A stretch of 64,000 nt of DNA from Trichosphaerium sp. ATCC 40318 (lineage: Eukaryota; Protista; Tubulinea): the NCBI GenBank assembly GCA_038496445.1, contig JALMLS010000179.1, forward strand, positions 62,001 to 126,000, in the 5' to 3' direction. Below the pieces are notes generated by a model. That model saw only the letters and a program-made list of their open reading frames with translations. It did not search any database and had not been told where the DNA came from. The first letter of the stretch is position 1. Every line of letters starts with the position of its first letter. The translations under genes and the position numbers were made by a program. Shown piece after piece: positions 1-64,000 of the stretch.

Positions 1-228
1 CAGTGACAATACCTCAGAGTGATTTCGAACAATGGTTATAGCATACAAGTGATGGTTGTGTAGACATCTGTCATCGCAAATTCTGACACCTTACCGAGAA
101 CTACCATCGGAAGGAGTGCTATTTAACGTACTACAGAGCAAGCCTACCTGAACAGGAATTGAAGAGAAGTTGATCAAATTTCGGAAAATAACAGACTTTA
201 ATTCAACCCTTTAAAGTACTCTCACAAC

Positions 229-2154
229 ATGGCAGAAAGCTCAGGGAGTGAAACGCATACCGCCGGTAACAGTAGTAAAGCCTTTAAACCCAAAAAACAC
301 GTATTGGATGAAAACGTCCTAAAAGCGTTCGTTGAGCAAGAGAAAGTGCGTTTGTAGGAGTGAATTAGTTGACTTACACAAAAACAAGCCTATTCTTGAA
401 CAAGACGCTATAGCTCTCGCTAGGAAGTACGTCAAAAGGATTGAAACCAATAATAAAGGTAAAAAGATCGCAAACAATCTTTAAACTTACGTCGTTAACG
501 GTAGAGTTTGAATCTCCGAACATACTTATCATTGGTAAACGCAATCTAGGCAAAAGAAGTATGTAATTCCGTTACTCTTAAAACCGCTCTACAGAAAATA
601 ACGTCCTTCTTTAGCGTTAATGAATACTCTATTCCACTCCAATATATGCAAAACATTAAAAGGAAGCCAACAATTCACGTATGTGGTATTTCTAACACTT
701 AAAATAACGAATTACTGTAAATTACTTATAAGATGGTTTATAACGTTATTCTTGCATTGTTGACGCCATAAACGTTATTTTAGGCTACTTAAAGCACTAT
801 TTTTAATTTCTTTCATTAGACGTTACGATTTGGCCACATCTAATGTCCAGGTGTATGAATTCGACCTTGTGGGAGAACCTCAGTATCTTTATGATCTATT
901 GAGTGACTTTTTGGAGCAACACTCAAGCGTACAATCACCGGTTAGATAGATTAGATTTTTTTTGAAAAAGCTTCTATTTGTTGACCTAAGAAAAAAGTAA
1001 CACTTGCGCTAGGGCGCCCAATCTAAGGCTATACATGTTGTCTGGTTTGTTGTTGATGCAAAGCAAGGTAAACTAGATGCAACAGAGAAGATAGTAATGG
1101 AGGTACAAGAGATGAAAAAAAAATAAGAAAAATGCGTTTTTTATTTTTAAATCCGTGTGTGTTTGTTTATTTTTTGTTTAGTCAGTACTGGATGATTTAC
1201 CAATGCTTGTACTATTTAACAAGAGTGATACTACAACGCAGAAACAACGGTAAGCAGTTTTCTACGAGTGTCAAATATTTTCTTTTCCAGTTTTTTTTTT
1301 TCGTCTTCACGTTGTCGTTTATCTGTTAGGTTATACTGATAGTCTCTATAGGGATCATCTTAAAAAAGTAGTAGATGATATGAACTTACATAACTTGGTT
1401 GGAACGTACAATACAGTATCTAAGAGGACGCATGGAAAACAGTTTTTCCATGATTTGCATAAAGTCGTTGATGATACTCTTGAACTTCTTCCTCATGTAG
1501 CTAAAGAGGCATTCATCGCAAGTCAGAGTATATCATTACACAGAAAAGAGTGTCTAGCAAAACAAGCTTTGATAACGAGTTACAAAGAATACAAGCATGC
1601 TAAAACAACATCGAAAATGACCGATCTTCTAAAAGCAATGATGGCCAGATTATCTCTTATTTGGGGGTTTCCACTCCAAGCTACATCATGGGAAAGTTTT
1701 TGTACGTATACTTTAATGTTATTAAGAGGTATTCAAACTAATACTTGTATCTTTAGCTAAGGTTGTAACGCACTGTATATCTATTAAAGAAAAAATTAAA
1801 TGGCTGATTAAAACATCTGAACGCGAGCCTGAACGTGTTCATCATCAAAAGATATTCTGTATAGCTTCAGGTGTACTTTGGAATAGGCTACTCCGTAGTT
1901 TATCTATGGAGATCCTTTATGACCTTATACATGATGGTATGAATGAGAAACATATCAAGGAAGAATTTGAGAAGGACTTTAAAACACTTGAAAATGAAAT
2001 TATGAATAAGAAAGAGTTGCGTGTTTTAGAGAATAATATTGATAATCTTGGTATTGAAAAGACGCTTGATATGGAGAGGGAGGTTAGTTTATCATTATTT
2101 GTACATTTAAGAAGAGAAGAGTTACATGACACGGAGGTTGTATACACAAAATAA
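229..2154 (+). CDS. Multi-exon P-loop GTPase-like protein (MMR_HSR1/Era-like fold) with degenerate G motifs
   Basis: Spliced translation gives NILIIGKRNLGKRTLMN (G1-like), HVVWFVVDA, VLFNKSD (G4) and AFIASQ...K. The 3' exons are approximate. Confidence 0.6.
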
Positions 2155-2526
2155 AAATTGGTTGTAAAGAGTGATAATTTATCGTTAGTTTATTGTGCTT
2201 GTAGTATTTATATCTTATTTTAATCATCCAAGTTGTTGTTGACCTCCAGTTAAGATTTATGAACATACCGCTCCACTATGTAAGATTGCGCTGTCCTAAG
2301 TATTTTAGACTCTCCAATGTCAACTCTGTTCTCTTCATCGATTGTGCACGATGCTATTGTATTAACGTTTTTTACAATCTCACAGCTTGTCAATTCTGTA
2401 GTTAAGTTCATCATATGTTGCAATGCAATTGCTACCGCAGCGATACTTGAAATTGAAGATAAGCTTAGTTAGCTTCAGTTTGCTGTAACCAAAGATAGTC
2501 TTTCTACACGTTGTGTAGATGAGCAT

Positions 2527-2604
2527 CTAACAGATGAAGGACTAATAGCTGTTTCTGGAGCTCATACAACTTATCTTAAAGATTGTCTTCGTGTAACATT
2601 ACAG
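2527..2604 (+). pseudogene. Isolated LRR repeat remnant
   Basis: Translates LTDEGLIAVSGAHTTYLKDCLRVT with no surrounding ORF. Same repeat type as at 44.7-45.1 kb. Confidence 0.45.
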
Positions 2605-2952
2605 GTTTCAAAGATCTCCTTCCTGTAATTCATCTAATACGCTGTTCTTCAAAACCTGCCACTGCTGAAGAGCTTGAGATATATCGTATGGTAGAGTAGC
2701 TCCGTCTTGCTATGGAACAGATGAAGAAATACTTGAAGCTGAAGTATGATTCATATCAGCTTATAATGATTAGGGTATACTTCAAGTTTGGTTTTACTCT
2801 TTTTATTGAGATTGCAACTGTTTGAGATTCGAATCCAAAAATAAGTCACGTGACATACAACAATTTTTACGGTAAATCCGGGTCAATTCCGACGTAAAGT
2901 GCTAGAATGATAATTGAATGTAAGTCTAGCTAGACTAGTACAACGTCTAAGA

Positions 2953-4285
2953 ATGGAACCACTTGCAGAGTCGCCAATTGATGTATTGCCACCAGAAATA
3001 CTCACACTAATCCTTGAAATGACCAGTAGCGAGTCTAAAACGCATGCAAGCCACCTAAATCGGAGTTGGCACGCGTTTGTGATGAGTAATACCAAGTTTA
3101 TGGTACAATCACTTATTACCAACTGATTAATCGCGGATAGCATGAGGTTATGAACGCTCTACCACCTAGGGAGATATTTAACGTTAAAGATCACGAAAAA
3201 GATTCAATAGTTAAAGTATGCGGGTTAGTGGCTGCTCATGGCAAGGTAAGTTCATAACACGACCTGCTTCGTAACTTACAACTCAGATTAATAATAAATC
3301 AAATTAACATGCTATTTTTAGCTGTTCATCACGACTATGAACCAAAATAAAAGGACCTTCAAGGTACTCACTGAATATCGTTTTAGAAAGGTATTTAACT
3401 TTCCTTCTACTAGATGTATCAATTAACTTTACCAGAGGAAGGTAACAACAGTAATTGCACGTGGGGTAAACCAAAGGTTATTTTAAACAAATATGAGCGT
3501 GGTCCTTTCCTTGCTTTGATGCCATCAAAGCTTCGTGCTAGAGTGTTCAACACAAAGAACTTCCTACACTTTCGTAGTAAGCGATTCTATTTAAAGATGG
3601 ATATGAGAAAAAAGAAACCAAAGTGGACCAAAACATTTGATTTTGGTCAGCACGTGATTTCTATTAATGATAAAGATTATCCTGATTCGCTTGCTGTGTA
3701 TAACATAGGAAATAGTACTATAGATTTGTGTGATTCGAAAAAGGATGTAATCTTGAAGGTACCTACTTGTGAAGTTAACTCCCTATGTTGCTTTTTTTTT
3801 TGTACTTACGGCTTTTGTTTAGAGTATACCTTTTTCTTCATCTGTCAACAACTATTTTGACTTTGTAGCAGACAATGATAAGCACATATTTTTCTTTCAC
3901 CATACTGGTGAGCTTTTAGTGAGATATAGTGACGGGAGAGAGGAGACTATTTATAGAACAACAAGTTTTGGTGAATTTATTAGTTCAATGTACTTGGGCA
4001 ATAATATTCTTGCACTCCTAGACTTCAATGGCATGGTTTATTTTACCGAATTAGTAGGCAAACAATTACGGCAATTTCATACTTTTCATGTTGCTTCTAA
4101 ATACCTTGCACATTCAAAATGTACGACACTAATTTCATTTTCTTCTTTTTTCTGATTCATCTGATTTTTTTATTCCAGCATGGTGTTACTATGAAAACAC
4201 GGGTAAAATATTTGCAAAAAAATGCTATCTGCCACCAGCTGAAACAGAATACAAAGATGCATCAACCATTTTCTTCTATTACTGA
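2953..4285 (+). CDS. F-box protein
   Basis: N-terminal IDVLPPEILTLILE...LNRSWH F-box motif, followed by several exons. Confidence 0.65.
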
Positions 4286-5790
4286 AATAACACTGTGTTT
4301 ACAAATAAGAACGCTTCCACTGTGCTAAAAAAATACGGAATTATTTAAGATTTCTATTGACATAACCATACAATAATAGAGTGTATCCTCGAGGGAATCT
4401 AACGGTCGCAAAATAAAGATCTTAATATTTATTCTAACCATGTTCCCAATTAAAAATAAACGATTGGTGACAAAGACATTCATTTCCATCAAACATGTGA
4501 TTTATTTGAACATCCAAAGTAAACTACAACTGTCTATGACATCAGTGTCACGCAAGATTGTGAAGTAGCCAGGTAGGAAGGCGTTCAACTACACCATTTT
4601 TAGGGAACACTCCAAGAAATAGTTGCATGTTGGGATTGTAGAGCCGGCCATGCAAAAACAACTTTGTTTTTGTTCTCCTTGTTTGCTTTGTAGCATTTTT
4701 ACCCCTATCATTTTTAAAATCAAAGAGGTTAATGAGAACGTTTTCATTAACAGCGCGCATCCATATTTGCTTTCTCGAATTGATATCATAGATCCTAACT
4801 TAAAACTTCTCATTTATTATCAGGCCCACATGTATAGAAAATAACCTAAGCAAGATCAGACGAGAACTAAGTAAAGATGGAAAAAAGTTTTGTAATTTTA
4901 CAACTTAAATTAAACTATAGGTTGGTCGGGTAGTCTGTGCGGAAGCCATATGAAATATCCATTGGGTATGGTTCTTCAGGGCATTGTCCAACTTTAAATA
5001 CATGAGAACTTGGGAGGATGTGGGATTGGGTAGGAGTTTGTTAAAGGCTAGAATGGATTGAAAAGTAACAAACAACATTACACTTTTGTGGCAATGAATT
5101 TTGACTTTAGTTGGTCATAGCTTGCAAGACAGGAAGGAGTTGGATTCCTGCACGTAATTATTATGCAACATACCTTCAGTTTTTGCGAAGGCGTTCTACC
5201 TGAGATGTCGCAAACGTGATTTCATATGTTTTCATTGTTCTGCAAGTTAAGTCACAAGAGAATTCTGAAGTTCATGAACGCAACAGACCACAATCTACCA
5301 CGCATGGATACTATCCTAATATACTAAAAGACTGACAATTATGCAAGTTTGCAGTAAATCTTGTGTGTTGGCATTATCACACGTGATACTAATATTTTAC
5401 ATTAAAAAAGAAGTTAATTGTTTATTGAGGGTAAAGGTAACACGTTCATGCTGCTAACACACAATTTTCTTACTCTAAACAAGTAATTTTTAATCAAAAA
5501 TAAACGTCAATTTCGTTGAAACCTGACGACAGTTTTATCCGGTATTCCTCGTTTAAACAAATTATTATCCGGTTTTCTCTTTCATTTTACTTGCCTTCTG
5601 TTAGTGGGAACGATTGATTACGTTTGCAGTACTTGACGATTCGCAAAACGTGACCAACCTTTACAAACTTGGCGAAATACTGTACAGATGCAGTATACGA
5701 TTGCGTGTGAGCGTATCGCATCATTAACGTCTATTACGCCTTAAACATCACAAAAAAACACTAAAAAACTGCAAAAAAATAAATAATAGT

Positions 5791-6411
5791 ATGTCCACCC
5801 TACTACGCCGCACAAGGAGAAAATCTTTATCTCAGAAACTTCCAGTGGTGTCTAAAGGGACGCTATACATACGTGTTGACCACGTAAGATACTTGAAAGG
5901 ATGTAAAGCATCACCACGTGATTACTACGTTGAAGTAAGCCTTTGGAATGCAGTATTTAATGAAACTTGCGAAAAACAACGAACGCACAAACAAATCTCG
6001 ACCAACTCAGAAGCGTATTGGGAGACGAGTCTAAAACCTATTACAGTAGAAAGCAGAGGATCACCACTATACGTTGTATTTCGTATAAAGAGAAAAAGGC
6101 GTGTAGGAGCAAGCAAGACATTTGCCAAGTCCGCCGTAAATATAACTGATTTTGGGTGCCTGAGCTTTCCGTTTGGGGGAAGTTTCGATATTCAATTGAA
6201 GCCTCTGGAGTCAAGCACTACACCTATGCTTCGTCTGACACTAGAATACACGCCAGTGGGTTTCTCTAGATCAGGCTTTGAAGAGGTCGCTTTCAGTAGA
6301 TCTGTTGAACAACAAGAGAGCGAAGAACGCTATGATGAGGAAGAAGAAGAAGAAGACGATGAAGATTGTTGCGAAAAAGTGGTTGATATGCGAAATAACC
6401 GTTATTCTTAA
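5791..6411 (+). CDS. C2-domain protein with acidic tail (intronless)
   Basis: GTLYIRV...DYYVEVSL...QRTH...AYWE...VVFRIK C2 pattern in a 206-aa ORF. Confidence 0.7.
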   Translation: MSTLLRRTRRKSLSQKLPVVSKGTLYIRVDHVRYLKGCKASPRDYYVEVSLWNAVFNETCEKQRTHKQISTNSEAYWETSLKPITVESRGSPLYVVFRIKRKRRVGASKTFAKSAVNITDFGCLSFPFGGSFDIQLKPLESSTTPMLRLTLEYTPVGFSRSGFEEVAFSRSVEQQESEERYDEEEEEEDDEDCCEKVVDMRNNRYS

Positions 6412-6559
6412 AGACAAACTCTTCTTTTATGGATCTCTCGGTATCACTTGGAGCTCACAACACAATTTTTCCCTTCTTTAATCTTGTACATTAATTACAC
6501 TTTGTATTTTTATTAAAAACACGTGGTATTAGTAATAAAATACCTTTTCACGGTTTTTC

Positions 6560-9500
6560 ACATTCGTCATCATGAGTTTATGTTAAAGTTCTAAAAATCA
6601 AATGTGTAAGAAAAACTCAAAAGCACAAGTTGAAAAAAAAGTGCTGGCGCAAAGTGGTGCTTACAACTATTGGTAGTGGATTTGTTACAATATTTTAGAT
6701 TCAAAAGAGGGCGTACCTCGAGTTCAGCTGCGCTTGTCTTTGTTAGTGAACCTTCAACAAGTTCAGTAGCAAAATTTGAAGCTGCTTCAAGTTTTGATGA
6801 AGATAGAGCCCTTCGAAGTGGTTTTTTACCGTGCTTTACTTGAGCATTGACGTAGAAAGCTAGTGGTTGAGTTAGAATAAGTATTAACGAACCTTCATTG
6901 AGGCATAAATTCGTACTGATATTAGAAAGCTAAACAACAAGTCAGAGAAAACACAAAAGGATAACAATTTTTTTTTTTACCTCTACGATGCCTTTTGAAT
7001 AAAGCTCGTTATCTGAGCGTACACCTCCTACAATGAATAGAGCCTTTGATATCCTATGCATAGAATGACAGCTTACAGATTTTAACGCCACAGGCATATT
7101 CAATCGAGCCCACGAACCAGTGGCTTTATACAAATATTAGCAAGGAACTTTCCTTTTTTTTTATTTATTGTTTCTGTCGTACCAAGGGCGAATACAAAAA
7201 TATCGCTGTATATTTCGTTATCGCTGCAGCCTCCGTATACTATTAAAGTGTTCTTTAGTGGAATAACACATGCTTCAGATCTAGGACTTGGAGCCTTTGA
7301 AGAACTTAGACATCTTTTCCAATCTAAATAGAATTTTTAGTTCGATTTCTTTTTTGAAAGGATGAAGAGCATACTCAAAGATATCATATCAAAGCAATGT
7401 ATATCCGAAGTATAGCCATTCTTTTTTGTTTCTCCACCAAATATATACCTATTTCGTTGCAAAGCAATGAGTTGTTGTGAATGAAAGAGAAACAGAAAGA
7501 AAAAAACAAGACAACGAACATTTTTTCTTCAACTGCACAGCACGCATGTCCTTTCCTACCACTTGGACCTCCAGCCACGTGACGCCATGAATTTGTTTCT
7601 ATATTGATAACTTAGTACTTGGAAATTATGATGTAGTACTTACCTGCACCAAACACCCACGTGTCAGAAAAGAAAGTTTCCTTCTTTCCTACTTTTCTGT
7701 ATCCGCCATAAATTGCGAAAGACTTTTCAAAAACAGCAGCGCTAGGACGTTTAAATAAAGGACTTCATAAAAAAACAGCAAATGTTTCTTCACTATAAAA
7801 ACGATACAAATCGAGAAAAACAAACAACAACTTTAACTTTGTTTCTTCTTTTTTTTTCGTACCAATGACTTGCACGTGGATGAGGCTTGTCACCGTCGAT
7901 ATGCAAATGCTTCACCTTGAAGCTGCCTACTAACTTTTACTAAAGTGGGTTGTATAAGATACATACGCATGCTTATTGTATAAATCTCATTTGAATATTC
8001 GCCTTTTTCTGTGTACCCTCCAAAGACATAGAGTGTATGCCCAACAAGACAAGATGTATGTCCAGTTATCTTTAAATTAGCATGTGATCCTACAAGATTA
8101 TGTGTATCCCATTTACCGGTCGCTATGGATGGAAATCAGACTTTATCTTTCGTTTTGTTTGATAATTATCATTAAAAATACTTACATATTGAAAAAGATG
8201 TCAGTCCTCCTCGGAACTTATCGCAGCTATCTCCACCGAAAATTACTATTGTATCGCTTCAACAAATTCAAAAGTTAGGTATTACGATAGACCCATTGCA
8301 ATACTTTCTTACCCAACGACGTTAGAGCTATGTTGTGCGCGAACTTGGTATTTCTAAAGAAAAAAATGAGAACGATATTTCTTGCTGAGCATTCTCACCT
8401 TTGACTTATGTGTCTTTTTCTGTTTCTTTTCATTCTTTGCTGTAAGTTGGCTACATATAAGTGACAACTGGTCCAAATCGTTCATCTTCTGGAACCCCAT
8501 CAAAAAGCGCTTCTAAAACAGAAATAATGAGCAGAAGTATTTCACAACTTTGTCTTACGCCATCTATCTTTTCAAGCATCAAGAAATGCTTGTATCGATC
8601 GCTTTCCATTTGCTTCCCAAGAGAAGACTGAGATAGTAGACTCACTGAGAAACAAAAAAACAGCGTTAGCACTGGTGACATCCAAGCTTTAAATCAGAAG
8701 CAAAAGTACGCTCATACCTTCAGAACAAGGCAACTTTCTATGAGAAATATGACCGAAATAGAACAACCCCAAAAAGCTGTAATGATGGTTCTTCATTTTA
8801 GAGACAAGCAATATACTATCTGACCATACGGTAACTACAACTTCACTCACACCTCTATCACTTAGCATAAAAACACCCTAGTAAAAAACTTAGAAAAATT
8901 GTTTAAATCGAAGTCACGTGATTCTAACGTTGTCAAATGTTTTTATCCATTTGCGGCTAGGAACCAAGATTTTGATTTCTGGAGGTACGTATACTCTAGT
9001 AAGCGAGTAAGTAAGGTAATATGATTTCAAATGAAATGTTCACACGGACATTTTCTTTACGACTTCAACGCCTGTCCTTCTAGTTTCTTCACCTTTTCTT
9101 GATGTATTTATTATCGCTCCTATTTCTTCCATTTTTTCAAGCGCTAATTTGACGTTTGGGGTGTCAATATGATCATCAGGGATGCGTTTCAGAACCTCCT
9201 TATTTTTTTATTACTTAAACGTATTTGCGCATTCAGTAGCCGCACCTTTAGTAGAAGGATAAGCCTCAGAGGTCTTTGAACAGGCCTAAATATATTTAAC
9301 TCAAACACGAAGTATTAAATTAAATAGGGTACATGATAAGAAAGTCAGCCACATCAAGTTTACCACCGAATTTTCTTTCGCTCTTGTTCATAAATTGTGT
9401 CGAAAATTTCTTGTATGCACCATGTTTCTTTGCCTTCTTCAAAGCTTGTAGCGCTAAATCATAGCGTCTTACATACTCCGCATACAATTTAAAGAATTGA

Positions 9501-10327
9501 AACTAAATACGATCCAAATTAGTTACAAGACAAGTAACAGAACAAACAAAGCGTGTACATAACTAAGAAACAACTTTCCAATATCATATCGCTGTGGACT
9601 TAGTCTTTTTGTTCTTTCAGCCAACTTTGTATAGAATATAACATGAAATTCAACCAATGTACGCATATTACCGAACATGAGAGCAGATTCCTTTTGATCC
9701 AACAGCTTTGCTGCAATCAACCCAGGCTCTCCTTCCTACGTAGCCTATTTTTAGAGGATGTAGACCTTTAAACTAAAAATTCCTTTTTTTTTTGATTTAT
9801 TTTCGTACGTTGAGCACGTGTTGCAGGTACTCAATATAAATCTTCTCGCTACTTAAGATTTCCTTTACTACTCTAACATATTTTCCCAGTTTATGCTCTA
9901 AGTAGTCTGATTGTAATTCTGTATTTTTCCCAGTTGTTAATCGAAGAGGATGTTTAGAGTTACTCTACTCAAAAAAAACGTTATAATTTAGGGTTTTGAA
10001 AAAAAAAAACTAAAATAAAACTCAAAACTCATTACACCCACCAACGTACCCGAGTGACTCCAGCACGTTTCTTTGTACGTTTCTTATGTGAAGATCTTAC
10101 TGGCCTCGATCCTTCATCACTTCGCGTAACATGTGAAGGCACTGGCTGAACTAAGTTTAAGGGTAAGCAGGAGAAGTTATAAACACCGAAGAACGTTAAT
10201 AATTATAGATTTATATTTTGTTTATTTTTATCGTACTGTTATGTACTGCCTTTCTCGATGCTGCCGTTGTTAGATTCGGGGATGTAAACCATTGCGTGTC
10301 CTTTAATGGTGGTGTTTTTTTTGCCAT
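6560..10327 (-). CDS. RhoGEF (DH)-PH-Kelch repeat protein
   Basis: DH motifs VVKEILSSEKIYIEYL, MFGNMRTLVEFH, FLIM-PVQRPLRLILLLK. Kelch repeats PSGRKGHAC, PSPRSEACV, LFIVGG. The 3' end is approximate. Confidence 0.8.
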
Positions 10328-10602
10328 TTACCAACACGCTTGCTAAAGAAAACAAAATCAGCGTTAACGGGTTGCGCCCGCTGAAAACACGTGAAATATG
10401 ACATTAAGGCAAGATCGCTTTATCGCTAATCCAATTTGGATTGCTCGCACGTCTATCCAAGTAAACCTTCTTTAATACCTATTGTACGAAGTTCTCAAGT
10501 TCTCGTTTCCGCCACCATGTCAAATCAAGTAAATACAAGTTGAAAACCGATTTTATCGAGATTACTTTTTTTTTGTTTATTGCTCTTCAGTCACAAGCGT
10601 AC

Positions 10603-11750
10603 TTAGTAGACTTGTATGTTGCTGAAAGTGATAGATGTGTTTACGTTACAATCTGTATTAGAACTACAAGGTGGGATATCTAACCATGACATTGTAGATG
10701 CTTTGTCTCCCCAGTAAGCAACAGTAAGTACCATACCTGCTCGAAACGCCTCAGTCATAGATGCAAGTCTGTTACAATTTCCAGTATTGTGGTTAAAAGA
10801 TATAGACTTTCCAGATTGCTTCAGAGTCGTTATTATAGTACTAAGTTGTCCGCTACCATCAGTCTGAAATTGAGTGGTAACATCAAAGCTTCTAGTAGTG
10901 TCTATTTGATAGTTTCCTCCTATGACGTTTTCGGTTATGGATGGCAAAGATAACAAGCGTACCTGGGCCGTAAGCGTTGCTGCCTTGGTTTTTAGAATTC
11001 TGACCACAGCCACCGCCATCACAGTTGTAGTAATGGCCATTTGATGGAGTATCACATGTATGTGGAGTAACTTGGAAAGCGTGAGTATTGGCTTCCATCA
11101 CATCCATCTACAATAAAACGTTACTTTTCTTATCTTCAAAGCAATGATTAACCGTGCCTCTGGACAGTATTCGCCACAAACTGTGTTTGCGTCGCAGTAA
11201 TAATCCCCGCATTTGGTGGCGTTAGGTTGGCCGTTGGTGCCAATAGCAGGCATCTTAACGAGGTATCTACAAGCCACGCATTAGCATAAAAAAGCTTTGG
11301 TTATGAGTCCGTGTCAAACAAAAATAGATTGATCACGTGGAAGTTTCTTTTGACAATTGAACAAAACCGTACAAAGCTGCGTTACATGCGCATCCAGCGC
11401 TACTGAGATCCACGGTATATGCAAGGGTCTTGCCAAGAAGTTGTAGTCCAAGAAACATATCTGGTTGGAAAGAGTTCACGCATTTTTCAGCAATGTAGAA
11501 CCTTTGGTTATGCTGCGAAACGACGATAGATCCTACACCGTTTTTGTAAATTTTTCAGTTTATTTTTATTAAGCGCATTGTGCGTACCTGATACCTTTAC
11601 TTTACCGTTATTCCCACCGGACTGTACAATATACGACGAGTTGTTTACTCCACCAACACTTACAGATCCAACAATAACTGCAGTATTACAATCAGCATTG
11701 ATGAGTGCGAAACAGGCAAACACCAAAAGAATAGCTTTTAGTTCAAACAT
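10603..11750 (-). CDS. Secreted glycoside hydrolase family 7 (endoglucanase-like)
   Basis: Signal peptide MFELKAILLVFACFALINA. Motifs CACNAALY, YCDAN, catalytic E-MD-VME-AN, CDGGGC, IDTTRSF, GMVL..AYW, MSWLD. Confidence 0.85.
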
Positions 11751-11816
11751 TTTGGGAGCGTTTTGAAAAAATTTGACAATGTTGTGCCAAAATTGGTACA
11801 CAATTGTAACGGACTC

Positions 11817-13243
11817 ATGAGTAACGTACCACCAGAAGGTGTAAGGATACCTAGAAAACTGTTTTATTAGTACCTAATCTTCTCACTACCAGGCTTGGAA
11901 ATGCGATGCAGACATCTTCACAAGCGATACAGTATTTGTTTGCATGCGAGAGGGGTGCTGTACGACCAAGCCTTCTGTTTTTTGGAAGGGATCATGGCGC
12001 TACTGTAACCCTGAGCTAAGAAGAGTTCTCGAACATATCTGGATAACCGATGAGAAGAACAAGGAGGAATGGAATATGTACGCCTTTTAGTGCTACAATA
12101 CAATACCTTCATTTATAAAAAAACATGCAAAAGAAGTTATATCCACGTGCCCTTTTTGGGTTAGAAATCTAGTTCGCTGAAGCGCACATGCTTCCAAACG
12201 GTCCAATTGAAGCTATGTACTAGCTTACCTGTTTGAATCTAGGAGATTACCGAGCTATGAAGCCCATACTGCTCGATTATCAAAACACATAGAAGAAATT
12301 AAAAATAATAGAACTCAGAACATACTATGCTTACCTTTTGGTGAGCAGGGCTCAACTGTGGCTGAAGGAGTAAGTACTCTACTAACTTTGACAATTTGAA
12401 TGTACTTATGTAGGATTGCCCTCCTCCTAAACGCCGAAAGTATTCACCACAGCGGCAGTTGAATAATGCACTTGCCAGTACTGACTTGTCAATGATGCAA
12501 TTTGACCCTAAAGTGGCTTTAAAATTTTTCCCATCATGGAGCCCAGAGAAGAGACTTATGATTGCAAGTACGTACATAGAACGGAATTAAACGATCTTAC
12601 TACCTATTAGAAAACATCGTCGACAACAATAATAGTACAGTGGCTGGTGTTTTTGATGTTGTCGAACAGCTCAAAATCACAGTGAACATGACCTTGTACA
12701 GAGTTGAATGGGTTTCAATTATACTAAAATGCTTTGAATTTTGCAAAGAGGAGCTTGATTCTACATTAGAATATGCACCCAAATGGTCTAGTAATGAATA
12801 TATTGATCTTTATTGCACTGCTTTACCGCCAGTATACGTATTTGATCTATTTCAGGACAGAACAAAAACGTACTGACTTAAACTCTGTTGTTAAGTGTAA
12901 TCTAATTCGGAACTAGCTTTTTTGAGAAGCTCGACTCAGAATCGTATAATATGCTATTGAATGTGGCTTTAGAATATGCACATGACAGAAAGACAATACA
13001 AATATACTATGTGCTGCTTTGCAACTACTCTGTTTACATAGATAGCGCATGGTACTCTTGTTAAGTCATTTCCTTTTTTGGTAATACAAATTTAGGGTTA
13101 AGCTGTTGGTAAAGATAAGACGCGACCCATCCAACATTAGTACAGTATGTAGAAAACTGGTAGAATCTGATGAATTTACTCTTGAAAAAATGCCAAATAC
13201 CTTTACACTTCTATCAAATGCGATTGTACCATTAGAACAGTAA
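11817..13243 (+). CDS. Hypothetical multi-exon protein
   Basis: Frame stays open across GT-AG introns from MSNVPPEG to ...IVPLEQ*. No family recognised. Confidence 0.5.
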
Positions 13244-13458
13244 GAATGTTGCATGTACAATAATAACATTGACATAATCATTACAACTTTACCAAGTCTC
13301 AGAAGTCTTAGATGTAACGTGCAAACCCCTCTTTTCCTATTATTTGATTGGTGTTAACTCTATTTTATACGTCATATAACTTCTTCACGTTTTCCATATG
13401 GTAGTGCGTGTACTGGGTTGGTCACTTAAAGCGAATTGTTTTGTGTTGAAAAAATATA

Positions 13459-14942
13459 TTAAATACAAGGTTTGAGTGCTGAATATCTTCCTAGAACTTT
13501 TTCTGTTTCTTCCAATGAAGCCTTTTTGTTAAAGAAACAATAAATCAAAAGGTCATATTATGTAAGTGCATTGAAATTTACGTACTCCTTGTGGGTGATG
13601 AACCAAAATTGGTTTATGTCTATTTCTGCAATAAAATTCGCTGTTTCTCCAAAGCTCAAGGTCTGGGGCATACTTGTTAAACCTTTTACTAGATAAGTAC
13701 CACAAAACACTATTTGATATTAATTAGAAGTGATATACCTTCTAGCTGGATCTCTCATATCACCGTTGTTCTCACATTTTCCTAAAGGATCTTCATCATC
13801 TGAAAAGAGCTTTTGTACAAAATCACCTAAATAATATTGTTGTCAACAACCTGCCTAAAGATTTTTATTTACCGAATCCAACGTCATCCCAAACTCTTCT
13901 TTCACATGTTGTCTCCCATAAATACCAATTATGATTTATTTTGTCAAGTGCCTTCCGGCTCAGAATCCACCCTTAGCTTAAGTCAGTTAAGTGACAAGGC
14001 TTTTTTTTTTCTTTCACAAAACCTGCTCCACCATCAGCGTATACTATGGTATTCTTAGGGTTCATGTGATTGAGTCTATGGTATGAGAATCTTTCAGGCG
14101 TATTTTCATTATACATCCAATAAACACAGTGACCAAAGTAATGGAATTTGTTTGAATCGTAATTTTGCAAGAAATCCAATAAGTTTTGCTTATGAATCCA
14201 AGTATCATCCACAATACGAACAAACCATTTATGATGTTTATATTTTTTATCGTTGAATAGATGGGTATAGAAAAATCTATCTTTGCAACATAAACTCTGA
14301 TACTCACTTCCACTAATGAGAGTTACACAAATGTAATGTAAAGTTCAAAAAAAAACTACCAGTCACCCCATTCTTTCTTTGCAATCAAGTAATCAAACTT
14401 CGATCTGTTTGTATTAATAGGCACGGTATCACTATAAGTTATTAATATAAACTTTCAGTAGTACGTTCAGGCGCACCTAATGAATACAACTTCATCTTTG
14501 TCCCAATGTTTAGCCCATGATTTTGCGATAGAAGGATATCTAGCATCAAAAGTTCTAACTATCATTAGTCTTCAGCGCAGTGCTCTTACACGTCACGTGC
14601 TTTCCACTTGTCAAAACGCCCACAACTACATCTTTTGAAGAAAGGCTACCGTCAATAGATTCCTTATCAGTCAAAGTCTCATGAGCTCTTTGACACAACA
14701 GCTCGTCAGCGCGGAAAATAAACAAAAAACAGAGATTGAACGTTGTACCTCACGTTATACCACGTGGACATAAATTCATCGTGTGAGGCTATCAATATCA
14801 ACGCGTATATAACCAACGCAGCGACAACAATGGTACAAACGTGCGTAAGATTGAATTTCAGATTATTTGCGCTAGACCGACTAAAACCACCTTAGACAAG
14901 TCTAAAACGATGTACATACCTCGGGTTAAGCTTAATACGCAT
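13459..14942 (-). CDS. GT31 (Fringe/C1GALT-like) glycosyltransferase
   Basis: WFVRIVDDTW...NLLDFLQNYD...YFG and YADGGAG motifs. Start is approximate. Confidence 0.75.
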
Positions 14943-15233
14943 AGTCTAAGCAAAATGGACGGGAATAAAGCCTAAACAATGCATGTAGCATTCAACAATT
15001 TTAAACCTGAGATTTTCCTTCGCATATCCAGATTGCGTGTCTAACGCATAATTTTAACAGCCTAAAGGCTCCACAGTCTTAGTTGTTGCAACGCAGTAGG
15101 TTGTACATAGGTTGCATGGGAAATTGCTCAGCAGGAAATAAAAGATCAAAAGGAAACACCTCAGGTTTAAATATAACAGCCACTAATCCGAGGATACCAG
15201 AACAAGAGTAAGCAACGGTAAAAAAAACTTGAC

Positions 15234-16214
15234 ATGGCATTTACGGTTGTTAGGTTTAAAGTATTGATCATTGGTGATGCTGGTAACGTTACAACGTGTA
15301 TAGGGCTATCTGACAATACATAGGGGTCGGTAAAACATCGATGATGCATAGATACGCAGTACGGTTACTAAAAAGTCATCAAAGAGTAACTTACGGCGTA
15401 GAGTGGCACTTTCAGTGATGCTCCCGAACCTACAACGACAGATTTTATTAAAACGACTAAAAAATGCAGAGGCAAAGACGTTAACCTTACAATAGTACGT
15501 ATAAACGTCGTTTTACTTTTTTGTAGTTTTATGTTTACCCATCAAAAGTTAATAATTAAAAAATACTCTAGTATGACACAGCAGGCCAAGAGCGATTCCG
15601 AACAGTACGACGCAATGACCTATTTTCGATTTTCTCTCAAGAAATCACAAATTCCGCTTTTTTCCCAAATTTCTGTGTAGACTCAATGCTCAATGTGCTT
15701 TTGTTAAAGACTTTGTTTAGATTACTTCTTCGTTTTATAGAGGCTCAAATGGGGTTTTCATCGTATTTGATTTAAGTGAGTAATCAAACAATTTAATTTC
15801 TTCAAAAAAACCATAAAAAGGAGCTCGTCGCTTTCTCGATTGACTTTGTTTTTTCGAATTAGTATTTGCTGTCTCTCTAATTTGTTATCAATAGGTAAGT
15901 CTGAAACATTTACAAATGTTCCTGGTTGGGCAAAAGAAATCGAGAGATATGCAAGTGATGATGTTATTACAGTATTAGTAGGGAATAAGAAAGATCTAGG
16001 ATTTACAGATAATTCCGCTGCGCACAAGGTAAAGAGTTGACCTTGTCATTTTTCAACTTTGTGAAACATGATTTTTTTGTTGACTGTACCTTATGATTCT
16101 TAGGAATGGGCTAGTGAAAATAATATGTTGTATATTGAAACTAGTGCTAAAGACGATATAAATATAAACCAAGCATTTTCATCGTTATGCTCAAAGATGA
16201 TGGATAATGTTTGA
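15234..16214 (+). CDS. Rab-family small GTPase (Rab1-like core, no C-terminal Cys motif)
   Basis: GDAGVGKTS, YDTAGQERFRT-ITSSFYRG, VGNKKDL, ETSAK. Confidence 0.9.
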
Positions 16215-16427
16215 AAAAAGAAAAACGATTTATACTAATCATCCTTTTGTTCAAACAATAATAGAGTGATAGAACTATCACAAACTAAAACACCCTCATA
16301 ATACTACTATTTGTTGCTGTATATTAGCAACTACTCTTGTAAATTGTATCCAAAACAATAATAATAAAAAAGCTCAGCGCGATTGGAAGTTTTGATTTTA
16401 ATTAAGTTTTACAAGATTTGTTTTTTT

Positions 16428-18994
16428 TTAGTGTACAAGGCTAACAACGTTTGAAGTTTGTTGCATTAAGATACCACTCATATTGAGTGTATCAGTTGGT
16501 GCCCCAATCAATGGATTTACATTCTTTGATTGTTGTAGATTCAGATCAGGTTTATAGAAGTGTATAGTGTTAATGATAGCGTCAATATCTCCTTTCCACC
16601 TAAAAATAAAAATAAGAATAGAAAAAAGTGAGAATCAACTCGTACCAGTATGGTATAGGAACCAAAGTAATACCTTTAAAATAATATAAGATAAGATACA
16701 AAACGTATGAGACTATACATACCAGCTTTACGGCACATTTCTGCCTTTTCGGAGTCTTTTACTTCAATCGCAGAAGAAGGTGTATTATGAGGTATACGAT
16801 CAGTGTAGTGTTGTTCTCCTTGGTATTCCAGTGCAAGATTATGCTTTGGAACAAATACATCTACAGATAGCGATTTACCTGAAGCGTTGCGTGTGCTAAC
16901 TAGGTGTTCTTCTTCTACTTCTAGTCCAGGGAAGATTTTTTTTACACATTGCAACAAATCCCTGTTCAAAAAAATCCATAAATATTTAAACGTTTGAGAA
17001 CACGTGCTCTCCTATGACGTAAATGCTGGTTTGTAGTTTTTTTGGTAAAATATATTTGTAGAATAAAGCAGGCGTAGAAAAATGCAATGAAATCCGTACC
17101 TTTGGCTTAGTCTAGCACATTGCGAAAAATTTGACATATTCCATAAGAAATTTGGATGTAGCGTTCTTAACACCGTAGGAAAGTGTTTCATAATTCCCTT
17201 AGCGCCAACATTATGCATACCCTGCCAACCAATACGGTACCTATTAATCAAAAATCAATAAAACAAACAAAGAAATAATTTTGATTAAGTATTTTTATAC
17301 CATCCTTCTGGGCTTGAAATAGCGAACTTCTTTTCAATATTTTGTAAGAAGGATATTTGGTTTGATGGCTTATCCCAATAATTATGTGGCTTCGTTTCTC
17401 TGGAACAACATTAGAATAAATAGATGAAATAAAAAAATTTTGAACAAGTACGAACTTTAACTTCCACGTGTAGTCAGGAAAGACTAGCTTGAGTATAGCA
17501 GCTATAGAAAACTTATGCCTATTCACAAAATATTAACATCTACTTTAAGAAAATTGTGGTACCTTGCAAGAAACCCTGAACCTCCTAATGCAGCAAACTC
17601 TTCATACTTTACAGTTTGTAATCCCTCTAAAGTTTTCATATCAAGAATTTCCGTTATCTGGTTAATCTTGCTTCTGATATTATCTAAATCATCCCAACAC
17701 CCCATAGGCACTGTTCTATACATAATCATTAAAAAATTTCCAAAACCAGATCGCATGTGCGACTAGTAAAACGGCAGAAATATTTTTTGGAATTCTTTGA
17801 AAAAAATAAAGAATTACTTACTTGTATCTCCATATTTCCCAGTTAAACTCGGGGTACACCACAGGCATATTTGTTGGTATACCCTTTGTTGTAAAACGTC
17901 TAAATTAAAGCAGTATATAAGTATACTTCAAGGAGACATTAAAAAAACCCTTCAAGGTTATTTATACCTCATAGGAGGCGTTATGACTCCATCAGCAGGC
18001 GTTGTAGTATTCGCTCCTTCAGAGTCGATATCATACCAATCATCTAGCGTTTTAATATTCAATGTCTTACCAACAGCATCATAAAAGCGTCTCTTCTTTG
18101 CAAAATCATCATTAAAGAACCAAGGCTTCCATTTATGCTGTGGGTATATAGCTTTTAGTGCCTTTGCAATGCCACCATTGTATCTATTCAAGAAAAGCAG
18201 TAAGCGCCAAATAAACAAAAAAAAAACATAGAGAACAATCCAAAAATAAAAACCAAAACACGCAATGTGTTGGCTTTCTCGACGTAAAAGTAAAAAAAAA
18301 TTACACAAGTGTCACAATGTCAATGTGTCAAAATGTCATTTGACATTTCAAACAAAATGATGTGTCTCTAAGTGGAGATGCTTTTTACGTACAATCCCAT
18401 TACCCCACGGCCGCCTATATGGCACAAGTGATCGTTTGAGTACTTATACCAATCATCAAGACAGTAAATTGTTAATTCACGTGCAAACTCGTTAAATCTA
18501 TCTCGTTGATTGTCTATATGGGTCCAATGATGTTTAGGCGCCATTCTAGTAATGTTAGGAGCAATTTTGTGCCTGTTGAGTTTTTGCGTACTGAAACTTC
18601 CATTTAACCCAATTGTGAGCGGGAAACAATGCAGAGAGCATACCTGATACACTACCGTTGTAGCTAGAAACTATTAACTGATTCTCAAGTGTTCATTGTT
18701 TAAATACATCGATAGTATGCGCCACGAGTTCCCATCTTGGCTAATTTCCTTCCAACCAAGTTTATAGAACTCATCGAGTATTTTTAATCCAAACTTCTCT
18801 GCAAGCTCTTGAATACGATTTCTTTGATGTACATCATAAATCCAATGACCTCTAGCCTATAGTTTTTAGAAGCTATGCTGATTGTCACAATTACACGTTT
18901 AAAACCTCACCTTACGCTGTGCATCTTTACCGAGCTTCTTTCGCCGTGTACGTCGCCTCTTTACAACATCCACTAGCCTTACTCCTCTGTACAT
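16428..18994 (-). CDS. Helical-repeat protein with C-terminal PD-(D/E)xK/RAP-like domain
   Basis: Repeats of HW...NQR..F...A..L.I..LDDWY......GG.G......L..IYP.H.W. C-terminus VDVFVPKHNLALEYQGEQHY...KDSEKAEMC..AGITLV.IPYW. Confidence 0.7.
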
Positions 18995-19131
18995 AATCTC
19001 ATTAGTTGATCAACACATTACCTGGGTATGTATGACGCTTTTACGACACAAAGTGGGCCATTTTTGGGTTTGACTGGAAAAAACGGTTTGGGACAACTTT
19101 TTAATAGTAAACGTACACCACGCGATACACC

Positions 19132-21465
19132 ATGGGCAGTACTCAGCGTTTAATTACTACTGCAGAACTTGCTAAACATAACACGGCAAGTGACTGTTGG
19201 CTTGGAATTCATGGTAACGTCTATGACCTCACAACGTTCCTTGCGGATCATCCAGGCGGTGCCAATATTTTATTGAAGTATGCTGGTACAAACGCCACAT
19301 ACGCGTTTACCCAGTTCCACTCCCCTACGGTAATAGACATGCTTGACGATAGTATGTGCGTAGGTAAACTGGATGAAAACATCGAGGAGCAGAAAAAAGC
19401 ACATGAGGCTGCTAAACGAAAAGACTTGGTAGAGTGGTACTACAAAACGTACAATACGCTTTTCTTACCGTTCAAAAGGCGCAAGAAACGTGAAAAGTTG
19501 CCAGACCTGTCAAAGTACCTAAACACCTTTGACTTTGAAGCTACAGCTGAATTAGTGATGGAGAAACCAGGTAACGTCGTAATCCGTGTCAAGCCAGAAT
19601 TGCAACATTTTACAAAACAAAACAGATAAAGGAAAAGTCTGTAACATCTTCTTACGCGCGTAGAGCTCAAATCTGCTTTTGAAATATTTTTTAAAAGGGA
19701 AGGGGATAAAAAAGTCTTTTGTTCCCAATTTTATTAGTAAATTAGTAATTCGAAAATTGCGTGCGCCCTCTGGTGCCACGTTTTTTTCAACAAACTAAAC
19801 AGAAACTAGAAATAATTTTTAGGGTTTTTTTTCATTTGTTCGCTTTGTGCATTACTCTTTTGCTCATTGGTATTTTTAAGGATGGCTATATTATGCTTCT
19901 GCTGCAGATGATGAAATCACACATCGAGAAAATCATGACGCTTTCCATAGGATATGGATGAGGCCTCGTGTAATGGTTGACGTCTCAAAAATTAATATGC
20001 GCACAAAGATTCTTGGTATTGAAAGCTCTATTCCTTTGTATATATCTGCTGCTGCGCTTGGTCGTTTAGCACATCCAGATGGTGAAGTACGTCGCGCATA
20101 TTGTACTAAAAATTACTAACAAAAACCAAAAAGACTCACGAAATGTCTAACGAAATGTTAGCTAACTTTTCGCTTTTGTGGGTTTTTTTAAACTACAGTT
20201 TAAAGAATTTTGACGTTCTCTTGTAGTTATGTTTATCTCGCGCGTCTAATAATGAAGGAGTCATACAAATGTTATCTACAATGGCGAGTTGTTCTTTTGA
20301 TGAATTAGCAGCGGCAAGGTAAAACAACATCTAAAACCAACGGATTTACTGACTCTTTCGTAAAGAGGTAAAAATCAAGCTCATTTCTTCCAACTATATG
20401 TCAACAGTAACAGGAGTATCACTGAAGATCTTGTACGTAGAGTAGATAAAGCAGGTTACTCAGCACTTTGCGTTACAGGCACGTCAAAAACATTTAAAAA
20501 AAAATCACGTGACTCGAGTGATGGTGTTGTTTTTTTAATTTTTCTCCGTTTTAGTTGATCTTGCTGTACCTGGTAAACGAGAACGTGATAGAAGAGGGAA
20601 AATTGATATCGCTCCACCTGCTAATTATAAAAATGAAGGAAGAGTAAAAGATAAAGGTGTTATAGAATCACTTTCAACATTTTTTGATCCTTCATTATCA
20701 TGGAAAGATATCGCTTGGTTACGTTCTTTAACTACAATGCCTATTGTTTTAAAAGGTATTCAATGTGGTGAAGACGCAGTGTTAGCAGTAAAATACGGAG
20801 TACGTCAAGTCAAAGATTTGTTGGAAAAACACTTCATTGGTTTCCAAGCGCTTTCGATGGCCGATAGTATATGTTTACTTTTATCTTACAGGTTGATGGT
20901 ATAATACTATCCAACCATGGCGGTCGCCAAGTAGACACGGCTAGATCTGCTATAGAGATACTACCTGAAGTGATGGACGCCCTGGACAAAATTAACGCAA
21001 AAGATAAACTTGAAGTTTTATTAGGTAATAATAAAACAACTCATAACTTTTCTTCTCTTTGTCAAATAATTTACAAAATTTTATAGATGGTGGTGTCAGA
21101 CGTGGTACTGATATTTTCAAGGCTCTCGCACTTGGTACGAATACCACAAAATGAAACAAAATTAGTTTGTTTTTTTGGCTTGTTTTAGAGAAAATAATGA
21201 GATTATAGGTGCTAAAGCAGTTGGTATTGGTCGCCCAGCATTATTTGCAATGGCTACACACGGTCAAGAAGGTGTAGAGCATCTGATCAAGATTTTTAAG
21301 GAAGAATTAAAGATAACAATGCAGCTTATGGGTACACCTTGCTTAGATGATATAAAGCGCGAAATGGTTATTACTACAGATCTAGCAAGGCATATGAGTA
21401 CACGTCCTACAGATTGGTTGGCTTCAAACTCTTACAGGCCATTATTACTTGCAAGTAAAATGTAG
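19132..21465 (+). CDS. CYB2: Flavocytochrome b2 / L-lactate dehydrogenase (cyt b5 heme domain + FMN alpha-hydroxy acid dehydrogenase)
   Basis: HPGG heme motif, RPRVMVDVS, LKGIQCGEDA, ILSNHGGRQ, DGGVRRGTD, GIGRP. Confidence 0.9.
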
Positions 21466-21877
21466 ACAATTTTTTCTAGTTTGTCAGTACTTTTTTTGGA
21501 TCAAGTGCCTGACATACGTGTAATGATACTTTATATATGTACGAATTTAATAACAGTAACAAAATATAAGCTATCCATTCTTCAGACACTCTTCTTCATT
21601 GTTTGCTCGAATAATATTAGACATTCAAAAACACTTAATCGTTTTTTGTTTGACGTAATTGCAGTGAGAATACCATTGGCGAGCAAAAAACCTGAACATA
21701 CTAGTTTTCCACGATTGATAGTCCAATTCAAACTTGAAGGATTACTAGCGTATTACGTTATGTTGTTTTGAAGAGCCACGTGGCAAGCTGATGAGTCACT
21801 AGTATACTTCACTGATTCTAAAAATAAACGCAAGTTGTGTACAGTGTCGTGCTCTATTGTCATATCTTGGTATAAAG

Positions 21878-24800
21878 ATGGCAACACATTATAAAGTATC
21901 AATATATTTCTTACAAGTTCTGTTACTATGGTTCGCATCCTCTTCAGGAAAGTACGTCTAACTCGGAAACTCCATTTGACAATATTTTATAACTCATACT
22001 CTATCAGCGAAGTAACAAGCTCTATAATAAACATCTTGCGAGAAGCTTCTGAATCGTGTGAAGTGGTACCAGTTTTTTTTTTTTTTGGGCACGTGCCTTA
22101 TAAAAACTGATCTAATGTTAGGATTGTGATGTCTCCAATGTAGAAGAGCTCATACAATCTTCAATGTTTACCATTAATTTCATTGGGCCAAAAGCTACTG
22201 GTATGCCTTTTTAGTTACCTGAAGCACTTTTTGAGCAGTTTGGACGTGTCTCTTTTTGTAAATTATAATTTTTTGCTGCGTACCTCCCAACCAGGATCTC
22301 ACGGTATGGGAAGTATCAGCGTAATATTACCAGGCGTATATGAGCTTTTGGATGACCAGTGTCAGGAGTAGAACCTCGCGAAAAACTAGTTTTTTTTATT
22401 TTTATGTCAACATGATTTCTTTGTTGTGGATATCCTGAAAGTATATAGAAGGCGGGGGGCTACTTTTATGTCATCTCGTACTTATCTGGAATGGAAAAAA
22501 CAAAACAGCTTTTCGTTTTAAGATACATACTTCGTTTCATTTGCACTGATACTCTCAAAGGAAAAACGACTACAATTAATGCAATTATTGGCTATCAGTT
22601 ACTTCCTTCCAACTTTGAAGTGAAGGCAGGTTGTCCTGTTCTTCTTACTCACGGCGAAGTTCCCAAACCCGTTCTCCGTACTGTCAATCGTATTTCATCA
22701 AAGGTGGAGTTTCTTGCTAGTGGCAAAGTTGGTGTACGAAAAATGTACTGCTAAACAAATTTTGTAGCTCGCTTAATACTCATTTCTTGATCCTAGGCTA
22801 GCTCAAGTTCAGTCAACTGGGCAACATGTTGATTTCCTGGCAGAGAAGTTGGAAGTTGAAGAGTACTTGGATATTTACTCAAAGCTGGGTGATCAGTTTA
22901 AACTTGGTTTATACGAGACTGGTGACTTGGAAAACAAGTATAGATCTAATGTAGCTAATTTTTGCAAACAACAAGTACGTTATCGTTGAACCAATAGATT
23001 AAAGTAGAACCTAATAACAGTAGTCACTTGCATATTTTGAACGTTCTGACGCTATTGTGCTGGTACTCGCCTATAACACTCTCGAATCAATAAGTACAGC
23101 AGAAACTGTTAAACGTTTGATAAGACTTCGAAGCCAATTTTTTTCGAATCCACAGAGAAGACTCTTTGTGCTTATCAATATGCTGAACGTTTGTGAAAAG
23201 GCGGAAGAAGTCAAAGATTGTAAGACATTGGAAAGAGTTCAAGCACGAGATTTTCTTAGAAAAAATGGAGTTCCCATTGAAATGACACAAGTATATCCAG
23301 TCTCGGGGCTTCCTGCATTGCTCGCTAAACAATGTATATCTGCAGGTAAAAAACGCAAACCCCAAATAATGAAGAAGTTATCAAAGTACGGTTTTGTCTT
23401 TTGCCTCCTCTACTGACTGTATTACAACACCAGATTTACTCAGGATCCTGTAAAAACAGAGGAAGATTGCCATAAAGCTTGGAAAGCTAGTGGATTACCA
23501 GATTTTATAGAAAGCATAACGTCGTTTCTGGATAATGAAATAAGTACCTCTAAATTGTTGTTTCGTGCTGAAACAGCGATAACCGCAGTAGAGAAAATGA
23601 AAAATTCCAGCATATTGTTATTGTCAAACCAAGAAGCCGTACTAGCTCACAACTCTGAAGTTACTGAAGACATAAACACAATATACAATAGAGTGACTCA
23701 AATTGGGACACAAGTTCAAAAGATGATCCAACGGGCAGAAAACGATAAAAAATCTTGTCTCGAAGCTTCCAGTGACTTGATAGGCAGCGGTTCAACAGAG
23801 GATATCAAAAAAATTCTTAAACAATTGAACTATGCAGCAGAAATAACTGAAAATCACATTTACAAAAGCTTAAGTAAGAGTAACTCGAAAGCTGCTGAGT
23901 TAAACGTGGAGTTAGAAGCAATCCATGCGCGTATCCATAGATTTCAAAACACTTATCCAAAAACTCCAGATCTCAAATCAGGGCAGGTACCAAACTTGCG
24001 CGGTACATCATACAAAGGTAATATCATATATAATTCGTATAAAGTACAAGAAGTACAAAGGCATAGTTGTGACCATTGTGGAATGGATTGGAATGGAGGC
24101 TGTAAAGAATGCACATGGAATGTGTATCATGTGGATGAGGAAAACGCGGCACTACTTCGCCAAGAAGATTGCCGAATACTAGAACAGAAAAATCTAATAG
24201 CACTTAAAAAAGGTTCTGATAAGTTGGCGTCATGGGCTCTTAATGTGAAATTACATTTCAAGCAAAAAACAAACTCTGCCCTTCATAGAAAACGTGAGTT
24301 GGAAAGGAGTTTCTCAGAATTATCTGAGAGCTTCTTTGATCTTACAAAGGTGTTAAAATCTATAGAAGGTAACCTCGAAACCTACAGCAAGTGGAAATGT
24401 AAAACTGCAAATTTTTTACAGGAGCTATGCAAGGTACAGATAAAAAAGTAAGAAAAAAGTTTAGTAACATCACTTAGCAAGTCATATTGGCAGCAATCGT
24501 GAGTGAGGGATCATATTATTACGGCTCTGACTTGCATAAAATAATGCAACCCAGAAAGCTATCCAAACATGTTGCTTTTGTAGAACAAAAGAAACGTGAA
24601 CTGCATGCAAGAGTGCTCCAGACGGACGATGTCTACATTGGTTTTAGGGGTTCTACATTCTTGAATACATCACTTAGCTAACAGCGTATTAAGGAACACA
24701 ATTTGATGACAGCGAAGATCTACTAGTGAATGCTAAATTTGTTCAAACTCCCTGGGGTTCCGGTGGTGTGCATACAGGTTTTTATAATGCAGCGAAGACT

Positions 24801-25536
24801 GTTAACATAGATGTTATTTTAAAACATCTATTCAAAGGTATAAATATCTTTCAGTTTTTCGCCAGTTTATTCTGTATTAAGGTAGGCACGTGTACTTGAC
24901 AGGACATTCTAAAGGTACAATATTCATAAATTTAAACTAAACTCAAGTTCTTTTAAACAGGTGGAGCTATTGCAGCACTTGTTGCTCTTACAATTATAAT
25001 GGAACACGCTCTAGCACCTAAATACTATGAACAGTTGACAGTAATAACCTTTGGTATGCCGTTGATAGGTAGAGAGGTTGAAAAAGTAGTACAGAAACAA
25101 GGGCTAGAGAACATGTTCCACTTCTTTGTGAACAAGGTACAAAATCACGTGTTTTTTTTTTATTGTCACCTTATTTTTTCTAAAGGAAGATTTCATACCA
25201 GGCATTACGCTTCAACCCAAGGATTTTGTTGAGAAACTAAAGAAAGGAAGGGGCAAATCATGGTTGAATATTATTTCGTCGTATTTTCCTGCAAATGTGA
25301 ATGAGGCAGCTGCTAATTTAATTGACTATGCTCCTTTTGGACATTACTATGGACTAGAAGAAGACGGCACAATTCAGAATATTGCCGACAACAAAGTTTT
25401 GGAATATATCAAAAAAGATGTACAGCAAGTTAATGCAAATGTATATGAATACCACAGAATGACAAACTACTACTTGTCTGTAGCTGGCGTGCCACATAAA
25501 ATAAACATGTGTGATGGGAAAAAATGTAAAGTGTGA
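21878..25536 (+). CDS. Signal peptide + dynamin-like GTPase + coiled coil + class-3 lipase fusion
   Basis: GPKAT-GKTTTINAIIGYQLLPS P-loop. A phase-0 44-nt intron at 24434-24477 joins it to a lipase with YIGFRGT, VHTGF, TGHSKGGAIA, ITFGMP, EDFIP, YHRM. Confidence 0.7.
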
Positions 25537-26039
25537 CCCATTGGCACTACTAATAAACAATGATATTTGTGGACTGCCAGGTGCTTGTCACTACTCTTTC
25601 GCTGTGTATATTTTAAAAAGAACGGAACTCTGTCTCGAACATGAAGGTGCATATCTTATAGTACAATGGTTTTTTGGAGACGTTGGTGACATCCTAGTTG
25701 TAGTTTACAAAATATAACAAAGTCTTGTTAATTGCCGAGTTAATGTCAGTAATCTATAGGTTATTGAATCAATGGTAGAAACTCTTCACAAAGGGCGCGA
25801 TTGCAGATCATATCATTTTTCAAAAAAATTCACGTTCCACATTGACTTAATCCTTATTTCTGCTCAAGTGATATTTTGCCTACTGACATTTTTACGGCTC
25901 CTCCATGCTTTATGATGAAACTTTGTGTTACTCTTTAGTCGTTGTCTTTCTGTTAAGGTCCACAGTTCTTTGAATGGCACTGTCTTGAGTAAACTTCATA
26001 AAACTACAGCAAATCAAACAACACCAAAAAACTTCAACT

Positions 26040-26346
26040 ATGCACGCAACTCTTATTATTCTCTTTGGTATCACACTTGCCACCATTGCATTTTCTTGTG
26101 ATTTAGAAGGCACTCAAGAATGTGCCCTTGCTTTTTCGGATTGTATTGCTCTTGTTTCACCGTACGACAAGTGTTTCAAAGCTAGGTTCTTTTTACAAAT
26201 GGATTTGTAGGACCGAGCATTGTACTTGTTACAAGAACGATATTTCATGTCTTCAAGCTATCGGATGCCAAGGCGAACCAGTATGGAACAAACTTGTAGC
26301 AGTTTGCCAAATGTCGTTTATATGTCAAAACTGTACTGTCTGGTAA
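26040..26346 (+). CDS. Small secreted 10-cysteine peptide (85 aa, one intron at 26162-26210)
   Basis: Signal peptide MHATLIILFGITLATIAFS followed by a Cys-rich mature region. Intron is GTACG...TAG. Confidence 0.75.
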
Positions 26347-26622
26347 CCCTCAACCAATAAATACTTGCACTCTCAACTGTCATTCACGCTTTGTTTATCG
26401 CAAATTCACTGCTTTAGAAATTAATGGGCCTCTGTTGTAGCCTCACAGAGCTCACAATATCATTCGATTTTTTTTTTGAGTTTTTGTTCAGTAAGAGTTC
26501 AACAAGGTAGACTTTAAATTGACTATGTGTAGACCAAAACAGTGGATTTATTTATATACATTGAATACAAACAAAAAGAGAAGATCAACATGTCTTACCT
26601 AAGTTTGCACCATTTTTTTGAA

Positions 26623-28301
26623 TCACGTTTTGGTCTTCGTCTTAGAACTTCTATTTTATTGTTGGTATTAGAAAAATTCAGAAAACACTTGATGTACCTC
26701 CTGGAAGCTCCAACAAGGTCCACATGACGGAAGCATACGTTAGGGTGACTATGCACAGATACAGGGAATCCACATACATCACCATTTGAGTCATGCCAAG
26801 GGCACGCTTGGTACAATTTTTGATTTTTATCATGTAAAATGTCTATATTAAAAGTGTTAGTGAGTTTATAATGTTGTTTTAAACAATCTTACGGGCATAA
26901 CAGTACTTTGAAAGTGGCATTGATTTACCAGGACATGTTTCTATAGCACATGGATCGCCAACTTCTTCCTAGGGAGACGTCACACTAAGTTCTTAAAATA
27001 AACAGGAAAAGGGATAAGTCAACTATTTCGCGCCAGAACAATAAAAGAAAACGGCCCTCCAAGGTCCACTGAGGCTTAATTTTTTTGTTGTTTTCTAACC
27101 TGATGTAGATGTACACGCTGTGAAGCCTCACGCTTTAGTATTTGTGATTTGATATTGTATGTATTGTGATATTTGTTAAAGATATGATGTGATGTACTAC
27201 TTACTTTAACTGGCGCAGAGCCTACATAATAATTGGTTTTTTGACACTTCATTATAAGAACAAAATAATATAATAATTTTATAGGTTATTTGAAGGTTTG
27301 ATTGATTGATTAGAATTGATAGAGATTGTCGAGAATAGAGTTGTTTTTTTTTTTTTCGTTTTTTTTTTTTCATTTTTTTGCTGACATGCCTTTCTCAATC
27401 TTTTGTAATTTCTTTGCTCTGTGTATTAAAAATCTTCTATGCTTTGTAACCAAATCATCTTCAAGTCTTCTAAATTGAATCTTGTAGAATTTATACAGTG
27501 ATGTGACTTGTTCTTTTCGTCGTCTTAATAATTCAACATCAGTCAAAAGATGTGAAGCATCAGATGAAAACGAGTCCATGTACGGCTCAGGAATCTCAGT
27601 ATCAAGCAAAGCTAGGAGTATATGAGAACAATTACAATAGAGAGAATACAAAAGAGGCACGTTCAAGGCTCAAGCGCTGTCAGAACCGAAAAAAACCGTA
27701 AAGTTTTCGTTCCCTTTGTTGAAAAGCTACAAAAACTCACTTGTTGATATTGGATCGTTTGCCGGGTCTATTGATGGGTTCAACAGCTCCTCATCCAAGT
27801 CGTAGAACTCGTCATCTTGGATCTCAGTGGCTAGAGCTGCGGCTTCTGCGTTTGAGATGTGTTTGCTGTGAGCTATGCCGCTTGATGATAATAATGCTTC
27901 AAGTGGTGATTTTGGGGCTCCTGCGACACTTGTGAGTGGTGGGCCAATGGCTGTTCGTTTCGGAGGCTGAATAATGTCAGTTGGGTTCAAGTGGTACTTA
28001 ATGTACATTTGGTGGCGTCTGAGAACGCTTTTGTCCGTTTTGGCGCAAAGATTGTACGTTGGGAATATAACGCTGTGAGGGTGGTCGAGCGGCTTGTGTG
28101 GTAGCAGCAACGGCCTGTCGCACCATTGGCGCTTGTGCTGTTTGACTGCCAACAGGATTTGCACCATTTTGCACCTGTGGCGTAGGTGTTGCTGTATTAG
28201 CGTTACCAGGCACACCAGCTTTAATTAATGTAAGAATATTTTTTATTTTTCTAATTTGTAATTTAATAGTTAATGTCAGGCGTACAATTGCCCGTTTCCA
28301 T
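26623..28301 (-). CDS. KANSL2/INO80D-like protein (zf-C3Hc3H)
   Basis: L..LY..QF.RL...L..KHRRF helix and C....C..KSMPLSKYCYAHILHD..QKLYQAC...C..P......C..H. Confidence 0.75.
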
Positions 28302-28417
28302 CAAAGGGGTTGCCAATCAGTCACTTTTTACAACTTTGTTGCAGACTAGACGAGACTTTTTGTGCGCTTTTTTTTGGAGTTTTTTTATTTGGAACTATCT
28401 TTAAAGGGCTTTTTTGA

Positions 28418-30017
28418 ATGGACGAAGGGCGTGGGCTTGTTCTGTGGGCGTATGCCGCTACAGCTGCCACTACTGCGCTTGTTGCTGGGTACTATATTAA
28501 AAAGTACTACTTTGCTGAGCCTCGTCCTGCACAAAAACCGAAAGACGTGTACATTGCTAAGCATCTTGATAAGTAAGAGTGGTTTTTACCTTGTTTAGAA
28601 GTAATTTAAAAAACTGTAGAGTGAAGAAATGGAAGCCGGACTCAATGAATATTATAATGGTACTATTAATTACTTATGAAAAAAAGTTTTAACGTTGTTG
28701 TTTTTTTGGCTGTTTTAGAAACCATGCGAGAAATTACCTGTGGCTATTGATATACCAAGACTAGCAAAGAATGTAGTAGTAGGAGGGAAGGAAAGGATAT
28801 TGGTACGTTTTTTTTGACATTTTGACGCCTTGTAGCTCTTTAAATTCAAAAAACCTTTAAAAACGCCAAAATTGGTCTGTTTGACGCTAATTTTTGTCTT
28901 AAGAACACTCCTGAACTCCTTCTCGCGATAGCAGATTTATTAAAAGGTAAAGGCCTTTTTTTGCTTTTTTTTTTTTCAGACCTTTTGTCCACGTGTGACC
29001 AAGAGTTAATGTATGAATGTAGCTACATCCGAAGCCAAAATTATAAATGAGGCAAGTTTGTATTTTTTTTTTTTCAAATTTACTTGTGTATTATTTTCTC
29101 AAATTGCTGGACTTCTCGGGCTGATTACACGTTGTGTAATACGAAACTGGAGCTGTTTGATGGCTACTTTAACGAATATCTATCTTTTAAAGGCGCCGTT
29201 ATTGAGAGCTGTTAATAAGGCGATGATAAACTCACGTTTGTTTGCTGCACCGAAAAAAACGTTTTACGAAATTCTTAGTTAATAATTTTCGGTATTTAGT
29301 GGCTCGAAAATGAGGATCCTGCTGAATCCAATAATGCCATTGGTCTTAAGAGGTTACTTCCAAAACTCCCAGATACAGGTGGCGTTGCTGGAGTCATCAA
29401 AATAATAAACCAAGGTATCGATTTTGTTCTCAACTCAGTTCTTTATTTGACCTGAAACTTTCTTTAGCTGCCATTGCGCCTATCACAATCGCAGTACAGT
29501 TTAGTATGGGTGGTGGTGTTTGTGATGTAAAAGGTAAAGCTTTATTATAATATGACGCTATAATACGGCACTTGAGCCAGATGGATATTAGCGCTTTATT
29601 TTTATACGTATTGGATTTGTTGTTAAACCATTTATTAGGAGGGTGGACAATCACTGTTGATAAATTGAACGAAAATACAGTAACTGTAACACATATACGT
29701 AAGCAACGCGTAAGAAGTGATAAGAAAGATATTTTTTTCACTCTGAAGGTTAGTAGAGTAGTTTCTTGTCCTTTTTTTTTTGCCAAGAGAAATGACTTTT
29801 TCGTTAAGGTTTTCTTTCACTTGGCTCGTGAAGGCGAAAACTGGTTACCTAGTACGTAACATAGACCATATACCTTGTTGTTCCTCTCGTTAATGCGACC
29901 GTAGAATCAGTAGATAGCAAGTTGTCAAGCGTTAATTTTCCTGAAGAACTAACACCAAAACAACGCACTAATTTTTTAATCAAACTTTCATTCTTGGATC
30001 AAACCAGCTTAGCATAA
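28418..30017 (+). CDS. Hypothetical N-anchored membrane protein (C-terminus loosely resembles an amoebozoan GlfB-C-like domain)
   Basis: N-terminal TM LVLWAYAATAATTALVAGYY; open spliced frame; DVKGGWTITV...VTVTHIRK. The domain resemblance is from memory. Confidence 0.55.
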
Positions 30018-30476
30018 GCAAACCCGCGATGTAATATTAGTAAATTAATTATAGTTGGTTCTTTGCGCGCTTTTATAGGTATTTACCATTCAGGAGACGA
30101 GATGGGAGAAGGCTATTCAATCAGCAACTAACAAGTTGGTGTTGTGATGGGCGTTCGTGAAAGGGAAGTTCTTGAAGTACCAAGTGAACTGCCTGACAGG
30201 ATGCAAATGTTGGCAGTAGATGTTCACTGTTAGTTTCTGTAAGCGCTTAAATACAATCAATGATAGCGTATATTGCCATTTTGGTACTCCCAAAACGTCA
30301 TACACGGAGAATTTGCGAAGTCAAGAAAGTTCGTACCTGAAGATTAAAGGTTAAAAAATAAGGTTTTAAAGAGGCAACATGGGACACATGGCAACTGTAA
30401 CAGTTGCCACGATAATAATGTACCTATGCCTCGTCTGTAACGGTATGCTTCTCTGCTAAAGATTTAAATAAGGGCA

Positions 30477-33400
30477 ATGAGACGCTTGCTTTCAGTAGTA
30501 ACATTCCCATGCAATATTTTTTTTTCGCTTGTTTTTCATTTTGTCGCTTCATCACACGTGCTTTACTCAATTTTTTCGTTATAAGGTTACGGTGTATGGA
30601 ATACAAAGCACTCTTTCTTGAATAATACATCAGTTACGCTTACAGAGGACACAACAAGTAAAAGGCACGAGATTTCAAATCTCGGACTCTAAAAAGCCTA
30701 AAAACGCGTTCAAAACTGACTCTTTGTTATTAGGGCTTCATCAGACTTAGCCCCAATTTTTTTTGATATTGTACCACAGTTCGGAAGTAATGCATTGGCC
30801 GTACGTCGCCGTAGACTGAGGAAATAACACTTATAGAAAACGGTGTTTATGTGTACAGAAAATCACCTTATTTTGTTTCTTCTAGAACCAAGCTTTCTTG
30901 GATTGTGTGGACCTTGCTATAACTACATGGGTGAGTATGTGGCATGCTATTTATTACATGTATGGTCTGCAAAGGAGGCGTTAATCTGTTATTTAGAAAG
31001 GCTTCTTAGCTGCTCAAGAAAAAACTATAATCAACATTGAATTTGACCTTGCCCCTCTTCCTAATGGTGTCATGGGTGACGTTGATGTCAAACGTGTATT
31101 CAGCATGAATATAGACGCTGTAAAGTGCGTTCACGTGACTCAATATAAGGTTTAAAGTTAATATTACATTAGAGATGAAATAGAAACACGTAACTTAGTT
31201 TTTGGAGGTTTCCCTTCTTCCCTTACTTTCAAGCACCCTGAGAATGAAGATGGTGAAGTACTAACTAGAATAGCACCAACTAAAGCTAATTTCAAGGTAC
31301 TTTAATTGCGCCCACTATGTGTTGTTTGTTGTTAAAGAAACTTTTTTTTAATAAGGGCTTGTTTCCTCCTGGACAAGAGATGTTGGATAATATGTATGGT
31401 GAATTGGATGGCAGTATTGTAATGTCGTCCAATGCAGACTTTGACTTTAATATAAAAGATGGACTTTCTGCAGTGCGTGTCATGTTAGAAAGCTTTATTT
31501 TTTGATTTTTGGGGTGTTTTTTTTCAATCTATATTGATATCTTATTACTAGCAGGGAAAAATAGATGCTACTGCTGAGATTGTACATCAGATTGGTGTTA
31601 TTCTTGGGTTCGCTTCAGAAGTTGACAGACGTGAGTTTCCATTATTTTTTACGTTCAACTTTACGACTGTTTTTTTTTTCGGTGTTTTCTAAGTTGTGTC
31701 TTTAATCACGTGCTTACTCATATACAGTTGATAAAATACGAAGAGGTGAACCAGTAGAAGGTGGATCAGGAGTATACCCTGCAATAATTGATATGTTCCG
31801 CTTGGAACAAGAAAGTTTTTTTCGTGCAAGGCAATTGATTCCAGGTACGATTTTTCTTTTACCAAAAACCCCAACAACTTTATCGACTTCGTCTTCGATT
31901 AATGGCTTCTTAGGGGCATCTGCTGTATTTTTTACAATCATACCATCTCAAAAAGATTTTGGGTATCCTGCATTCGGAGAGAGTGGAGACACTGGGCTTG
32001 TTGCAAGCTCGTGGAAAGATCCTAAGACAGGTTCGTTTTTCTTTGTTGCAAAATGAAATTTGACGTGTACAAAAAAGGAATGATGTCTCTCACTGGACAA
32101 AAGATACAGTTCACTGATAATGACATGAACGCATTCAGATCTTTAGGGTGGCTTGTCAGCCGTACGTTATAGCTATTAATTAATCAAAGAAAGGAGTTAG
32201 GCCTAACTGAGTTTGTTTGTAGCATCACAATTTTGTCCCGTGATCCTCCTTGTCGAACAGGAATTTGCAAAACCGGGAGATACCATAGTCATTAGAGTAC
32301 ACTTTGCTAAAGATGCACCATATTGTTTATTTGGTGGTTTTGGAACAGGTTATACATCTCCAGGGACCCTTCAAGCAGATGATACTGTACTGGTACGAAA
32401 AACGTGCTTGTCATTAAACATGTTGTTAATGCTGTTCATCCTACAGGTTTGTGATGTTCCGGATATACCTAGCAGAGATTTGCCAATGAAATTCATTACT
32501 GTTGCAGCTCAAGGAAGTCAAAGCAACTCGTTTCCTATTCTTATTGATCAAGAAGGAAGTACAACAGAACCTCCAACTAGAACGCCGACTACATCACCAA
32601 CAAGAGCGCCAACTAATTCTCCAACAAGGTCTCCAACAAGAGCTCCCACTAGGGAACCAACAAGAGCCCCTACTACGGCTCCAACAAGATCCCCAACGAG
32701 AGCGCCAACAAGAACTCCTACCAGATCTCCAACAAGAGCTCCCACTAGGGAACCAACGAGAGCCCCTACCACGGCACCAACGAGAGCCCCTACCAGATCT
32801 CCAACAAGAGCTCCCACTAGGGAACCGACAAGAGCCCCTACTACGGCGCCAACAAGATCGCCGACAAGAGCTCCTACAAGGCCACCAACAACAGCGCCAA
32901 CTAATTCTCCAACAAGGTCTCCAACTATAGCACCGACCACATCTCCAACAAGAGCTCCAACTGATTCTCCAACAACATCCCCAACAAGAGCACCAACAAC
33001 AGCGCCAACAAGCGGTGCTACTAGGCCACCAACAAGAGCTCCAACTAATTCGCCGACAAGATCGCCAACTAGAGTACCAACTACATCTCCAACAACATCC
33101 CCAACAACAGCACCAACAAGAGCGCCAACAAGCGGTGCTACTAGGCCACCAACAAGAGCGCCAACTAATTCTCCAACAAGGTCTCCAACAAGCGCACCAA
33201 CCCGAGAGCCAACTGTCTCTCCCACACCTGCACCAACGACAATAGTGCCACCAACCCCACCACCAGCTATTCCACCGACTGTTGCCCCTACCAACCCACC
33301 AACTCTCCCACCAACCACAGAAGCGCCTGCTTTGATTATAGATGAAACACCGCTAGCACCTTTCCAAGACGCCAACTTACAATTGGTACGAAAAAAAAAA

Positions 33401-34749
33401 ACCAACAGTTCGTCTTTTTTGTCATTTTGTCTGTTAAAAAATTACTGTGGTAACGAAGCCTTTGTATAACCTCCAGTAAAACAAAGCTTTTACTAGTAAA
33501 AGTACGATCCTTCAGTTAAATGTACTACATTTAGCGGCTGACAGTTACAAACTTTTCCTGTTTTTTTCTTACTTTTTACTAACCTTTTTATCTTTAGATA
33601 ACAAACGATATCTATGAAGTATACCGTGGAACTTTTATTCTTCATGTACCACATTCTAATGGCTTGATAACAAATGATGAATACTTTACAAAACAACATA
33701 ACCTCGGAATGACAATGGTTGAAAAACAACCAGATCATGCAAGACGCTTCCTTCTTTATACAACTGGAGGGTTCAGTTATAGAGGAAACTATCCAATGGG
33801 AATACAAGAAGATGATGCTTTCTCTTATGTAACATATGATATGTCGGGTAAGCTCGTGGGTGCAGCTACAGTGCAGATTCGCGTTGCTGAAGGTACATGC
33901 AGGTTTTTTCTCCTAAAATTATTTTGATTGTTCTGTGCTTTGAGATTTGCGTTCTTAAACAATTTCCGGAAAAATTGAACCTAAATTTGCTATCAAAAAT
34001 CATTCTACTACGCGTAAGGGAACCTTCGGTTGTTGCCATGTTTTGAATATTACTATCAACTAACACATTGCGCAGTCGCTACTTGTTGCGATTTATGGCA
34101 GAAATGCGAAGAAAAACAGTCCAGCCAATGGCTAAATGAATTACCTCATTGTCCTTGTACAGTAAAAGAGTTGAAAGACGATGAATGGAGTATAGATAAG
34201 TGCAATCAAAACCCAAGATGCCGAGAAATAAATCATCCAGGATCGACTTCATGTTATAAATCTGCAATACCAATGCCATTAGATGAACAGCAAGACTGTT
34301 GCTATGATGCGTACGTCATAACTTACTATACATAGCTGCTTCGATAATTAATGGATATCTAGGCAAGGTGAGTTGATAACTCACGGTCCAGGCGCAGGAA
34401 CCCCCAATAAACGAAGATCACCACCAGAACATAATGAAGTTGATTTGTATCCATTCCAGCTATGTGGTGGTAGAACTGCATGGTTTGACTTTCAAAAGTT
34501 TAGGACTCCTAACAACGGGAATATGTAAGCCTTTTTTTATTTGAAAAAAGTTCCCACGTGATAAGACCTTGTATCTTATTCTTTTGTAGGTGTCCTTTCA
34601 ATACAGTTTTTCCTCTTATTCCAAGCAGACCTAGTCTGCAGCTTTGTTACTGCCAACTCGACGTTTGGGAAAACCAACCTCTTCCATGCTCTTACACAAG
34701 CGCTGTGGAAGCTAGATGCTCAAGAAAGAGTTACCACAAGCTGTACTAA
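30477..34749 (+). CDS. Surface/secreted modular protein: degenerate zinc-metalloprotease domain, IPT, PT-repeat stalk, Ig/cadherin-like domain, AMOP domain
   Basis: TKANFK, FDF, IVHQIGVILGF, DMFR, ASSWKD, AFRSLGW; PT repeats; GLITND...GGFSY...DAFSY...ATVQI; AMOP motifs LPHCPC, HPGS..CY, QDCCYD..G.LI..G.GAGTP. Start is uncertain. Confidence 0.75.
32568..33330 (+). repeat. Coding 12-bp tandem repeat (xPTx tetrapeptide, mucin-like stalk)
   Basis: ccaacaagagct/ccaacaaggtct-type units with higher-order blocks. The antisense ORF is an artefact of the repeat. Confidence 0.9.
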
Positions 34750-35008
34750 AAAAAAAAGAAACCAAAAAAGGTGACTTAAAAAACATGTAATTAAAACCAT
34801 GTGTTGTACTGTAAAACCGCGTTTGTGTTTTGAACAGGTAGCCACCATACCTTGTATGCTAGGGAGTTGTTTTTTCAAAAAAAAGTCAAACGACGTGGAG
34901 GAAGCGAAGCAGGCTTAAGTTAATTTCAACAAATAAAGTTAAGGTGTTTGATATTCAACAAACACAAAAGCAGAAGCACCTTCTAGTTCTGTTTCCACCA
35001 ATCTTGAC

Positions 35009-37040
35009 ATGCAAGCATTTAACATCCCAGGTACTTTGTAATCTGTCGTCCTAAAGCTTAAATACGAACTAGTGATCGCACAGGGGCTCAATAGAGATGA
35101 AGCTCTCCAAAGCGCTTTTGAAGCACTCGAGCAAGTATCGCTAGTAGTAGACACCGTATTTTCAGCAATTTCAAGCAGAGTACGACAGTTTCGCGTTATG
35201 ACGCTAACAAACAATAGATTGCGGTCGAAAAATCACGTCTAGTAGGAATATCTGAGCGTATTGACGCATCAAGAGTACGACCAAACGATTTAAATGTCAC
35301 TCACTGTTTTTTTTTCAGTTAAAAGTAAAAGAAGTGTCTTCCAATCCAAAGGCGACCACTGTTTACTCTCCTATGAAGTTACCTGCTAGTTTAAAGCTTC
35401 CTAATAGCACTCCTTTATATTGGCCAGTGAAATCAGGTACTCAAAGACCGCCAAACAAACTGAAGCTGACGTCTTTTTTACCAGCAACCTCCAACAAGGT
35501 TTTCCGTAACCCGTTGAATACCCCAAAGCCAAGTAGTTACACGTACAGCAAAACTCAAGTACGCTATTTATTTGATACATTTCAAAAATAAATACACGTG
35601 ATTAATCATGTGATAGAAACGAAGAGCAGAGCAATCTAATGCGATGTTGGAGAAGTTTGATATCCATTTTCCTGTATTCAACTGTGAACCTAATTTGCTC
35701 GTTGAGAAGAGTAAGTTGCCTCCTGCTTGAGAATCCCATACAACTAAACATTGCATCAAGGTGGCTTAGGTGAAGTATCATCTGTGTCGAACGTGTCTAA
35801 CTTGATTCTATTCAACTCCAAGCAACGTCCTTTCAAGGCAAGGAACAGGAACAAACTTATTCTAGTATACTAACTCTACCATACAGGCTTACAAGGTTGA
35901 AGACAACCTTGATCGTAGTCGCTTCTCATCAGAAGCGCCAGTTAAAATAGCCAAAGAAGAAATTGAACCAGCACCAAGCACTCTAAGAGGTGGCGAAACT
36001 TATACTCGAAAGGCAAACCAGTCGGTTAAATATCGTGGCCGCACTTCACGTGCACCAAGTGCGTACCCTTGTTTCTTTTCACGTGTACCACGCGTATTCT
36101 AATTCATTGATAGCGTTGAACGTTCATGAAAGCCTATCCTCGTTTATGGAAGATGTACCAGTCGCCCAGGACATCAACTATGATAGCTCAATTTCTCAGG
36201 AATCTTTTGCGCCTACAGACGCTTATTCAACACTTACGAAAGTTGATGACTTGCCTTGTGTTGAAGATGATACTACGAAAACAACTACGAAGACAGAACT
36301 TCCAAAAGCTGACAAAGTGCCCGAGAAACAAGAGCAACCGCAAAACGAAGAGAACCAAGAAAAAGATGAAGATGTCATAACGAAGGAAGAGTCAAAGTCT
36401 AGTAGCTTTCGAGATGCCTTGACTAAGGGTAAAAAAGCACTGTCTACAGCTTTAGAAGAAGAGCATGTACACTTTGTAATGATGAGAGGATGTCGAGAAA
36501 TTCCTCTACCTTCCATTGAAGAGGAAGAAACGGATTATGAATCAAACCAAGTTGATGATCCTGTTGTGATTGATAGACAGGATCATCGGTTAATGAGTCA
36601 AGGAAGTTTTATAGATGCTTTAAACAATGGAAAGAAAGCTTTGTCTTCTGCTCCAAAGGAGAGAAAACAAACACCGATGAAGCCCAAGCCAATGTACGTA
36701 CTTTTTTTTTTGGCGCGTCATTTGTTAAATTTCTTTACTAGGTCGCTTCTGGATGAACTAGAGAACTTTAACAAGAATAAATTACGTCCTACTCCAGCGA
36801 ATGAAGAAAGTACAGGTGTTCAGAACACTAATACTTTATCAATATTGCAAGGAGGCATCATTCAAATAAGATCAGACTTGGGTTATGATGCACGTGATTT
36901 TTTTTTTTGTTTTTATTTTTTGATGTGTTGTAATAACACGTGACGCTTACTTCTGTTTATAGGATTCACAGGACGCTGAAAGTGTATGGAGTGATAATGA
37001 TGATTATGACATACCTGATTATCAGATGGAAACGATGTAA
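35009..37040 (+). CDS. WASH1: WASH1-like actin nucleation-promoting factor (WAHD + WH2-like motifs + acidic Trp tail)
   Basis: WAHD: IPVIAQGLNRDEAL...VFSAISSRI...KATTVYSP...GLG...VSNLILFN. C-terminal SLLDELENFNKNKLRPT and DSQDAESVWSD. Confidence 0.8.
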
Positions 37041-37218
37041 CTCCGTCTTATATTGCTATTATCGGGTGGAATAAGTATCAATCTCTTTTCACACTCCTGA
37101 TGATTTAACTCCACAATGTAACTATCCATTTATTCTATAAATAAAGAACGTTATTCGTGCTTACACACGTTTGTTGTTCAGAGTACAAACTTGTTTTATA
37201 CAAACCACATGTAACAGC

Positions 37219-37342
37219 AAAAAAGATCTAGGTCCCTTGCGAGACAATTACGGCGTCTTAGACCACTCGACCACAGGCAAGGCCCGCCAGGATTCGAACC
37301 TGGGATTCCGGCTTCAAATGCTTATAATTAACTACTAGATCT
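37219..37342 (-). ncRNA. Circularly permuted tRNA-Gln(UUG)-like Pol III RNA (tRNA mimic or permuted tRNA)
   Basis: The T-arm CCAGG-TTCGAAT-CCTGG precedes the D-arm TGGTCGAGTGGTCTAAGAC. Acceptor is a hairpin CGGGC-CTT-GCCTG. Terminal stem AGATCTAG/CTAGATCT; T6 terminator; TATA-like TTTAAATT about 23-30 nt upstream. Confidence 0.8.
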
Positions 37343-37691
37343 GTAAACAATAAGTGAGATGGCTAATTTAAACACGACATTTTGCCAGAAAAATAATTGT
37401 GGTTTTTGCTTTTTTTTTATGGCTAGTTTTACAGGTTTGTTTCAGTGCCGCGAACAACTTGTTTATTGGCTAAAGTTTGGTTTGCTGTAAATATCTTTAT
37501 GGTCAAAAAGTAAATTTCATTGAAACATTGAACAAGTGTTTTTTACTGCGTATGAGCGCGTATGAGTTCATCTCAAATTAAGTGGTTCTACTACATTTTG
37601 CGGTTATCAAGATATTAATTTACACCTGCAATAAGTCTATTAACATTTGCTAAAGTGATAAAAATAATAAAAAAAGTTTCAAATGTGTAAA

Positions 37692-37925
37692 CTACAATTG
37701 ATTGTAAATCAGGCCATATAAACAATGACTATGCTCTCCTTCTACCTCACCCTTTTGTAATTACATTCCGTATGTACTTGGCCATATAAATACGCTTTAT
37801 ACTCTCCATCTAGTTCGCCATTGATGTAGTTGCAGTGCTTAAATAGTTCACCAAAAATGAAAACTGCTTGCTTTCTCCAATTGTCTATTGTTGATATAGT
37901 TGCCTATCTCCACTCTCATTATTTC
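37692..37925 (-). pseudogene. MORN-variant/YwqK-like repeat remnant
   Basis: GELFKHCNYINGELDGEYKAYLYGQVHTECNYKRGEVEGEH, with a frameshifted upstream copy IGNYINN. Confidence 0.55.
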
Positions 37926-38062
37926 ATCCCCTTTATAGCTTTAGGTACTCTTTGGTGAGTTTTAACAGTCAGGGTAAGCCTTGAGATTAAAAATTGGTTG
38001 CACCGAAACTTGCTTGACTTCACAGCACTTTTTCGCATAGGACCATAATTCAAAAAAAAACA

Positions 38063-39614
38063 ATGGCGGAAACATTAGATAATGACAAAGTCCAACGCTT
38101 GTTCTTACATTCAATACTCTTAAGCGATACGAAGAGCAGCACAACGACCAACGCTGATATCAGTTTGCTTGCCATTGACTTTTTAAGCGATATAATAGCT
38201 ACAAAGAGGGATTTGTACTTAATGGAGATAAAACCGGACAGAACAAACGCTGATGACGATATTTTAACTACCAAACTGTTTTTTGAATCATGGTTCTCTT
38301 CAAATGCACCCAGAACGTTTCTCTCTCTTGGTATTTATAGATACTTCGTTAAAGAAGCTATTCAAGTCAGCGTCAACATGTTTAAAAAGGTGTATTGCGC
38401 TCTGGAAAAAAATAAAGAAATTGAGAACTTTTTGGCCTCATGCACATTTTCCAAGGTACCCAAAGCGCCTATATCAACAAAAGTAGATGTAGCAATGTTA
38501 TTGCCACTTGAAAACGAGAATTGGATAACTGTAGGACGGTGTGGTCATTGGAAAGACGCTCGAATCGAAAAAGTATTTAACCAACGTTATGGAAAATCTT
38601 GGAGAAGTGGATACGAATGGGGTCCTTTCTTGATCACGTATCGAGATGGCATACAACTATATGAAGAATCTTACTTCCAAGCCATGACACCAAACGTTCG
38701 TTTTTATCACGTGTTATCCCACTAACAGTCTATTTTTAGAGCGAACTTTTGAAATGGATTGTAAACACGGCGAGTGAATGCTATGATACTGATCCAACAA
38801 ACGTCAAGTCTTTCTGTAATTATACTATTCAAGAAGTACCAGGTGCAGCACAACATTGGCAAGATGTCTCAATCCGTCGTTGTTTAATACGAAGAGGCAC
38901 ATGGTTCAAGGGAGATCATCTTGTTGAGGTAAGAGGAAGGGAATCCGAAGGATATAGGTAAGAAAATTATTTTGAGTTTGCTGCTCACCGGTACCTCCTA
39001 GATTGAACCCTGCTCAAATACCGTTTCACAAACCTGAATTAATAGCCAGACCCAGACAGTTTGGTTGGTGGGCCCAAGATACAGCTGAAGACTTTTCAAT
39101 GTCAAACTTTGTTGTTCAAGTTAAATATGACACTGCTGAGATGTTTTTAACCGAGTCATTTGCTAAACTTGAAGAGAAGGATGACTCAGTACTTGAAGTT
39201 GTATTAGAGCTTTTCTTATACGCTAAGGATCCTTTCATACTTCCTTGGATGAAACGCATGAACAACTTGAATCAAACAACGTTGAAATCACCTCGAATTT
39301 CATTACTTCTTGGTAGAGCTTTGAAGCTTGTTCGCGCCACAGATATAAGCGTTCTTAGCGAGTCAACAGATTTTAAAGAACACTTTCATCTTGGATATCA
39401 TGCAGACGTTGAGAAGAAAATAGACTTGATTGATAGAATGTTGTATTATGATGCTCAAGTCAGAAAAGAAGCATTAAAGTCACTTTCGCAAAATATGGCT
39501 TGTACCTGGACAAGAGAAGAACAAATACTAATATTGGAGTGCTTTGCATTAGATCCAGCACGCAAAACTCGTAATCTAGCTAAGGCACATCTAAAACGAA
39601 TAAAGGCACAATAA
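38063..39614 (+). CDS. Hypothetical protein (3 exons, helical C-terminus)
   Basis: ORFs of 220, 70 and 203 aa linked by short introns. Confidence 0.55.
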
Positions 39615-40562
39615 GAAAAATTTAAGAACCAATTCGAAAGTGGTATTTGATTTCTTGCTTTTTTGATCTTTATCTCGGCTTTGAAATAACGCAATTTTGC
39701 TCTAAGCTACTTTTTTGATCCTGGACGATTTGTAACAAGCACGTTTTCTGCTATTACCATCACAATCTAAGTCATACACGTTACAAGATAGCTTGCAGCC
39801 TCTCAGCGTGTTACCCGTGTCCATAGCCCGTGTCTAGAGATTAGATTTAGCGCTACCAAACAAGACCGTTATTTATGTCAAACGCATTCGTATCTCAAAT
39901 AGTTTACCACTAATTATTTAAGCTGGCATAATAAGTGCCAGTCCTAACTTCACCAATTTGTACACATGGAGAAAAGTACCGTGATAATTCGATTGTCCGT
40001 TTTTATGCGTATGTTTGGCTTATATTTGTTGTACTATGCATCCAAGTTCGCTGTGTTCTTAATTGTTGACTTTTCTAGTGCTGCTACCAACTAATCTGAC
40101 TTTTGATCTTTTTTTTGAAATGGGGCTGAGTCGCGGGATAAACCGTGAAGGTCGGGTCTTTGTCCCGAGCAAAGCAATGTCCCCACCAAAACGAAAAGGG
40201 CTCTACATTTACCGGCATTCGCTATCATTTCCTTGCATTTTGAAGACATCCATGTGCGTGGATTTTCGTACATATTTTATCGAAAATGTGTTGTCTGCTA
40301 GCGAACGGGTTGACCATCACGAAAAACCACGAAGCTTGTACGTAGTTAAGAAGTGTTCCTACTGATGAGGGAATATCCTACCTTTACTAACGGTTTCTTT
40401 ATTTAGTATCATAAAAACTCACAGAACAAACAAGATATATAGCTGAAAGAACGTTTCTGGGAACGTTTCACTGCATGTGAGTCACGAAAAAATTTGGAAC
40501 TTCTGTTTATTTGCTTTGTCACGTTATATTTAAAACAACTGCCTTATTTCAAAAAAAACGGA

Positions 40563-41464
40563 CAAACCAAAGACAATGGCAAGAACTCCAAACTGTAAAC
40601 TCGTTAGAATACTAACCCTATCTATTTAGAACGCTCAAATAAACGACGACATTATTGTACTGACAGACCCAACTTCTGGCTTAGATTTTGGTATCCCTGA
40701 AAGCCTCTATAAGCTTGTAGTCGCCATAGGTATTGCTTAAACTTCCCCAAACGTAAACTAACCAATCCCCAGAAACCCAAAAGAAGATAAACATATCAGA
40801 ATCAAAGATAACAAAGAACGTTGATCTGTGGAGAGCACGTGCGACTGTGAGCGAATCCAAAAGACATCAACTTGAAGAAACTATCGTATCATATCAAAAA
40901 ACGATATCTGAACAACAGGTAAATAATCACATTTCGTTACACTAAATTCTATTCGACTTACAAAGATCCTCACCTTAGTATTATTTTTAGAAAACGATAC
41001 GCATGTTAAAAAACTCTCTGGTATTATTGAAAGATCGTATGAGACATCCTACACCCACTCACCGCCAAATCAAAGCGCCAAAGTTCTGTACAAATTTGAA
41101 CTTGAAACGAAAAAAACCAACTCCACCAGAATCTGACATCCAAAAGAATAGTGACATCAAAGCACATATACACAGACGCAAACGTGCACGTCTATCACGG
41201 TCAGGTGTTGTAAAACCACAACCACTTTTTATCCCTGGAAAGGTTGAAGCAGAAGCGAAGAGTGGTTCAAACTCTTTTTTTTCAATACTCGACAGTCAAC
41301 TACATACAACTACAACAATAGAATCATATCCTATACACATCACTGCATCAAGGACAACTATATCACATCCTAGACATACCACTGTATCTCTAAATACAAC
41401 ACCAATCAGCATAGATCAACTGACACAACGAAATGACTTTGACGTCCTCAGAATATCGTCATAA
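40563..41464 (+). CDS. Hypothetical coiled-coil protein, duplicate copy A (5' end unresolved)
   Basis: Spliced frame QWQELQT-NAQINDD...-KTIRMLKNSL...RISS*. Confidence 0.5.
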
Positions 41465-41952
41465 TGAAAAAGAAAGCTGCTGTAAAAATCCTTATTTATT
41501 GTTCATAAAAATAGCTTCCTTCTTCTTTTACTTAGTTTCCCTGTTACTTGGTCTTAATACTTACGAATTGTATTGCTGCGAATATAGCCATCGCTTTGAT
41601 TTTTGACTAAAAACTAAGATATACGCCATTTCCAACAAAATGATGGATATATCTTTAGAACTTCACATTTTAAGAAATATCTTCAGAATTTCTTGCTGAT
41701 ATATTAGGACCGTTCAGAAAGGCGAAACGGGTCGGATTTATGGAATAACATATTTCTAGGTCTATCATTCAGAGTAGCTTATCAAGTGCCACAGCTATGG
41801 TTATTTAAGTCATTATTATGGTTTAAAACTGCAGTAAGAAAATTATAAGAATTTTGATTATAAGTCAGCTAATTGAACGTTTTCTTTCCAAAAGTTTTCA
41901 TTTATTTACATTTTGAATAATAAATCATTCATTAATAATCCACTATACAGCG

Positions 41953-43415
41953 TTACTTTACCTCCTAAACAAATCAATAACCAACAAACAACAAACTCAA
42001 TAATTTGTTATCACATACCAGTATCGGTTGTGCGTTAAAGTTGAGTGGTACCGCATCGCTAGATGCATCTTTCTCTTCAATACGTTGTCGCTTCAGTTGA
42101 TTAACACGATCCCAATCAATATCAGCGATAACTACGACATCAAAGAATATACTAGGTGGGCTCGGCGTTACTGCCACGCTCTTCTTTCTTATCTTCTTGT
42201 TCCTCTTTCGCTTCTTCGAAACTCCACGGTTATAATCTAGGCGTGATAGATTAGAAGAATTGTAAGAAGTCTACTATAGTCGAATAGCAGAAAAGAAATC
42301 AAAAAGAAAACTAGTGTTTTCTTACTCTTGATTGGCATCTTTGTTTGCTTGTATGACCTGGGTAGCCTTCCTCGGGCATGATCCCCTCTCCAGACATCAT
42401 AACGCTCTGATCCCTTCCAGTAGAAGTAAAATTCAATACACTGCCTCCTCGTCTTTGATTCTACCTATAAAAGCGATTAAAAATATGTACTACGCATATA
42501 ACGGATCAACAAGGCCATAAGCAATCCGCGTAAACGCGGATTACGTAAACTTAGAAGTTAGAAAACTATTGACTTTCGAAAAACCTAGCAAAGTGTTTTT
42601 TCTTCGCACCATTTTTTGTATCCTGCTGAATTTCTTGTAGTACTTAAACATGCCCAATTCGAATATAGCAATCTCCTTTACTGTCCATATAGATACCTGT
42701 GGTCTATGTGGGTGCCAGGTGAGTCCTTTCGCCTTCATTTCTGTCGCAGCAGAGTCTCCGTCGTAGTTGTGTCGTGCGAACAGCTCTAAGGCTTGCTCTT
42801 TTGTGAGTACCTTGTCCTTATCTATGTTTTCAAGTTCAGGTCGTATATCATCATAGTAATCAATATTAAAGAGAGTAGAAGCCTGAAGAAGCTAGTTAAC
42901 ACAAAAAAAGTTCATTTGAAAACGATTAAAAAAATTAAGAAAAAAACTCTTCGTCTCGTTCTTGGTCACGTGAAAAGAAAGTTTAAAGGGTATCAGTTTT
43001 GGTACTAAGATAATAACATGTCACCTACAACTTTAGGAAGTTGAGACGATGTTCATCTTTATACAATCGAAAAACGATAAAAAAAAGAAAATAAAGTCAT
43101 TGCATACATTTAATAGTTCGTGTCGTGTTTTCTTCAAAAAAGCCTTTGGTGCTTCCTTGTCTGTACTTGTAGGGTTCCATACAAGTGTACCCTTTAACCT
43201 ACTCTCTGCTTCTTTATCTTTTGTCATATCTACTTCATCTAGGTTCACTTGGTACTCTGAACCGACAGGTGTATGTTTATCTTTAAAAGGATCTGTGTCT
43301 TCTATAATTAAAAAAAGATGAGTTCGTGGTTCGTAATGTAATTGCATCCTTTGCGGCGTTGCTTATTCACGTGCGTACCTGAGTCACTACTCTGTGATGA
43401 ACGACGTCTGGACAT
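41953..43415 (-). CDS. ELM2-SANT chromatin protein (MIER/RCOR-like)
   Basis: VGSEYQ...LVWNP (ELM2), QALELF, WTVKEIAIFELGMFKYYKKFSRIQKM (SANT). Confidence 0.8.
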
Positions 43416-43989
43416 TGTCGTTGCAAATGAACCACTAAACGATATTTTAGATTGGAAAGAAGTTGTTATTGAAAAGTGATTTGTTTTGGTGGTGTTGTAG
43501 TGGTAAAAAGTGATGATTTTTGTCTTTAGTAGAGATCCCGCACAGATCAACCAAAGTTACATAAAACACGCGGAAAGAGGGGTAATGATTCAAATTAATG
43601 ACGTGTGGCTTTTTTCTAAGGTTTGCTAGGCGTACAAGGTAAAGAGTAAGTATTCTTCGTAGTTGTACTATGAAAACACCGTATAAGGTGTAAAAATAGT
43701 AAAGGTGGTAAGTGGTTGTTGTCCCTTGCTACTTTATGCTTGCTACTTGGTTTGCGTGCTCAAAAACTGGCTTAACTGCGCTTTTTTAATAAGTCAAGTT
43801 TAGTTTCACCACGTGGTGGCTATCCTTTAACCCTACAATCGCAGGATTTTACGTCAAGGTTCTATGGAATTACTTCGAAACGGGAGAATCAAAAAGTGTA
43901 AAAATTGTACACAACTAGTTGTCTGAGAGGTTCATTTAATTCCAAAAAATAGAATTGACAATTTGGAACGTCGAAAAGTGAGTTCTTAG

Positions 43990-45090
43990 ATTTTGTGAGA
44001 TAACAGACTAAGGTACAAAATATCTGGGCAGCCTTCATACCCTCGACATTAGTTGCGCTTTAGCAACAGGTGACACGTTGAAGCACTTACTGGTGTTCAC
44101 CTGAAAACCGTCACTGGCACATTTGGCAAAAAGCACCCAAGAGGCAGCCGGTCGCAATATCTTAAACGGCTAACCGGCTATAGCCGTATAGCTACCACCT
44201 CTAGCCGTTTACCAACCAGTGAAACGAAGCCAAACCCTACGGAAACCGTTTCTATAGTATAGTATGGGATAGTTGATTAATACTTAGGTTTTCACAGTTT
44301 TTAATCCCATATTTTTGTTCATCATTTTGACTATCGCCACTTGTTAGTGAGGTGCAATAATACATATTTAGAAGAGTACTTTGTGATGGCGTTTGAGATT
44401 AACAAGAACTTTCTTCACTCTGTTGTGTGTGTAGACAGCACGTGTTTATTTGTATAACGCGTAATTCCACAACAGTCAAACTGAAAAGACTTGCCTTCAT
44501 CAAAATCTGTAGCTCAAGCTGAAGGCGAAATAATGACAAGTAGGCTCGACATATTTGATGCTCAAGCACTAAGATTCAAGCAATAATTTGCAATAAAGAA
44601 CCTTGCTTTGCGGCCATTGTTAGCTACTAGAAGAGCAGTATTTCTCCAATGGTTGTTAACCTAAGAAGAGTACATTTAGGAGCTGAATACCAAATTATTG
44701 ACTAGGAATGTTCGGCACGTGCTACTAAGTAATGTTCACGGCATTGCCCTACCTTCTAGCGTAGGAGATGAAGGTATAAAAGCACTGGCAGCGTCCATAG
44801 CATTGACCTCAGTGATTGTAAAAATATAACAGATGACGGTGTCAAATCACTTGGTAACGTTCATACCCTTGATTTCAGCGTAACTTCAGTGACAGATGAA
44901 GGTATAAAAGCACTTGGAAGAGTTCATACCGTTGTTCTTAGATTTTGAAATGATACCAGACGTAGGTATAAATATCTGGGCGGTGTTCATACTTGACATT
45001 GGTTACACTTTGATTGTGTTGAAGCGCTTACTGGCGCTCACGCTATAAACGTATATGAGTCTTCTGTTACGAACGAGGGCGTTACAACTA
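43990..45090 (+). pseudogene. Degraded LRR-repeat gene(s)
   Basis: ITDDGVKSLGNVHTLDFS, VTDEGIKALGRVHTV, KYLGSLHTLDIS, interrupted by stops and frameshifts. Confidence 0.75.
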
Positions 45091-46325
45091 TCTTTATGTC
45101 AATATTAGTTATCTGGATGATATTATTAAACACCTCACTTCTTACCTTGGTAGAGTGTTACCAGTTTTAACTTAACCTTTATTATCTTAACTCAACACAG
45201 CTTGTAAAACGACTTGACTTTACACCACATGTAGATATTCTTTGTCATAATGTGAAGATCGGCATTTCCTATACAATCGTGACTAATGTGGGCTCTCACG
45301 GTTTTGTAGAAACTTCTTTCTTTGTCGTTCTCGTTTGACACCCTTTTACCATCTTTGCATTCCGTTTAAACATGTAGTCGTTAGCCTGTAGAAGGTGATG
45401 GTCAGTACGTGTGAAACAGAGAAATCGTTGCTGGGATGGACATTTCGTAAGAAAAGCAATATCCCTCTACTATGATGTGTTCAGCATTGCAGTATTTATA
45501 CAATAGTAGCTCAATTTAGTTCAGCTGTACCCGTCATTACAAAGTAAAGTTCTTTTATGATGGTCAATAACAAAATACCTGTAGAGTTATTACACTCAGC
45601 TCTACGGCATCAATGGTATAGGTGGTGGGTGATCATGCAGTCAATGTCTTCGTTCACGTCCATAATAGAGGATTGAGATTACTTTCTTTTTTGTGTTACA
45701 CAATAAGTGCTTGTGGTTTGTTCAGTGTATCAACCATGCAAGTCACAAGGATAGACGAAACATTTGGGGTTTGTGAAACTTGCAACTTGCAAAACACAAT
45801 TTGCTGAAGAAAAAACAAAACAAAATACTAATCACGTGAAACCTTTCAAAAAGCAATTATTCGCTTTTATTATTTTCAAAAACTATGGTACTCACTTGCT
45901 GCTTGCTTACTAGATTCACATTTTTAACGAACTGCCATTCAAGAAAACTTCGCACCTCGGAGAAAATTACAGTTCTCATGAGACACTGGTACTAAATTTT
46001 GAAAGAACTTGTTCGCCTGCTATGTCGTTAGTTAGAGATTAAAATAGGTGATATCTGTTCAGAAAAAATTTAGTGAAATCATGACCAAGTACAAACAGTC
46101 GGTTGAAACGTCTTAAACGATTGTACTTTGCTTTAAAGGCACTGTAGACAACCCATACAACTGAAAGAATGGCTACATAAATTGCTCGTTACAATAACAA
46201 AACAAACAAATAAGAAAGAACCGGTCTGGGGTTGTACAGCTTCAGGATATGTGAGTCACTAACCATCCACTGTGGAAGTTCCTTTTGATATAGTTCGTCG
46301 CGTGTCCCGTGATTCAAAATAACAT

Positions 46326-47252
46326 ACAAACCAAGACAATGGCAAGAACTCCAAGCTGTAAACTCGTTACAATGCTAACTCTATTTAGAACGCTCAAATA
46401 AACGACGACATTATTGTACTGACAGACCCAACTTCAGGTTTAGATTTTGATATCCCTGAGAGCCTTTACAAGCTTGTAGTTAAAATAGGTATTACTTTAA
46501 AAGCCCAAAACGTAACGAGACAAAGCTAACCAATCCCCAGAAACCCAAAAGAACATAACCATATCAGAAAAACAATACAGCAAACATGAAGTATCAAAGA
46601 TAACAAAGAACGTTGATCTATGGAGAGCACGTGCGACTGTGAGCGAATCCAAAAGACATCAACTTGAAGAAAATATTGTATCATATCAAAAAACGATATC
46701 TGAACAGCAGGTAAGTAATCACATGTTCTTCACGTGACATAAACTTCTTTTACTTGAAAAAAAAAAAAACTCAAAAGATCCTCACCTTATTTTTTGTTTT
46801 AGAAAACCATACGCATGTTAAGAAACTCTCTGGTATTATTGAAAGATCGTATGAGACATCCTACACAATGTTCACCACTTCATCACCAACAAATCAAAGC
46901 GCCAAAGTTCTGTACAAACTTGAACTTGAAACGAAAAAAACCAACTCCACCAAAGTCGTCTGACATCCAACAAAATAGTGACATCAAGGCGCATATACAC
47001 AGACGGAAACGTGCACGTCTATCACGGTCAGGTGTTGTAAAACCACAACCACTTTTTATCCCAGGAAAGGTTGAAGCAGAAGCAAAGAGCGATTCGAACT
47101 CTTCTTTCTCAATACTCGACAGTCAACTACATACAACTACAACAATAGAATCATACCCTAGACACATCACTTTATCTCCGAGGGCAATACCAATCAGCAT
47201 AGATCAACTGACACAACGAAATGACTTTGACGTCCTCAGAATATCGTCATAA
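46326..47252 (+). CDS. Hypothetical coiled-coil protein, duplicate copy B
   Basis: Near-identical to 40563-41464, including intron positions and 3' UTR. Confidence 0.5.
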
Positions 47253-47350
47253 TGAAAAAGAAAGCTGCTGTAAAAATCCTTATTTATTGTACATAAAAAT
47301 AGTTTGCTTCTTCTTTTACTTAGTTTACTAACTATTGTTGTTACTTTTAT

Positions 47351-48839
47351 TCAGTTCTTTATGAATTGTATTGTAACATATCCGTGACTTTTATTATCAA
47401 CCAAACACTTTGATACATCGCTTCCATCATTCCTAATAAATGAGCCTCCTCCGCCTCCACCTCCAATCTTGCTATAGCAGCTTTCGCAACGACCACCTCC
47501 ACTATAACCTGAACCAGCTTGTTGAGCTCCACCAAACCCTAGAATACCTTTACCATCCTTAATGTTTCTCCATCCTAACCCTTGGCCGGCTGCATAAGTC
47601 TGTTTCATTTGATGGCCATAACCATCTTCACCATTAGTCCCAGCACATCTAAAGAAAATTGTTACAAAAAAAAAAGCAGAAACGAAAAGAGAGTTTAACT
47701 TGTAACTTACTTTGCTGTACAATCCCCATTATTAGCATTAGGTGTAAGCGAAGCATTGAAACCAACAAATATATGCCCACAGCCACCTCCACCAGCTACA
47801 ATAAGAGGATCTCTTGTATGATACTTTCTTTGATTATTTAAGAAAACAAAACTACCATTTCCTCCATAGTTGCTCCCATTATGGGGCCATATTTGACCAA
47901 CAATAAGTTCTAAAGCATCTTTCTTATGTAACTTAAAAGTTGCCTTCATTTGAGCCGCTAACCCACCTACAAAAGCACAAAGTTATTCAAAGAAAAAAAA
48001 ACGGTTTCCACTATGTTGTTTCTTAATTAATTCTCGTTTGACAAAGCTAGTACCTTTACCGCCTCCATAGTCCTTTCCACTACAACCTGTAACCGCTATC
48101 ATATAGTGACCATCAGCGGGTACTTCAAACCTTAAATAAAGGTAAGCAAATCCAATTATATCTTTCTTTAGTCGCACCACTCTATAGCACCAGTGTACTT
48201 AAACACCCTTGGTTTGTCTTTAAGCGCTGTAACCTTTTGGATGCAGATCTGCTTCTCTTCAAGTTGTACAGCACAAAACCCGGCATATAGATCTTCTAGA
48301 GCTTTAATACGCTTAAGAACACCTTCTGAACCGTTTGGTTGAAGTGTAACACCCTGGAGGGCGTCGAGACGTGTACTCATGTCTTCTATACGTTGATTTG
48401 CGATACTTAGACTCAGTTTGAGGCTTGCTATTTCAGCGTGCGTACAATCCTTTACATGCTCCAGTAAATCCATCTTAGTTCCTTTGAAACCGCATTTACG
48501 GCCGATACATTTACGCTCGGCGTAGTCGCACTCTTCGGTATGCTTCTCCCAGTCGCAGAAGTTCATTTGTTTTGCGCATTGTGGTATTATACAAATGATT
48601 TGGCACTTGTCGACATCTGTGTTTATTTCTGCGCTGTAAGAAAAGGGTTTCTTGTGTTTTAGGCATTGATTGTTTTCTGGGAGGCAATTTTTGCATAGAA
48701 TACAAGGAAACCTGTTCCTCTGGCACGCGTGAGCGTTTAACGCCAGTTTGTTACAACCAAGACATTTCAGTTCCTCCGCTTCGTCGTCATCAAGGAACTG
48801 GTAAGGATCACCAGACGTACTAGTACTAGTTTCACACAT
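47351..48839 (-). CDS. TRAF-type zinc finger + coiled coil + ALK/LTK-like glycine-rich domain protein
   Basis: RING-like CLGC...C...CKNC...C; TRAF ZnF HTEECDYAERKC...CGFKG...HVKDC; C-terminal FKYTG...FEVP..G.Y, LELIVGQ, IVAGGGG, GYSGG, GGGGGSF, HGYVTI. Confidence 0.75.
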
Positions 48840-49446
48840 GCTATTTCTATTTATATAAACCGCTTGAGATGCGTTTGTTGTTGTGGTTGAATTAGTGTTG
48901 ACTTTTGAAGGAACTAGAGATTAATGAAGCGGTTTCGACTTTGTAGCGACTTATTTGTAAAAAGTACAGAACCACAACGAACCATTTAATGTTTACCAAC
49001 TTGCTAAAATAAAGGATTGCGATAAATGAATAAAGGAAGTGTACTCTGAGGTAGCAACCGAAATAATAATAAAAAATTTCTCCGTAAATGTAATTCAATC
49101 AATCAGTTGTAAAAGTACGTTTTTCAAATACAGAGTAAAGAAGGAACTGAGTTCGTTTCATGGGGTTTTTTTTTTGCATTTAACATTGTCTCACACAATG
49201 GTGACTCAGTTTTTTGGGAAAATACAGCATATGTGAGTTTGCTTGTTATTCGCAGTTTGAGAATAAAATCTGAATTTTTGACTAAAGCACTTAGTGTTTT
49301 TTAATTGTAGAGTTTCTATGGGCAACGGAATCAACAGTGACAACATAATCACCATCTGGATTGTTGCCCCCGATCGTTATCTGAGCTAGACAAAGATAAA
49401 CGGCTACTGCAAACACAATCTCACAATACGTTGGTATCGTAAATAT

Positions 49447-50428
49447 TTATTGTGCAACCTTGTATTTATGTGCAAATCTATTAGTACTTTTGTTTGGATT
49501 AGTCCATGCCTGAGATTTTAGCTTATCTTTTTTATCCGTAAAAATATCAGACTTGTCCACTAGCTCGAACCCAGCTTCTGTTATTTCTTTCTCAACAAGA
49601 TCTTCATCAATCCGATGTAACCCTCTGTTACTTCCACTGTACTTACTCCCTGACCCTAAGTTGACGTCAAACACTACTACTATAAACCCAAGCAATAAGT
49701 TACCTTTAGGGGCTCTATGGTCGACCATAATGAAAACGCCTGTGTCAGGATTTAGCGCTTTCTTAACAGAAGATAGCATTTTTTTTCTATCAACATCCAT
49801 ATCAAACAAATCGTGATAATTATCATACATTAACACTAAGTCATATCCACCTCGTTTAATATTTGTAGCTGGTTTAGCATATGGTTTACTAAACGAAGAC
49901 CAGTAATACACAAGTTGTTTAGGGTTTTGTAAGTCCGATTCCAACGCTTGAACTTTTGCCAGTCCGTAACTTTTAAAGAAACCTTTCCATTCTGAAGCTT
50001 GGTGAGCGTATACTTTTTCTCCTGTCACGTGCGCAATCAAAGCACTCCAATAGTAGAATCCAGAACTATAAGGTTCGAAGTGAGTATTACAATATGTTAC
50101 GTGCAACTAAAAGACACCTTATGTCTAAGACTTGATCTCCTTTTTTAACTCCAACCCATTTCAGAAATTCGATTGGTTTTCGAAAGGTATCTCGGTTCTT
50201 GTCGCCTTTTGATCTGAATAACATTGTAAGAGATTAAAATATATCTGAAACGCTTTATAAGACAATAGTGGATGCCTATCGTACCTCTGTGGATCATCTA
50301 AGGCTTTCTGAACTTTGTCGACTAACAATACATAAGCAACAAAAAACAAGTAAATGACGTTGTAAACGTTTCCAAGAGGAGTAAACTAAAAACAATATCC
50401 AAAGGACCTTACAACTTGCGGATGACAT
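49447..50428 (-). CDS. SAM-dependent methyltransferase (bacterial COG4798-like)
   Basis: ALDDPQRS.GD..RD..RKPIEFL..VGVKKGDQVLDI, DLVLMYDNYHD, ALNP..GVFIMVDH, LHRID...EITEAGFELV. Confidence 0.8.
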
Positions 50429-50861
50429 TATGAGGTGTTGTTGCGTTGGTTGTTTCTCTCTTTTAGACTCTGTTTTCCGCGGGAACGGAACTCCTTCGGA
50501 CTTGCCATTCTCTGAAAAACAGACATATAAACCAAAAGATTGCCGCAATTTTATCCGCAGCTGTTGTCGCTATTACAAACGAAAAGTTCAGAAAACATGC
50601 TACTATTGTGTACATTTTCTCTAGTGCAATCATATGACGCAAAAGACTACGTAAAAAGTCTAAAACGACAAAATCTGTTTGCTGGTTGTTATTTTTTTTT
50701 TATTTATTTCATTTCAATTTGAGTCACACATTGTTTTCTTCTTTTGGTGCACCTCATATTCTTCTTCACAAATACATTAAAAGTACAAGATTTTCCCCAT
50801 TCCTTTCGTTACCGGTTAGGTTTTTTTTTTCAAATTTCTGAAAAAAAAAAATGAAGGAAAA

Positions 50862-53800
50862 TCAAGAGTTCTCCATCTCAATGATACCAGAGCTAGCTGT
50901 TCCAACAGAAGATGATGAATGGTGTTCTCTAGGTGTAGTAGAACCAGATTGATGTAGTTTATCCAAAGTGACGTTATGTAAAGCGCCTAAATTTTCAAAA
51001 CTGAAAGATTTATCTATATCATCTGAACTACCAACACTTGAGTCTGTGCCAGATGACTCTGACCAGTTATCAAGTTGTGCTAAGTAATATATTAGACAAA
51101 TAAAACTTTAAAAAAAAACAAAAACACAGAAATAACAAAATTATCACGTGACAATGAATCGTTAAAACGTGATTTGGGATTTTTCAAAAAAGTGCCGAAA
51201 ATGAGCGGCGAGTGCCACCACCAGCAATGGCTACCATTTAAGGCATTTTTTCAAATATTTTATGATTGTGCGCACATGAATCAAAATAAGATGTGTCTTC
51301 AGCATCCTCAAGGTTAGGTTCGAAACTAGCTTTAGTTGATCGAAGATTTTCCCAATCTACACCTTTGAAAAAAGGATGATACTTTACTTCATGAGCACCC
51401 TGTGACCCTAACCTTTGAGATTGGTTTGGATTCAGTAGTTTCTCTATTAAGTCTCTTCCAGACTTAGATGTGTCACTAGGTAAATCATCCCAAGGAATCC
51501 CTAAAGAACGATAAGAAGTTTGAAAAAAATCTTTAAACGCACGTCGTTGTAAAATGTTCTCAAAGATTTGTTTAGATGTATCAGCATTAAATGGTGGTAC
51601 ACCAGTAAGAAACTCAAATAACATAACACCAAGAGCCCACCAATCTACAGCAACACCATGACCAGTAGCCATAATGACTTCTGGAGCCAAATAATCTAAA
51701 AAATCAAACATAAGAAAATAATAAGAATACAACCAAACAAAATCATACCTGGTGTTCCAACGATTGAATGCCTGCTCCTGACGTTACCTTTTCTGGTACT
51801 TTCTGATCTTCTAGCTAAACTACCATAACGCCTATCAGGTGATATACGTCTGCTTGTAATCTTAGAACCAGGTATATGAGACATAGACTTTGAAAACTGT
51901 GCTTTTGATAAAGTTTTTCTTCTATTAGAATACTTGACTTTTGTTAACATTTTCCCGTTTGGCGGAGGCATCTTTCTATCCTCGTCAGGTGAAAATACAA
52001 CTCTTCTACGGCGAGAAGGTGGTGAGTATACTGTAGACTTTATAGGTGGCGTCTTTGTTCTTAAAATAGGTTGTCCCTCAACATCGTATCCAAGACTTCC
52101 TTCAAGTAATGCATATCGAGAAAGACCAAAATCTGTCAATTTAATATGGCCATCACGACCAATTAAAACATTATCAGGTTTCAGATCTACGTACAAATAA
52201 TTAAGTACTGACTAACAATACAACAAAAACAAAAAAACAACAACTTACCACGATGTGCAATACCCATTTTATGTAGATGTTCTAAAGCCATGACAAGTTC
52301 AGATGCTAAAAAAAAATTGTTAATAATGAATGGACTCTGAACTTGCTCCAAAAAAAAGTGGATTGGCGCTTGCTCTTTTTTTGAAAAAATACAAGATATA
52401 GCTAACACATACTGTAGAACTTTGCCCAACTCTCACCAAGAGAACCCAAATTCTTTAATAAAGCGTATAAATCTCCACCAGGAATATACTCTAAAATCAT
52501 GTACATTCTTTTCTTTGTAGTAAAACTCCATAGTAAATTAACCTAAATTTAAAATTACTACATAATCTTATACACGTTTAAACGTACAAAGTATTCAGAG
52601 CTACAATCAGCCATTATGTTCTTTTCTTGAAGAATATGTGAAAGTTGTTTTTTTCTTTTCATATCGTTCTTCTTCATCACTTTGACGGCGAATAAATCGC
52701 CTGTTTGTTTCTTCCTGTGTAGGTATACCTTACCAAAGGCACCTCTACTTATAGGCTTTACTTTTTCAAAGTCTTTAATACCGACAAGACGTGTTTTTGG
52801 TCTTGGTGTTATCAAAGGTGCATAAGTCATTCCAGGAAAATTTGGTATCTGACGTTTCCTTGCAACGCATTTGAACTTAATTACAACCTGTCTCTGAACC
52901 TTTTCAGCCCATTTATTAATTCTTTGAGAATCAGAAGGTGCATGCCTATAGTTTACTGGTGAGTAGTCAATAAAGGTTGCAAGAAAATCAAAATAAACAA
53001 AAAAACAGAGAAAGTTTTAGGATTAAGTCAAGAAATACACGTTTAGCTCTAGTTGGTTTGTTCGAAATTTCAAAATTCAACGTGTCGATTTAACAGTATA
53101 ATATTAGAGCAAAAAAATGAGAAAAAGGAAAAGGGTAGGTGCTTACTTAATCTGACGAAGTTGTTTTAGATAAACATCAAGTTTTTTCAAACTTATTTCA
53201 GCGTGTGCACGTAATGATAACTCTCTAATTGCATGTAATGTTGTGATTAGATCATCACTACGTTGCTTATTCTCATGATCAGCAACAAATTGTCCAAGCT
53301 CAGTAGCATACTATAAAAAAAAATGATATTAGCTAAATAAATTCCAATTCAAGAAATTTAACTGAAACAGCAACAAAACGACAAAAAGTGAAAATTAGAT
53401 ATCCTCGCAATAAATTCTGATGTCACATAACATTGCTTTAAATAAAACAAGTATTAAAATTCCAAAACAAATAAGAGTCGGCGAGAATATTGAACAACAC
53501 CCAAAAACTTTTTTTTTCAACTTGAAAAACAAAAAAATTTAAAACAACATGCGTGTTGTACCTTTGCTAATTGAAATTCTGCATTTACAATTCGATTCGC
53601 ATATGTCTTACTCATTAGACAGTACTTTGAATGATGTGTCATCTCAGGTTGTCGTATCATCTTTTCACAAATTCGACAAATCATATTCGATGAAATGTGC
53701 GAAGCACTATTATTACGCTCAAGTCGTGGTATAATCTGTGTAGGTGCTACAGGAAGTGTTCCTCGTCTAGCACGACCTTGAGGTACTTTCTTATTCTCTG

Positions 53801-54848
53801 GGCTACTCCTAGAAAGCTTTCTGATAGATCTAAACGAAAAGGAACGTCAGAAAAATCCGGTTTTGTTTGGAACACAAAAGCAAAAAATAATAATAAAAAA
53901 GTACATACGCATTATCGGGTAACAACCTTGGATCCATTCTAGTACGAGGACTAGCCTTCTTATTACGTGGACTACTCTTTTCTTCTATAGAAGACATTGC
54001 ATCAGAAGCCTTTGATCGTCTACTAGCGCTTGACGATCCTCTTCTTCTTCTTGGTGAAGGACTGTCTCTTGGTTTTACCATTTCTATTTTGGTTTGTACC
54101 GACGGAATTGAACGCGCATTAAGCGTTAATTGCTTTCCCGATTTCATAGCTTCGTTTGCAGTCATTTGAACACCAACTGAATTTGCACGTAGTTTTCTTG
54201 GCGTCCTAACGGACATTGTGCTTCTATTACTCTTATATTGCTTATAGTTATTGCTCATATCCTATTAAAACCGTTAGAGAAGTTATTGATACGCTTCTAA
54301 TTTTGTAATTCGTTATAAAGCCAAAAACCCACAAAAAAGGTAGTTGGTATTTGTTGTAGTACCATTAACGCCATTAGAGTATTCCATTTTCCGAGTACCA
54401 TTAGTAATTTGTCTACACGATCACGCGTTTCAACTCCAACCATCCGCAAATGTATAGATTCGATTATTTTTTCAGGTATAAGAACGCATAGGTCGTCATC
54501 GGCGAAACGGGCGTCAAGTTGATCAATTTGCTTACGTAAGCGTTTGTAATGTGGAGAGCGCTGAACCTCTCCAAGCCAAAGACTGCATTGTTTTTTCGTG
54601 TTCGTTAATTCGGGTTGTAGTTGGTCGAATAATTTATGGATAGACATAGCGTCACCAAACTGTGACGTATTAACGCCAGTAGAGAACGACCCTGAATCAG
54701 ATAGCGAAAACTCTGACTCAGAGGCTGAAATAGAGTCTATGTACAGGTTCTTTCTACTTCTACTGTTGCTACGGCGCTTCCGTTTCTTTTTAGATTTAAT
54801 TTTAATAGTTCGCCCCTTCTTGGGCTTCTTTTTACGATTGTGAGACAT
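50862..54848 (-). CDS. AGC kinase, Greatwall/MAST/Rim15-like
   Basis: KPISRGAFGKV, HRDLKPDN, LTDFGLS followed by a long activation-loop insert, IVGTPDYLAPE, and AGC C-tail DTSYF. Confidence 0.9.
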
Positions 54849-54869
54849 ACTGGCTGTACTGGAGTTTAT

Positions 54870-54895
54870 ATTGGTGGTAAGGCCAAGCGGCCAAT
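54870..54895. promoter_or_regulatory. Paired CCAAT boxes in the kinase/COQ6 bidirectional promoter
   Basis: ATTGG at 54870 and CCAAT at 54891 within a 114-bp head-to-head gap. Confidence 0.4.
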
Positions 54896-54962
54896 CAATT
54901 AGGTCTGCCTCACTATTTTTGTAAATGACTTAAGCTACTCAAAATTCTGTACATTTACAGTA

Positions 54963-56873
54963 ACGCTATTCAAGCTGGCCTTACTAAAACGTACCACCAG
55001 GGTAGCTGCGCGTACCCAAGCGGTGAAACCAAAGCGTTTCACTCGCTACTGCGCTTCGACAACTGAAGAGGTATCCTATGATAATAAAAATGCGTATTAA
55101 CATGGTTTAGGAATGTGACGTTGCTGTTATTGGTGCAGGACCTGCTGGTACAATTAAGAACGCTAAAAATATACTAATTACGCATAGGTGCTGCCGTTGC
55201 ATGTGGATTGAGTGCGTAAATTCAGTTTATTTCTGTTTCTCATTTTAACCTACATCAAAACACCTACAAATTAACACAACGGCAGGATACCATCAATCGC
55301 ATTTAAAAGTAGCGCTTATTGACAGGGCACCGGCAAACAGTCAACTCAGACCAGATCATCAACCGCCTTCGTAAGTTCACTGATAGAACGTCAAGAAAAT
55401 TGCTCATGAGCACTAGAGCGCGTATTGTGTCTCTCAACCAAAATACAAAAAGCTTGCTTTCTTCCTTTGGCGCTTGGGAAAAGCTAACACCAGAACGCGT
55501 TGTACCTTTTGAGCGTATGTGCGTATGGGATGAAGATGTAGTGACTTTTGATGGAAGTGACCTTGGTTCTGATCATCTCGGTTGGATGGTACGCAATGAT
55601 GATTTGCAAGCGAGTTTAGACGCAGTGGCATCCTATTTGGATGTAATGTCATATCGACCATCAACCGTTGAAGGTATTCTCCTTTTTTCCTGAATTCTTC
55701 TACCTCCTGCTTCTTAAATTAACCAACACATAGAGCTAACACTCCCTTCAATTGATAAAAACTATGAAAATGAGCCAAGAGGAGATTGGGCACGTATAAA
55801 GTGCGTTCAAGAGATTATTTTCATAGTCATTTAGAATAACTTCTAATCGATACTAGATTAACTCATGATGGTAAGCAAACTACATTGAAAGCACGGCTTG
55901 TCATTGGTGCCGATGGAAAGTTTTCTATGGTAAGAAAAGTCGCCGGTATCCCAGCATCTGGGAAACAGTACAATCAACGTGGTGTTGTTGCAGTACTTAA
56001 CCACTCAGATTTTGGTCATTCCAATACTGCCTTTCAAAGATTCTTGCCTACTGGCCCTCTAGCCCTACTACCGGTGCGAAAACATGCCGAAAGAGTGTAC
56101 ACATCACCTTTTAATAATATTTTTAGACACATGACTCATCATCAGTTGTTGTATGGTCAGTCCCAATATATCAAGGTAAAATGTCTTTTAGGTCTTTTTC
56201 AATTCCATTGCAATTTCTTTTGTGAACTCAGTGTTTTTTAAAGCGGAACACTTGCTCGGTATATCCCCTACAGAATTTTCCTTAGCAGTACAAAAAGCCT
56301 TAACAGAAGGGTTATCAGAATCCACACTCAATCAAGCACGCAAAATGAGTAATTTGATGAAGAAACTTACAAAAAAAATAGATTCAACTGCCAACAAATT
56401 TAACAGGCACTGATGCTCGTAGAGGTGCTTTTCCTCTTTCAAAGATGCATGCTGAGAAGTATGTTGCTCCAAGAATGGCTCTTCTCGGCGATGCAGCCCA
56501 TGTAGTACATCCTCTAGCAGGACAAGGGCTAAACCTTGGTTTTGGCGATGTACAGGCTATGATAGATACACTAGGCGCTGGAATAGCCGCAGGACACGAT
56601 GTCGGTGATGTTGCCGTCCTAACAGACTATCAAACCGCTCGATATGGCACCAACACGGCTATTATTGAAGGTGTCGACGGTTTATCTACTCTTTTTTCAA
56701 ACAGCGTCACACCTTTAAGATATCTGAGAAATTTCGGGTTTAACGTTGTTAACCGACTAGGTGGCGCGAAGGTACGCTACATACTCACTAAACTTTTCTT
56801 GTAACGACCTTTCTAGCAAACATTCTTCGGCGCAGCTTCAGGATCTTCACCAGTAGCGAGCTTGCTCTCTTAG
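54963..56873 (+). CDS. COQ6: Ubiquinone biosynthesis monooxygenase COQ6 (apparent ACG start)
   Basis: DVAVIGAGPAG, MCVWD, LVIGADG, AFQRFLPTGPLALLP, FPL, GDAAHVVHPLAGQGLNLGFGD; Arg-rich presequence. Confidence 0.9.
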
Positions 56874-57284
56874 CACTATTATGTATTCACATGCTCTTAT
56901 TCCCAAATATGTATGAATGACACGAAATCGTCCCGCGGTGCTTGTGTTCGCACAATTACAAGAAATTCATTGACTGACGACGTACAATCACATAAATGGT
57001 TGTGTCGTTGCTATTTGTATGACAAACTACTTTCTGTAGTGCTATAATAAAAAAAAAATAAGAAGTTAAAAGTTCAGTTTCACATTTTTTGTTTTGTCCT
57101 ATAATTTCAAGGTTTCACCTACATCGCACCTCATCTAAACGTAAGTAAACTAAACTTTACACTTCAAGGTACACTATATTATAATAGTGGCTGTATTAGT
57201 TAACAAAACGCGTCACCACGTGACATAAGTTTTTTTCTTTGTTGTTTGTTTTTTCGCGCTCTTCGCACCTAATCACCTCATAGT

Positions 57285-57900
57285 ATGTCTGATTTTCAAA
57301 ACGGTCTTTTTGGTTGCTTCGACGACTTTGGTTTATGTATTATAACGTACGTAGAAAAGAGAATTTTTGGAATAAGTAAATGAGTTTTTATTGAAATTAT
57401 TCCTTTATTTCTTCTTTTACGGATATACTAATTGTCGTTTTAGCTGTTTGATACCAGTATACACCGCTGCGAAAAATAAAGCGAGCGTAGACGAGCGTGA
57501 CTGCACTTTCTGCGATTGTGTATGCTCCCCTAATCCTTACTTCACCAGACAACAAGTCAGAGCGAAATATGGTTTCACAGTACGTTTTTAAACCAAGTGT
57601 CACCTGGAATTTTCGAAACACTTCAGAAATGTTACCTAAAATCTCTGTGTCGCTTATTACACACCAACGCGGTAGAAAAAAGCTTACCAGACGACTTTCC
57701 TTGCCATTCTCCACATCTCGCTAGTTTTTACTCTAATTGTCATTTTAGTTCAATCCTTGTGTTGATTGCCTCCTTGTATTGTTCTGTAATGGTTGTATGA
57801 TTTGCCAGCACAACCGCGAATTGAAAGACAAAGGTAACGGTTTTCTTCAAAAAAACAATCTCAACTCATTTTTTTCTTCATAGGTTCTCCAAACTTGTAA
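57285..57900 (+). CDS. PLAC8 family Cys-rich protein
   Basis: FQNGLFGCFDDFGLCIITC..P, RQQVRAKYG, DC....FC..C..CQHNRELK. Confidence 0.85.
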
Positions 57901-58165
57901 CTGCGTTATCGCCTCCCCACTTGTCATAAATAGAAATAAAACAAAGGTCTTTTACTCCACGCGTCATACTACGAAATCCTGCACGCAATCTCAGAACACA
58001 ACAGCTTCAAAGTTTGTTTTTTGTTCATTTTTTTGATAAATAGCAATTTACATGCGAGCGTTTATTTGTCAGTTTACAATACTTTGTTTTGGGTCTTTAT
58101 CTGTTACATTAATTGCTTCTTACACTCCAAAAGCGAAATTTGCAGACCTCAATAATATTCTCGAT

Positions 58166-58987
58166 TTATTGGTACTTTGTGGCAAAGTTGTTAGGATCTA
58201 CAAAAAAGGCGTCAGCATCTCGTTTATCTCGTGGTTTTTTTGTTGCGGGTTAAGGTGGTTTAAGGCCTAATAACGTACCGTGTTTACACTCTGTGAACAT
58301 GTTGTTAATCCATTGGCAAGAACCAATATCAGTTGAGTTTTGGTCTAGACATTGCATCAAGTTTTGGAATGGTTGAGCGCAAGGGTTCTGTTGGATTTGC
58401 TCGTTCATGCTTTGCTAAACGATTGAAGTAAGTACAAAAAAGGCGTTGAGAGGTGTCACAATTAGAAATTACGTTCGTAATAAAAAGATGAACCGTACCT
58501 CTTGACCTTCAATGCCTGCAGCGCCAGCTTCTCCACCTTCGCTCTTTCCACCGAAAAAGTTATCGTACATGGCGTGGCCCATCATACTTCCGGCCATCTA
58601 ACAATATAATGAGTACAAGGTGTCATCAAAAGCATGGTTAAAAAACTTTACAAAATAACGGTGAACTAAGCTGAAATTGCCAAAAATACGAAACAATGAA
58701 TTCTCGGATAGTTTTTAGGTGAGTTCATGCAAAAATAATGGAATACTAAGGAAATTAGACGTACAGATGCTCCAAGTGTACCGAGCATACCTCCTGCCAT
58801 ACCGCCGCTTGGGGCAGCAGCCGGCGGGTTGGCCGGGTTTTTGTTGTTGCGCATTATTTGTATTAGATTTTGCTTGCCTAGATGATGGCGCAGGGCGCGA
58901 GCGTGATGCTGGTGGAGCTGGTCTGCGTGGTGGCGCTCTTGGTTTCGTTGCAGTTCTTCTTCTTCCGCCTCCTCCTCTACGTGGCAT
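58166..58987 (-). CDS. CHCHD2: CHCHD2/CHCHD10/Mix17 mitochondrial intermembrane-space protein (with an apparent frame break)
   Basis: MPRRG.. N-terminus, AGSMMGHA helix, and twin CX9C (CAQPFQNLMQC, CQWINNMFTEC). Confidence 0.85.
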
Positions 58988-59110
58988 GTTGTTATAGTTA
59001 TAAGGGTTTAGTTTATTTGGAACTGAGCGTTGACTTGTCTTACAGTGTAAAAAAGACGCAGAAGAAAATCCGTGTGAAACTAGGCGAAATTTTGTTTTGT
59101 AACGCGCGCC

Positions 59111-59863
59111 ATGAGTGAACAAGCCGCTCAAGGGCAGCAAAATAACGTTGGGGGTGAAATGCAGAACAATACAGGGGCAGATAAGGTTAAGCAGTCTACC
59201 AAATCCAATAAACGCAAAAATATTCCTCCTTCACACCACTATTTGCCTGTACATAACATAACAAAAGAAATACAGAAAGTTCTGCCAGAACACGCGCGCA
59301 TATCGAAAGAAGCCAAAGTATGTATGTGTGAATGCGCAACTGAATTTATTGGCTTCATAACGGGAGAGGCCGCCGATCGTTGTAGCCAAGAGAAACGTAG
59401 AACCCTAAACGGCGAGGACGTAATCTGGGCCATGCTTACACTCGGTTTTGATGATTACATTGAACCACTTTCTGTTTATCTACGAAATTACAAAGTACCG
59501 TTTGAATACGCGCCGGTATTGTTTTAACGCGTTTAGGAAAACGTACCACGAAAAAAAGGAAGCCAAAAAACCGTTCAGCGTGATTTGAACTTACCAACGC
59601 CTACACCCTCCACACAAGTATGTAAATATGTTGTTCAGTAACAAAATGTCGTGTGGGAACGCTGTCACAGCGTTTCAGCATGCAGAAGCTACCAAATTTT
59701 GTCGCCTTGCTTGTTTATCTAACTAACACTAAATCAATAGCCAACGATAATTGACCTTCCGCAAATGCCTATACAACGTGCTGTTACATCTACAGTTGTA
59801 CCTGATGCCGAAAATATCGTTAACTCAACGCCAGTTGTACAACCAGTGTCCCCACATACATGA
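59111..59863 (+). CDS. NFYB: Nuclear transcription factor Y subunit B-like
   Basis: LPVHNI...LP.HARISKEAK..M.ECATEFIGFITGEA.DRC..EKRRTLNGEDV.WAM..LGFDDY.EPL..YL. Confidence 0.9.
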
Positions 59864-60193
59864 AGAAAATTGTAGTAAAAAAAGCCGTCTGATAGGCTTT
59901 TCGCTACACACTGCATTTGCTCCTTACAAAAAATCCTACGCTGACAGCTGGACGTCATTGCATACCATAACAATCTTCAGAGAACAAAATACTGGTACAT
60001 TCTCTGAAAGCTTCAAAGACGTCAGATTGGATTTGATTGTTTGGAGTTTGGTGTAATGGTTTTTTTTTGGAAAACACGTATTTGTAATTATTGTAATGTA
60101 GTCACCGAAATAGAGGTGTGTTAAGTCTGTATTAGTTGTTAACTTTTCTGTATTTTCTGTACATTAATTTCCATAACTGATTATCAACACAAC

Positions 60194-61493
60194 ATGGCAC
60201 AAAAGGTATATTTGACATACGAGGATATCCACAAGGAGATTCAGAACACTGCTGAGGCCGTAAAGGCTTGGAAACCAGATGTTATGGTATGTTAAGCTAT
60301 CACTGCCTGTATACAGCTACTGTCGCTCTTTTGTACCGTTTCAACGGTGTGTAGAGCTGTATTGTTTATGAGAGAAATATGCTGGAACAAATTACGTACT
60401 ACGCTTGCGTGGTGCTCTTTTCAACCTCGTGAACCCTTTTAATTGGTTTTTAGATCGCAATTGGCGGAGGTGGTTTCATTCCTGCTCGCATTATGCGTAC
60501 TTTCTTGCGTGTACGCTTGGATTTGTTTATTGCACGCTATGTAGTGCTAATGTCAAGTATAGGTGCCAATTGTTGCAGTCGGTCTACGTTTGTACGACGA
60601 CAACGACGAAGCAGCTGCAGTGCCAGAAAAGACACAGGTGCGCATTTCGTAAAAACTAAATGAAATTTGTCACTACAAGAAGCTCACTATCTCTATTAGT
60701 GGTTTGATGATCTCAACCTAAAGAAGATCAAGGGAAAACGTGCTTTGATTGTCGACGAAGTTGATGACACCCGTACCACTCTAGCGTACGTACAAACATT
60801 AAAAACTAGCTAACCTAGCGACAACAAGCGCTTAAGGATACACAAATCATTTCTGGCGTGTTTTTTTTTAACATAAGCTCATTTTCTTTTAAACTGCGTT
60901 GAGGTTATTTAGTTTACCTTGTAGATTACGAATTGAGTATTTTGTTCATTTCTTGTTACACGTTCACTTATTTTTTGCAATTTGTTTGTCTTTTGGTTTA
61001 GATTTCTTCTTATTCTCTTTTAGATACTGCGTAGAGGAGTTAAAGAAGGAAGGTATTACAGATATTGCAATCTTTTGTATCTACAATAAGAATAAGAAAA
61101 AGAGAGCAGAATTACCAAAAGAAGTAGCTTACTTTCCTGGCAAGAACATTGAAGACTTATGGGTACATATTTTTTTTCTTTTTTTTTTTCAAAGCGAAGA
61201 AGATCTTGCACCAACTTGTTATTTTTTATTATTTACCTCTATTTTCAAAGCGCCTATAAATTAACAAGACAAACAGCCTTATATTTGATTATTTTTTTTG
61301 GTGTCAAGTGGACAACGATGTCAATTTGATTGATTTTTTTTTTTTTTGCTTTTTTTTTGTTTGCTTGTTTACGTGTATGTATACTTATGTTTTATCAAAG
61401 GTAAACTTCCCATGGGAAGCAACTGATATTGTTGCACACACCAATGAAGCTAAAAAAGCAACTAACCTTAAAATTTCAGCTGACATGTCCTAA
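60194..61493 (+). CDS. XPT1: Xanthine/hypoxanthine phosphoribosyltransferase (yeast XPT1/HPT1 type)
   Basis: IAIGGGGFIPARIMR, LIVDEVDDTRTTL, FPWE. Confidence 0.88.
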
Positions 61494-62074
61494 GTTATTG
61501 ATCAACAGAATTTTGTACATACAAATTTTTTGTAGAACACAAAGTCGTCAGGAACCCACAAGGTCACCCTTTTATTTTTTTTCAAAATTGTTCATACAAT
61601 AAAAGCGAAGTTGTATCGTACCTCTGACTAGTAGTGATACTAATATATTATACTCTATGACCTTTTATTTTCAGCACTATTGGTTCAATGAATCAGTTTA
61701 AACAGGCTTCTAGAAGTGGATAGGTTTATGGAATTGACCGGATTAATGCAAGTTTTTAAAAAAGAATCTCAACTGTCGGTAACACCATTGTGGTCCACTA
61801 CAAAAACTGTAGATTACAAAGGAAATTTGTACCGTGAAGAGAAATGAAAGTATCTTTACCTAAAATGTCGGATCAAAAGCTTTCCCAACCTTTACAAACT
61901 GTTCATTCCCAACGTTTAACACAAACATAACATTTCGAAACAAAGTCGTTTAAATACAGAGCAAACTTACAATCAATCAGCATAATCTTTCGAAATACAG
62001 TAGACTAAGTAGTTATGTTCTACGATTTAAGAAATATGTTTATTCAAGCAACGAGTGTTGAGCTGAAAGGGATT

Positions 62075-63762
62075 TCAAAAGAATCCAATCCACAAGTGGA
62101 AAATAACAGCTCGTGTTGGTCCTATCCATGCAAAAGGTGTGTAACCTTGACAATAATTACTAAAGGCTTTATCAGTTCTGTTGTCTGTTTCAGCATCAAA
62201 GAAATATTGAGGGTGCGGGTTTGCAAACTTCCATTCAACACTATTAGATAGGAACGCTTGCAAATAGTGATCGCCAATATCCTCATTCTTGAAGGGATCT
62301 ACTTCAGCTATTGCGGCATCAACTAATTCTTTGAATTGATCTTCAATCTTAGATATAAGATGATTGTATTCTTCTTCGTTTTCTTCTTTTTTGTTTTTAC
62401 GTAATATATCATGTACTGTGTAACTTTCAAGAGGTATGAGCTTTCTAAGGGTTCTCAAGGGAAAAGAATCAAATCCTTTAGAGCGAATAGAGTTGTACTC
62501 TTTCCACTCGAAGAACCCTTTTTCTGGAGGTGAAAAATTTATCTTTGAAACTTCATCTGTATCATCAAGACTAGGTTCAATAGAGTCGTCGTTATCTTCC
62601 TCTTCATCATTTTCTTTTGGGTCATAAGGGGTATCACCAGGATACTCAAGGCTTTTCCAGAGGTGGCCGTACTTCTCCAACAACTTTTCTCGGATATCTT
62701 TTGGTGACTTAAGGTATTCGTCATATTTGCACCACATCCTTTCTTTTCTGGGTGTATTTTGTGGTTCAGGTGGGAAATCAGGATATTTCAAATCATGTAG
62801 ATGCGATGGATCCCTTGGCTTGGAGTTGATCTCTACTAATAGTTTTCTTTCTGATATACAATGATTGTACTCATGAATGCGTTGTTCAATATTAAAAGCA
62901 TCAACAAAATCAACTTCATTAATATTATCAAATGCATCATCACCGTGAAAATAGCCAAGCTGTTTAAGATTATCTAAAAACGCTTCATTTTAGCAAGGTG
63001 AAGTGGTGTTTTTTGAGCGAGATTTAATCGAAATGTTTTCTTGTTTTTTTCTTTTTTAAATGTTCAGTTGACTATTCCAAAAATGTGAACATACCTTGAG
63101 TAAATATATCTTCAATATTTTCAATGTTAATATTGTTATACTCATACACTGCAGTGTCTATCAAGTAAAGCGGTCCTTGATCGTTTCCTTTCCCGTACGC
63201 TTTAAAAAGAAAGAAATTAGAACTTTTTTCGAAATGAAATTGAGTGTTCTTAGAAACGTGCAGTGAAGTGTTCTGTACAAATCATGAACAAGCATATGTA
63301 TACGTGGTGTGTAAACTCTGTTCCATACTTTACCATCTTTGAACAATATGGGGCCTTGTTTTTTCAATTTAATCTGAGTATCGAGGTATTTCAGTTTTTT
63401 TGCGAAACTGAGATACCAAGGTTCCTTTTCATCGGTTCTGATTGCTGTAAATAGACATTAGATACACTAGGTATTCCGTTGAAGTACGTTTATCTCCATA
63501 AAGCGCTTTTGTAAGCGGTTTCCATATAGAGTCATCCAAAGCGAGCTTAACTGCCTTTAGCCTTTCTGATATGATTAAAGGATGTACAGTAACGTACTGA
63601 AGCGTATTCTTTACATGTAAGCGCGAAATTACCAACTTCATTTGCTCTAAGATAAGAGAGGACGTTCATCATAGGTAAAGAAGGTACATGCTGTACAGAA
63701 GTGGGCTGGTTATTTGTAATGACAACCGTAGTCTTTATTCGCTTCTCTGGAGCTCCTTGCAT
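62075..63762 (-). CDS. F-box-like protein with an uncharacterised C-terminus
   Basis: LPMMNVLSYL...VGNFALTCKEY motif and a 238-aa terminal ORF. Confidence 0.55.
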
Positions 63763-64000
63763 TGTTTGTCACTGCTACTTGGCTCAGTCAAAACTATTCT
63801 TTAACCAATCACCTGGTGAGAGACTAGTTTAATTATTTCTATTTCTGCTAAAAAAAGTGTATACACAAAATAAAAAGCCATCGGGAGCAGTTAGAACTTC
63901 TAAACACCATGTGGTGCCATTGTAAAAACAGCGAAAAAACAAGGTATCAACTGGCCATTCTTAAAATTGTCTTACCTCAATCCAACTACCAAGTGTGGTG

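What the first reader, a model, noticed from the sequence alone, without database searches (positions are those of the whole stretch)
37219..37342. Circularly permuted tRNA-Gln-like RNA with a closed acceptor stem: a eukaryotic YrlA-like tRNA mimic or a new permuted-tRNA system
Seen (minus strand, 124 nt): AGAUCUAG UAGUU AAUUA UAA GC AUUUGAA GCCGG AAUC CCAGG UUCGAAU CCUGG CGGGC CUU GCCUG UG GUCG AGUGGUCUA AGAC G CCG UAAUU GUCUC GCAA GGGAC CUAGAUCU UUUUU. The tRNA 3' half (positions 30-73, 37321-37279, anticodon UUG at 37317-37315) lies upstream of the 5' half (positions 3-29, 37278-37251). Joining 29 to 30 rebuilds a perfect 5-bp anticodon stem (CCGGC/GCCGG) with a 7-nt loop; D and T loops are canonical. 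The acceptor is only 5 bp and is closed by a CUU loop, so positions 1-2 are absent and there is no spacer. The ends pair (8 bp + 5 bp) with a side GCAA hairpin, and the unit has a T6 terminator and an upstream TATA-like element. Established: permuted tRNA genes occur in Cyanidioschyzon, prasinophytes, chlorarachniophyte nucleomorphs and Thermofilum, but have a full acceptor, a spacer and a BHB junction; I found no BHB here. Bacterial YrlA Y RNAs share this T-arm / closed acceptor / D-arm order with paired ends. Inference: either a non-chargeable tRNA mimic, or a tRNA matured by ligation at 29/30, cleavage after U73, and Thg1-like 3'-5' polymerase restoration of nucleotides 1-2 (such 5' repair is known in amoebozoan mitochondria).
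Basis: partly seen in the sequence, partly recalled or inferred. Interest (0 to 1): 0.92.

Follow-up and report, generated by a model that had tools for sequence, protein, structure and literature searches.

The report
Back-to-front glutamine tRNA look-alike gene
A small self-contained gene in this protist spells a glutamine transfer RNA back half first, with its amino-acid-accepting end shortened and sealed by a loop, so it is more likely a tRNA-shaped look-alike than a working tRNA, though no RNA data could settle this.

Summary
On the minus strand, 37342-37219, positions 30-73 of a tRNA-Gln(UUG) lie upstream of positions 3-29. The acceptor is a 5-bp hairpin closed by CUU, so nucleotides 1-2 are not encoded. 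The RNA ends pair (8 bp plus 5 bp) beside a GCAA hairpin. A TATA-like box sits at -30 and a T6 run at the end. Swapping the halves gives an ARAGORN tRNA-Gln(ttg). The same swap at 127,858 other places in the window gave calls only here.

It meets neither known family in full. There is no BHB at 29/30, no full acceptor and no spacer, so it is not a classical permuted tRNA gene. YrlA scores 17.3 bits against a threshold of 69, and no Ro-binding motif is present.

The two RNA-derived contig sets that laid on the stretch cover only the neighbouring exon, so expression is untested. No homologue turned up in metagenome, viral or prokaryote scans.

The scan has already noted many permuted tRNA-like genes elsewhere in this genome, including a 29/30 unit with a closed acceptor. 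This is one more family member.

My odds: a stable, non-chargeable tRNA mimic 0.4; a dead copy 0.25; a tRNA rebuilt by ligation and 5' repair 0.2.

The parts
37364..37372 (-). TATA-like box TTTAAATTA, about 30 nt upstream of the first paired base
   Evidence: [quoted passage not shown]
37219..37342 (-).
37335..37342 (-). 5' arm of the 8-bp terminal helix (AGAUCUAG)
   Evidence: inverted repeat I20; pair check; present in the MFE fold
37325..37329 (-). Leader arm (AAUUA) of the 5-bp helix that abuts the junction, followed by unpaired UAA (37324-37322)
   Evidence: pair check; not part of the MFE
37308..37321 (-). tRNA positions 30-43: G30 C31, anticodon loop AUUUGAA (UUG at 37317-37315) and the 3' strand of the anticodon stem GCCGG
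37287..37307 (-). 4-nt variable loop AAUC plus T arm (CCAGG UUCGAAU CCUGG). Contains a perfect B box GGTTCGAATCC
   Evidence: (the only exact match in the window)
37274..37286 (-). Acceptor hairpin CGGGC-CUU-GCCUG. It pairs 66-70 with 7-3, and the loop equals positions 71-73. Nucleotides 1-2 are not encoded
37254..37273 (-). U8 G9, the D arm (GUCG AGUGGUCUA AGAC) and G26. The A-box-like sequence lies downstream of the B box
37251..37253 (-). tRNA positions 27-29 (CCG), pairing with 41-43. This is the last tRNA part before the trailer
37246..37250 (-). Trailer arm (UAAUU) of the 5-bp helix, directly continuous with positions 27-29
37232..37245 (-). Side hairpin GUCUC-GCAA-GGGAC (GNRA-type loop), abutting the terminal helix with no linker
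   Evidence: present in every fold
37224..37231 (-). 3' arm of the 8-bp terminal helix (CUAGAUCU)
37219..37224 (-). T6 run, a Pol III-type terminator. Its first T is the last base of the terminal helix

Best explanation
This is a self-contained Pol III-type small-RNA gene and one member of a family of circularly permuted tRNA-derived genes in this protist genome. Transcription would start about 30 nt after the TATA-like box and end in the T6 run, giving an RNA of about 120 nt (inferred, not shown). That RNA can fold into a tRNA-Gln(UUG) body. The T arm is followed at once by a 5-bp acceptor hairpin sealed by CUU, and then by the D arm. The two strands of the anticodon stem come from opposite ends of the RNA. 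The top three pairs (27-29/41-43) run straight on into a 5-bp leader-trailer helix. The last two pairs carry the anticodon loop as a small side branch. A GCAA hairpin and an 8-bp terminal helix with a U tail clamp the ends. I judge the uncut RNA itself to be the most likely end product. It would be a non-chargeable, tRNA-shaped RNA built on the same plan as bacterial YrlA, acting by occupying or recruiting proteins that recognise the tRNA elbow, the anticodon loop or a U tail (inferred; partners unknown). It is probably not a precursor of a working tRNA. The sequence layout is shown; expression, folding in the cell and partners are not.
For: The layout was verified. It is unique to this locus among 127,858 swap controls. 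A TATA-like box at -30 and a T6 run bracket exactly the paired ends. Leader-trailer complementarity exceeds all but 62 of 5000 shuffles. Nothing needed to make a chargeable tRNA is encoded. The acceptor is 5 bp with a 3-nt loop and nucleotides 1-2 are absent. No BHB lies at 29/30. No known ribozyme or other RNA family was found within 600 nt at E up to 10. The only Rfam model that aligns over the unit is YrlA, through T arm, closed hairpin and D arm. Among bacterial YrlA RNAs, only the one with a 7-bp acceptor stem is cut by RNase P and receives CCA; the shorter ones are not (PMC4201824). With the T and D arms enforced, ViennaRNA returns the tRNA-like fold with the terminal helix, GCAA hairpin and acceptor hairpin at -31.6 kcal/mol, against an MFE of -35.6. 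Earlier notes of this scan, which I did not test, report other units in this genome with loop-closed acceptors, and some as plentiful genome-colinear RNAs.
Against: No RNA contig covers the unit in the two RNA-derived contig sets that cover the exon about 120 nt away. Contigs lose short RNAs, so this is weak evidence. Every conserved tRNA nucleotide is intact: U8, A14, G15:C48, G18 G19, A21, G26/A44, U33, purine 37, U54 U55 C56, A58 and G53:C61. The anticodon stem is perfect only across the junction. This fits a tRNA precursor or a very young copy at least as well as a mimic. The loop CUU reads exactly as C71 U72 U73, with the U73 discriminator that I recall for eukaryotic tRNA-Gln (from memory, not tested). 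The family covers many isoacceptors, which is what a set of real tRNA genes would look like. No Ro-binding motif is present and no partner is known. There is no homologue and so no covariation. The whole-unit fold energy is not unusual (z = -1.1).
Confidence: 0.4

Rival explanations
1. It is the gene of a working tRNA-Gln(UUG). An unknown endonuclease removes the leader and trailer at the base of the leader-trailer helix, and a ligase joins G29 to G30 to give a 71-nt circle. The acceptor loop is opened between U73 and G3, and CCA is added. A cytosolic Thg1-like 3'-5' polymerase then adds G2 and A1, templated by C71 and U72.
For: The re-joined sequence is a flawless tRNA-Gln apart from positions 1-2. 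The 3-nt loop is exactly 71-73. The gene plan of 3' half first, TATA-like box, T stretch and B box before A box matches proven permuted tRNA genes (PMC3978253). In the amoebozoan Dictyostelium, DdiTLP4 is cytosolic and repairs 5'-truncated tRNA in vitro, and DdiTLP3 performs 5' editing in mitochondria (PMC5041481). An untested note of this scan reports an ordinary-order tRNA-Gln(TTG) in this genome with mismatches at exactly 1:72 and 2:71. Many isoacceptors are permuted in this genome.
Against: No BHB lies at 29/30. The two cut sites face each other across a helix junction instead of being staggered by 4 bp, so an undescribed cutting rule is needed. A 5-bp stem with a 3-nt loop lacks the 7-bp acceptor that RNase P measures (PMC4201824). 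The shortest spacers reported are 1-7 nt, always on a full acceptor. I know of no report of 5' editing of nuclear tRNAs. Three unproven steps must all be true. Ordinary tRNA-Gln genes exist in the genome according to untested notes, so this copy is not obviously needed. A32 is unusual for a decoding tRNA.
Confidence: 0.2
2. It is a recently disabled copy of a once complete permuted tRNA-Gln gene. One small deletion removed the acceptor-loop spacer together with nucleotides 1-2, leaving a shorter hairpin. The copy may still be transcribed but has no function.
For: A single deletion covering the loop and two bases of one strand of a 7-bp hairpin gives exactly a 5-bp stem whose loop is 71-73. Other family members are described as complete tRNAs with longer closing loops, for example the 29/30 Cys unit with a 5-base loop (untested note). 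Ordinary tRNA-Gln genes are noted elsewhere in the genome. No RNA contig lies on the unit. It is single-copy with no homologue found.
Against: Promoter-like box, terminator, both end helices, the GCAA hairpin and every conserved tRNA position are intact, so any decay must be very recent. Loop-closed acceptors recur in other units of the family, which suggests design rather than accident.
Confidence: 0.25
3. It is a chance resemblance, a misassembly, or a fusion of parts of two unrelated tRNA genes.
For: There is only one copy and no homologue. Native-order detectors find nothing.
Against: The two halves match each other at both the acceptor (5/5 pairs) and the anticodon stem (5/5 pairs). The swap control gives calls only here among 127,858 offsets. 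Promoter-like and terminator-like signals and an 8-bp inverted repeat frame the unit exactly. The same design is noted many times elsewhere in the genome.
Confidence: 0.02

Closest known systems
Circularly permuted tRNA genes of Cyanidioschyzon merolae, Ostreococcus/Micromonas, the Bigelowiella natans nucleomorph and Thermofilum pendens (Soma 2007; review PMC3978253)
   Same: The 3' half lies upstream of the 5' half in one unit. The B box comes before the A box. There is an upstream TATA-like box and a downstream T stretch. Leader and trailer pair with each other. The exons carry all consensus tRNA nucleotides, and CCA is not encoded.
   Different: Known junctions are 15/16, 20/21, 37/38, 50/51 and 59/60; here it is 29/30, inside the anticodon stem. 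Known genes have a full 7-bp acceptor plus a spacer of 1-74 nt; here the stem is 5 bp, the loop is 71-73 and positions 1-2 are missing. Known genes form a BHB at the leader-trailer junction; none forms here. The known hosts are algae and one archaeon (still so in a 2026 review, PMC13578239); this host is called amoeba-like in earlier notes, which I did not test.
Bacterial and phage YrlA Y RNAs (Rfam RF02553; PMC4201824)
   Same: The order is T arm, loop-closed acceptor-like hairpin (6 bp with a 3-nt loop in the Rfam consensus), then D arm. The anticodon-stem position runs on into a helix formed by the RNA's two ends. YrlA members with a short acceptor-like stem are not cut by RNase P.
   Different: The score is 17.3 bits against a gathering score of 69. 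There is no GNCGAAN0-1G / Ro-binding module. No Ro60 gene was detected in the four large neighbouring ORFs tested against Pfam. This unit keeps a complete anticodon loop as a side branch. It has a eukaryotic Pol III-type setting.
Metazoan Y RNAs
   Same: A Pol III transcript of about 100 nt with a TATA box near -30, 5' and 3' ends paired into a terminal stem, and a 3' U tail.
   Different: No Y_RNA match at E up to 10. Y RNAs have no tRNA-like domain of this kind. Ro60 binding was not tested.
tRNA 5' editing and repair by Thg1-like 3'-5' polymerases in amoebozoan mitochondria (PMC5041481)
   Same: It concerns the first positions of the acceptor 5' strand, rebuilt using the 3' strand as template. 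This would supply exactly the two nucleotides missing here.
   Different: The known cases are mitochondrial tRNAs that encode mismatched nucleotides. Here the gene is nuclear-type and the nucleotides are absent altogether. No enzyme or product was examined.

Membership tests
Circularly permuted tRNA genes (Soma type) | 3' half upstream of 5' half in one unit; the re-joined halves give a cloverleaf with consensus nucleotides | tested here: met
   ARAGORN calls tRNA-Gln(ttg) after the swap, and the swap control is unique to this locus.
Circularly permuted tRNA genes (Soma type) | Complete 7-bp acceptor stem with an intervening sequence between positions 73 and 1 | tested here: not met
   The stem is 5 bp, the loop CUU equals 71-73, and positions 1-2 are absent. 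Known spacers are 1-74 nt on a full stem.
Circularly permuted tRNA genes (Soma type) | BHB motif formed by the sequences next to the junction | tested here: not met
   The BHB scan gave 2 of 4 central-helix pairs at the 29/30 sites. The other candidates lie at sites that would not yield a tRNA.
Circularly permuted tRNA genes (Soma type) | Upstream TATA-like sequence and downstream T stretch, with no signals between the halves | tested here: met
   TTTAAATTA at 37372-37364 and T6 at 37224-37219. There is no T run of 4 or more inside the unit.
Circularly permuted tRNA genes (Soma type) | Circular intermediate and a mature CCA-tailed tRNA | not testable with these tools
   Only assembled contigs were available and none lies on the unit.
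YrlA (RF02553) | Score at or above the Rfam gathering threshold | tested here: not met
   17.3 bits against 69, E = 0.85.
YrlA (RF02553) | tRNA-like module in the order T arm, closed acceptor-like hairpin, D arm, on a stem formed by the two ends | tested here: met
   Alignment to the model consensus and pair check.
YrlA (RF02553) | Ro60/Rsr-binding module (conserved 5' strand, GNCGAAN0-1G motif) and a neighbouring Ro60 gene | tested here: not met
   The leader has no such motif. The four large neighbouring ORFs tested show no TROVE domain in Pfam. The rest of the genome could not be searched.
Metazoan Y RNA (Rfam Y_RNA) | Match to the family model | tested here: not met
   No hit at E up to 10 in 37000-37600.
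Ordinary tRNA gene | Detected in native order by ARAGORN or the Rfam tRNA model | tested here: not met

The most novel reading that the evidence does not exclude
A nuclear tRNA-Gln(UUG) made from a gene that is circularly permuted within the anticodon stem and lacks its first two nucleotides. Its maturation would need BHB-independent cutting and ligation at 29/30, opening of a 3-nt acceptor loop after U73, CCA addition, and templated 3'-5' synthesis of G2 and A1 by a cytosolic Thg1-like polymerase. This would be the first nuclear tRNA shown to depend on reverse polymerisation for its acceptor stem.
Probability: 0.17. Interest if true: 0.92.

Novelty: new variant of a known kind. Interest (0 to 1): 0.62.

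Why it matters
In the papers I could search, including a 2026 review, permuted tRNA genes in eukaryotes are reported only from a few algae and always with a BHB processing signal.

A family of such units in an amoeba-like protist has breaks inside the anticodon stem, no BHB, and in this copy a sealed and shortened acceptor. That leaves two options. One is a eukaryotic class of tRNA-shaped RNAs built like bacterial YrlA. The other is an undescribed tRNA maturation route: a new cutting rule plus 5' rebuilding.

This copy is the sharpest test case in the family. Its genome sequence cannot give a chargeable tRNA without adding two non-encoded nucleotides, so a single tRNA-sequencing experiment separates the models.

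Tried and rejected
- Native-order detection by ARAGORN and by Rfam at gathering scores found nothing.
- Whole-unit thermodynamic stability is not significant (z = -1.1) and cannot be used as evidence.
- The BHB scan found none at the junction.
- ARAGORN also read the swapped locus as Tyr(gta) or Thr(tgt). These readings have mismatched anticodon stems, so I rejected them as by-products of the strong T, D and acceptor scaffold.
- RNA evidence: two contig sets cover only the neighbouring exon and two gave nothing, so there were no joints or ends to read.
- Homologue searches:
  - The metagenome pattern scan gave one chance match inside coding-like sequence (L001).
  - The viral scan gave none.
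  - The prokaryote scan gave one unrelated Polaribacter locus (L002).
- Synteny route: the 220-aa downstream ORF has no relatives in the protein collection, and the neighbours have no Pfam domains, so orthologous loci could not be fetched.
- Mobile-element idea: the unit is single-copy in the window. An imperfect flanking direct repeat is only weakly above chance (p about 0.02-0.03).
- Findings look-ups for Thg1, Ro60 and by sequence were blank.
- One literature search combining "permuted tRNA" with protist supergroup names returned nothing relevant.
- I did not identify the organism myself.

Full report
**Observation**

In tRNA numbering, positions 30-73 occupy 37321-37279, with anticodon UUG at 37317-37315. 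Positions 3-29 follow directly at 37278-37251.

A script that stops on any non-pair confirmed every proposed helix:
- the 8-bp terminal helix (37342-37335 with 37231-37224), which repeat finder also reports as I20;
- the 5-bp AAUUA/UAAUU helix next to the junction;
- the GUCUC-GCAA-GGGAC hairpin;
- the 5-bp acceptor hairpin CGGGC-CUU-GCCUG;
- the 5-bp T stem and the 3-bp D stem;
- the anticodon stem, split into 27-29/41-43 and 30-31/39-40.

The sequence itself shows the conserved tRNA nucleotides: U8, A14, G15 with C48, G18 G19, A21, G26 with A44, U33, A37, G53:C61, U54 U55 C56 and A58. The variable loop has 4 nt. Only A32 is unusual.

Swapping the halves gives an ARAGORN tRNA-Gln(ttg) with a perfect anticodon stem. 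A 7-bp acceptor appears only when A and G are supplied at positions 1-2.

**More than chance**

ARAGORN and Rfam at gathering scores see nothing in the native order anywhere in the 64-kb window. I applied the same 43+28 swap at all 127,858 offsets on both strands. ARAGORN made eleven calls, all at this locus. Six are the Gln reading at neighbouring offsets. Five are Tyr/Thr readings with mismatched anticodon stems, produced by the same T, D and acceptor scaffold.

The perfect B box GGTTCGAATCC occurs once in the window. The leader-trailer duplex energy (-10.2 kcal/mol) is reached by 62 of 5000 shuffles.

The whole-unit MFE is ordinary (z = -1.1). The MFE pairs the anticodon loop with the T loop, as energy models often do for tRNAs. 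With only the T and D arms enforced, the predicted fold contains the terminal helix, the GCAA hairpin, the acceptor hairpin and both pieces of the anticodon stem at -31.6 kcal/mol, against -35.6 for the MFE.

**Gene setting**

A TATA-like TTTAAATTA lies at 37372-37364, 30 nt before the first paired base. A T6 run (37224-37219) begins with the last base of the terminal helix. No T run of four or more lies inside the unit. The B box precedes the A-box-like sequence.

The unit is single-copy in the window. It sits between two plus-strand genes. The upstream one has a 73-nt GC-AG intron (36890-36962), spliced in contigs of two runs, and a last exon laid to 37101. That gene is convergent with the unit. 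The large flanking ORFs have no Pfam domain, so no Ro60 gene was detected next door.

**Comparison with permuted tRNA genes**

The review of the field (PMC3978253) lists 34 genes, in C. merolae, four prasinophytes, the B. natans nucleomorph and T. pendens. A 2026 review still confines eukaryotic cases to such algae (PMC13578239).

Shared features are the half order, the inverted A and B boxes, the TATA-like box with a T stretch, the paired leader and trailer, and consensus exons.

Three defining features fail here:
- The junction is 29/30; the known ones are 15/16, 20/21, 37/38, 50/51 and 59/60.
- There is no full acceptor with a spacer. Known spacers are 1-74 nt; here the loop is 71-73 itself and 1-2 are missing.
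- There is no BHB. At the required sites the central helix would pair ACGC with UUAU, which gives 2 of 4 pairs.

The geometry also differs. G29 runs without a break into the trailer arm of the 5-bp helix. The leader arm is separated from G30 by an unpaired UAA. The two would-be cut sites therefore face each other at a three-way junction instead of being staggered by 4 bp. No known ribozyme or other RNA family scores within 600 nt at E up to 10.

**Comparison with YrlA and Y RNAs**

The only Rfam model aligning over the unit is YrlA. It aligns end to end, matching T arm, closed hairpin and D arm. The score is 17.3 bits against a gathering score of 69 (E = 0.85), so this is a shared plan and not membership. 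The Ro-binding 5' strand and its GNCGAAN0-1G motif (PMC4201824) are absent.

That paper also reports a useful fact. Only the M. smegmatis YrlA, which has a 7-bp acceptor stem, is cut by RNase P and receives CCA; the YrlAs with shorter stems are not. By analogy, a 5-bp stem sealed by three nucleotides is a poor substrate for end processing (inference).

The Pol III-type promoter, paired ends and U tail recall metazoan Y RNAs, but no Y_RNA match appears.

**Expression and relatives**

The look-up of sequencing runs returned four contig-only runs. Laid on 36900-37700, two of them cover only the neighbouring exon and none touches the unit. Contigs lose short RNAs, so expression remains untested.

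Pattern scans kept the T loop and D arm fixed and let the acceptor hairpin vary:
- one chance match in a metagenome contig, with no T stem and coding-like sequence (L001);
- nothing in viral contigs;
- one unrelated Polaribacter locus (L002).

The downstream ORF has no relatives in the protein collection, so orthologous loci could not be fetched. No covariation test was possible.

**Family context (earlier notes of this scan, not tested by me)**

Forty notes in this genome mention permuted tRNAs. They include:
- Lys and Glu units broken at 41/42;
- Arg units with a TATA box, terminal helix and terminator;
- a transcribed Thr unit;
- a heavily transcribed Leu(UAG) unit;
- a plentiful nested double look-alike;
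- a Tyr-like unit with a loop-closed acceptor;
- a Cys unit broken at 29/30, closed by a 5-base loop.

Ordinary tRNA-Gln genes are also noted, as is a tRNA-Gln(TTG) with mismatches at 1:72 and 2:71. The present unit is therefore one more member of a family and not a lone accident. The 29/30 and 41/42 breaks lie one base pair apart in the middle of the anticodon stem. That points to a common design in which the top of that stem continues into the terminal helix.

**Weighing the models**

*Mimic (0.4).* It needs no unproven step. It explains the short sealed acceptor, the absent positions 1-2, the GNRA-type side hairpin and the tight end clamp. The anticodon-stem pairs can all still form in the uncut RNA, so their upkeep does not require ligation.

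*Working tRNA (0.2).* It explains the flawless tRNA body and the fact that the loop reads as C71 U72 U73. Amoebozoa have a cytosolic Thg1-like polymerase that repairs 5'-truncated tRNA in vitro (PMC5041481). But this model needs a new cutting rule, opening of a 3-nt loop, and nuclear 5' rebuilding, all unshown.

*Dead copy (0.25).* One deletion of the spacer plus positions 1-2 from a complete permuted gene would give exactly this hairpin. The intact signals would then mean the event is recent.

*Chance or misassembly (about 0.02).* See the controls above.

**Unexplained**

The GCAA hairpin stacks without a linker on the 8-bp terminal helix. This gives a 13-bp continuous helix with a U tail, reminiscent of an acceptor/T-arm minihelix. 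I could not test whether that matters. A weak imperfect direct repeat (37165-37196 and 37431-37464) brackets the unit plus its TATA-like box.

**Verdict**

The unit is a real, framed, permuted tRNA-Gln-derived gene and a new variant of permuted tRNA genes with a YrlA-like plan. Its product is undecided, and this copy is the best one in the family on which to decide it.

Noticed in passing
L002:1140-1330 (minus strand; NZ_CBFHJT010000065.1, Polaribacter MAG): Downstream of a normal tRNA-Tyr(GTA) lies a run of tRNA-like modules. There is a lone T arm, then a tRNA-like element without an anticodon arm (Rfam tRNA 25.2 bits), then a tRNA-Leu(UAG)-like body without an acceptor stem (30.3 bits, model positions 8-63). 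The last two are joined by a hairpin TCACA-TTAATT-TGTGA, giving the same order of T arm, closed hairpin and D arm. There is a weak YrlA hit (19.4 bits). It is a possible bacterial tRNA-mimic RNA, not homologous to the window unit.
   Followed up: partly
window 36890-36962: A 73-nt intron with GC-AG ends in the plus-strand gene upstream of the unit, spliced out in contigs of two runs (X1, X2). The CDS stops near 37036-37038, and AATAAA lies at 37139-37146. The gene converges on the unit, leaving roughly 60-120 nt between them.
   Followed up: partly
window 37165-37196 and 37431-37464: An imperfect direct repeat of 32-34 nt brackets the unit together with its TATA-like box (a segment of about 234 bp). 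It is only weakly above chance: 45 of 2000 shuffles and 102 of 3000 window samples score as high. It could be a trace of insertion or duplication, or nothing.
   Followed up: partly
window 32213-33469 (+): A 418-aa ORF in a GC-richer, strongly skewed stretch carries a Pfam PT disordered repeat (E = 4.6e-20).
   Followed up: no
window 38063-38725 and 39003-39614 (+): Two ORFs of about 200 aa downstream of the unit have no Pfam domain. The first has no relative in the 5.8-billion-protein collection. They look like lineage-specific genes.
   Followed up: partly
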